DNA of 64,000 nucleotides from Octopus vulgaris (taxonomy: Eukaryota): NCBI GenBank assembly GCA_951406725.2, contig OX597834.1:2294001-2358000 (forward strand), read 5' to 3'. Each line of letters begins with the position of its first letter. The stretch's first letter is position 1. The notes under the pieces are model-generated. The model saw nothing but the letters and a program-made list of their open reading frames with translations, searched no databases and was not told where the DNA came from. Both the position numbers and the translations under genes were made by a program. Below, piece by piece: positions 1 to 64,000 of the stretch.

Positions 1-856
1 CCATTCCTGTAATTATTTTCAATTAACATATTTAATGTTATCCACATTAAATATGTTAACACGAACTGACCTATGAATCTATTTAATTAAAATATGTCAA
101 CAGTAACTTAACTATAGTTTTTTTTTTTTATGTAGATGTTAACAGTGAGTTCTAAATACAGAACAGAGATGATGATGATGATGTGAGCAGTTCTGCGAAA
201 GGAGGCAGCAGAAACATTGGATTTCTGATTCTCCTTTGAACTCAAGTTGTCTCTGTCAACCCACAAAACCAGTTGTGTCACTATTCCTATCTCACACGAC
301 TCTGCAAGGAGCAGAGGGCCCGCTTCCCGTTTCTCCCTGGATGGTGCACCAGTCTGTCACAGGCACAACTCATTTTTGCCAGCTGCAACGTGAAATGCAG
401 CAATGTGAAATGAAGAACTTTGCTCAAGAACACAATTATTACCTGGTTCAAGAATTGAAACCACAACCTTACAATCGTGAATTGAACACCCTTACCACTA
501 AGCCAGGTACCTCCACTGTATTTCAGCAAACTGATACACAACACCACTACTGCACCCTCCCCACCCAGTTTGTACTAAAGCGAAGTAAAGGGAATCAATC
601 AGTCGGTGGGTTGAGGGCAATGACTATCAACTGAGAAGAACTGGCAATGTACACCTGAAAGAAAACCTCTTCTGACCCAGACCTGGACCTACAGACACAG
701 AACATGGGCCCTGCATTTATGACTACAAAGAAGGGATACAATTACTAAAGAGCTGACCACAAGGTGGACACAATGGTCATAAACTTGATCCCAAGGTGGA
801 CATAATGGGAATAAATCTAACCCTGAAGTGGACACAGGAGTGACAGATTGACCAAA

Positions 857-1814
857 AAGTGAGTAGCGTTCTTTGTGCAACATGTGGTCAAGCATTGTCT
901 TGCAAGAGAACTGGCCTGTCTCTATTGACCAATCTCAGTTGTTTAATTGCAAGTTCACTCATCATTTCATCCAATCGGTTGATGTATAACATCTGCTGGA
1001 ATTGACTTCCCAGGTGTCATGAAGCTGTACTGGATGACACCAGTGCTGGACCCCCAAACAGACCCCATTTGCTCTGTTTGGTGAATATTCTTTTTTGGAT
1101 TGTGTTTCGACACTTCGTCTCTATCCAACCTCCGTGCAGAATGCTTGCTGTTGTTGAAAAAGAATCCATTTTACATCTCACGTAACAATACAATGCAAAA
1201 ATGGTTCGCTTTTAAGCCACGACCTCAAAGAACAGCAGGTTTCAAGACGACGTCTCATTTGATGCTCGTTCAGTTCATGTGGTACCCACTTGTCCAGCTT
1301 CTTTACCTTGACAATTTGTTTCAGTTGGTCCAGTACAGTTGGAATCAAAACATCAAACCTTGTTGCTAACGTAGTTCGAGATGTCTCTGCTTCCACTACA
1401 GTTTCCACCTCATCATTATCCACTTTGGCCTCAGGTCTACCATGGGGTTGATTTTCAGGAGTAAAGTCACCAGACCGGAACTTCTCAAACCATCGATGTA
1501 CAGTGCGCTTATGCGCCACATCTTCACTAAACACGTCATTTATGTTTCGAGCTGTCTGCGATGCATTGGTTCCACGACGGAACTCGCATTCATAAACAAC
1601 ACGAATTTTTGATCTATCCATGGGTTCACAAAAATTGATTTACAAGAGAAAACTCTCAATATAATCAGACACCATGAATTGCATTTCGAAAAGTGATGGA
1701 TGTCATGTCTTCAATGTTGTAAAACAAAGAATTGTCAGAATAAAACATTAGAGTTGACGACTGTCAAACTTGGTGCAGAAGAAAATCCAGACTTTTCATC
1801 CTTAATGACCTGAT
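857..1814 (-). mobile_element. Mariner DNA transposon, degenerate and 3'-truncated
   Basis: ORF 1621-1178 reads MDRSKIRVVYECEFRRGTNASQTARNIN...WFEKFRSGDF...GRP...KWVPHEL (mariner HTH and WVPHEL motifs). Homology continues through frameshifts to an LLQDNA.PH-like motif near 900. One putative TIR lies near 1790-1814. Confidence 0.9.
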
Positions 1815-3388
1815 GTGTGTGTGTGTGTGTGTGTGGGGGGGAACTACTGTTGTTGCCCAGTCATAGATCATGTAGACCCAGCATCAAAGGCTCTCCAGCT
1901 GAGACCATCTTTATTATCAGGAATAGTGCATCTAGGACTACATTATTCAATGTCTTTGTTTCCCTAATTTAACCCTTTTCTTACCATTTCCCTGTTGAAA
2001 TACACCGTCTTTGATCCAATTAATTTTGAGAATAATGAAGAATTTAGTAAAACAAGGGCACTCAGAGGACGCAAACTTCCACCAGGGCAACACCAACATC
2101 CTCCTAATGATTAGCCAGAGATGATTTTTAAAATGAGAAGATCTAAAATAAACTCGATTGCTCTCTCGAACGAGAATACTAAAAATGAAACCGACTGCTT
2201 TCAAAAATTAAGTAAAAAAAGAAAACAGAAAAATAATCCAGAAACCTTGTCTGGTACCAGATCAATCACAATGGTAGTCATGGGATGTGAAAGTGGCTGT
2301 AGATAATTTAGAAACAATAATAAATAGTTTATCCTTATCTAATACAAGCCAAAGTTAACAAATACACCATTCAAAATAGTTTCAAAGGCAGAGGTAATAA
2401 TAGTAAGTTCCACTCAGGAATTTTTAAATGAATAGCATGAGACCTTTTGGTTTTCTCTTCTCTTAAGTTCCGGCCTTCCTTTAGTATCCCTGTTATTTTA
2501 AAGATTGATGTATAGATGTATGTATATATGCAAGTATACTGTAAAGTGTTAATATCTATGTATAATATATATATTATAAAAATATGTCAGTGTTATTTAA
2601 TTTCTGAATGGTTTTGCTGCTGTTTGTTGATGTAGTTTGGTTTCTTTATCCACCAGTTTCTACTAAGATAGAGACATGAGTAAAATTACTGATAGAGAAA
2701 CGAAAAGAAAACTTTGGAAACAGCCTAAAGGGAGGTAATTGAGAAAGACTTGAAAGTCAACATAAAAACGTAATCATGTAAAGTAAATATAACAAATAAT
2801 AATCCAGAACCCTTGTCTGGTACTGGTTTGATCCCTAAATCTAATCAGTTTGTGCCTGTCACTGCCAAAAGTTTCATCCGAATCCATCCAGCAGTTCTTG
2901 AGACATCTTGTCCATGGACAAACAAATGCAACTGAAAACAATATCTCTGCCTTAGACGAAGGCGGAGGTAATAATGTTGTCCTTATTAACCTGGAGTTTG
3001 GAACATAAATTAATATGAAATTCTGATGGGAGATTTTAACTGCAATCACTTTAAACCCATTCCTGTTAAAATAAAACTGCTTCTGTTCTCATTTTAAAAA
3101 TAATGAAGAATTTTAGTGGAATAATTTTGTTCTCTTTAATCTGGGGATTGGAACATAAATTAACTGGAAATTTTAATGAGGATGAAACAGGAAGTATGTA
3201 TCATAGAAATGGAAAAAGGACGTTACATGATGATGATGATGATGAAGTAGGGGTGGTCTTGGTTGGATTGGAAAAAGGTTACAATGGTAGGGGTTTGTTA
3301 CTTGAGAGAATATTTGGCTGCTATTTCTATTAGGTCCACCACCATTACCATGTAGCAGAGCTGCCCCCACCCCCCACCATTCACCTAC

Positions 3389-3669
3389 CTCTTACTATTA
3401 CTCTCCACAGGTTGTTCCACATTGTGCCAGTCTTCATCCACCTCGGCAACCACCTCCTCTGCAGTTGACAAACCAGGGGCCTTGCTGGTGGTGTCGTTCA
3501 TTTGGTTCATTGAGAAAGCCCTGGCCTTCATTTTCTCATCGAGATCCTTCTGTGTGGGTACAGGAATGCGAGGGAACAGGGTTGAATACCATTCCAATTT
3601 GGTCAACCAATGACGCAGCATCTCACCGATCGTCATACTGTGACCTCCACCGGCCTTCACATCAATTTC
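3389..3669 (-). CDS. PRPF38B: Pre-mRNA-splicing factor 38B, coding exon 5 (EIDVKAGGG...LEWYSTLFPRIPVP...ESNSKR); later RS-rich exon(s) not found in the window
   Basis: AG acceptor 3671-3670 and GTAGGT donor at 3388 (phase 2). The peptide matches the PRP38B motif DVKAGGG..MTIGEMLR..LTKLEW.STLFPRIPVP. Confidence 0.95.
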
Positions 3670-4000
3670 CTGTTGGGAAAAAAGCAAACAATTTTGAAAG
3701 CCCACACAAAAATGAAATAATTTTAAGAGGAGCTTGAGGACTTGTTGGGGCATAAGACTTAAGCTTCAATAAAGTAATACGTCTCCATGCATGTGTGTGT
3801 GTGTGTGTTAGAAAGAATATCCAGTTATAGAAACAATGCACAAATGAAACAGGGTGATCCACCAACCCTAACCAGGAGGAGAGTGGAGAGTCTTGAATAA
3901 GAACCAAGTGTACATGACAATGTGTACAAACCATATCTGCAGGGGAAGTGGATGTAAACACATTAGAAATAAATAATTATCACTGTGTATATTGTATTTA

Positions 4001-4300
4001 GGAGGCACATGGCCTAGTGGTTAGAGCAGTGGACTCGCAGTTGAGGGATCACGGGTTCAAATCTCAGACTGGGTGATGTGTGTGTTTATGAGCGAAACAC
4101 CTAAGCTCCACTCGGCTCCGGCAGAAGGTAATAGCGAACTTCTGCTGACTCTTTCACCACAAACTTTTCTCACTCTTTCCTCCTGCATCTGGCAGCTCAC
4201 CTGCGACAGACAGGTGTCCTGTCCAGGTGGGGAACCTATACACCAAGGAAGCCGGCCCTATGAGCCAGGCGTGGCTCGAGAAGGAACAAACAACAACAAC
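4001..4300 (+). mobile_element. tRNA-derived SINE, family B (GGAGGCACATGGCCTAGTGGTTAG head, (AAC)n tail)
   Basis: A-box TGGCCTAGTGG, B-box GGTTCAAAT and an AAC tail. A near-identical copy lies at 45745-46045. Confidence 0.85.
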
Positions 4301-4705
4301 ATATTGTATTTAACTAGTTTTTGTATTTGGATTAGTTTAGTTGTGGGATGGTGGAGAACGGGGAGGCACAAGGTATGAATGTGTCCTCTCATCTGGAACC
4401 CCTCAGCTGTTGCTGGAATGTCTTCTTAACTGATCAGAGCAGATTTACATCAAAAAGTAATGACAAACTAGACTGCCATCGTCCATAGATGAAGGGATGC
4501 CACATGACCAAAACTCCCCTCCCCCACCACTGCATTTCAAGAGACCACCATTTATAACACCTCCGTTCCTGTCATGCAGTTACCATTGTCCAGCAAAGGA
4601 GAGGACTCCCTATCCATTAACAAAAAAAAACAACAAAAAAACCATAGAGCGTCTCAAAATTGTAGTCATTAACCAATGGCCTTCAGTGGGGTCCTCAACA
4701 GGTCC

Positions 4706-4933
4706 TTACCCTTTAGTGTTCACATTATTCTGCCAAAATTAATCCTTTTTTATCCACATTGTTTTGAACTAATCATGCATTATCTTGTAGCTATGAGATT
4801 TTGATGAGGTAGCTGTTAATTTTTTAAAAGATATTGTAGGGTTGGTGTGAGAGACCAGATCTGGCCAGTTTGAACATAAAACAGGCAGAATACTTTTGGC
4901 TGGATATGGCCGGTTTAGATGCTAAAGGGTTAA
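4706..4933. mobile_element. TTAA-type (piggyBac-like) MITE
   Basis: Ends CCCTTTAG...CTAAAGGG with TTAA at the right end. Related copies near 11120-11290 and 40116-40661, the latter with nested insertions. Confidence 0.6.
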
Positions 4934-5231
4934 GGCAGCCCACTGTACTACCTCAGAGAGGAACACCACTTTGACTCTGTGGCACACTGCGTGACACCAC
5001 ATATAAGCAAATGTGGCAGCTGCCTAAGAATCATAGCAGCCCATCCTACAACATAAGTTGAGTGAATTCACCACCAAAGTAGCAATGGCCAGAGGGTGAT
5101 GTTAATTGGGACGTGGGTTTACGACAGCCCTACCCCTGCTTAGGAGGTATTTTAGTAGTTTGTGTCAATAACAAAAAACAAAACAAACAAACAAAAAAAG
5201 AGAACCTAGAAAGTGTGTTTGGGTTACATAC

Positions 5232-5292
5232 CTCTTCATCGTCCAGATATGGCTCAAACCAATCCCATAATTCCTGAGGTGGCTGAGTAAAC
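5232..5292 (-). CDS. PRPF38B: PRPF38B coding exon 4 (FTQPPQELWDWFEPYLDDEE)
   Basis: 61-nt exon absent from the ORF track. AG acceptor 5294-5293, GTATGT donor at 5231; phases 2 and 0 fit both neighbouring exons. Matches PRP38B YTQPP.DLWDWFE.FLDDEE. Confidence 0.95.
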
Positions 5293-6664
5293 CTGGAGAA
5301 TAAAAAAACAAAACCTCTTTAAGCAAAGAATTCAGAAGAGAGAAAGAGAGGAGTTAGTGAATGAGTGACACATATGATGGGCTTCCACATAGTTTCCACC
5401 TAGCAAATCCCCTCTTGACTTCTGGCTAGAGCCGAAGGTATTTGCCTCAAGCTGCAGCAAAATTCTGAACCACACACCCATGCGTGAGTGGCTGCTTCAA
5501 CACTCTATTATATATATATATGTGTGTGAGTGTGTGTGTTTAGTGATCACATGGGTTTGGGTTCAGTCCCACTGCATGGCACCCTGGGCAAATGCTTTCT
5601 ACTGTAGCCTTGTCAGTGGATTTGGTAGACGGAAACTGAATGAAGCCCATTGTATGTATCTTTGTGTCCGAGTTTGTCCGTTCGCTACTGCTTGACAACT
5701 GGTGTTGGTGTGTTTACATCCCTATAACCTAATGGTTTGGCAAAAGAGATCAACAGGCTTTAAAAAAAACAGAAAAAGTACTGAGGCTGATTTGGATGAC
5801 TAAGAATCCCTCTTAGTGGTGCCCCAGCATGACCAGAGTCTGAAACAAGCAAAAGATGAAATCTGTCTGTGCGTCATGAAAATGTTTCAAGTCTATTTCT
5901 CTAACAAGTATTGTGTCAATCACTTCACATGCCCAGTCTGGTTGGCCGTAGACGAGAACCACAGCTACAAAACTGAAGTGGCCCAGTCCACTGTTAACCA
6001 ATAATTATAGAAGCCAACATGGGAGCCTCTACAGAGTGACACATTTGCTAGAAATAGCAGCAAGTGACCTAGCTGTAAATATGGATCATGAGGTGAGGTA
6101 CAATCGTAAGCAGTGGCAATACTGTAAAGTAGGGAGATGTTTAGTTAGCTTACAGGACAGGGTTCAATTCCTGCAGACATTTGAGACAATCTTTACGGAC
6201 ATAACCGGTGGGGGTCACAGTTGCTGACTCAACATACAAAACCCTCAACGGAATCAACTGAATTGCTAAAAACAACAGCCAAATCACACCATATCTTATA
6301 TAGGAAGGACACATTGTATAAGGTTGTTTAATAATAATTTGGCAGACAAATCAATAAGACATTCCAACCATGATCACATGCCTTATTTCTAGATGCACAA
6401 TGTATCTAGGATGACACTGTCCTTCATCGTTTTTAGAAATCATAGGGTGTGACTCAAGGGAGATTGGCTGGTATTTCAAGCAGCCAAAGTAACCACACAG
6501 AGGCTCCATTATTGGATAATGCAATTCTAGACATACACTCCCACAGGGTGGTCAAGGTAGGCTGGAACTGCTTTGACAACAAGGTTTGTGATAGCAAAGA
6601 GCAAAAGAGTAAGCCCCTCCTCCCCACACAGCTCAAAAAAAAAGAAAAAGAATGTGGTACTGAC

Positions 6665-6816
6665 CTGATGTACATGAACCCTAGGGCTCTGATGTAAGGG
6701 GAGTCTTGGTGACTGATTAAACCATTCACTTGTTTTTTGGTCAACCTCAAAGTAAACAGTTTATAGAGGAGACAAAACGCACTGGAAACAATACCACCAG
6801 CTCCGACGCCTCGCAC
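6665..6816 (-). CDS. PRPF38B: PRPF38B coding exon 3 (VRGVGAGGIVSSAFCLLYKLFTL...SPYIRALGFMYIR)
   Basis: AG acceptor 6818-6817 and GTCAGT donor at 6664. Highly conserved PRP38 domain peptide. Confidence 0.97.
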
Positions 6817-7789
6817 CTGAAACAGACAAGCATCATCATCATGACCACCACCTCTTACAAGTCACAACAGAAACAGATAAACATCACCTCCAACACCTTG
6901 CACCTGAAAGACATCATTACCACTAAATTGTTCTAAAGCAATGTTTCTCAATTACATTTTATCTACAGACCCCCTTTCATTGTTACTTTACTTGGATGGA
7001 CCCCCACCCATCGTCATTGGACCCCAAAGTCAGTTTTGCCCTAGTTTCAATGACTCGATACCCTTCTCAACACCATCCACCCTACAGCATGTACTGGGTG
7101 CTTTTTCCCCCAAGGCAATGGCACAAGTGAGGTCACCAAGTAACTCACAAAGTCCCCTTGACCACTGTGTGCAGTTGAGAGAGAGGGAGAGGGAGAGATT
7201 GCTTCATGCCAGGGGTTGAGAGGCTAATCTGTTTTTTTCCAATGCTACTACAGGTTAAACAAACATATTATCAGCTAGGTTGCCCTTCCTGTCACTAACC
7301 CTCACTTGTTCTTTTGACTAAGAGATCTCTTATTCCAGGTCTTCAAAGGTGCAAAACCAGCAAATGATACTGCTTGTAGCTCAGGGATATTCCAGAGAAT
7401 CCCTGTGACCATTCTCTATGGCAATGCAGTTCTTCAGGGGTGCCCAACCCATTACTCCTTCAACCATGTCTCCTGCTGCTTAATCTCGTTCCCTTTTTCA
7501 TTTTTCTTTGGAGGTGGTCATGGGTGTTTTTCTTTCTTGATAACAGGATTTTTTTATACTTTTACTATCTTTTTTTCTTTTTCTTCCTGTAAAAATGTAA
7601 AAAAATGTCTTTGCAAAGTGTAAAAAAAAAATCATTGTGGTGTGCGGCCGTCAAACCCTCAAATGATAGAAACATTTAAGGAAAAACCATCACTGACATC
7701 AAACAGCAAGAGTGAAAAGAAAGCCTAAAAAAAGCGGGTTTCGAATGGATGCAAACAAAGGAAGAAGGGATAGAGAGAAGAATACTCGC

Positions 7790-7858
7790 CCCACCACACA
7801 TTCCAGTCTGTCCAGCAGTCTTCCGACTTCCTTTCTCCCATGGTTCCAAATGCGACAC
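7790..7858 (-). CDS. PRPF38B: PRPF38B coding exon 2 (VSHLEPWEKGSRKTAGQTGMCGG), ending at a GC donor
   Basis: AG acceptor 7860-7859. 69 nt = 23 codons. The only donor that joins MCGG to VRGVG in phase 0 is GCGAGT at 7789. Confidence 0.93.
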
Positions 7859-8068
7859 CTGGAGGCAAAGAAGCAAACAAGAATAAGTAAAACAACATGT
7901 TACTGCAAAGAGAAGGGGAGACAAATCGTTGAGATAAACTGAAAAGAGAGAGAGAGAGAAAGGCAGATAGATGATAGCGAGAAAAAGTTAGATAGATTGA
8001 TAAGTAGGAGGAGGAGGAGGATAAAATGTGAAAAAAAACACCAGATGAAAATACCTGGAGTCACGTAC

Positions 8069-8224
8069 TTTGTAATAGATCTCATCTATCACTTCATGGT
8101 AAGTTTTCAGTTCATAGAGATTGACCTTGAAGTAAGGGGATGATTGTATGTTGGTCAGGATTAAAGTATTAAGGTTCATCGTCTTCTCATTGCCCCATAT
8201 TGACAGAGGGTTGTTAGGGGCCAT
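8069..8224 (-). CDS. PRPF38B: PRPF38B first coding exon (MAPNNPLSIWGNEKTMNLN...YHEVIDEIYYK); the exon starts at 8259 with 5'UTR
   Basis: ATG at 8224 with an in-frame TGA upstream at 8251. Acceptor TTTCCCAG after a long polypyrimidine tract, GTACGT donor at 8068. WGNEKTMNLN motif of PRPF38B. Confidence 0.95.
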
Positions 8225-8490
8225 TCTCCCAACACTCACCTCTTTTGATCACCTCCAACCTGGGAAAAGTTACCAAAAAAAAAAAAAAAAAAAGGAAAAG
8301 AAAAAAAAAGAGAAAAAGAGAACGATATAAAAAAATAAACAAAACTGGAATTCTGGGCTGAAAAACAAGAGAAAAATCTCGAAGCAGCTGGTCAGTTATT
8401 GACCAGCACTGTGGACACTGGACACATTGTGATCATCTACTTTACAATAGAAATCCATAACAAAATCTGCTACGAAGCCCTTGTTTTAAA

Positions 8491-8710
8491 GCTGTGGTCC
8501 CCAACCTGTTCTTTTTGCCCTTCAACCCCTTTCATTCCTCCTTAAGCCATTTGAGGTTTAACAATCCTTTTAGTTTTAGGATTAAATATTATTAGGAATT
8601 GTATCGAAATTTTTTTTAATATTTTGTGTATTGTCGAAGTGTAACAATTTATTGCAGGTAAATTTAGAGGGACGTCGAAGGGCCATGTGGACCCAGGTTG
8701 GGAAGCACTG
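8491..8710. mobile_element. hAT-type MITE (CAGTG-like ends)
   Basis: Imperfect TIRs and 8-bp flanks TTTTAAAG/CTTTAAAG. Homologous to 14702-14960 and about 18945-19175. Confidence 0.6.
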
Positions 8711-9718
8711 CTTTAAAGTCTTGCCCTAGTTTAGTCCTGATCTAATAGACTCAATGGCAAAAAGATGTTCCAACCATGGCCATGCTGTGCATTTTAATCA
8801 AGTGGTCAATTAGTGGAGTCGTTAGATAGAATGCCTCATGATACTGGTGCCAATTCTGTGTTCTGGGATCAAATCCAGGTGATGTCGATTTTGCCTTTCA
8901 TTGTTTCAAGTTCAAAAAGTACCAATCAAGGAAGAAGGAAAGGTGAAAGTGTTAGAAGTATGGGAGCAGGATGGCCTGATGCCTTGTGGTATTCATTCTG
9001 ATAGCAACACCTCAAATGACACGGGTCCCCAGCTGTATTGGTCTTTCCTTTGGAATGGAAAGAGAGAGAGAGAGGCCGGTATACATGGGTCACTCACCAA
9101 TCTTCCTCGACATAATCTTGTTCCGGCTGGTCCCAAACACTTATGTGAGGGTACATGGTCAGAATTGACCAACAGAGACATTGTTTAGCCCTAGGTTAGT
9201 CCTGACCTAACAGATCTGTGATCAAAGAGACTCCTGATATGACTATCCTGACTTGTATTCAGACAGTGTTCCTAGGACCTTATTATCTTGTCTTCTGACT
9301 CTTTAACCCCAGGTCAACTCTGTCTCAGTAAACTCATGCTCATATGCATTCCAGCCATGACCATCCCTTTTTTTTTTATTAAGAAATAGGATACCTAGAA
9401 CTGTAGTGTCAATGTATCTTAGTTTTTTTTTCAAGATGGTATGGTGTAACTTGAGGGAGATTTGGCTGTTATTTCTAGCAAGTCACATTAGTTCAGGTTT
9501 GGCAGAATCTCTGTCTGGTTGCATTGTAACTTCTTTCTCAGTTTTACGTCATTTTGGGTGTGGATTGAACAATAGTAATTACTCCTCTTCAGATACCATG
9601 TTGGTCGGCACCAACACCATGACACCCCCCCCTCAACACTCCTTCTCTAGCATCTAGGTAATAATACTCCATCCTGCTTGCATCTTCTCTGCCACAGAAA
9701 GTTTCAAATCCAATACAA

Positions 9719-9966
9719 CATCATCATCGTTTAACGTCCGTTCTCCATGCTAGCATGGGTTGGATGGTTCGACCGGGGATCTGGGAAGCCAGAAGGCTGC
9801 ACCAGGCTCCAGTCTGATCTGGCAATGTTTCTACAGCTGGATGCCCTTCCTAATGCCAACCACTCCGTGAGTGTAGTGGGTGCTTTTTACGTGCCACCTG
9901 CACTGGTGCCAGACGAGGCTGGCATCGGCCACGGTCGGATTGGTGCATTTTACGTGCCACCTGCAC
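9719..9966 (-). mobile_element. Solo RTE-LINE 3' tail (GAT-repeat end)
   Basis: Same sequence as the 3'UTR of the RTE at 21570-22875. Further copies near 12040, 16330, 17806, 20530, 23900, 36583, 37008, 40278 and 49200. Confidence 0.85.
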
Positions 9967-10519
9967 GGACAACGATTATAATTGCTACATGATAGACTTT
10001 ACAGAATTCTTGCATATTTTTACTGCTCCACTTACAGACCATCTCTTTCAAAAGTGTGTCAGATGGCCTCTTCCACTGCTTGCAAACCCTGGCTTCGTCA
10101 GATTGCCACTTAAACATTTACAAGCACAACTAAGTATACTGATGATTATTGGTAGCAGATTAGAAACTGAATCACTGGATGACTGAGCAGACACCACGGT
10201 GAGACCACTGGTGTCTTGCATGATTGGTTGCCAAGCCATTGCATGATCCAACACTTTAGAACTTTCTCATTGGACCCTATATAAAGGTAGTTTGGGGGCA
10301 GTTGCTTGACATCTCCATTCTCAAGGCAGGCAGAACACACACATTTTGTCACCGTGACTATAGTGTGATTGTTTTCCAGTTGTGAAGGGCCAGCCACAGA
10401 TTGCTTTAACCATTCAGATTACTGTCAAATGTAAGGCCTGTTTATTCACATTCTGTTCAATTAATCACACATTATTTTGTAGCCTTGAAATTTGGATGAT
10501 AATATATTGTTACAATGAC

Positions 10520-10897
10520 AGTGGCACATAAAGGCACCATTCGAGTGTGGTTGATGCCAGTGCCAGCCGACTGGTCCCGTGCTGGTGGCACATAAAAAGG
10601 CACCATTCGAGTGTGGTTGATGCCAGTGCCAGCCGACTGGTCCCGTGCTGGTGGCACATAAAAAGGCACCATTCGAGTGTGGTTGATGCCAGTGCCAGCC
10701 GACTGGTCCTGTGCTGGTGGCACGTAAAAAGGCACCATTCGAGTGTGGTTGATGCCAGTGCCGGCCGACTGGTCCCGTGCTGGTGGCACATAAAAAGGCA
10801 CCATTCGAGTGTGGTTGATGCCAGTTGCTGCCTGACTAGTCCCATGCTGGTGGCAGCATGCCAGCATCGAAAGCAGATGTTAAACGATGATGATGAT
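10520..10897 (+). repeat. About 5.5 tandem copies of a 63-bp unit inside an RTE 3' tail
   Basis: Unit GTGGCACATAAAAAGGCACCATTCGAGTGTGGTTGATGCCAGTGCCAGCCGACTGGTCCCGTGCTG-like, followed by the RTE terminus GTTAAACGATGATGATG. Confidence 0.9.
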
Positions 10898-12889
10898 GTT
10901 GTAGGGTAGGTGTGAGAGGCTGGATCTGGCCAGTTTGAACCTAAAACAAGTTTGCTGGGTATCAAGAATTGTAGTTTCTCTAAGAAGAGAAAATAACTGA
11001 TGTTTTAATTGGCCCTTTTGGTACGAACCTCCTTGAGACTGCCCGGTGCCCACTGATACAAACGTTCTGTTTCAAAGGGATCCCCACCAAATGTCCATGT
11101 TAATTTATGACCCAGGCCTCACCCTTTAGTCTCCACATTCCCCTGTCAACTGCAAGGCTTATTTATTCAAATGGTTTTCAACTAATCCCACATTATCTTG
11201 TGGCTTTGAGATATGTTACAATGACATTGTAGGGTGTCAGAGGCTGGGTATCTTGCCTGGATGCGGCTGGTTTAGATGCTGAAGAGTTAGTAATAAAAAT
11301 TATTTTACTAAATTCTTTGTTTTCGATTGAAATAAAGGCAGAATGTTTCAACAGGATTACGAAAGGGTTATAAACCCTTGATGATGGTGGTGTAAGGTGT
11401 TGAAGGTAATGGCTAGTGGAGATGAGAAAGGAACAACTGGGTTATTTAGTAGGGGTAGCAAGTAGATGAGGAGAGATGTATGGGTATAGGGAAAGAGAGA
11501 GGGGAAGGAAGGGTAAAGAGATACCTTGAGAAATTGTGGGGGTCATCAGTCTATCAGAGGCACATGCTCCGATCTGGTCTCTCTCAGTGAGGTTAAACTG
11601 AAATGTACAGAATCAGAATTTAGTGTTGTCTTTCAGCAATAGTTTCAAAGGTAAATCACAGGTGTGGTTAACAGGTGGGGCAGCAAGACACATTATATTC
11701 CCTGGAAACAAAATGGTATCGTGTGTGTGTGCCTGCCTTACAGTAGTGGGGAAAAGGTAAACAGAGGAAAGTAAGAGATGAGATGCTGATAAGAGTGGGT
11801 CTCCCTCATCACACATTACCATCTTTAAAAAAAAGGGAAGGATGGTCACTGTTGGAATGGCTTAGAACAGTTTGTGCTATCAAGGCTGTTCTGGTGCCAT
11901 AAAACAAGACTAAACTTGGTTATGAATTCCCAAATGCTAACAAGCTTCACCAACAAACAGAATCCTCGACCATCTTCTGTACTTTGCCCAGTCCTCTTCC
12001 ACATCAGGTGATGATACACACCTCTTGGCTTACATCACCATCATTTAATGCCTGTTTCCCATGCTGGCAAGACCAGGGGCCATGCCAGGCTCCATTTTTC
12101 ACCTTTAGCATGGTTTCTACAGCTGGATGTCCTTCCAAATGCCAACCATTTTACAGAGTGTTCTGGATGTTCTATAAATGGCACCAGGCACCTGTGCTTT
12201 TTATGTGACACCAGCACCGTAAAATGTCTCCACCAAAACTCCACGTTAATTCATGTTCTGAACACCAGATTAATAACGACAAAATTATTTTAATAAACTT
12301 TTCAGTGTTTCCAAATTGAAATAAAAGCAGTTGATTTCAAAAGGGTTAATGACAATTTATAAATGGAAACATCAACAAGAAGGGGGGGGGGGATACTTAA
12401 TGGACTACTTAGGCATAGGTGTGGCTGCATAGTAAGAAGTTAGCCTTCCAACCACACGGTCTCCGGTTCAGTCCCACTGATGGCACTTTGGGAAAGTGTC
12501 TTCTACTACAGCCCCAGATCAAAGCCTTGTGAGTGGATTCTGTAGAGGGAAACTGAAAGAAGCTCATTGTGTGTGTGTGTGTCTGTGTGTATTACAGTCT
12601 CCTTGTCTTGATTTTGTGTGAGTCCGTAAACGAACATCACTGTCATACAAGTAAAATCCTTCATTTCTAGTCTTTCATGAAAACATGTCAAGCCATGGGG
12701 AAATATTACCTTATTTTGGAAACAGGTGAATGTTGGTGACAGGAAGGGTATCCAGCTGTACAAACTCTGCTGTAAATATACTCTGTCCGACCCATGCAAG
12801 CATGGAAAAGTGGACATTAAATGATGATAAAAGGCAGTGCACTTCAACAGAAATACAATAAAATAAGAATCAATGGTATTTGTAAATAT

Positions 12890-13078
12890 ATGGGAGTGGC
12901 TGTGAGGTAAGAAACTTGCTTCCCAATCACATGGTTCCGGGTTCAGTCCCACTGTGTGACACTTCAGGCAAGTGTCTTCTACTATAGCCTTGGGCCAACC
13001 AAAGCCTTGGGCCAACCAAAGCCTTGGGCCAACCAAAGCCTTGTCAGTTTTGGTAGATGGAAACTGAAAGAAGCCTGT

Positions 13079-13121
<43 letters not shown>

Positions 13122-13326
13122 GTATTTGTGTGTCAGTGTTTGATACCCCCACCATATCTTGACAACTGATGTTGGTGTGTTTACGTCCCTGTAACTTAGC
13201 GGTTCAGCAAAAGAGACCAATAGAATAAGTACTAGGCTTACAAAGAATAAGTCCGGGGGTTGATTTGTTCGACTAAAGGCAGTGCTCCAGCATAGCCGCA
13301 GTCAAATGACTGAAACAAGTAAAAGA
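12890..13326 (+). mobile_element. tRNA-derived SINE, family A (GGCTGTGTGGTAAGAAG head, internal microsatellite, CAGTCAAATGACTGAAACAAGTAAAAGA tail)
   Basis: B-box-like GGTTCAGTCCC and a CORE-like CTTGGGCAAGTGTCTT segment. More than 10 copies in the window, e.g. 12411, 14391, 25745-26035, 29378-29750, 33525-33965, 40495, 44275, 47485-47905. Confidence 0.85.
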
Positions 13327-14701
13327 ATATATCAACAGAAATGTGTTTGTGACAGAGAGAGAATAATTAAGTTACCACTTGTTTCAGAGCAGATGATTGC
13401 ATCGGGCAGTGAACTGCAGCCATTGTCCAGTTTAACATCACCACTCACCCACTTTCAGTGTCTTTACTGGTGTCCACTCAAACATGGGCCCCACAACATC
13501 CTCTATCTAGAAATAGAATACAAATCTCCCTCTCAAATCACACCATACAGCCTTAGGAAACCAAAGATACATTAGACAATGTAGCGCTAGCCATCTTTAG
13601 AGAGATATGGGTGGGAGGGTCATGGTCAGAAAGCCTTTAATCATGGGTCTACCTTACCAAGACAACAACAACGGTCTCTTGTGACTGTCCGTCAGTCAGT
13701 TTTATAGATTTTAAGACTTATGAACACGTCTGGCAGTCACAGCTGGTCAGATCATAACAGAAGAGTTATCAATCTATAACCTATCACTGGCACTAAACTG
13801 TCCGTGTGTCACTACAACAGCCCATCTATCAGTAATTAAATCCCATTTGTAGAACCAGTTGCTTGTTGTTTAACACCGAGTCAGTGTTGATCCTCCAGCT
13901 GTGACCATCCTGTCTTTTACTCAGATATAATGTTTCCAAGACCACATCATCAAACATATCCTTTCTTTTTTTTTTCGAGACAGTGCTATAATTTGAGGGG
14001 AAGTTTGGCTGCTATTTATAGCAAGTTGACCAACCATATACAGTCTCCTCAATCACTGGGTGATGAGTGTTCAATTCCAGAGTAAGGCAGTAAATTGGTG
14101 AAGTTAACTGAGCAATACGCATGTTTTATTGTATTTGCTTAAGATCTCTGCATCCTGAGTTCAAACTCCACTCGGGCCATCCCTTTGTGGGGTCAATAAA
14201 TGTAACACAAGACTTGTCGTAACTGGAACTGACCAAGAACGGTGTAGTCACATTGTGGACTGCTTTCTCTACAATGACCAACCTTTTCATCATCTCTCTC
14301 TCCACTCAACAACAAATACAGAAATCATTCATTTACATTTGGACTAATTGGAAATCTAATTAGTGAACCGATTCACTAAAAAAACAAGACAGGCACGGTT
14401 GTGTGGTAAGAAGTTTGCTTCCCAACCACGTGGTTCTGGGTTCAGTCCCATTGTCCGCCAGCATGGTCGCAGTCAAATGACTGAAACAAGTAAAAAAGAG
14501 AAAAGGTAAAAACCCAATTAAATTAATGAAATACTAACGAAATAACCAAAATTATTGTTTTCACATCCATTTTTCCATGGGTCAGAGTTTTTTCCTACAG
14601 CCAGACACCCTTCTTTCACCTGTTTTCTAAGCAAGGTAATGTCTCCCCCAGGGACAGACATTCTTTGTAGGAGTTTGGAAATAAATGGCGTTCATTTACA
14701 A

Positions 14702-14960
14702 CAGTGGTTTGTAAGTATTTTTTTTGCCTGTGGACCCCCCCCCCTTTGCTCTTACTTCCTCTAATGGAGCCTCATAACCTTTCAATGTTTGAAAAAAACC
14801 CCCAAAAAACAGCATTTTTGTAATTAAATATTGTTAGAAATTGTATAAGAAGAATATTAAATGTTGTGCATTGCAGAATTATAACCAGTTTATTGTAGAG
14901 AAACTTCAACAAAATCTTTGCGGGACCCCAAGAGCCATATGGACGGATTGAGGACCACTG
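14702..14960. mobile_element. hAT-type MITE
   Basis: CAGTGGT...ACCACTG termini with an 8-bp near-TSD ATTTACAA/TTTTACAA. Confidence 0.7.
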
Positions 14961-15528
14961 TTTTACAACAATCACGAGACACAAAAAACACATACGGGCA
15001 TAAATGATGGGCTTCTTTTAGTTTCCATCTGGTAAATCCATTCACAAGGATTTGGATGACCTAGGGCTATAGCAGAAGACACTTGCCCAAGGTGGGACTG
15101 AAGCTGTATGGGTGGGAAAGGAAAGATCTCCCCCTGCAGCTATGCCAGCACTCGTACTGTCTACAAAAACAACAGCAAAAAGACAAGGAATAGTGTGGAG
15201 AGCCGAGGTAGACGATGCAAGATCAGAGCAGCTGCAATGTCTTTGACGGACGGCTGGATGAGGGCTGACCTGGAGTCAAACAACAACCACTACAAACCCT
15301 GAAACTCACCAAACATCAGATATGGGCTGAGGGTTTGGTCCAGGGATTAAGAAGCTTGTTTCAGTCTTGAGATCTCTAGTTCAATCCTACTGCATCTTGA
15401 AGAAGCAACTTTTACTATAGCCACAATTCATCTCAAGTTCTGTGAGTGAAACTGGTCAGCACTGTGATCAAAGATGTTCCAGTCAAGCCATGACCAGTTT
15501 GGGTGCAATATATATATATACATACATA

Positions 15529-16295
15529 CAGGGTGTGATGAATAAACTGTCGGCTAAATTATGCAAAAATGAAAAATAACATCAACATCTCATTTTAACG
15601 GATACCTTTACCAAAATTACATAAAAAGATCTTGAAATACCTCAAGAGTAAATTTATTCAATAAATTCGCCATTGGCTTTATCATGGACTCCAGACGACA
15701 TCAGAATCTCCTGCAATTCTTCTGGGCAGTCTCCTTGTTTGAGTTGATGAATGCTGCCATAATCCTTGCCTTCACTTCATCTTTGGTGTTACAAGGAGTT
15801 TTGTTGGTCACTCACTCAACTGCACCCCACACATAATAATTAAGGGGGTTGCAGTTTGGGGAGTTAGGTGGCCAGATGTTAGGGGTGATATGGTCACAGA
15901 AATTGTCTGACATCCATGACTGGGTTCTCCTGCTTGTGTGGCATGGTGCAGAGTCCTGTTGCCAGACATAGGGTCTTCCAGCAGCCAATCCCTTGACCCA
16001 GGGCAGCACTACCTCCTCCAGGCACTTGATGGAGGCCTCCATATGGAGTCTGAGGCATGTGGGAAGATGATTGGAGGCATAACGACACAATCACTAGTGA
16101 TCATTCTGAGCACATTGATACTGACTGGATGTTTGATTTTTGACACCCAAACACTGTGAAATGTTCATAATGGAGCTTCTGACATGAATGCCAAGCAGTA
16201 CAGCATGTCGTTTACAAATTTACAAATTTCACAGACAGTGCTCAGCTGACCCCACTATACTGTGTAATCAACAAAATCAAAAACAGACTATGCGC
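15529..16295 (-). mobile_element. Tc1/mariner DD37D (maT) transposon relic, internally deleted
   Basis: ORF 16090-15812 has WQQDSAPCH...WPPNSPNCNPLNYYVWG with 37 residues between the 2nd and 3rd catalytic positions. TA-CAGGGTG terminus at 15527. Confidence 0.85.
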
Positions 16296-17177
16296 ATGTG
16301 TGTGTGTATATATATATACAAAAGGATCATTATCATCATCATTTAACATCTGTTGTCCATGCTGGCATAGGCTGGACAGTTTGACTGGGTTTGCAAGCTG
16401 GAAGGCTGTGCCAGGCTCCAGTCTGATTTAGCATGGTTTTTCTACAGCTGGATGCCTTTCCTAATGCCAACCACTCCGAGTGTGTAATGAGTACTTTTAC
16501 ATGCCACTGGCACTGGTGTCATTTGCGTGACACCCATATCTAAGATTTTGCTCGGCTTGATGGGTCTTCTCCAGCACTAGATAATTTATTTCTTCTGTTG
16601 GCCTGAATGATTGCAGGAGAGTACATAGCATGCTGTGCAAGCTTTCTGATTATTGTACAATCTGAACATGAAACTTAGAGCAGATCACATTTAAATCCTG
16701 TTTTATATATGTGTGTATATCGAAATGGATGTTGTTATTATATGTAAGATGACAAGCTAGCAGAATCATGGGGCCCTGGTCAAAATACTTAGTGGCATTT
16801 CGTCCTTTTAGGGTTGATAAACTAAGTCCCATTCAGGTACTGGGGTTGAAGTAATTGACTTCCCCCATCTCTTCAGAAACTAGGGACCCTGTGCCAAAAT
16901 TTGAAACTATCATTATTACTACTACAACAAATAAACCATATACATACATATGTACACGAGCAAACCGACCTCCCACCTCCAATGTATGGTGCTGAGTTGT
17001 CAAACATTTAAACCAAATTTTCTCAAAACAACTTGTCCGACCGTCCCATAGCCACCCCCCCCAGAAACACTGATTTAACCTAAATTCGAGACATCAGCAA
17101 AAGAAAAAATAACGATAGACTTTCTTTCTATTCCAAAGAACAACGATTTCCCATGGCTTTATTGATTGCATTCTCAC

Positions 17178-17280
17178 CTGGAATCGATTTTTGTAATTTT
17201 TTCAAGACTTATACACGCCCTGATATCGTTGGTATCTACATATCAAATTTGAGCACAATAGGATGGAGGATGCCCGAGAT
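17178..17280 (-). other. Candidate non-coding 5'UTR exon of PRPF38B
   Basis: Unique (non-repeat) sequence bounded by a GTCTTCTCAG acceptor and a CAG/GTGAGA donor. The first coding exon begins with an acceptor, so upstream exons must exist. Confidence 0.5.
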
Positions 17281-17528
17281 CTGAGAAGACACACAGACAG
17301 ACAGACAGAACGGATTTTATATAATATATATATATATATACATAGAGTTAATCCAAACATGAAAGCACAAAAAAAAACACAACAATGCGAGGACGTGGAA
17401 CAAATATAGTATTATTGGACGCTCAGGAAAGAAGGAGGGTTTAATGTTTTGAGCGGAGCTCTTCGTCGGAAACATAGAAGGGAAGACAGAGGGAAAAAAA
17501 AAAAAATCGACAATGGTACACACGCGGT

Positions 17529-17578
<50 letters not shown>

Positions 17579-18176
17579 TAGATATTATCATCACATCTAA
17601 ACTACAACAGCCTCAACAAAATATACAATAGAGAGAGAAACTTCTTCCCCCACAAACTGAGGTAATTGTTCTCATTAGTAAAGCATCAATTAAGATGAAC
17701 ATCATTTACTATTTATGTTACATTTGCTGAAATGAGTTCTACATGTGACGAAGAATGTGGCTACTCAACCTGATAGAAATAGCCAACTCTCTCACCCTTG
17801 TAACACATCATCATCATCATCGTTTAGCGTCCGTTTCAACTGGGGTCTGTGAAGCCAGAAGGCTTCATCAGGCCTAGTCAGATCTGGCAGTGTTTCTACG
17901 GCTGGATGCCCTTCCTAACGCCAACCACTCCGTGAGTGTAGTGGGTGCTTTTTACGTGCCACCGGCACGAGGCCAGTCTGGGCGGCGCTGGCAACGGTCA
18001 CGAACGGATGGTTCTCTTACATGCCACCGGCACTGGTAACTCATCTGCAATTTCCATTGATCGATTTCGATTCTGATCCTCTAACACACCCCTATCATTT
18101 TGAAAAGGTAAGGTGCATCAAAGGATGGACTTGGGGCTGCTAGACAATCATATTCTGTTGTGTTGTGTGTATATAT

Positions 18177-18218
<42 letters not shown>

Positions 18219-20952
18219 AAAACGTTTGTATGCTCTGTAAAGCATTGACATCCATACCTGTTTTTCTTTTTATTATTATAATTCTTTCCAAGGTGGTGAG
18301 CTGGTAGAATCGTTAGCACTTCAGGTGAAATGCTTCTGAGTTCAAATTCTGCTATGGTTGACTTTCGTCTTTCATCCATTCGTTAAAATAAGTACCGGTT
18401 ATGCACTGGGGTTGATACAATCGACTCATCCCCTCTCCGCAAATTCCAGACCTTGAGGGTTATCATTTCTATTAGTTGGCGAGTATTCTGCACACTGGCC
18501 TATCCCAAGGTTGATGACCCTGCATCGTACTACACTGAAGACTGGAATAGGGTGTGCAGCTCACGAGCCTGATCTTCGGTTACATGTTGTGCTTCACAGC
18601 AGCTTTATTCGATATATTTAGGTAGAGTTGGAGAGAAGAATAGGAAGCAAGTTGTTGGTATTTCAATTATTTCATATCCATTACAATTGTAACGGATACG
18701 AAATAAACTAGCTTTCTGCCTCTCATTCACCTCTCTTTCTGGCTTTGCTCTTCTTCATACAATAACTCTATAACGGTTACACCCATTTCTCTAGTGAATC
18801 CCACAGCAATGGGATCTTCACAATGGATACTACCAACAGCTGCAACCTGAGACACTAATCTGTCATGTATTCAGCACATCCACTCTTATAATCATCATTA
18901 AACTCCAGTTTCCCATCTTTGCACCAGGTCGGATCGTCTAACACTGGCTCCCAACTAACTTTTGCCTGTGGACCACTTTGATCCCCATTTCACTTGTGTG
19001 GGCCCCAATAATTATTCAATGCTTTAAAAAAATCCTATTTATAAAACTGAACATTACTAGAAATTGTACTGAAAAAATTGTTAAAATATTTTCTGTAGAA
19101 GCATAACCAATTTATTGCACATAAATTTTAACAAAATCTTATGTGAACCCTGTCCCAAGGGGTCATAAATGCTGGTTTAAAGGGTCTGGGCTCCAGCCTC
19201 AGCTTTGCCAGGTTTCCTATGGTTTGATGCCCTTCTCAACAACAACCACTTTGTAGTGTGCATTGGGTGCTTTTCTTGTACCACCGGCACTAGTGAAGCC
19301 ATCAGGTTCACTTGCAAGACAAGTTTGGAAAAGAGGAAATACCCCACAACTAAGTAGGGCATGGAATATTAGGGGGAGGTGCAGTAGCCTTCAGCAGATG
19401 CTGAGAAGCTAAAGTTTAATCCAGGAACAAGCATGGGTGTCTTGCTGGAGAGGTGTATGGCTACCCCACATGGGCTGGACAGTTCATCAGATTCTAAACC
19501 ATTTCTTATGGGGAATCATTGCTCTCAGAGACAGATGCTCAGGTGTCATTTGGCTTGGTTTCTGGAGTTGGCTACCCTTCCTATTGTCAACCACGTCACA
19601 GTGGTTACTGGGTATATTTCCTTATGGCACCTGCATTAGAGAAGGTAATAAGTCGTTGGTGAAGCTGGAGTAAAGGGACCTCACAGCCTTGTGCTTTAAC
19701 TAATCAGGATAAAGACCCCCTTCGTTTATGAATGACCATGGGATTGCACCTAGAAAGTCATCCTCTGAGGCATAATTCTGGGCAAAGTTGTTTATGGAAG
19801 ACCAACAGTCACCCATGCATACCAGCCTCCTGTCTCCATGCCACCAATGACGATGCAACTCATTTCTACAGGTGAGTGAACTGGAGCAACATGAGATAAA
19901 GTGTCTTGCTCAAGAACTCAACACACAGCCCGATCCGAAAATTGAACTCGTGATTGTGAGTGAGCCAGAAGCTATAACCACTGAGCCATATTTATATATA
20001 TAAATGCAATGACAGCTGATGATGATGAAGCACATCCATCATCGTAAGCCAAGTATGACTTATCCAATTGAGAGACATAGTAGTAAGAGTGTATCATGAT
20101 AAAGTTAATTAACTTAGACTCCATTTGTAATCAAGACCGGAATGTTTTTCTACAGAAACCTGCCTTTCATGTTGGTGAAAATCCCCACCCATTTGGTTAG
20201 CTCCTAATGTCCAATGACCCTGTGGTCACCTTCCAACCAAACTGGGATCAAACTCTCAATTACGGAAGAAACATCGATATGGCTGCTTGGAAATGACAAA
20301 GTTTCTATATAATGTATCATCATCATCATTTCATGTCCACTTTCCCACGCCTGCATGGGTCAGATGGCATTTGTGGGTGGCAAGTTTTCTATGGCCAGAT
20401 GCCCTTCTCTGTTGTCACCTGTTTCCAAGCTAATTAATATTTTTCCAGTGTTGCTTGTATGACAGTGATGCTTATTTACAACCGTCACATGATGACTAGA
20501 CAAGGATACACACACACACACACACACATGTGCCACATAAAATGCACCAAGTACGCTCTGTAAAGTGGTTGGCATTAGGAAGGGCATCGCAGTCATAGAA
20601 ACCAGGCCAAAACAGACAACTGGAGCCTGGTGCAGCTCTCTGGCTTACCTGCTCCTATCAAAACATCCTACCCATGCCAGCATGGAAGACAGACGTTAAA
20701 TGATGATGATAACGATTAACGATATATATACATCTAATGGACTTCTTTCAGTCTGTCAACGAAACCCACACTTATAAGGTTTTAGTTAGCCTGTGGCTGT
20801 AATAGAAGGTGCTGCTGCACAGTGGGACTGAACTGAAGACCATATTGATTGGAAGTAATCTTCTCAGCCACAGCCAAAGACGACAAACAGAAGACTGACT
20901 CAGCTCTCGGATAAAAACACATTTCAACACAACAACAGAAATGAGGACTCAC

Positions 20953-21106
20953 AAAAGAGGCATCGATGACACTGGATCCAGTTGAACCAACCCGACACAA
21001 CACTGTGCGACATAATGGGGTCACTGTGCCAACAATCACTTTTCTCTCTCCGTTTCCTTCGTCCAGAAATATTTCTACAGTTATTGAACAGAAAGTTTCA
21101 ATAAAG
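20953..21106 (-). other. Candidate 5'UTR exon of PRPF38B
   Basis: Unique sequence bounded by a TTATTTTAG acceptor and a GTGAGT donor. Confidence 0.4.
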
Positions 21107-21157
21107 CTAAAATAAATATTGAACAAGAGACAACAAACAGGTGTTGAAATACCCAGA

Positions 21158-21206
<49 letters not shown>

Positions 21207-21569
21207 AAAAGTTTAAGCTATAAACATCACTGGAAGTACGGGCAGCCAGACTGACTCCCTATGAGCACCTAGGGGTCAAGCGCCTTCTATGCCAGCCTCA
21301 GACTGACCAGAGCATGAATAAGTGACATTACAAAGAAACAAACCACGTGGACTGCCACACGTTTCAAAGGATTTATTTACACAGCTATTGGACCACACGC
21401 TTCCATATCAGATATTTAGAAGATAAATACTTATCATTCTGCTAGGAATTGAAAATCTAAAATGGTTTTCAAACGAAGTTAAATACAGTGTTTGTTACAA
21501 AAAAAAAAAAAATCTTTAAACATTTTGATATATATTCCACTGAATGTTTATATATATATATATATATAT

Positions 21570-22875
21570 ATCATCATCATCATCATCGTTTAACGTCCGC
21601 TTTCCGCGCTAGCACGGGTTGGACGGTTCGACCGGGTCTGGGAAGCCAGGGGCCGCTCCAGGCTCCAGTCTGAATCTGGCAGAGTTTCTACGGCTGGATG
21701 CCCTTCCTAACGCCAACCACTCCGTGAGTGGATTGGGTGCTTTTTACGTGCCACCTGCACAGGGGCCGGAGGGTCCGGCATCGGTTCGAGCTTTTAACGT
21801 GTCAGCGGCACGGGGGCAACGAGGTCCGGGGTACTTTGGGGATCGGGGTACTTTGGGGATCCAGGGTACTTTGGGGATCCGGGGTACTTAGAATGGGTAG
21901 GGGGTATGTGGAATTGCTGCAGAAAGCAGCCCGGGTCTTTGTAGTCACAGCATATCTCCAGAGATCTCGGTCCTTCGCCATTGCCTCAGTGAGGCCCAAT
22001 GCTCTGAGGTCATGCTTGACTACCTCATCCCATGTCTTCCTGGGTCTACCTCTCCCCCTGATACCTTCAACTGTTTGGGAGTGGCACTTCTTCACACATC
22101 TCTCTTCATCCATCCGCAGCACATGACCATACCATCGCAAGCGTCGCTCTTGCACACCACATCTGATGCTTCTTATATCCAGCATTTCTCTCAGGATACT
22201 TACACTCTGTTTTGCGTGCACACTGACACTACACATCCAGCAGATCATGCTAGCTTCATTTCTTTCAAGTCTACGCATGTCTTCTGCAGTCACAGCCCAT
22301 GTTTCATTACCGTGAAGCATGGCAGTTCGCACACATGCATCATACAATCTACCTTTTGCTCTGAGGGAGAGACCTTTTGTTGCCAGTAGGGGTAGGAGCT
22401 TTCTGAACTTTGCCCAGGCTATTCGTATTCTAGTGGTGATACTCTCTGTGCATCCACCTCCGCTACTAACTTGGTCACCCAGGTAGCGGAAACTATCAAC
22501 TACTTCTAGTTTCTCTCCCTGGAGTGTGATGGAATCTGTTTTCTGAGTGTCTGTTGTGTCTATTGTCCCTGTGCATCTGCCGCACATGAAAGCTATCTTA
22601 TCTGTTAATTTCCTTTTAATGTTGCTGCACCTCTTATGTGTCCATAACTTACATTGGGTGCATCTTATGGAGTTTCTACCTGTACCTTTCCTACAGGTTG
22701 AGCAGGGCCACCTACCCGAGGGGGTGTGTGCTGAGTACCTCTTGCTGCTTACTAATACTTTGGTCTTTGCTACATTTATTCTAAGGCCCTTTGATTCCAA
22801 CCCTTGCTTCCACACCCGAAATTTCTCTTCTAGTTCCGGTAGTGATTCTGCTATGAGAGCTAGGTCATCGGCATA
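21570..22875 (-). mobile_element. RTE-clade LINE, 5'-truncated at the YADD motif, with intact RT C-terminal part, PHD-type finger and 3'UTR
   Basis: Open frame YADDLALIAES...GLRINVAKTKVL...FRYLG...LRWYGHVLRM...GRGRPRKTW. Ends in the GAT-repeat tail. Confidence 0.95.
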
Positions 22876-25286
22876 CACACACACACACACGTGTGTATGT
22901 GTATCCCAGTATCGACCAGACTATCAGATGTGGTTGCACACTGCTGGTCACAATGCACTTCCAACTCTTTCTTGAGTGTGCCATTCTTTTCCATCTTAAC
23001 CCAAACTGCTTAACTAAATCATCTTCCTCCCGTCATGGAAGCCTTTTCTGATTTCTTGGATACCACTTGACAACCAGCATATATCTATATCTATATATAT
23101 ACACACTGTCTCTCTCTCTCTCTCTCTCCATATATAGTATAGCCTGGCTTTAGATTAAGCACACAATATCCCAATCTGGCCATAAAACACAAACAATACT
23201 GACTACTTCATTGTCTGTGTAAGCCTTGTTCTAACACACATTTAGCATCATTGTCATTGTTTCTTTACATCTGTTTCCCTGCTGAGACGAGTTGGATGGG
23301 GTCAGCCTAGTTACAGACAGCACATATTTGAAGGTTTCTTCTCAGCTAGGTGGGTTAAAGGACCTCACCTCACTCAGATTTCAGTTTTTGCCTGATTTTA
23401 ACGACTGGATGCCCTTCCTAACACCAACTACTTTTCTGAGTGGATTGCATGCATCTGGTCAAATGAGCCACCTGAACAGGTTTTGAGATGGTTTGAAGAG
23501 GTTGAGTGATGAGCAATGCAATGTAGATGAGTGAAGTATTGGTGAATGGCACAAATGAAGGAGGTTGGTGAGAGGGTCAGATAGGTGTAGTGACATCCTT
23601 AGTTAAACTGGAAGCAAAGTGTGGTGTCTATGGATAAAAACATCATTGTTTTAACATCCACCCTTGCATGCTCACATGGGTTGAATGGAGTTTATTGAGA
23701 GATTTTCTATGCCTGGATGCCCTTCCTGTTGCAAACCTTCATCTGTTTCCAAGCAAGGTAATATTTCCTGATGACCAGACATTGCAGACGATTGGAAATA
23801 ATGCCATTCATTTACAACAATCACACAATGCCAAAAGGAGATACAAAAACATGCAATGATACAATCGAAATCGATCAAAAAATAAATGGAAATTGTAGTT
23901 GTGATACCAGAGCCGGTGGCATGTAAAATGCACCATCCGAACATGGCCAATGCCAGCACCGCCTCGACTGGCTTCCGTGCTGGTGGCATGTAAAAAGCAC
24001 CAACCGATCGTGGCCGTTGCCAGCCTCGCCTGGCACATAAAAAGCACCCACTACACTCACAGAGTAGTTGGCGTTAGGAAGGGCATCAGGCTGTAGAAAC
24101 ACTGCCAGATCAGACTGGAGCTTGGTGCCACCTCCTGGCTTCCCAGACCCTGGTCGAACCGTCCAACCCATGCTAGCATGGAAAACGGACGTTAAACTAT
24201 GATGATGATACATACGTATACACACAATGATTCATATCCCTCAGCCTTCATCCACCCAAATTAACTCACAAGAGCTTGGTTGGCCTGGGGATACTGTAGA
24301 AGACACCTGCCCAAGGTGCCACACAGCAGAGAAAATGCTCCCCTCCTTGTCCTTATAAATTTGAGGCAACATGAGAGGATTGACATCTAGAATATCATGC
24401 TGCATACACGCACAACATTCGTCCCTTATTTTGCCCTTTGGAAGAAAAAAAAATTCCAGGAAGGTCTAGTTAGAAGCTAGGTTAATTCTGTGAGTGGGGT
24501 GGATGTAATAATAAACTGCTCAGATAATAATTGCTTTTAATTATTTTAACTGGAACAGTTGCAGAACCCATGGTCAGATCTTGAGGCCCTGCCAGACTAG
24601 TGATGGTCAACATGCATACTGTTTTGATGTTTGTGCTTCAACTTCTGTGGATTGATGTGTCAGCAACAGATGGACGAATGGGGTCGCATAGGGTGTTGTT
24701 GCTCCCAAAATGAAGGATGTGAAAAAAGAAATCTAAACAAATGCCCAGAAGAGGTTGGATAGGAAGACAGGGGTTTATAGCAATGAATTCAGGCAGGAAG
24801 AACAGAATCATCATCTGACCGTTTAGCATCGAGATTGCCGTTAGACATAATGCTTCATGTTGTTTATCTTTAGAACGACATTGTAGGATAGGTGTGAGAG
24901 GCTGGATTTGGTCAGTCTGAACAAAAAATGCTAAGAAGTTTGCTCCCCAATTGCATGGGTTCAGTGCCACTGTGTGGTACCTCCAGCAAGTGTCCTCTGC
25001 TATAGCCCTGGGGCAACCAAAGCTTTGTGAGTGGATTTGGTAGACAGAAAGTGAAAGAAGCCTGCTGTATATATTGTACATACAAAAATACACATACATG
25101 TGTGTGTGTGAATGTCTCCTTGCCTTGACATCACATGACTGTTGTAAACAAGTATCACCGACATACAAGCAGTGTTCACCGTTTCCTAATATTCTGCAAA
25201 AACACGCCTGGCCGTTGGGAAATAATACTCTGCTTGGAAAGAAGTGAGGGTTGGCAACAGACCATAGAGAATTTGCCTCAATAGAC

Positions 25287-25536
25287 CAGGGCTGTGGAGT
25301 TGAGACAAAGGACTCCAACTCCTTTACTTGTTGGTGACTCCGACTCCTCTTTATGTAATCAAGTGATTGTGATCTACACATCCAATAAAGCATACGCTTG
25401 TACTTTGAGTAGGTCTACCTCTTATAAATGGTTTATATTAAAGAATAAAGATACTGTGAGTCAGAGTTGGTATAGTTTTACTGACTCTGACTCCAGCTAC
25501 CCCTTAATTTTTTCAGACTCAAACTCCACAGGCCTG
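25287..25536. mobile_element. hAT-type MITE (CAGGGCTGTGGAGT...ACTCCACAGGCCTG)
   Basis: TIRs, internal GACTCC subrepeats and an 8-bp TSD CAATAGAC/CAATAAAC. Confidence 0.75.
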
Positions 25537-27361
25537 CAATAAACACATCCTGACTCCTATCTGAGTATGGAAAAGGGGATGCTAAGACAAAGATGATTTC
25601 ATACTAAAATGGTGAGTAGGAGGAATTTGCAACCATTCAAATGATTTACAGGTTCAACAAAAGATAGAAATTACGAAAGGTTGGCCTGGAAGAATATATT
25701 TACAATATAAGCCATTACCTCATTGTTTGGACAGGTTGTTCAGGATATTCTTTGATTCAGTCAAGCAGACTGACCCCAGGACTTTTTCTTTAAAGACTGG
25801 TAATTATTCTGTCAGTCACTTTTGCCAAACTTCTAAGTCATTGGGATGTAAACACACCAACACTGGTTGTCAAGCAGTGGTGCAGGAGAAACACGACATG
25901 CACTTCTCAGTTTCCATCTGCTAAATCCACTTACAAGGATTTGGTTGGCCCAAGGCACTTGCCCAAGGTGTGTCACACAGTGGGACCGAACCCAGAATCA
26001 TTTGGTTGGGAAGCAAACTTCTTACCACTCAGCCGTCAGTTCTTATTTCAAATTCATCTCTTTTTATTGACAGGTGAGGGAAGACAATTTGCTTGTTTGC
26101 TTTTAGCACGAGGCCCTCCTTTCACAGAGCACACCAGGTGTATTTGACATCATGGCACCAGCATCAGACAGATTACCCCCCAAATACACACCACAAAACT
26201 AAACAGAGTTCACTTGTCTGGTTTTTCCATTTGACCAACACCAGAGGCTCCCTCTATTCCTGGCAGGTGGAAGAGGAAGTGATGGCAGGATTTGCAAGAG
26301 CAAGACAGATTGAAGGTGTACAGACGGAATCTTCTAAACAGGTGTTCATGGGGGTGGGGGAGTCATTCTCTGCAGGTGACACATGTCAATCCAAAGACTC
26401 TCCTAATTAACTAATTAATTATGCCTGACTCGACATTAATTGAAAAAATCTGAGGTTAAGGTCATAAATCTTAACCTCAGACTTCAAGTAAATGTTAATA
26501 ATAATGGTTTCAAATTTTAGCACAAGGCCAGCACTTTCTGGAGCAGGTGGGGGAGAGTCAGTTGCAAATGACTTCCACGGCTCAACTGATAATTATTTTT
26601 ATGAGCCTGAAAGGACCAAAGGCAAAGTTAACCTTGGTGGAATTTGAACTCAGAATGCAGCAAACGATTCTGCTGTTTCTCATTTCGGCACGTCAGCAAT
26701 TTTGAAGGGAGGGAGCAGATTAATGCCATGGATCCCAGCACATGACAAGCACTTTATTTTACTGACCCCCAAAAGAATAAAAGGTAAGGCTCACCTAGGT
26801 GGGATTTGAACTCGGAAAGAGAACAACTGCTTCATGGAATTTTTTCCAAATGATTCTGCAAACTTGCAGCTTTGTTTCCTATTTATGAACAAAACCTGCA
26901 ATTTTGCAGGGAAGGAGGTTAGCTGATATTATCGACCCCAGGGGGATGAAAGGCCAAAGTTGACCTCAGCAGAATTTGAACGCAGAATATAAAGGAATGA
27001 AACAAAAGACATTCTGAAGAATTGCCTTTTGGTTATGCAAAAACTAAAATATGTTGTATTTTAGAGGTGTTTATTTCTAAGGCCGAATTTCTCTCGCCAG
27101 GAAGATATTTCCTAGAAATAACAGCTAAGTTTTCCTCAACTAATACCGAACTTTAAAAATGCTGCTGCTGATTGTTAAGTTATCCACTTCAGAGCTGACC
27201 TGGGTTAAATAACAAGGCACGGACACAAGACATATGCGTTTGGATCTCATAGACCTCCTTTATGTGGAATGGAAGAACGCAGAAACGTGAGGAACTGAGA
27301 AGGAGCAACGGACTGAACCATCCACTTCAAACGGACAATATACTCCTTTATTACCCACGGT

Positions 27362-27413
<52 letters not shown>

Positions 27414-28514
27414 AATGTTGAAAACACATGGTTGAAGAATTACATAAAAGCAGACACATATTGGTAAGACAGGCTGGGATCTATTATACTGTATCATATA
27501 TATATGTGTATATATATATATAAACACATACATATATAATAATGTGTGCATACAATGATAACACATGGTTGAAGACTTTACAAAAGTACAGAGACAGACA
27601 GACGTGTGTGGTACACTGAAGGGTGTCCTAAAAACCACTAAAGAGGTTTGAAATCGTAATAACCTTTAATTAACACACGAAAACTAATGATTTGTTCAAT
27701 CAATTGGTGAGTTTAAGGATATCTGTGTATATATATTTGTGTATATATGTACATACTGTGGAACTTCTGGTATGGAGGAACAAAAAAGCCGTTGTCTTAA
27801 ACGTGCATGTCTTGATTCAAATATTTAATAATTAGTAAAAAAGACACAATAATTAATTAATTAATCAAAGCTATTAATATATAAACAATTGTGAAACAGA
27901 AACGGTCAAAAAGAAATTTGTTTTTAAAGCAGTTTCACTCTGATCTTTCTCACGTTGTGATTTCATATCCGTCCCGGATGAAAGGAACTTCGAAGCAGCT
28001 AGAAACAGCAGCCAAATGCGCCTCCCAACATCACAGCTGAGAGTCTTTGATAATGATTTAAACGGGGGGAGGTGCTAGATAAAGTGATTAGAGGCAGAAT
28101 ACACCTGAATAGAAGACAGGATGGTCACGACCGGGACATTGTTTAATGATGGTAAGGTTTCTCTTGTTACATCAGGACTGACCTGGGACTTGGAGCTGAA
28201 CAATCTTTGGGCGAATAAACGACATTCATGCCTCTTCGTTAGGAATTTACCATTAATACAAGTTCATTTAACGAGATTTTATGCTTAATTTTGGTTTCTT
28301 TGAGGTTTTTTTTGCGTCTTTTGATTGGAAAATGTGATTTTTTTTTGTTTGTGAAACACGAGAGAAAATGTTTTTGTTGGTGAATAAAATGCAATAACGG
28401 TAAATAAGAGGACGTCCAGGCGAAAGGACGGATTTGGATGGGATTAGAGGGAAGAGAAGGGATTAGGAGAGAAATCGGAGAGGTTGAGATAATGGAAGGA
28501 ATTGTGTTACTTAC

Positions 28515-29100
28515 GGGAAATGGAGGCAAAACACGAAGAAGAAGAAACACGAAGAAGACGACGATCGGAGACGGATTCTTTGGTGGGAAACAGAGAGTTC
28601 AATATGGCGGTAGTGTGGGATATTGCGTGAGGAGTGGTGATAGGAGAGGATAGCGAGGGAGGGAGAGAGAGAACTAGTGACTGAGTGGGAGAGGGGGACA
28701 GCGATGGAGGACGGAGAGGAAAGAAGTGAGAGGAGTATATAGGAGAGAGAGAGGAGCGAGAGAAGAAGGGGAGTGAGTAAAGAAGGAGTGGGAGAGAGAG
28801 ACAGGAGAGGTAGTGATGTAGAAGAAGGAGCAAAAGAGTGAGAGGAGTGATAAGGAAAGAGAGAAAGAAGAGTAAGACAGAGAAGAATGAGGGAAGTAGA
28901 GTTAGAAAAAGACAGATCAGAGTGAAAGAGAGAGGATGAAGAGAAAGTAAGAGGGTAAGAGAGAGGAGGAAGGGAAAGTAAGTGAGAAAGAGTGGGTGGT
29001 AGAGAAGTGAAAAAGAAAGAGAAGCAGAGACAGAGAAGTGTAATATTCACTTCCGGTTAGACAGTGCGGAGCGGGGTTTACCGGTGTAACAGTTTAGTAG
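28515..29100 (-). promoter_or_regulatory. Putative PRPF38B promoter and first exon
   Basis: Consensus GTAAGT donor at 28514 (minus), YY1-like AATATGGCGG at 28601-28610, ETS-like CACTTCCGG at 29048-29056, and locally retained CpGs. Confidence 0.5.
28640..29040. repeat. About 400-nt polypurine (GA-rich) low-complexity tract
   Basis: Almost only G and A on the plus strand. Confidence 0.9.
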
Positions 29101-29757
29101 TTTAATGGTTTAATGGGTTAGACGCACTGTTTTTTTTATTTGAGCGATTTTCTTAAACGGACATTCTCTTATTCCAGAACGAACTTGTTTCTTTTGTCTG
29201 TTGTTCTTCGTCCATGTCCGCACGTGTATGTGTGTATCTGTGTCTGTATATTTACATAGATATATATATAAAGAAGAAAAAAACAAACAAAAACAGACGA
29301 TGATGTGTAGTGATGTTTATTCATTTATAAAAATCAAGGCGTTTTGTCTGAATTTCGCCCGAAAGAGACTCGGAAACATGCGCACTTGAATGTGTGGTAA
29401 GAACTTTGCTCCCCACCTGCATGATTCCGGGTTCAGCCCCATCTTCCGTGGGGGCCTTCTGCTATATAGCCCGGACCGACCAAAGCCTTGAGAATAGATT
29501 TGGATTTGGTGACGGAAACTGAAAGAAGCCCGTCGTATGTATGTATGTATTATGTAAGACCTTGTGTTTGTCTTTGTTCCGCATTGCTGTTTGACAACCG
29601 GTGTTGGTGTATTTACGTCCCCGTAACAGCGATTCGGCAAAAGAGACCTATAGAATAAGTACCAGGCTTTAAAAATGATACTGGGGTTGATTCGCTCAAA
29701 CAAAATGCCCCAGGATGGCCGCGGTCTAATGCCGGAAACAAGTAAAAAAAAGAAAAA

Positions 29758-29790
<33 letters not shown>

Positions 29791-29811
29791 GTCTGTCTGT
29801 CTATCTATCTG

Positions 29812-29874
<63 letters not shown>

Positions 29875-31715
29875 GTGTGTCTGTCTGTCTGTATGCATGT
29901 ATGTATAATTGTGTGTGTGTGTAGTAAATTGTCGATGTGGTGGACAAATTGGAAGGGAAACTGCGGAATCGAAGATTGAAACTGAAAGACATGGATGCTG
30001 TTCTGCAATATTCTGGGAATAAAACGAAGTCTTTATACAATCCGCATTCCTACTTCCATACAAAAAATATCTCTTCTGGTTATACACCAGGGTTCGACGA
30101 TTTATATATTTTCTGACTGTAATTATTTAATCTAATAAAAGGGGAGATTTTTTTTGAAAAGCAGTAATTGTTTTTGAAGAGCGGAAACAAGAGAACGAAG
30201 AAAGAAGACAGACCACGGCGCGTACAGAGTGAAAGTTGTGTGTGAGCATTTCTTGGAAACGGCAACAAATACCTGGAAAAGAGTTTTCTCTTTTCATTTG
30301 CTGTGGTGGTTAAGATGCTCTCTTTGCGACCATATGGTTTTAGGTTCTGTCCACACACACTATGTGTGTGTATCAACCTGTCTGTGTTTGTGTTTGGCCC
30401 CCCCCCCCCATACCGTTTACATCTCCTTAACCTAACGGTTCGGTTAAAGTGACCGATGGAATAAATAAATGGCTTGAAAGAATAATGACCAGGGTCAAAT
30501 TGTTTGACTAAGCTGGGTATGGACAACCCTTTTTCGTCCTCAGGCAGGCCGCACAGCTAAAAAAAATTCAAGGTAATTCTTCATTAGGTGCTCCATGCAG
30601 AAACTCCCGCGGGCCGCACTGCCCTCCCCCTCCTGGTCAAAGGAAGACGGTGACGATCTTCACAATAGATTCAGCTGATAGTTGGATCTGTCCTGTGCGC
30701 GATAGTAAATGTTCGACATAACTCTATAAGTCAGCAATAGTCGGACACTGGTCAAGTGCTTGCGGAATAGATTTTGGTTGCTCTGCATGCTTCCTGCACA
30801 GGCCCAACTGACTGCACTTCCATGCTTATAAGAGTTTTTCTCGAACCAACAATGTCCTCAAGTAGCACTGCTGCCAGACCAGGGATTTCTGGAAATTATC
30901 CATGGGCTCTGGCCCAAAAGTCCTCCAGAATAGATCAACCGGTTGATTTTCGTCGGCGCCCCGTTTCCCTGCAAATATCATCGCTCTGGTCCACCACTGA
31001 CCCTTTATAAAACACCAACGAGGAACTTCCACTGGTTGCATTGCCCGACTGACACGAGGTTGTGAGTGTTTGGCAACATTGTTCTGTCTTTTGATTTTGA
31101 CAAAAGAGGTTGTGTGGTGGTCCAAATTAAAAGGTTTGAAGACAGACACCTTCATTTTTGGCCAAACCTTCGTCATTCTTTTAAGTTTCACTTGAAAAGG
31201 AAAGTGAAGGTGGAGAAGGGCCGTCGTTCAACAAATTTGTTGAAAGGTCGACGAGAGTTGAGAGTAACATGGCATTCCGTCAGCAACGACGATGACTCTT
31301 TGGTTGTCCCTATCAATGGGACAGGGAAATTAACGTGCAAGTGGCTGAGTACTCCGCGGACACACGTACCCTTAACGTAGTTCTCGGGGAAATTCAATGT
31401 GATACAGAATGTGCCTCCTTTGAAATACAGGTACAACTCCTATTTGCCAGCTGAGTGGACTGGAGCAACCACCACCATCACCTCCACCATAATTTTTTTT
31501 CAATTCTTTATGTTCTTAGATCAAATACTGCTGAGATCAACTTTACCTTTCATCTTTCCAAACTCGGTAACAAAGTTCTCGTCAAATACTGTAAAATTGC
31601 ATTCATTACTTTAAAATATTACGAGTATTTTCTTTATTAATCGAAATAAAATATATTAAAGGATAAAAAAATATAAAACAATCTCCCAAGAACTAAGACT
31701 GAACGAAATATTCTC

Positions 31716-32200
31716 AGGCGCAGACGTGGCTGTTTGGTAAGAAGCTTGCTTCCCAACCACATGGTTCCGGGTTCAGTCCCACTGCCTGGCAGCTTGGGCA
31801 AGTGTCTTCCACTACAGAGTTGGGCCGACCAAAGCCTTGTGAGTGGATTTGGTAGACGGGAACATACATATATACACATACATGCACACAGACGTACATA
31901 ATACACATGTAGATATATGCATACACACACATACATGCACACATATATACATGCATGCATACATAAATACATACATACGTATATATATGTATGTGTGTCT
32001 TTGTTCCCCCACCGCTTGACAACCGGTGTTTGTGTGTTTATGTCTCAGTAACGTAGCGGTTTGGCAAAAGGGACTGATAGAATAAGTACCAGGCTTTAAA
32101 GAAGTGAGAACTGGTGTTGGTTTCTTTGACTGAAAATTCTCGAAGGCTGTGCTCCAGCCTGGCCGTTGTCCGATGACCGAAACGGGTAAAATATGAAAGA
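31716..32200 (+). mobile_element. SINE family A copy (left member of a tail-to-tail pair)
   Basis: Full head GGCGCAGACGTGGCTG..., central microsatellite and tail. Confidence 0.85.
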
Positions 32201-32234
32201 AAAGAAACAGTCAGTTTTGATGACACGGGTATAC

Positions 32235-32655
32235 TTTATCTTCTTTTTCTCGTTTCGCGCATTGGACTCCGGCCAGGCTGGAGCACAGCCTTCAAGCATT
32301 TTTAGTCGAAGAAATCAACACCAGTTCTTATTTCTTTAAAGCTTGGTACTTATTGTATCAGTCTCTTTTGCTGAACAGCTAAGTACAAAACATTTGGTAT
32401 TTATTCTATCAGTCAGTTTTGTTGAACCGTTAAGTAACGGGAACGTAAACAAACCGACACTGGCTGCTAAGCAGTAGTTGGCGGGGATAAGCACAACACA
32501 CACACACATGCATAAATGAAGGGTTTCCACACAGTTTCCGTCGACCAAATTTGCTGATAAAGCATTAGCCGGCCCAATGTTCCGTGCAGTAGAATTGAAC
32601 TTGAAACCACATGGCTTCAAAAGGAGCTGCTTAACTACACAGCCACCCCTGCGCC
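32235..32655 (-). mobile_element. SINE family A copy (right member, inverted)
   Basis: Reverse complement of the family A head and tail. Confidence 0.75.
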
Positions 32656-33251
32656 GATACAAATGAAATTATAATAAAAAAAAAAATTGAAATGTCTACT
32701 GACTTTTTTGGCAGTGAAGTTAAAAAGGTGTGTTAAATAAAGGTAATAGTGGTTCCTATTTCGTATCTAAAGGCGAAAGGGTCTCGGAGTGTCTTCAGGT
32801 TCTCCTGAAAACCTCACAGAAACAGGAATTCATCCTGGGTTTACTCAAGTTTTTCAAGGGAGGTAAATACAAATACGAATTACAAAGTTACTTCCCTTGA
32901 ATTTATATCTCATTTTTTGCTTCCTTGACAACCAGATGTAACAAGAACAGACATCTGGAACCGTCTACTACTACTACTACTACTCTGCAATATGTTACGC
33001 ATGACAAATTTGTACCTGTAGACTATATGGTGAAAAGTTAATATATACACATTCAATTATACATACAATACGCTTGTGTTTGGAAATGCAATTAAGAAAA
33101 GAGAAATGACCCCCACAACATCAGCTGATCACAATTTACTCGACAACTATTCGGAGTTTGAATCGTGAGGGCGTCCGCCGAGACCGTCTGGGAGTGACCA
33201 CACACACACGTGTGTATGTGTCTATGTTTGCATGTGTACATATATGAGAAA

Positions 33252-33470
33252 ATGGCCGGAGCTGAACGCTTTGTCGAAGCCAAGATGAACCAGAGAAAAG
33301 TTTTGCTCTTCTGCAAGAGTTACGTTCCCGCTTGTCAGCGTATCATAGAATTACTGGAACCATTAAATTTGGACAGTCAAATTTACGAGATTGTCTTCAT
33401 CGATAAAAGACAGGACGTTGTTCAGATCGAAAACTACTTTCAAGTGTTATGTCTCGGCGACAGCCGTGAG
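33252..33470 (+). CDS. GLRX: Glutaredoxin-1-like protein, exon 1 (MAGAERFVEAKMNQRKVLLFCKSYVPACQR...LGDSRE)
   Basis: ATG at 33252 in AAAATGG context, 73 codons, GAG/GTGAGT donor. Aligns to the Grx1 pattern FV..KI...KVVVF.K..CPYC...E.VDI. Confidence 0.88.
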
Positions 33471-33613
33471 GTGAGTGGAAACAGATTAAGAGGCATTCAT
33501 GCATTTCCTTTCACCTTTATTTTCTTTACCTTTTACTTGTTTCAGTCATTAGACTGCGGCCATGCTGGGGCACCACCTTCAAGAACTTTTAGTCGAATGA
33601 ATCGCCCCCAATA

Positions 33614-33652
<39 letters not shown>

Positions 33653-35956
33653 CGTTAAATGATGATGATGATGATGATGATGAAAGCCTGGTACTTATTT
33701 TATCAGCTTCTTTTGTCAAACCGCTAGGTGACGGGGTCATAAGCACACCAACACTGGTTGTCAAGCGTTGTGGTGGGCAAACACACACACACAAACATAA
33801 ATATGTACGATGGGCTTCTTTCAGTTTCCACCTACCAAATCCATTCGCAAGGCTTTGGTCGGCCTAGTGCTATAGTAGACATTTGCCCAAGGTTCCACGC
33901 AGTGGGGCTGAACCCGGAATCATGTGGTTGGGAAGTAAGCTTCTTAGCACACAACCACTCCTGTTAGTACGGATCCGCTTGTTGTTGTTGTTGTTTAGCC
34001 CCAGGCCATTGCTGATCAAGAAGACCTATGATTAAATGTATTTCTGTCATGGCCATTTCATATTACTTTGACTTAATGTATCAAGGACTACAATACCTTA
34101 TGTGTCCCTTTATGCTGATGTTCTCCTGGTCAAAGCTGAAAGTACGTCTAGGACTACGTTATATAGTGTGTCCTTGTTTAGTCGTCGGCCACCCTTGATC
34201 AAGCAGACCTATGATCAAATGTGACCCAGCCACGACAATCCTGTCACATTCAGACATAGAACATCAAGGACTACTTTATCTAACGAGTCTCTCCAAATCA
34301 TTGCTTTGTAGAATAGTCTTCCCTTCTTTCATTATAAATTCCACTGAAGTATCAGCGAAATTTTACAATAAATTATGGAACAGTGCAATCAAATAAAGGT
34401 TTAAAATTAGCCAAATAAAGAGCTCCGTTGGTGAGAAAAGTATGAAAGCTCATACCTCTTGTTATGCAATACATTCGGGTACTTTCTCAAGGACAATGGT
34501 GACAGTTGCATTCAAGGTTATGATGGACAGGTAATTTTCCCTGACCTGAGGTCACCAGATAAAGGCAGGACAGGGATGGACAGTGCTCCCTGCTCCCGAA
34601 TCTAAAAGACAACATATAATTATTGAAACTTATCTTGAAATCGTTTGTTGTGAGTTTCATCACCCTTTAAACCACTGATTTGGAAACGCAGAATCCCTTC
34701 AGTGGTCAAGTGGATCGATTTCAGGAGTGGCAGTGGGATTCCTGGGGCAATCTTATACTTTTTTCTGTTGTACTACGATGTTGTCTAGACAGGAGTAGTA
34801 ACTTTAATATTATGCACTTTAAAAGTTTTATGATATTTATGTGTATTTGAGAAATGGTGTTTAATGAAGCTTCCAAAGAGTGTTTCTTTCTGTCTTTGTA
34901 GGGACATAAAAGTTAAACGGATGACCGAACCGAGTGCATGTTCTTTTGGTGTAAATCAACGAATATAAAGGACGTAGTTTCATAATTGTCTTAACAAAAT
35001 ACAAATGTTAATAACTACAATGGGAAATCCGTAGCTTTTATTGCTTTGTAGTCATAAACATTACACATATGTATACTTTATTCACATGTATTGAAGCACG
35101 AATTTCGAGTGGCCAGCGTTGACAAACACCAACAAAGGTGAAATGCGACTGTTGTCGTCCTCGTGAGTCGCTACAACGACGGCGATCATCTCGTTCTCAC
35201 AGACATTGTTTTTAACACAAGTCTATGGAAAGATTTTATCTCGGACTACTGCATGGCATCATGTCTCCTAACGATGTGTATAAATTTTATGACACATAAA
35301 CAGCGATTATTTTGTTTTGTTTCAAATGGTGTGGTACTTTACACACGTATATATGTATTTTTCACCCTTTCTTTTAAACGCTAAGGTACCTCATGCACAT
35401 ACATATGTATATTTACGTACATATATTTGTTTCTCTTTCTATTAAACGTTAAGGTGTCTCAGTACCTTACACACATATAGTTGTGGTTTTATTAAAGTTA
35501 GTGCGTAATCCTGCCTATAAATTGATTGATTGAATGTGGTAATTAAGCTTTCATTTTTATATTATTCTATGGAAGACTATTACATTATACTATGGAAGAC
35601 GGTAGGGATTATAACTTTTGTATGACTTAATGGATTGGTCACTGTTTAGTTATGTATTTAGGAGTTGGTTGTAATTTACTTATTGAAATCATTTACCGAT
35701 ACGGTTGTATATAGGGTAAAAGTGTTTGGAGGTTGTGGTTTCTTTGGTCTGTTCCCTAACAACACTTATTTTAGTGCTGTTGACACCCCCGGATTGAATG
35801 GTACTGCCCAGGTGTCAAAACCACAATGATATCCGTGGGGCAGCTCATGATGGGGTATGTTGGATTGTTGCTATGGCTGTTTTTGTATATGTGGAATAGG
35901 ATTATAACACATCCTTTTGATATATATATATTTCTCATTATCTTTTAAACATTAAG

Positions 35957-36175
35957 GTACCACAATTGTTTATCTGTGGCAAGTACTTTGGTGGTCCAGA
36001 GAAAATCTTCTATTGGAACAAATTAGGGAAATTGGCTGAGAAAATCTTTGAAGCTATACAGATATTCGATGAGGCTGTGCCAACATCTGCACAAGAGTTG
36101 TCTACATCGGAGTCTGTCACGAAACCAGCACCAAAGACTGTACTTGAAGAGGGGACAACTGATGGATTATTCTAG
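35957..36175 (+). CDS. GLRX: Glutaredoxin-1-like protein, exon 2 (VPQLFICGKYFGGPE...TTDGLF*)
   Basis: AAG acceptor ending at 35956, phase 0. Grx VP.vF.....GG motif, TAG stop; 145 aa in total. Confidence 0.88.
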   Translation, partial: VPQLFICGKYFGGPEKIFYWNKLGKLAEKIFEAIQIFDEAVPTSAQELSTSESVTKPAPKTVLEEGTTDGLF

Positions 36176-38668
36176 GTACTCAGTGGAATTACCAAAGGAG
36201 TATGTTATGATGGACCCTATAGAGTATATAACACGGGTGTAAAGCAGATATTCTTTCTGGGTTTGATAGGGAGAACCATTTCCAAAATATTTCCTGATAA
36301 ACTAAACGGTATTATGAAATTTGGTATTGTTTTCTTAATAATTTTATTTTAGTATTTTATTGTTCTATTGGTTTATTTATTAGGTTGTGGCCATGCTGGA
36401 GGACATAACCTTCAAGTTGTTATTTCTTTTGTTTGGGGGGATTATGTAAAGCAGCAGCATTTTGGGGGTGAATTCCAATGATGCTGACGAAAATGAAAGG
36501 GGGAAGTAATCACTGCTGTAAAGGGAGATAACCACGTGAACATGTGTGTGTGTGTATGTACATACACACACATATATGCATTCATCATCATCAACATTAA
36601 CGTCTGTTTTCCATGCTGGCATGGGTTGGACGGTTTGACAGGAGCTGCGCGAGGCTCCATTCTGTGTTGGCAGGGTTTCTACAGCTGGATGCCATTCCTA
36701 ATGCCTACCACTTTACAGAGTGGAAAGGGAGCTTTTTATGTGGCACCAGCATCAGTGAGGTCCTCAAGTAACTTGCAGTACAAGACCCCCTCCCCACCTC
36801 AATTGGAGGGAGTAGTATTGATGATGATGATGTTAATGATGATAATACACATACACACACAGATATGCTTGAACAGTTATCTAAAGAGACTACCTCAAGG
36901 AAGATGGTCATGAAATAAACTGCCAAACCACACAGACATAACTGTGCTCTAAGGCCCAGCAATATACCTACATATACACAATAGCACACACGTCTTTATA
37001 GAATATATCATCATCATCATTTAACGTTCGCCTTCCATGCTGGCATGGGTTGGACGATTTGACTGGAAACTGGTAATCTGCACCAGATTCCGATCGGATT
37101 TGGCAAGGTTTCTATGGTTGGATGCCCTTCCTAATGCCAACCACTCCGAGAGTGTTGTGGATGTCTTTTACGTGGCACAGGCATGGGTGCCATTGATCTC
37201 ACACCGGCATCAGCCACGACTACGGTCTCACTTGGCTGGACAGATCAACACAAGCCAAAGGTGTTGGTCACCTGTCTCTGCCTCCATGGGGCCAAGCACT
37301 TGAATGGTGCTTCTTACATGCCACAGACACAGGTGCCAGTCAGATGGCACTGGCACCGGCCATGGCTACAGTTTCACTTGGTTCAACAGGTCTCCACAAG
37401 CACAGCAGATTGCCCAACGTTTGAAGGGGGATTTTATATTTAAGTTAATGTTTGTTTTTGTGTTCAGTTATACTAAAAACAATTAGTCCAATGATGGCTT
37501 AGCTTGCCAAAACTTCAAAGTCACTATCAACAACATTTTTGTTTAAGAATAATATATTTATATTTATATATACATGTATAATTATATTCCACAATTTACT
37601 TCAGAAATGCGAAGCAGTACCCTTGGCCCTTGACACCCACATCCCCGTCCCTCACTGACTGGTTGGGTAGTTTGAACTTCTGCCATTTCAGATTTGGGAG
37701 GAAAACATGTAGGGCACTCCAGTGGGAAGCATTTGTGAAGGGGAAGGATTGGGCAGTTAGTTTTGAGGTGGGAGCAATGGGCTTACGTGCGAATGGTACC
37801 CAGTTTAATAGATGAGAGGAGCAGAGACTGTAGTAGTAGAAGGGAAAAAGAGTGGACACAGTGTCACAGTGAGCCAGGGGTTTGTGTTGTTGTTATTTAG
37901 CCCTAGGTCAGTCTCGAATGAGCAGATCTATGACTGTGTGTTCCAGCTGTGACAGTCCAAACCTTTTTTACAGGATGGTTGAAGAGTGATTTGACACATA
38001 GCTGTTACTTCTAGCAGGCAAAAGAACCATGCCCCTGGACCTTTTGGAAGGTCTGTCTCACGAGTAGATGCCAGGGTATATAATCTTGGGTGTATAATCC
38101 ATAATGTGTGATGATGTATGTGTGTGGGGTAGGGGGAAGGTGTACTGACCCAGAAAGGTCATCGGTTATCCAGTGACGGCCATTCATTGGCACTGTAAAA
38201 GGGTTGTAACTGATGGCTGACCAGGTATAAAAAGAGGTCAGCCTCTAGTGTGGTGGATATCAGTACCACTTCTATTATGACCACCACCACCACCACCACT
38301 GCCTGCTCTTTGATTGCTCTTTTTAGCATGTCAAGTCGACCACATAGAGGTGCACTTGTGATGATAAAGTCAGAAATGGAAAGTGATAGTGAAAATGGTG
38401 GTGATGGTGGTGGCAAGGTCTGCTGTGGGAGGTGAGGTTAGTGGTGGTGGTGGGTGTGAGATCTCTAACAAATTAATCAAATGTGACCCCAGGAAACTGG
38501 GGCTGAAACTGAGATTGTTAAAAACCCTTGAAGGTTGGTTTTAACCTGAAGCATTTTATAAACCCATGTGGTGAGTAAGGACCCTAATTTTTATAAACTC
38601 TGGGAGTAGGGTTGAAGATCCAGCACTTAAGAAACCATTAACATAAATATATATGGTGGATGAGACAA

Positions 38669-39020
38669 GAATTCAAAGGCCCCTTAAGGTGGGGTTGGTG
38701 TTAACTCTCTGGTAGTCCATGAACCCTTAGGGAGTCAGATGGGCTGAGCTGGCCAGGGAATTTAAAGGACAGTTGGGGTAGAGCTGGTGTTACTCTCTGG
38801 TAGTCTGAACCCTTAGGGAGTCAATTGAGCTGAGCTGGCCAGGGAATTCAAAGGAGTGTTGGGGTAGAGTTGGTGTTACTCTCTGATAGTCTATGAACCC
38901 TTAGAGAGCCAGTTAGGCTGAGTTGGACTGGAGAATTCAAAGGGCTGTTGGGGTAGGGTTGGTGTTAATATCTAGTTTTTCACGAACCCTTAAGGGGTCA
39001 GCTAGGATGGGTGGGGCCAG
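38669..39020. repeat. Four diverged tandem copies of an ~88-bp unit next to the ASB stop codon
   Basis: Units begin GAATTCAAAGG-like at about 38669, 38758, 38843 and 38932, and share TGGTGTTA...GAACCCTTA. Confidence 0.85.
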
Positions 39021-39036
39021 GCTTCAACATTTTACT

Positions 39037-39491
39037 TCATACATTTAAAATATCATGTCGGAGTTTTATAGGTATCTCCAATAGATGTACTCGCTGGTGG
39101 AGTTGGTCCTTTATAATATCTCGGATGTAAGTCATACAAATAAGTTTTAAGTTTATCGGTCTGTACATGTGTTCTATGAGCTTCTTGGCGGTGTCTGGGC
39201 AGAAGTGATCATTTTTGGAATATGTGTAGGTAAGGAACCTCCGGAATTGGAACAGTTTACAGTGGCGCTGTGTTGGGGTGACAACATCCAACACAGAATA
39301 CAACAAATTCAGATTTTGTTTGAGGATATTCCGCAACCAAACGCCCTGTTTCTGGTAGGCTCTGCAATCAATGATGGCGCCACCTTGAAGAAGTTGTCGG
39401 AGAATGGTTAAGTCACACTTGGTGTACTTTCCATGTGAAGCTTGAGATTTCTTTAACACTTGGTCCAGTTCATAGCAGACAGGGCTGTAAC
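39037..39491 (-). CDS. Ankyrin repeat and SOCS box protein, last coding exon (SOCS box RPINLKLICMTYIR...LLEIPIKLRHDI)
   Basis: TTTCAG acceptor at 39493-39492, phase 1. C-terminal BC-box and cullin-box pattern. Confidence 0.88.
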
Positions 39492-41335
39492 CTGAAACAG
39501 GAAAATGATTCCAATTACGGTAAACAGAAAGGACAGAATGATGAATAATTTGTTTTTAACAGAGGAACTCGAAGTAGACAGAGCTATAATTAACAGCATG
39601 TAAGATAATGGATTCTTTTTGGATAGAAAATCTCAATGGCTGTTTTGTTAAACTTGAATAATTTCATGAATAATGGAGTTTCTAAATGTTTGTGATGTGC
39701 CACAGGCAGCCTTTGACTTTTCCTATTCAAAGGGATTTTTAACCCAAAATTTACACATTATTAGTTATAGCTTTATCTGCTTCCAGTTTAACTGTTCCAA
39801 AAAATAATTTGGCATTCTCTCAAAAGTTTATAAATTCCTAAGACATCAACAACAGACAATTCTCAATGGTAAGAATAAAAATTCTAAAACAGATGTAGAA
39901 ATTCAAAAGATTGCTTTGGTCCAGTGGTAGAATATCTGTCATAATTACATGAGATGTGAGTTCAAGTCCTACTAGCAACCTTTCACTTTTCTACTCAAGG
40001 GCTTTTTAAACTTAATATTTACATGCTGTTATCTACATCTTTATCTGCTTTCAGTTTCACCATTCCAAAACAGAATAATTTCACATTCTCTCAAAGTTTC
40101 TCAGTTCTTATAGCTTAACCCTTAACCAGTCATATCCAACCCAAACATTCTACGTGCTTTATTTTCAAACAGGACAGATCCGGTCTTTCACACCAACCCT
40201 ACAATGCCAATCTAAAAATAAACAACCATATCACCGAAATCTGAAAGCTACAAGAAAATGCATGATTAGTTGAAAACATCATCATCGTTTAGCGTCTGTT
40301 TTCCATGCTGGCATGGGTTGGATGGCTTGAACAGAGCTACCCTGGCTCCATGTCTGTTTTGGCATGATTTCTATGGCTGGATGCCCTTCCTAATGCCAAA
40401 CACTTTACAGAGTGCACTGGGTGCTTCCACTCAGCACCAGCCCCCACGGTAACCCTCTCTCTCTCTTGGAGAAGCACAAGCACCTACACACACAGTGTGT
40501 AACTTCCGCCTACCAAATTCAATCACAAAGCTTCGGTGGGCCCGGGGCTATAGCAGAAGACACTTGCCCAAAGTGTCACACGGTGGGACTGAACCCGAAA
40601 CCATGTAGCTAGGAAGCAAGCTCCCTAACCACACAGCCATGCCCAAATGCTAAAGGGTTAAACAGAATAATGTTTGATTTATGTTTTTGATAGGTTAATC
40701 AGTTGAACCCTCGACATTTGGTAGGGCCATTGGTGGTAGGAGGGAGGAAACAACCAAAAGGTATCAGTTACTGTAGTAGGAAACAATGTAGGAAACAGAA
40801 AGTTCTTCTCAAACGAGGGCTGAATTCTTGCAACCGAGAAGACCCCCACCCAGCTCCATCCCCAAGGCCAGTGGGTGGTGGTGGTGGTGGTGATGGGGTA
40901 TTACAGACAACTGAATCATTGCTCTCCCCACTACCCCCAAACTCCATTCTATGACTGATACTTATTGTATCAACTCAATAGAATGAGTCAACAATGTGGT
41001 TACTCGCCCTGCTAGAAACAGCAGCCACATTTCTCTTAAAAATCACACCTGAATGTGAATACATTTGATATTGTGGTCCCATGTTTTGTGTTTAAAAAAA
41101 GATAAACACTGGATGGTCCTGATAGGAATGTCGATGATTATAGGTCTGATGGATAAAGAGTGACCAGAGGCTGAACAGTATCAACATCAACAACTGCAAT
41201 AGTAATAATAACAAGAACGAGTCACCCCCCCCCCCCCCGACAACAACAACACCATCACCAGCAACAACGGCAACAATAACAACAACAGTGACGACAAGAA
41301 TAAGAATAAGAAGAAGCAGTAGAGCGCCGATTCAC

Positions 41336-41443
41336 CTTCGTGGTCTCGAATATTGACTCTGGCCCCAGCACTGAATAATTTGTTGAGAATCTGGAATCTT
41401 GTCTTTGTATCATATTTCTTGTTCATGCAGACATAGTGGAGGG
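41336..41443 (-). CDS. ASB-like protein, coding exon 5 (ALHYVC...LFSAGARVNIRDHEG)
   Basis: Ankyrin repeat with AG/GT boundaries, phase 1-1. Confidence 0.88.
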
Positions 41444-41475
41444 CTGGAAATAGAGGGGAGGGGCAGACGGGAATT

Positions 41476-41523
<48 letters not shown>

Positions 41524-41589
41524 AGCAGAGTATTTAGTGGTGGTCATCAAGGAAGTTGTCTTCAAGGTAATATACACATCAATACTGAA

Positions 41590-41900
41590 ATGATGATGAT
41601 GATGATGATGATGAAGGTAAGTAAGGTAATGTGGTGATGATGGTGATGATGATGAAATGGTGATGGTAGTGGTGATAATGATGATGGTGGAGGTGATGAC
41701 GATGACAATGATGGTGATGATGATTGTGGTGGTGGTGATGGTGGTGGTGGTGATAGTGATGATGATGATGAAATGAAGATGGTAGTAGTGATAATGATGA
41801 TAGAGGTGGTGGTGGTAGTGATGATGATGATAATGATGATGGTGATGATAGTGGTGGTGGTGATGGTAGTGATGATGATAGTGGTGGTGGTGGAGGTGGT
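41590..41900. repeat. (GAT/GGT)n trinucleotide low-complexity tract in an ASB intron
   Basis: Direct inspection. Confidence 0.9.
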
Positions 41901-41920
41901 CATGCTGATGGTTGGTTTAC

Positions 41921-42037
41921 CTGTGCAGCCGTTCTGGTCTCGAAGGTTTACCTGGCAGTTTGAGTCTAAGAGGTGAGTGACGATGTCGATGATATCGTAG
42001 TGGGTCACCAGGAAGGCAATCATGAGGGCAGTACAAC
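41921..42037 (-). CDS. ASB-like protein, coding exon 4 (GCTALMIA...LLDSNCQVNLRDQNGCT)
   Basis: Ankyrin repeat with AG/GT boundaries, phase 1-1. Confidence 0.9.
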
Positions 42038-42129
42038 CTGGAAAAGCAATAACAGAATGAAGGCCACAACATCAACAAGAAGAGACATTTGAATAAGGTT
42101 GGTATGGGAAGAGAGTTGTAGAGAATAAG

Positions 42130-42560
42130 AGATGAGATGGTCACAACCAGAACGGCTTTGATCAGGGCTGACTTGGGGCTAAACTGCAACAAAGAAGGAC
42201 AAATTAGAAAATGTAGTCCTAGATACATCATGACTGAATGAAAGAAGTGATGGTCACTGCTGGAACATCTTTGATTATAGGTCAGGTGGATCAGGTTTGA
42301 CCTGGGGCTAAACAAAACAAGGACACATTTAACGATGCAATCCAAGATACATTAAGCCTGAATAAAAGTCAGGATGGTCACAGCTGGAACATCAGTTGGA
42401 TCAAGGCTGACCTGGGGCCAAACGACATCAATGACAAAGGAGGCCACAAAAATAATGCAGTCCTAGATACATCTTGTCCGAGTAAAAGACAGGATGGTCA
42501 CAGCTGGAACATCTTTGATTATAGTTTTCTTGGCTGAGGCCTGACCTAGGGCTAAACATC
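42130..42560. repeat. Tandem array (about 4 x 120 bp) of an unclassified dispersed repeat
   Basis: Repeated GATGGTCACAGCTGGAACATC...GACCTGGGGCTAAAC...CCTAGATACAT. The same family occurs near 1850, 9180-9400, 13870, 33990-34280, 37895 and 41100. Confidence 0.7.
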
Positions 42561-42611
42561 AACAGTGTGACTTTCCTTCTGTTTTGTATTGGTCAAAGCA
42601 AGAATTCTTAC

Positions 42612-42779
42612 CGGCATTGTCCTGTTTATCAACTTTGCTACCCTTCTCAATCAGTTGCTTCACTATCTGTGCTGACTGACCACAACTGACCGCAAGGTGA
42701 AGAGGTGTCCGGCCAAATCTGTCCTGCTTGTTAACTGGTGCACCGAATGCCAAGAGTTTTTCAAATATTTGCTGAACAT
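42612..42779 (-). CDS. ASB-like protein, coding exon 3 (DVQQIFEKLLAFGAPVNKQDRFGRTPLHLAV...GSKVDKQDNAG)
   Basis: Canonical ankyrin GRTPLH with AG/GT boundaries, phase 1-1. Confidence 0.93.
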
Positions 42780-43873
42780 CTGGACATGAGAAAGAAAGAG
42801 TGAGAGAGTGTGAGTGAGGAAGAAAGAGAGAGAGAGAGAGAAAGCCCCTGAGTAACACATACCAACTTCTGGATCCCACAGACCTGTTGTGTCCTCTCTC
42901 TGCATGATATTACCCCTATTACAAAAGCCTCTGACTTCCCCACCAACGTTATTTGGGATACCCCATTTAAGGAAGCTGAGAGTCTATGACCAACAATAGC
43001 CACTTCACCCAATCCTTCCTCCCTTGCATGTTTACCCTCTGGAAACTATACTCAGTAAAGTCCAACTCCAGAACAAATCAAAACCAAAACATCTTGGAAC
43101 CAAACACAAATGGTGGACCTTGTGTTTTGGCAACAATGAAATTCTAGCCCTTCCATAATTGCCTCATTTGTGAGGAGTGACAGAAAGTAAAGAATAAGTG
43201 GGAACAGTTAGGGTTCACTGGACACTCACACAGCTGTGTTCTTCATCGATGGTATCGCTTAGGAAGTACCACTGATGTCTTAGAGATGGAATCTTGTTTA
43301 GCTTCAAAAACAAAGAATAAACAAAGTCTGAACACACACACACACACACACGGATTTATTCTAGAAGCTCATTTATATAATCTATAGTATTCAATATCAC
43401 GTACTTTCATGTTTGCAGACTAACAAGATTATCGGATCATAATCTTCCATCTATATATATAAGATATACACAAATACATATATTTAACTTATTCCTTGTG
43501 AGATTAAAAACCTGATGTAGAGCTCAATATATGTATGTTTTTGAATGAAGTATTGGCTAAGTATAGAGTAGTGAGAAGAAAGAGAGACGAGAAAAGAAGA
43601 AATGATTATCTTACCAACTTCATAAGATAGTCATTTATTCCACTGTCATCTCTTTCTTATATAACAATATACTATGTCCATTGTGTCTGGGAATCTTTCG
43701 TCACACACCTGTGACCTCTTCAGTGACTCTTCCATCCTATGTGTCTTACATACATACATATTACAGCTGTTTCTGCTATCAAGTGTATGTGTGTGTGAGT
43801 GTAAGTCTGTATGTGTTTGTGAGACTGCACATGTATGTCTAGAATAGAAAGTGCACAGCAGCACTCTACCCAC

Positions 43874-44075
43874 CGTCCCACACATCCTCCTCCTTCTCCG
43901 CCAGTTCCAGAACCAAATGGAGAATCGATGTCCTATGTTTCGTTGCATTCTCCAAGTCGATGCCTTTGTCAAGGATTCTGCAGACTTTTTGAAGATCAAA
44001 ATGGGAAACGGCTTCTTCGAGATCATTTTGCAAAGGGAACGACTTGTCATAGGTTTCGTATTCCAGCAGAGCATC
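43874..44075 (-). CDS. ASB-like protein, coding exon 2 (DALLEYETY...ILDKGIDLE...SILHLVLE...VWD)
   Basis: TTTTCCCAG acceptor and GTGGGT donor, phase 0-1. Degenerate ankyrin repeat. Confidence 0.85.
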
Positions 44076-44251
44076 CTGGGAAAAGGAGAAAACAGAACCA
44101 AAAAAAAAAACTGGTTTTAGGAAGATTTTACAGAAAACCAGTCCAAAATAATGCATTCAGGGATTTCATTTTCAGTTTTAAATCTCAATCTGCTTGGGGT
44201 GGGGGCAAGCCCAGCTCTTCCTTAGTTTGATGAAATAAAAGACCAAAACAT

Positions 44252-44282
<31 letters not shown>

Positions 44283-44432
44283 TGTGTCTGTGTGGTTAAG
44301 AAATTAATTACTCATTCACATGGTTTTGAGTTCAGTCCTATTGTGTGACACTTTGGGTAAGAGTCTTCCATCATAGCAGGCTGACCAAAATCTTGTGAGT
44401 GGATTTGGTACATGGAAACTGTAAGAAGCCTG

Positions 44433-44516
<84 letters not shown>

Positions 44517-44944
44517 TTGATAAATATATAGAGAGATCGATATATATATATATATGCATGTATCCATCCCAAGCTAGCATGGAATATAAATGAAGAGCCA
44601 GGGTATGCTCACAAATGACAAGGATTAGAACATAGATGTAATGGTAGAATAAGAAAGAGAAGGTCATAATATACGCGGTCAGGTGTTGCCAAGAAGGTGC
44701 AAGTAGGGAGTGGGGATTGCAGTGACAAGTGAAGAGATGTGGTTAGAGGACAAGAAAGGAGATTGAAAGACAATCATAGTTTATAAAAAGGGAAATGTGA
44801 GGAAGAGAAAGATGCTGTTTAGAAGAGGAGGAGTTTGGTTTCTTGGAGTCAAAAGATTGTTGTTCCAAGTGGGAGGGACACAACTCTTCTAGCACTCAGT
44901 TTTGCTGACGTGGGTGGGTCTTCTCTAGAACCTCATATCACCAA

Positions 44945-46470
44945 ACATTTCAGTCCATCATAATTTCCTCTGTGAGCCCCAATATCCTAAGATCAGTCTT
45001 CACCAATTCATCCCATGTCTTCCTGGGTCTCCCTCTTCCAAAGGTACCAGTCACTTTCTGTATACAGCTGTCTTCACTCATACACATCACATGTCCAAAC
45101 CAATGCATTCTCCTCTCCTGCATGCCACATTTAATCCCTATTATGCCCAACTTTTCTCTCAGCACAGTTGTGCTTTGTCAGTCATGTATACTGATGTTGT
45201 AAATCCAATGTAGCTTACTACCTTCCTTCCTTCCTCTCCAGCCTATGCATGTCCTCCGTAATCAAAGCCCCTGTTTCACTACCATGTAACATAGCCTTTC
45301 TCATGTAACCATCATACAATTTACCTTTCTCTCTGAGAGAGAGTCTTTTTGTTGCCAACGCAGGTAGTAGCTCTCTGAACTTCCTCCATCCAAGTCTTAT
45401 TCTAGAAACAATACTTTCAAAGCATCTACCACCATTACTAATTTGATGACCTAAATAGCAGAAACTATCTGCTGCCTCAAGAGAGCCTGCTGGGCATTTG
45501 AGAGTCTAAATACCCTCATGCTCTTAATGCTTATTGTTCCTGTGCATCTGCCACACAGGAAAGTAATCTTATCTCTTAACCTACCTACGATTCCACTGCA
45601 TCTATTATGCCTCCATACCTTACACAAATGGAATTACATCCCACTCCTTTCCTACATACTGAGCGGGGCCATTTACCTGACAGAAATAGTCTTATCCACT
45701 TTATTGTTAACAACAGTTTTAGTCTTTGCCAAGTTGACTTTAAGAGGTGGAGGCACATGGCCTAGTGGTTAGAGCAGTGGACTAGCAGTTGAGGGGTCAC
45801 AGGTTCAAATCTCAGACTGGGCAATGTGTGTGTTTATGAGCAAAACACCTAAGCTCCACATGGCTCTGGAAGAAGGTAATGGCGAACTTCTGCTGACTCT
45901 TTCGCCACAACTTTCTCTCACTCTTTCCTCCTGCACCTAGCAGCTCACCTGTGATGGACTGGTGTCTCATCCAGGAGGGGAACCTATATGCCAAGGAAAC
46001 TGGGAAACCGGCCCTTATGAGCCAGGCATGGCTTGAGATGTAACAACTTTAAGGCCATCTGATTCCAGGTTTTGAAGCAAAACCTGGAACTTCTCCAATT
46101 CTGCTTCAGATTCTGCAATAAGAGCAAGATCATCAGCATATAGCTCTTCCAATGGGCATCCAGTTTTGAATTCCTCTGTTATGGTCTGGAGAATTACGAT
46201 GAACAAGAATAGACTAAGAACTGATCCCTGGTTAACTCCAACTTGTACACTAAATTCATCACTGTATTCAAGGTTGTCTCTCACTTTACTGACAGCATCA
46301 CTGTACATGGCTTGTATGGCTCTAACAAACCACTCCTCTACACCCAGCTTCCTTAAAGACCACCCGATAAGAGAGCAGGGGACCCTGTTGAAAGCTTTCT
46401 CTGGGTCAACAGAGGTTAAGTACAATGGTTTATTTTTGACCAAATACTTTTCTCGTAACTGTTTCACCAG
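44945..46470 (-). mobile_element. Degenerate RTE LINE interrupted by a SINE
   Basis: QLREKYL...D.EKAF.RVP...GVNQGSVLS.FLF...LYADDLALIAES, then fragments ending WFGHV...GRGRPRKTW. Confidence 0.92.
45745..46045 (+). mobile_element. SINE family B nested in the RTE
   Basis: Homologous to 4001-4300. TSD ACTTTAAG at 45737-45744 and 46046-46053. Confidence 0.88.
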
Positions 46471-47904
46471 GAAAATGGCATGTATGTATGTGTGTGTGTG
46501 AGAGTGTGTGTGGTCTAGTGGTTAGGCTGTTGCTCTCACAATCGCTAGACTGTGGGTTCGATTCTCAATCTGGCCGACATGTTGTGTTCTTGAGCAAAAC
46601 ACTTCATTTCTCATTGCTTCAGTCCCTCTTTCAGTCAGGGGGGGGGGATGTTGGCCTGCTTGCCTAGTCAGCAGGGTGACATCATTTGAAGGCTAAAAAG
46701 ATGCAAAGCGCATTGTGATCAGCAATGTGTAACAATATCTGATAGGCTGGTTGGTCATGTGATCACATGACATACATACATATACACACATACATACATG
46801 CGTGTATGTGTGAGTGTATGTTTGTGTCTTCCTGGCACAACATTGTGAAACAGCTGTAAATGAGTGTCACTGTCTTACAAGCAGTGTCATTCATTTTCTA
46901 ATCTTCTGTGAGAACATTTTCTGGCCATAAGAAGACATCTGACTTTAGAAAATCCTGCAAGCATGGAAAAGTGGATGCTAAAATGGCTCAGTGGTTAGAA
47001 CGTCAGGCTTACAATCATGAGGTTGTGAGTTCAAAATGCTGGACTGAGCTGTATGTTGTGTGCTTGAGCAAGACACTTCATTTCATGTTGCTCCAGTTCA
47101 CTCAGCTGTAGAAATGAGTTGTGGGGACATTGGTGCCACGCTGTATCGACCCCTTTGCCTTTCACTTGGACAACATCAGTGGCATGGAGAGGGGAGGCTG
47201 GCATGTATGGGCAACTGATGGTCTTCCATAAATAACCTTGCCTGGATTTGAGCCTCGGAGGGGAGCTTTCTAGGTGCAATCCCATGGTCATTCATGACCG
47301 AAGGGGGAACTTTAAGTCAAAGGCCATCCAAGGGATTTGAACCCATATTTCCTGTAAGTATAATAGCTTTTGAGATTTTTTATTCAAAAAGGTTTTGTGA
47401 CCCAATAGTTACACTGTTGCTTATAGCTTTTTATGTACTTTGAAAACCAATTACCCCCCACCCCAAACCAAACATTGTGTAATAGCAGGCGTGGCTGTGT
47501 GGTAAGAAGCCTGCTTCCCAACCACATGGTTCTGGGTTCAGTCCCACTGTGTGGCACCTTGGGCAAATGTCTTCTGCTATAGCCTCACAGCGACCAAAGC
47601 CTTGTAAGTGGATTTGGTAGACGGAAACTGAAAGAAGCCCATTGTATATATATATATATATATATGTATGTATTTGTATATATATGTGAGTGTGTGTCTT
47701 TGTGTCTGTGTTTGTCACCCGACCACTGCTGGACAAATGGTGTTAGTGTGATTACATCTCCATAACTTAGTGGTTCAGCAAAACAGACTGATAGAATAAG
47801 TACCAAGCTTAAAGAATAAGTGCAAGGGTTGTTTTGTTTGACCGAAATCCTTCAAGGTGGGGCTCCAGCATGGTCGCAGTCAAGCAACTGAGACAAGTAA
47901 AAGA

Positions 47905-48620
47905 ATATTGGTCAGAGTGGTGCCAATGCCTCTGAAGAGAATCCAATAAGATTCCAAAATCGATTCAGGTTCTTCACATTGGGTATGGACAGCCATGCTA
48001 CATGGTAGGAGGACTTGGGCTGTGACTGCAGAGGACATGTGAAAGCCTGAAAGAAATGAAGCGAGGATGAGCTCTGCTCCATGTGCAACGTCAGTGTGCA
48101 TGTGCAACAGAGCATAAGTGTTTTAGGAGAAATATTGGGTGTAAGTGGCATCAGATGTGGTGTGCAAGAGAGAAGACTGCACTGGTATGGTCGTATGATG
48201 TGTATGGACGAGGACAATTGCAGAAAGAAGTGTTGATCTGTGATTGTGGAGGGAACCTGTGGAAGAGGTAGATCTAGGAAGATGTGGGACGAGGCAGTGA
48301 AATATGATGTTCAGTTGTTGGTCGTCATGGAGATGACAAGGGAGGGAGGCTTCTGGTGGTTTGTTGTGCTTGAAGAGGCACATCAGGCTAAGTGAACTGC
48401 GGTCCGTTGCCAGTGCTGGTGACACATAAAAGGCACCCACGCTGGTGCCACGTATTAAGCACTCTGTAAAATGGCTGGCATTAGGAAGGTCATCGCAGCC
48501 ATAGAATCCAAGCCAAAACAGATTACTGGAGCCTGGTGCAGCTCTCCAGCCATGTCAGTCCCAGTCAAACTGACTAACCCAGGCCAGCACGGAAAATGGA
48601 CATATGATGATGAAGATGAT
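47905..48620 (+). mobile_element. 5'-truncated RTE LINE (C-terminal fragment plus 3' tail)
   Basis: Homologous to 21570-22400 in the opposite orientation, with a GAT-repeat end. Confidence 0.85.
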
Positions 48621-48832
48621 TGTAGCTCAAAATAGGGAGTTCTAAGCAGCTGACAACTGAGGAGGGGTCAGACTCCTTTCAGTATTTAGTCCCGTACTTG
48701 TCTCTCATTATGTGTTTACATATTTTTCACTCGTTGGGGACATCCTGCTCTTATTATTTGGTAATTGGCCCTGTACTTATCACTCAGCTCTCTACATAAT
48801 TTTTACTCGTTGGTGATGTCCTGTACTTGATG

Positions 48833-48912
<80 letters not shown>

Positions 48913-50176
48913 CCACATACATATCTATTTATTTGTCTCAGTTTATGTCCCTTTCTCTCTCTCTCTCCATATCTATCTCTATATTGCACATGGGCTTCAA
49001 ATGCTGACCCTCACAGGGGAAACGACTAGCGACCATGACATTTGGCGATTTGCCATGCTTGCAAAGACCAGTTAAGTCAAGTGAAATCATGGTTGTGGCT
49101 GTTGTCGGTGTCACGTAGCAAGCACTTGCGCTGGCGGCTTGTAAAAAGTACGTTTTGTGTGTTGGGCCAGACGGAGGCAATGTGGTCAATGCTGGTGTTG
49201 TGGAACCGGCACCCATTACACTCTTGGAGTAGTTGGCATTAGGAAGGGCATCCAGTTATAGAAACTCTGCCAAATCTGGAATCTGGTGTAGCCCCTAGGC
49301 TTGCCAACCCTCATCAAACCGTCCAACTCATGCCAGCATGGACAACGGACGTTAAATGATTATGATGGTGATGATGATGATGTGTGTGTGTAATTCTCGA
49401 GGATGTTGTTCCAAACTCTGAAAAATGGTAAGCACTGTCCCCACATGCCATTCCTCAAACATTCGTGCCAGGGGTCAATACAGTAATAACTGCTCGCTAC
49501 CCACAAAATAATGACGTAACATGATCCAAGTTTGCTGCTCAGTCTTTCAAATTCTTCAACCAAACAATCGAGTGGATCCAGCCATTTCGTGGATTCCACC
49601 GACTGAAGATGGTGCCTCGTAGACTGAAAACCAAAACCTTGGAAGCCAGGATATACACAGAGACGCCGCGAAAACGGTGCATCTTGCGCCGAGTCGGCAC
49701 ATTACACACACACACAAACATATATATGTGCATTTAAATATGGTGTAGATGTTTTGCAGTGGGTTAATCTTGATCAAGTTGATCCATGATCAAAGACGTT
49801 CCTGCCGTAGCCATCACCTCTAATTTCATGTAAAGCACTACATTTTCAAACGTGTTTTTTTATGAGGGGTTCAACGGAGGTCAATTTGACTGTTATGTCT
49901 AGCAGGCAGAACAATTGTGTACAGACGCGATAGCAAACAGGGATATGATGTATAATATATACAGCGTACGTAACCATACAGTGTATATATATATAGAGAG
50001 AGAGATAAAGACAGATTGGTATATTATTATATATAATGTAAATAAACAAACGGTTTTATATTTAGAATCAGGTCAAATGTGGAACTGGCATTTCCTTTAA
50101 AGGAATGCATTAAGGGAGAGATTAACACAAGTATTGTATTAGTTCATGATGTGTATCCAGGGTGTATATATCTTAC

Positions 50177-50212
50177 CTCGATCTCTTCATGAAGATCTCT
50201 ATAAGATAACAT
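50177..50212 (-). CDS. ASB-like protein, first coding exon (MLSYRDLHEEIE); the exon starts at 50231
   Basis: TTTTTATAG acceptor, ATG at 50212 and GAG/GTAAGA donor in phase 0 matching the next exon. The six exons total 1086 nt = 361 aa plus stop. Confidence 0.75.
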
Positions 50213-50672
50213 CGCCAGCGAGAGGGAAATTCTATAAAAATATTGAAAACAGACAAATGGAGGAAAACACCGGACTAGAGAGTTAGAGAGAAGAGTCAAT
50301 GAGAGTTACTTCCCTTGCTACATAAACTGTTTCGGTGCGTTCGTGTGTGCGAATGTATGTGGGTTCGATACCTGGCGGCGTCTTTTGCCCTTCAGCGAGA
50401 CACTTTATTTCACATTGCACGGCAAAAATGAGTTGTACTTGTATTTCAAAGGGGCCAGTCTTGTCCCACTCTGTGTCGTGCTGAATGTCCTTGAGAACTA
50501 CGTTAAGGGGTTATGCATGTCTGTGGAGTACTCGGACAATTGCAAGTTAATTTCACGAGCAGACTCTTGCGTCGAACTGGAACCCCGACGGAGTGCCTGT
50601 GTGTGTATGTGTAAGGATGAGTGTGTGTGTGAATGCGCGCGCAAATGTGTATGTATATATACATGTACAATG

Positions 50673-50714
<42 letters not shown>

Positions 50715-50745
50715 CATGTACAATGTACACACACACACACACATA

Positions 50746-50801
<56 letters not shown>

Positions 50802-50817
50802 CATACATGTACAATGT

Positions 50818-50854
<37 letters not shown>

Positions 50855-51698
50855 CATACGCGTATATATATATATATATATATACCTATACATACACGTG
50901 TATATATATGTATATACGTATATAAATGTACGTGTGTGTGTGTGCTGACACGTCTTCGCAGTCTTCACAGCCCCACCGAGATCCTCTGAGAATGTTCCAT
51001 TGAAACTGTTCCATGTGGATTCCTGCTGGAGAGAAATGGGGTGGAGGTGGGGAAGGGAGTTCCGGAGGGATGACATTTTGGGGAGGAAAGACTGGGTGTA
51101 GCGATTGGTGCAGGAGTCCGGGCGGAGGTGGTGTGAGGAAGGACGTTGGACACAGCATGAGTGATGGGAGGAGAGGGAGAGACACGCAGTCGTGAGTGGT
51201 CGGGTGGGAGAGGGTGTGGAGCCCTGCCAGCATCTGAGGAGTGGAGGCCGTTGTAGTAGCAGTGGAAAAAGCTGCGAGAGGAGACACAGCATATCAGCAG
51301 CAGCAGTGGCCGCCACAGCAGAAACCGTAGCAGCAGCGCCTCAGTCCCAGTTGTGGACGTTATGTTTCCATTGAGGCACTCAACTGAACTCTGTAGAGGC
51401 TGAAGTATTTTCTGGTTCCGAAGAGAAGGGCCAATATTTTGGGATGTGGCCTTCTATGTATTTAGAGATCCTCGGTGAATTGTGAAATCTAGCATTTTTA
51501 GCGACGGTGAGGGATGTAACTGAAAACTGCGCATGTTTAAATTTGGATAGTTTTTTTTTTCAACGGAACATTGTGGTGGAGTCTGTTATCTACCTTCTTG
51601 ATGTCGAAGTATATGACATTTATGTTAGAACCCCTTCTCTTCCCCGAAATATAAACGCTTATTAAACTGGTATAGAGACTATATTAATCAATCAATCA

Positions 51699-51788
<90 letters not shown>

Positions 51789-51949
51789 TCATTGCGATTT
51801 AAGAAGATGTTGCTGTCTAGGAAGTCATTTATTTTCCATCTTCCCAGCCTCTCAAATACTTAAATGGTTTGAGAAATCAATGACATCGATACGTAATTTC
51901 TCGTTTTGAAAACTGGGATGAAAGGCTGAATCGACAGTAAAGTCTGTGC

Positions 51950-52740
51950 TTTTAGTTCTTTCTCGGTTGCTCCATTCTATTCCGTCTCGGACCAAATTCC
52001 TTAACTAAATCGCTTCCCATTGTCGTGAAAGCCTTACCAGTGGTCCTTTATTGATCTCTTGAACACCACTCGCCAACTGCACGGGTCCATCTGTTGTCTG
52101 TGAACCTTGCAGCATGTCCGGCCCAACGGAACTTTTATGCTTTTCGTATTCTACGGTCACGTCGAACACTCCGTCCTCACATCACTTCATTTTGGATATG
52201 TTCTGGCAGCGATACTCCGAGTATGGATCTTTCCATGGTCCTTGGTGTTGTAGCCACTCGATGTCCTTTTCCCTTCTTCGTAGAGCTCAGTGAGAAAGGT
52301 GCTTTGCCAATCGCCTTTCCTTCTTCTCCAGATTTCAGTGTCCATGTTTCGGCGCATGCTCACTGTGTGCCCCAATTATACAAACTCCTCTGCCTCCTCA
52401 GTTTCATTGCTTCCAACCTTTATTCGGCCTTGTGCTACGTCTTTGAACCGCACGTATTTTGTTTTCGCGCAGTTCATTTTAAGGTCTACTGTTGAACTAT
52501 GAGTGTCCGGCTCTGTCGTAAGATGGTCTGCAGCTGATCTGTAATATGGGCAATAAGTACGATGCCATCTGCTAATCAGAGGTGTGTCAGAAGCTCGCCG
52601 TTGATGTTCGTGCCACCTTCCCAGTCAATGTCTGTGCTGAACATTTCTAGACATGGATGAAGAGCTTTGAAGGTCTGACGCCCTTTCTAAGTGGAACTTT
52701 TAAGACTGGTGATACCACACCTGTATCAGTGGAGTATCTT
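51950..52740 (-). mobile_element. Degenerate RTE-1-like LINE fragment
   Basis: Minus-strand DWEGGTNINGELLTHL*LADGIVLIA (decayed FADDIVL) and downstream RTE C-terminal remnants. Confidence 0.7.
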
Positions 52741-53002
52741 CTTAAGACTGGTGATACCAGACTTTACTGTCGATTCAAGCAAACAATTTGCCGACATTAA
52801 CTTTTTTAAGCAATCTAAGGAGAGAATTGCTGAACGCAGGTGAGGATGATATACTTTATCCCGGCCTTTCATCCCAGTTTTCAAAACGAGAAATTACGTA
52901 TCGATGTCATTGATTTCTCAAACCATTCAAGTATTTGAGAGGCTGGGAAGAACTTGTAGAATTCTGAGTCTCGTAGAATTCCATTTTCTCTCCCTCTCTC
53001 TT

Positions 53003-53126
<124 letters not shown>

Positions 53127-53250
53127 ACACTCGCATACATTTCTATGTAATACATCAAGACGGACTCTTCTGTAATCTCCCAACAAATATCAAATATTAA
53201 TGAAGTTATTAACTAAAATTATTCTGCTGGAGGAGGCTTACACACGCATA

Positions 53251-53335
<85 letters not shown>

Positions 53336-53376
53336 ATGTATGTATGTATAAACGTATGTGTGATATGTATATATGG

Positions 53377-53413
<37 letters not shown>

Positions 53414-53829
53414 GCTTTCACAAGATGTACGCATCTTCGGTTTAATCTTCAAATCCTTTCTGTTTGGAACAAGTCAAATACGCAGAGAAAAGTTCAGCCT
53501 TCGCACATCTCAACTGTTCACTGCACAATATTATTTGATTAAATCCGCCGCCAACCTAAGCGAGACTACCATTATGCAAATTAGTCTACCCTCTTCGCTG
53601 TTGCCGGCATATCTGGTGGCCAAGTGATGCCATTAGTTGCGTAATCTTCCTCTGACGGTGCGGGGGCGGTGGTGGTGGATGGGGGTGGAGGTGTATGCGG
53701 TGTCTGTGAACTCGTCTCAGGTCGTTCACTCTTTATTCTTTGCAGACGTAAAACCGACGTTTGTTTACATGTGTCGCTTTGTTTATTTACACCTTCATGT
53801 AGCTTCCGGCAACACACACATACACACAC

Positions 53830-55023
53830 ACACTTCCTCCGCCTCCGACTCGTGTGCAGCCGGGACCAGGATTTCGAGACCCGTACCAATACCCGGCCCT
53901 CTTGTTCATGCGTCGCAGATAGCCTTCGACCCTTGTCTAAACTGCCCTTACCTGCGTTCCTCAAATCGAACGTACCACCGCCTTCTCTCCTTCGCCACTC
54001 CAATTCCCCCAACCCATTTTCCTCTCCGTTTCCACCCCTCCACCCTACTCCTTCGTCGGAAGATCCTGCGGGACTTCCGTCGTCTTCAGCTAGATCCCAC
54101 CATCCTCTCTGTTTTCTTCAACCCACCCTTGCCCTCCTTCAAAAGCGCCAGTAACCTACGCACCTTACTGGTCCGTAGCTCCCTCCCCTCCTCCATTCCA
54201 ACTCATCCCGGATCCTTCCCCCGTTGCCACACTTGTCCTTTCATCACCAACACCACCTCCCTCACTTGATCCAACCAGCACACCCTCTACATTAGGAACT
54301 CTTTCTCCAGCACTTCTTCAAGCCTCATTTACTCTATCAGGTGTAATCTTTGCAATAAACTTTCCGTGGGCCAGACGGGCCGCCGGCGAGCCGACCGGTT
54401 CACACAACACCTACGAGACGTTCGTCTACGTAAGAACACCGTCTGACATTTTCGCTTGGTGCCCACGCCACCTCATACCTCACCATCTTCGGCCTTTCCC
54501 TACACCATGGATCCACCAACTCTAGGCTCCGCCTGGAACAGCATTACATTTTCACCCTATATACTTACACTCCTTTCGGACTTAACACAACCCCCTCCTC
54601 TCAGTGACTTTCCCTACAAACCCTTTTTTGAAAAAAAACATTTCACTCTATCTTTTTATTCGTTTATTCTTATATATAATTTTTTAAAAATAATTTTTAT
54701 TTATTTCTGTTACTGATTTATTCACATTTATTGTTTTATTATTACTAATTTTTATTTTTCATTATTTATTTATATTATTTTTTATTTCTTATATTCCTAT
54801 ACCACACCTCTCTCTCTTTCTCTCTCTCTCTCTCTAACACACACACGTGTGTGTGGATATAGTTTTTTTTATTCTCTCTCTGTTTATTTCCTCGTGTTCC
54901 TTTCTGTTGAAGAGCGTAGGCTCGAAACGTAAAAAAACTTCCTCACCTTCCCGAGCGTTAAACTAATACACCTGTTTGTTGTTTATACACCTGTCTTCGT
55001 ATTTTTGTTTTTCTGTAAATTTC

Positions 55024-55025
<2 letters not shown>
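53830..55025 (+). mobile_element. Penelope-like retroelement 3' fragment (RT C-terminus, Cys-rich linker, GIY-YIG endonuclease, pseudo-LTR); Neptune-like
   Basis: PLRFHP...NLRTLLVRS...PRCHTCPFI, then LIYSIRCNLCNKLSVGQTGR..DRF.QH, followed by a hammerhead-like motif at 54901-54934. Confidence 0.85.
54901..54934 (+). ncRNA. Minimal type I hammerhead-ribozyme-like motif (PLE pseudo-LTR), variant core
   Basis: TTT CTGTTGA A GAGC-GTAG-GCTC GAA ACGT A AAA: short stem I, core, 4-bp stem II, GAAA, palindromic ACGT stem III and GUA site. Confidence 0.6.
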
Positions 55026-55118
<93 letters not shown>

Positions 55119-55268
55119 TTAAAAGAAGAAAAAGAAGATGGCGATAAGGAAGTTAACAATTATTTATTATTAATTAATGGTTCAAATTTGTAATTAAATT
55201 ATGGAGTATTAGTTGAACCGGTTGTGAGAAGCGAAGATGATCAATTTGCTAATAATTATTTCTACTCT

Positions 55269-55932
55269 GGCGGCGAACTGGCAGAATCGTTAGCACGCTG
55301 GGCGAAATGCTTAGCGGTATTTCGTCTGCCGTTACGTTCTGAGTTCAAATTCCGCCGAGGTCGACTTTGCTTGTCATCCTTTCGGGGTCGGTTAAATTAA
55401 GTATCAGTTACGCACTGGGGTCGATATAATCGACTTAATTCCTTTGTCTGTCCTTGTTTGTCCCGTTTATGTTTAGCCCCCTATAGGCAATAAAGAAATA
55501 AGAAACGTTAGCACGCCAGGCGAAATGCTTAGTGGTAGGTATTTCGTCTTCTTTACGTTCTGAGTTCAATTTTCGCCGAGGTCGACTTTGCCTTTAATCC
55601 TTTCGGAGTCGATAAATTAAGTACCAGTTGCGTACTGGGGTCGATCTAATCGACAGGCCTCATCCCCGAAAATTTCGGGCCTTGTGCCTAGAGTAGAAAG
55701 GAATAGTTATTTCTACTCTAGGCACAAGGCCTTGAAAATTTTTTTTTTGGTGGGGGGAATGGGGCTAGTCGATTACATCAACCCCAATGCGTAGCACTTA
55801 TTTCGTCGACCCCGAAAGAATGAAAGGCAAAGTCGACCTCGACGGAATATGAACTCAGAACGTAAAGACAGACGGAATACCGCTAAGCGTTTCTCTCGGC
55901 GTGCTAACGTTTCTGCCGGCTCCTCGCCGCCT
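55269..55932. mobile_element. Cluster of SINE family C: two plus-strand copies and one inverted copy; central segment resembles the Deu/Nin-type SINE domain
   Basis: GGCGGCGAACTGGCAGAATCGTTAG head, GAGTTCAAAT B-box and ATCCTTTCGGGGTCG..AAATTAAGTA core. Other copies near 16760-16910, 18292-18460 and 26505-27000. Confidence 0.8.
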
Positions 55933-56177
55933 TTGACCAAATCTCTTAACAATAAATAATCGTTAACTTCCTTATCTCCATTTTCTCTTCTTTTTTCCAA
56001 ATGGATATAAACTATCTGCTTAATATTGTTTTATATGGGAATTTCTAAATACTTGGTATTGAACCAGTATTTCCTTGGATGCAACCATCCATTCACGGGG
56101 TTAACATATCCTCTAATTATATATATATACACGTACATATATATGCATACACACATACATATATACACATATACATT

Positions 56178-56217
<40 letters not shown>

Positions 56218-56306
56218 AATAAATATATATATATATATATATAAATATATATATGCACACACATGTGCATACGCATATGCATTCCCATACATACTTACAT
56301 TATATA

Positions 56307-56350
<44 letters not shown>

Positions 56351-56404
56351 ATGGATAAAAACGTCAAGATAGAAAATGCTAAAATAATTTTATAAAAAAC
56401 ATTT

Positions 56405-56440
56405 CAGTACCGGTTTCAGTCATTGAGACTTTTTCAACTG
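56405..56440 (-). ncRNA. Candidate minimal hammerhead ribozyme, left arm of the foldback
   Basis: Minus strand reads CAG TTGAAAA AGTC-TCAAT-GACT GAA ACCGGT A CTG. Confidence 0.5.
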
Positions 56441-56722
56441 TAAGTATGGAAAACAATTAAATTTTGGAAAAATTAAAAGAAAAGTTTTTTTAAAAGAATA
56501 TTTGCATAGTATTCAAATACAAGGGGCATTTTCCTTGTTTCTTCTGCCTTCTTCTTCTTCCTTACCAAGAATTCACAGTGACCTGGAACCCACAAGAGTA
56601 AACAAGAGAGACAGAGACAGGCAGAAACAAGGAAAATGCCCCTTGTATTTGAATACTGCGCAAATATTCTTTAAAAAACTTTTCTTTTAATTTTTTCAAA
56701 ATTTAATTGTTTTCCGTGCTTA

Positions 56723-56758
56723 CAGTTGAAAAAGTCTTAATGACTGAAACCGGTACTG
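56723..56758 (+). ncRNA. Candidate minimal hammerhead ribozyme, right arm of the foldback
   Basis: CAG TTGAAAA AGTC-TTAAT-GACT GAA ACCGGT A CTG. Confidence 0.5.
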
Positions 56759-56932
56759 AAATGTTTTTTTATAAAATCATCTTAGCATTTCCTACCTTGA
56801 CTTTTTCCCATATATATCAACTCGTGTGTTCCTTTTCAACCTTCTACACGCACACATACACACACATATATATATATTTACATATATGCTGTGTATGTGC
56901 GCGTATCAGTACACACACACACACACACACAC

Positions 56933-56984
<52 letters not shown>

Positions 56985-57073
56985 TGTATGTATATATATC
57001 TTTATATATAAATATGTACATATATGTGTTCGTATGTATACATATGTATATGCATCTCTCTCTCTCTCGCTCT

Positions 57074-57125
<52 letters not shown>

Positions 57126-57416
57126 CATCAATACACATACACAAAAATATACACACGCACTCACACATGTGTATATATGGATAGATGGATGGTTCTCCGT
57201 CGGTTTCGATGATGAAGATTTTATTGATCAACTAAATTTTGTCCCTTTTTAATTAACTTGACAATGTGGCTGAGTATTCCAGAGAAATACATGTATCTTC
57301 AACTTAATACTCAGATAGAATCAACTTAACACAATAAAGCTGTTGCCTTTGAAATGCGCGAACAATCCGACGGGATTCTCTATAGTTTCCATCATCATAA
57401 TTCTATTCTCACTGTA

Positions 57417-58731
57417 CGAGGTGATGTCAAAAACAAAAAAGTTCCCGGAATAGATATGTTTAATGAAAAATAACTTATTTACCTGAGTTTTCACATCATC
57501 TCCTTCGAAATAGTCACCTTGCGCAGCACTACACCAGACCCAGCGTTCCTGCCAATTTTGGATGGTGGTCTGGAAATCGTTTTCCGTAAGCGGATCGAGG
57601 ACCTTCTGCGATTTGTTCTGTATCTCAACAACAGTGTTAAAATGGCGACCTTTGAGCTGGATTTTCATCTTTGGGAAGCGATGGAAGCCTGTGGGTGCTG
57701 AATCTGGTGAATAGGGGTGGGTGTGGAAGCGATACCATGTTGCATTTGGTGAGAAACTCTCGAATGAGGGGATCTCGGTGGGAGGGGGAGCATTGTCCTC
57801 GTGGAGAATCCAGTCCTTCGCGTTCCACAGACCTGGTCGCTTTCGCCGAATGTCCTACTCCCTCAAATGCTTCAACTCTCGAATAACGGTCCTGGCACTG
57901 GGAGGGGATCGAACTCTCGATGCACAAAACTGAAAATGTCGGAAAGACGATGAGCATGCTTTTGATTGAGCTGCGGCTCTCTCGTACTCTCTTCAGTCAT
58001 GGAGATGAAGACCTCTTCAATTGCGATGGCTGCTGCTTCGTCTCAAGGTCGGTCGCATAGACCCAACTCTTGTCCCCTGTGATGACCCTCGAGGTGTAGG
58101 ACGGGTCATCAGTGTGGTACGCTGACGGAGATCTTGACAGACTCAATGCGATGTTCTTTCTGCTCAGTGGTCAGCAGGCAGGGTTCAGACTTGGCAGAGA
58201 CATGCCGCATGTTTAATTCAGATGTTAGGATTGCCTGCTGCCCGGACCCATACGACAGACCAACAGCATCAGCAATGTCTTTGATTGACCCCCGACAATC
58301 CTTATGTGCAAGCTGATGAATTTTAGCCACATTTCCGGGGGTGACCCTCGTGGCAGGACAATCACTCATCATCTTCCAGGGATGTTTTCCCGCTTTTGAA
58401 GCGCCCGTGCCACTCGAAACGTTGCCTACAAACTATTGCCTTGTCACCGTAAACTTGCCAAAACATGCTCAATGTCTTTATAGCAGACTTTCCAAGTTTA
58501 ACGCAAAATTTCACGTTGACTCTTCGTTCTTTTCCATAACAAAGTCGCACTCTACAGCATACACGTGACCACAAAAGCACAAATTTCACAAGATGCGAAG
58601 TAAACACAGCGATGTCACCCGGCGTACTGCCTTATGAAGGACACTGCTAGTCCTCACTGTGCATGCAACCGTGTGCCGCCATCTGTTGGCGCGCTACAGA
58701 ACTTATCCGGGGACTTTTTGATACCACCTTG
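57417..58731 (-). mobile_element. Full-length (~1.3 kb) degenerate mariner transposon
   Basis: TA target duplication on both sides and imperfect TIRs CGAGGTGATGTCAAAAA/CAAGGTGGTATCAAAAA. Frameshifted transposase RVNVKFCVKLGKSA...MKIQLKGRHF...GDYFEGD. Confidence 0.92.
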
Positions 58732-58839
58732 TATAGGTTGACCCTGAAGCTATAAAAATGACGTTGCCCACGAAGTCACTTAGTGGAATCGAGCGTAAGG
58801 CCTCGCGGTTGTGAAGCGAATTCTTTAACCATTTGACCA

Positions 58840-59082
58840 AACTGTGCTTACACACACACACACGTACACTCGTGCGCACATACTCACACTCTTACACCTT
58901 ATATGTTTCTTAGTGAGTATGTGTGTGTGTGTGTGTACGTGTGTGTGTGTGTGTGTGTGTACATACGAACGCACGCACATACGCACATATATAGATGTAT
59001 ACCGTCAAATTAGTGAATAGACTACTGTTGAGAACTGTTATCTATGTAATATGTATGTAAGGTGTGTATATATATATATATA

Positions 59083-59147
<65 letters not shown>

Positions 59148-59487
59148 TCTATATATATACTCTATATACATATATATATATATATCCTATATACATATAT
59201 ATAACATATATATGTATATACCTTACATACATATACAAATATATGTATATAAATATGTATATATATGTATATGTATATGTATATATATATATGTATATAT
59301 ATGTATATATATGTAAGTATATATATATATATGTATATATATATGTATATACATATATATAAATATATAGATATATGTGCTCGTATATATATATATAACA
59401 TATATGCATATACATACATATAACATACATACACGAACAAGCCAAGTTCTGTCATAATGCATATTATTATTATTAATGAATGTAATG

Positions 59488-59546
<59 letters not shown>

Positions 59547-59692
59547 CAAGCGTGCAAATGTGTATATATGTATGCATTTCTGTATGTACGTATATTATTA
59601 AAGTATATCACAAAACTGTTTATCTGTTTGTGGCTCTCTCAGCATCTACTTATATACACCGCATGCCTGCATGTGTGCATGTGTATACGCGA

Positions 59693-59735
<43 letters not shown>

Positions 59736-59745
59736 TATATGTACG

Positions 59746-59800
<55 letters not shown>

Positions 59801-59987
59801 GTATGTATATATATGTATATCTATCTATCTATATGTATATATATATATATATATACATACCTACATAAATACTGTGTGGTTGTACATGCATATATGTGTT
59901 TATATATATAAACGTACACATGTAAACACACACACATATTCATACACACACACTCTCTTACATACACACACACACACACTCTCTCTC

Positions 59988-60018
<31 letters not shown>

Positions 60019-60110
60019 CATACATACATACATACATACATACATACATACATACATACATACATACATGCATACTTACATGCGTATATACTTACATGCG
60101 TATATACACG
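58840..60110. repeat. Compound microsatellite field (TA, TG, CA, TACA)
   Basis: Direct inspection; source of the YI/CV/TH low-complexity ORFs. Confidence 0.95.
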
Positions 60111-61039
60111 GTGTGTTTTCGTTTCCGTTTGACTAATATTATCTAAAAAAAAAATGTGAGAATGAGTTCGCTGAAAATAAATCAGATTGCTATCTTATGA
60201 ATCAACAACACTTTGCTGCTCTCTGTCGCCATCTTATCTGCTTCACTTTTACTCGTCTGCACTGATAAGCTCGCTTTATCTCTGGCCGAGTTCTTTTTAA
60301 ACACAATAACTTTTATTAATAACTAATATACTAGCATCCTTTACTATTCCCTGCAATTTTTCGTTCATTTTTTTCTTCTCAAACTCTTTTCTTTGTTTTA
60401 TTTTTTAACGTTCGTATTCTTTTCTTTCTTTTATATTTTCGTTCTTCATCTAACATTCTCGTTTTTCTCATTCCTTGTCTTCCACTCCCTCTCTCTTTCT
60501 CTCTCTCTCTCTCACCCTTTCTCTCTATCTTTCTTATTTTAGTAATACTGTCAGTATTAGTTTCTATATTAATATATTTTATCTCAGTCTTCCACCTTCT
60601 CTTCTGTCTTTTGTTGATTTTTTTAATTTACGTTTTGGAATTTATTCAAAATCTTGACGCAATTCATTGATAATTATTTAAAAAGTATTTTTAGAGTGTA
60701 ACGTATCACTCCATGTGTAAGCAAACGAGATATAAAGTTTCTTTGTGAACAAGTATGTGTGTAAAGACATGTATGTTTACCAGTGCATGTACATTGGCAG
60801 GCAGGCGTACATATATGTGTAGAAAATATATACGTATGCTGCGTATTCATCGAATACTATACCACACTGTCCGACGATGCTGCTTCACTGGTTCAATGAC
60901 ATAAAGAATAATACATCGTATAAATTCGCCGAATGAAACGTAGATTTCAATTCGACGATGTAAAGCTTCACGTCTATTAAAAGCTCTGGAGTTCACAAAA
61001 AAAAAAGATTCATTTCATCAACAACTAATAGAATAATAA

Positions 61040-61800
61040 TGTACTCCAAAACCTCTGTGCCATTCTGTGACAATACAGATTGTAAGTAAAGAAATGAAGA
61101 ACAGGTTTTCTATGTACGTATGGGATCTACAGCTGAGTAGAAGAAAACGAATTATCAGAGCTATGCAACCTAGAAAAAACTAAGCAACTATACAATCCTT
61201 CGAGGAAAGGACTCTACAGAGATGACGAGCTAACAATGTGTTAAAATATAAATGGACATGAATTTAACACATTTAGATAAGAACATTCAAACAAATGCTT
61301 TGAAGAAGCACAACTTCAAAATAACTACCCAAACTCACCAAGCCATAGTACATTTCGTAGAAATAATGGTAAACCTAACCACAGTGGAACGAAATTCTTA
61401 TAGAAAACTTGACGATGTATCTCTAGATGAACAAATATTTCAACCATCCACCTTTGATAATAGAGAACCTAGTCATCAGCTTAAGCTAGGGAATCTCTAT
61501 AATATTCTCACCGCAACCACAGTCGATCAAGCACGGCTAGTCTATAATGAAACCCTAAAAACGAGCGGCTTGAAAGCAAAATTAGAATCTATTCTCCAAA
61601 TGTATACGAATGAACTGATCAAAAAATAAATATAATCTCACCCAATCAACTCTTCAGCCGAAATGCTGTGAGAAATATAACAGTAGTCTTCCTACCACTA
61701 ATTACAAAACACTTTCTAACCAATCAGAAATTTTATAAGCTATTCGATAAGAACATCGTAAAAGTTAGCCATAGCTGCATATTAAATCCCAAAACTCGAC
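61040..61800 (+). mobile_element. Degenerate Penelope-like reverse transcriptase fragment (second PLE lineage)
   Basis: MGS..AE motif near 61120, GLYRDD at about 61210, NFKITTQ...VHF.E...NL....YRK, and KLFDKN.VKVS.SC near 61740. Confidence 0.7.
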
Positions 61801-61849
61801 GTCCAAACTATAAACAATGAAATATACATCCTATTGCCGACCACATATT

Positions 61850-62620
61850 AAGCTTAAGAGGATGGAACGAGGGCCTTAATAGAGAATTGCTGCTCACTGC
61901 CCGCGATGTGTTGGTGTCGTTATTTTCTTCTGCAAGAAAGCTTTTCTTCAGTAACAAACATTTTTCCACTGCTCATCTAACCCAGCATTCAAGTCTCTCA
62001 GATATTTTTAAAAACGAAACTCCATTTTTGGTGAGGCTGTCGAACCACTTGACGACCAGAATCTGTCTCAGTCTGGAATGGTCGAGTGTTATGAGATGCT
62101 GTTCTTGGCTGGAGTCGAGGCTCCCCGTCTCGCTGCCATAGAATAATGTGTGGAGGAACACAAATTCTGTAGACTACAACATTGGTGTGTGTGTGGATCA
62201 ATTTACTCTTTATTCCGACTCTTTTTATCAGCATGGTGAATGCTCAAACAGATTTCTTCAACGCAGATTCTAGTGAGAAACGGTCCGTGATGGGGGAGCC
62301 AAATCAAGTGGATCCTGGACTACATCCAGCTCGTTGTTGGTGATGGTAACAGTAGAGGGCGCTAGACATCTTGGTTCAACACTCTGATCTTCTCCAAACT
62401 GACGGTAGTTTAGCTGAAATTCTATTCAACTCTTGGCAAGCTATTCATCAAGAGAAGCATAGCAGTTGCTACTCAAAATATGGCAAACGCCGCCTCGTCT
62501 GCAATCAACGTGGTCCCACTGAGTACTTCGCACCCGTTAATTTTCTTTTCTCTGTCGCCCGACCCCTCTTTAAATTGAAAAGCCTTCCGCCATTTTATAG
62601 GGAAGCAGACACTGTCATTT
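61850..62620 (-). mobile_element. Degenerate RTE (BovB-like) LINE fragment
   Basis: LIADEAAF (decayed FADDAA) and TLFYGSET...LRQIL.VKW.D motifs. Confidence 0.75.
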
Positions 62621-62811
62621 AATGTCTCAAATTTGAGGTTCGCCAGAAAACAGCGAGCGCGCGTGTATACATACATACATACATACATACATACATACAT
62701 ACATACATACATACATACATACATACATACATACATACGCACATACATACATGTATATATATAATATAAAATGTAAATATATACATATATATATAATATA
62801 AATATATAAAT

Positions 62812-62842
<31 letters not shown>

Positions 62843-63776
62843 TATAGTGCATGATTATATATATATATTTATATACGCACACATGTATTTGTATACTTCA
62901 GTAAATACATACGCACATGATACCCATGCGTGCATTATGCATATATATGCACATGTATATATATATATATATATAATATACACACACTCGCGCATACCCA
63001 CACATACATACATATATATATATATATACATTTCCCAAAGATGTATATAATATCATAATTTCCCTTCTTTTGATTGTTTTTCTAGTATTGCCCAACTAGG
63101 TTAAACATCCTCCAGAAGTGATTTAAATTATAAACAACGGTTTCAATACGCACGCACGTGTTTCCTGTTGAACACAAATGTTCAACGGAAGTAGAAATTA
63201 AAGGGCGGTAAATACCTTTAAATATAGGGAGGACTTTGAGCGAAACTGCGAATTGATTGGTCAGTTATTTCATGGAAAATATTTATTTATAAAACATTTG
63301 GCAAGACAAACTGTCGGCGTGTGCACGGGTGTGTGTATATATGTATACACGAACACAGACGCACACACACACACACGCATATAATTTAAAGGTAGATACA
63401 CACGCATACACACACACACACAGGCACGTATATACACATTCACACACATAGAACAGGTTTATTTACATTAGCAGAAATAAATAAATACTTCATTTAACCG
63501 AATTAAGATGTATTCAGATTCCAGTATTGAGTACTTTTTCTTACTTTCGTTCCCATTATCACACACATACACGATAATGTTTCAACCAGCATTAACAGGC
63601 AAAGGAGAAAAGTAGCAGTAAATGCATCGCCTGCACTCACCCGTACTCGTCATACTTGCAGCATCTGCAGGTTTCTTTGCAAAGCGTTGGCGCGACTCAA
63701 ATCTCACATTCGACATCAGCATTAAGAAAGTGTAGGTTGTCGGATGCTTATGCGTTGAAACCGACATGAAAGTCTA

Positions 63777-63850
<74 letters not shown>

Positions 63851-64000
63851 GGTTGGTCAAAAGTAAGTCAAAATTCCATAAATACTGTCTGTAATTCTGT
63901 ATTGACTGGAATGGCAAAATGTGTCGCCCAAGAAGGACTTCAGTTCGAACAATTTTCATGATGTTTCATATTCAGATGTTTTTATTAAACTCATTCACTT

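Follow-up and report, generated by a model that had tools for sequence, protein, structure and literature searches.

Two Inverted Arms in a TA Microsatellite

The window, meaning the whole analyzed stretch of 64,000 nucleotides of Octopus vulgaris DNA, carries two head-to-head copies of the 3′ end of a Penelope-like element (PLE) set between microsatellite tracts. Each of these copies is a pseudo-LTR (pLTR) and contains a 36-nt hammerhead motif. The features of the locus are as follows:

56209..56349, no strand: (TA)n/(TG)n microsatellite flank, likely target site
56350..56542, minus strand: left copy of the PLE 3′ end (pLTR), inverted and 5′-truncated; it stops at the short 3′ boundary, without tail
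56405..56440, minus strand: hammerhead motif of the left arm, minimal type I, with a U3-A8 core and A-U at 10.1-11.1
after base 56408 (A17), minus strand: predicted cut in the left motif
56546..56848, plus strand: right copy of the same PLE 3′ end, sense, 5′-truncated, tail included, delimited by BLASTN against the natural full-length copy L149
56723..56758, plus strand: hammerhead motif of the right arm, minimal type I, with the predicted cut 3′ of A56755
56818..56848, plus strand: PLE tail of about 31 nt, on the right arm only
56849..57125, no strand: (CA)n/(TA)n microsatellite flank, likely target site

The preliminary description of this DNA had mapped two inverted arms, each with the 36-nt motif, and both the sequence and the alignment place them where it did. 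The arms are 92% identical over 185 aligned nt, and loop II is the sole difference between them inside the motif, as had been described. In the right motif, U3 is 56726, stem II pairs 56733-56736 with 56742-56745, G12 is 56746, the palindrome spans 56749-56754, and A17 is 56755. The arms of the foldback were thus placed correctly, but its right end was not. Instead of ending at 56812, the insertion reaches 56848, because the right copy bears the tail of about 31 nt. The stretch between the arms is no spacer; it is the extra upstream portion of the longer right copy. This copy amounts to about 300 nt out of an element of about 4.4 kb. Only 3′ ends are present in the window, and the PLE coding part is absent from it. 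The TA-rich microsatellite setting noted earlier is evident on both flanks.

Two other repeats were observed in the window. At 54904-54931 on the plus strand, just before a (TA)n run, a different repeat carries a second minimal hammerhead-like motif, probably decayed, with U at position 6, an extra A, the stem II GAGC/GCTC, and the 4-nt palindrome ACGT. Another common repeat occupies 55269-55928 as nested direct and inverted copies, and its 129-nt arms are 84% complementary.

Source Element of the Arms

The window arm represents the 3′ end of a PLE that is about 4.4 kb long, codes for protein, and occurs in high copy. A search of the source genome (2.8 Gb) with the arm yielded 1,517 candidates, and 40 of them were scored. 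Of the 29 other best-matching loci fetched, five carried a further arm, inverted, no more than 1.5 kb away. The remaining loci had a single arm, with a common 3′ end and varied 5′ cut points. Walking upstream from the arm led first into a GIY-YIG frame and then into a reverse transcriptase (RT). When loci were chosen by GIY-YIG DNA, the arm lay downstream in sense at 23 of 30 loci, a set that counts the query locus and one duplicated pair. The preliminary description had asked whether the arm adjoins PLE open reading frames elsewhere, and these RT and GIY-YIG frames answer that it does.

The coding order of the element is RT, a CX4CxxC linker, and GIY-YIG. A younger sister subfamily retains intact tandem units about 4.4 kb apart:

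L149:1210-4736 and L149:5643-9169, minus strand: sister-subfamily tandem units (also in L150 and L151)

This subfamily has an intact 717-aa frame for RT and endonuclease (EN), preceded by a 411-aa ORF without a Pfam match. The two share 64 nt, which are read in different frames. The overlap suggests either a frameshift or an internal start. Against Pfam, the 717-aa frame scored 34.1 bits for RVT_1 (cut-off 29.6) and 21.3 bits for GIY-YIG, just under the cut-off of 22.6 (E 3e-4), and many homologues combine PF00078 and PF01541. The frame carries the linker CGRPNCGIC at 583 as well as DKG and YLDD motifs. Its EN has a CxxC before YIGQT and histidines in RMALH and FSQH, which together make up the CCHH set. 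The element also has the hallmarks of EN+ PLEs, namely an RT followed by a C-terminal GIY-YIG, 5′ truncation, direct or inverted partial-tandem pLTRs, and an optional tail at one end. By its linker and CCHH residues, it appears to be an EN+ PLE of the Neptune/Nematis type, with the placement of the RT among PLEs drawn from the DKG motif and the domain order.

In full-length copies, the tail of about 31 nt runs on into the 5′ UTR and the first ORF; the arm is therefore a pLTR, and the motif lies in the sense of the element. The motif is located about 55-65 nt ahead of the usual 3′ boundary, and the first ATG follows about 125 nt past the predicted cut. Both boundaries adjoin ATAT tracts.

Public databases also list PLE-type RT-GIY-YIG proteins under bivalve gill symbiont genomes (P0045, P0058, P0062, P0068, P0091, P0097, and P0110). 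These are likely host sequences within the bins.

Sequence Evidence for the Hammerhead Fold

The motif had been proposed to be a minimal type I hammerhead in a PLE pseudo-LTR, with a U3-A8 core and A-U at 10.1-11.1. This assignment holds, and the sister subfamily has G-C at 10.1-11.1. The motif has positions 3-9 with a paired 3-8, G12-A13-A14, A15.1-U16.1, and H17. An Rfam scan returned 107 matches at E ≤ 10, all of them noise from microRNA-type hairpins and none from a hammerhead family, which fits the earlier remark that a standard search would miss this variant. As a monomer, the motif did not fold better than its shuffles (z from -0.34 to +0.22 for motif-sized pieces).

Genome-wide pattern counts were far above their controls. 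With stem II left free, the pattern had 3,358 exact matches in the genome versus 0 for the reversed control. These counts, together with the covariation across families, remove the chance match that the preliminary description had held in reserve. A looser pattern that barred the stem I of the window family gave 6,014 matches versus 140 for its control, and stem III was palindromic in 96 of the first 100 listed matches, with non-palindromes allowed. Hammerheads with G17 do not cleave. G17 occurred in 186 matches (control 43), whereas matches carrying A, C, or U at this position numbered at least 9,372. C3 forms had 721 matches (control 427). The core letters were fixed by the search patterns, and therefore core invariance among pattern matches is no evidence.

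Stem pairing was compared in a set of 43 motifs, assigned by eye to 12 families. These motifs came from 40 fetched loci (39 from the looser pattern and one from the free-stem-II listing), two sister copies, and the window. Stem I was Watson-Crick in 141 of 172 cells, versus 43 and 36 when one strand was slid by 1 or 2. Pairing within a motif's own family reached 36.7 of 48, versus 16.3 of 48 across families, and 0 of 20,000 draws reached the own-family score. In an alignment of 20 of these motifs, 86.6% of cells were paired versus 58.4% after shuffling, and two-sided changes occurred in all six stem I pairs; these shuffle counts are not probabilities, because the motif sequences are related. 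Covariation in stems I and II, which the preliminary description had named as the feature to look for, was seen across families in both comparisons. Positions 10.1-11.1 were unpaired (U.U or A.C) in 8 of the 20 aligned rows. The C at 11.1 lies within a CpG, and G.U forms may therefore be decay. Stem I of the window family consists of 3 bp, a mismatch, and 2 bp. Direct covariation at 3-8 is weak. One U3-A8 copy shares 85% identity with a C3-G8 tandem family, a difference that could be decay, and C3.A8 forms are present too.

One recurrent C3.A8 string without stem II (14 of 100 listed) was dropped as a hammerhead: at the one locus checked (L235), it is the antisense of what we take to be a LINE RT coding motif.

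The comparison of subfamilies and families is the informative test, and it supports the fold. Between the sister and window motifs there are two substitutions, which change A-U to G-C at 10.1-11.1, and a 2-nt loop insertion, while the core is identical. Their flanks differ by about 25 substitutions in about 158 nt, counted by eye. Decay within one set of inserted copies was also measured. In 20 GIY-YIG-picked copies, changes affected 30 of 720 cells in the motif versus 186 of 2948 outside it, where the count takes in homopolymer indels (Fisher p = 0.027; core alone p = 0.08). The difference is weak, and this test, put forward in the preliminary description, does not decide the question, since neutral decay is what inserted copies should show in any case.

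The link between motif and coding element was seen from both directions. Starting from the motif, ORF remnants were present in 5 of 40 loci, all five with the motif in sense after the endonuclease; none was seen in the other 35 within the 2.5-4 kb fetched. A search led by a distant protein placed the motif about 2 kb beyond the ORF at 9 of the 12 loci that were extended, each time in sense and never in antisense. These protein-led loci belong to one family. The motif fell within the first 1.5 kb in 1 of 30 loci, 12 of the 30 were extended, and 3 of these 12 were without the motif.

Origin of the Head-to-Head Pair

Head-to-head pairs were common, with 32 of the first 100 listed motif matches forming 16 of them. 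Junctions and arm lengths (about 0.1 to 3 kb) differ from pair to pair, and many junctions join different element positions. The foldback was therefore formed afresh at insertion and did not move as a unit. Of the 19 pairs scored for the tail, 18 had it on one arm alone, one had it on neither arm, and none had it on both; the one-tail count has p = 4e-5 against 0.5. Scoring covered 15 of the 16 listed pairs, the pair in the window, L015, L021, and L023. It excluded L241, and L010 and L024 gave one scorable arm each.

We consider it very probable that the locus consists of head-to-head, 5′-truncated PLE 3′ ends, likely produced by two-sided priming at a TA microsatellite, with hammerhead folds that are predicted to cleave weakly. 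Arm identity, the one-sided tail, core conservation, and stem covariation are direct observations. For the steps of insertion, we propose the following course. The enzyme of the element would cut the TA microsatellite, and RNA copying would start from both sides of the break. Each cDNA would have its own internal start site, with about 31 nt between the two; one site would yield a tail and the other none, and both would adjoin ATAT tracts matching the target. The cDNAs would then run upstream, stop early, and get joined. Published systems offer precedents. The PLE protein of an anole cuts and extends both target strands, and two internal start sites bound its tail (PMC11167929). In rotifer PLEs, self-priming was proposed from palindromes at inverted junctions, and a tail on one inverted pLTR was noted (PMC3846280).

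The rotifer proposal leads to a different account of the second arm, in which it is made by fold-back self-priming on one nucleic acid strand instead of by priming from both sides of a break. Near-perfect palindromic junctions at L236 and L240 are of the kind that such copying would leave. However, fold-back copying alone leaves the excess of one-tailed pairs and the lack of two-tailed ones unexplained, many junctions link different element positions, and the anole protein already combines two-strand cutting and extension with two tail-bounding start sites. On these points we judge self-priming unlikely at this locus, and two-sided priming is preferred.

More distant readings fared worse. The preliminary description had envisaged an independent non-coding mobile element made of two inverted pLTRs, moving as a unit and giving a ribozyme on either strand. 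The frequency of head-to-head pairs among the listed matches and the prediction that the whole unit folds into one long hairpin would suit such an element. This reading is nevertheless largely refuted and very improbable, as every pair has its own junction and arm lengths, the window junction was not seen again among 40 other listed places or the 29 other loci, and the arms are continuous with a coding element whose 3′ end they represent. A foldback or TIR DNA transposon was rejected on the second arm being present at only 5 of 29 other loci, with varying junctions. A non-LTR retrozyme was rejected as well, since the arm continues into the coding element and no tandem array of the arm exists at the locus. 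That the arms are TIRs of a DNA transposon and the motif a chance match could have drawn on the inverted arms in a TA context, the unremarkable monomer fold, and the missing Rfam match. It is refuted, and we assign it practically no probability, by solo copies with variable 5′ truncation and a common 3′ end, by the RT-EN frame upstream, and by covariation across families.

Predicted Cleavage of the Hammerhead

For the truncated PLE copies, self-cleavage is predicted to be weak only, as a dimer or with the help of protein. The hammerhead would act in tandem master transcripts, dimerizing via the ACCGGU palindrome. At this locus the motif would only ride along in an insertion that is dead, masked by the antisense arm in any read-through RNA. 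The idea that the perfect antisense arm keeps the ribozyme hidden agrees with the predicted folding of the full foldback RNA, which hides the motif inside one long duplex whichever strand is read. Nothing suggests a use for the window locus itself.

Dimer predictions differed between families. In the window family, the active dimer lies 6 kcal/mol above the best predicted dimer, which pairs U3 with A17. In the tandem family F4, by contrast, no predicted dimer is more stable than the active one. Lunse et al. reportedly described PLE hammerhead variants that cleave as dimers.

The 5′ ends of full-length copies were then compared with the predicted cut, with 29 of 30 copies scored and one unscored. 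A pile-up at the cut was not seen: 1 of the 29 begins at +1, and the other full-length 5′ ends scatter from +51 to at least -1442, the reference end. The single case, L104 (the same as L109, reverse strand), starts 1 nt after the predicted cut, right after (TA)n, and may be a copy of cleaved RNA. It had raised the idea that full-length 5′ ends mark the hammerhead cut as a general rule, which was rejected at 1 of 29.

A PLE origin would also be compatible with a motif that does not cleave here and acts as a structure for dimerization or protein binding, or is blocked by the U3-A17 pairing. The competing fold, predicted 6 kcal/mol lower, and the 5′ ends without a pile-up at the cut both lean this way. 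Minimal PLE hammerheads cleave poorly in vitro, even as dimers (PMC4209133). In the anole PLE, the hammerhead is dispensable for insertion in vitro, which its mutants left unaffected, and no RNA-seq reads started or ended at the cut (PMC11167929). On the other side, the avoidance of G17 and a core unchanged between subfamilies are what catalysis demands, the anole hammerhead cleaved once protein was added (PMC11167929), and L104 starts 1 nt past the predicted cut. We weigh a non-cleaving motif as a minority reading, rather unlikely, and retain weak, assisted cleavage as the preferred prediction.

Comparison with Known Systems

From its sequence, the locus is best described as a truncated, inverted PLE insertion of an ordinary sort, whose hammerhead fold is real and of a known variant type. 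A CX2-5CxxC linker ahead of the EN distinguishes the Neptune and Nematis clades (Craig et al. 2021, PMC8557442). Their PLEs and this element share the RT, this linker, the GIY-YIG EN, 5′ truncation, and partial-tandem pLTRs. They also have in common (TA)n targets, a hammerhead near the 3′ end, and an inverted 5′ copy, along with a tail of 30-40 bp that often marks one end only (PMC8557442). This element differs in the 411-aa upstream ORF of its young subfamily, which shares 64 nt with the RT-EN frame but is read in a different one; in such PLEs, a frameshift can set ORF1 apart (Fig. 1 legend, PMC8557442).

The U3-A8 exchange has a precedent in Cercyon of Schistosoma mansoni, where it replaces C3-G8 in about 1,300 hits (Cervera and De la Pena 2014, PMC4209133). 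Metazoan PLE hammerheads and the window motif share a palindromic minimal helix III and a short helix I, and the window family likewise has many solo copies of truncated PLEs and close pairs on opposite strands (PMC4209133). Unlike the hammerheads of that study, the window motif has a 4-bp stem II and a 6-nt palindrome, and it lacks an extra base between 9 and 10.1. The G10.1-C11.1 pair is termed highly conserved there (PMC4209133), whereas it is A-U, G-C, or U.U by family in this genome. A U.U at the base of helix II also occurs in the axolotl HHR_Amex2 (PMC7229834).

The Poseidon PLE of Anolis carolinensis resembles this element in its AT-rich targets and in a tail that lies between two internal RT start sites (Frangieh et al. 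2024, PMC11167929); for this element, the two sites are proposed from the tail pattern. In both, the hammerhead precedes the 3′ boundary, and the inserted copies extend across the hammerhead. Poseidon differs in its clade, in an ORF that starts inside the hammerhead, and in priming without homology (PMC11167929). Non-LTR retrozymes share with this locus non-coding sequence, a type I hammerhead, and a link to PLEs (PMC7229834; bioRxiv 10.64898/2026.07.22.740005). Retrozymes are short direct tandem units, whereas this locus is an inverted pair of coding-element ends (PMC7229834).

U3-A8 cores, inverted pLTRs, and one-sided tails are thus already published. A description of this PLE family was not found in the literature searched, and its variants may stand in supplements or in work on dimer-cleaving PLE hammerheads. 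The window locus is an ordinary dead insertion, and the family behind it is the useful material. Its young subfamily offers intact tandem copies and a hammerhead variant missed by CUGANGA searches and by Rfam; ribozyme counts in such genomes are therefore too low. The natural variants of the stems and of 10.1-11.1 provide material on the tolerance of minimal hammerheads. The 18 of 19 one-tail pattern makes the question of inverted PLE insertion testable in the existing in vitro system.

A broader picture can be drawn tentatively, and we hold it as a conjecture with less than an even chance. A radiation of Neptune/Nematis-type PLEs and retrozyme-like repeats in this genome, with about 9,000 motif copies or more in a dozen families, might run on an active U3-A8 hammerhead in which 10.1-11.1 is free (G-C, A-U, or U.U). 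In the window family, U3-A17 would form a latch opened only by the protein of the element. The one-tail rule would be the genomic record of two-ended priming from two start sites on the RNA.

Other Hammerhead-Bearing Repeats

Several other repeats with hammerheads were observed in the genome. Retrozyme-like direct tandems of about 361 bp (L162, L185, L186, L163, and L164) carry a U3-A8 hammerhead, and their active dimer is the best predicted fold. In a related form, A-U replaces G-C at 10.1-11.1. At L234, units of 359 bp stand in a tandem and inverted array that carries a canonical C3-G8 hammerhead and is 85% identical to the U3-A8 copy L165. One C3-G8 family with 359-bp tandems made up 26 of the 100 listed C3 matches. 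At L152-L158, L170-L173, L180-L184, and L222-L233, PLE families show U.U at 10.1-11.1 and next to it a C-G pair. One of these U.U families is very young: open frames of 776-847 aa are numerous in it, and its 3′ region of about 2 kb is rich in microsatellites. At L023, just past the short arm, a neighboring repeat in the same TA tract carries a canonical CUGANGA minimal hammerhead.
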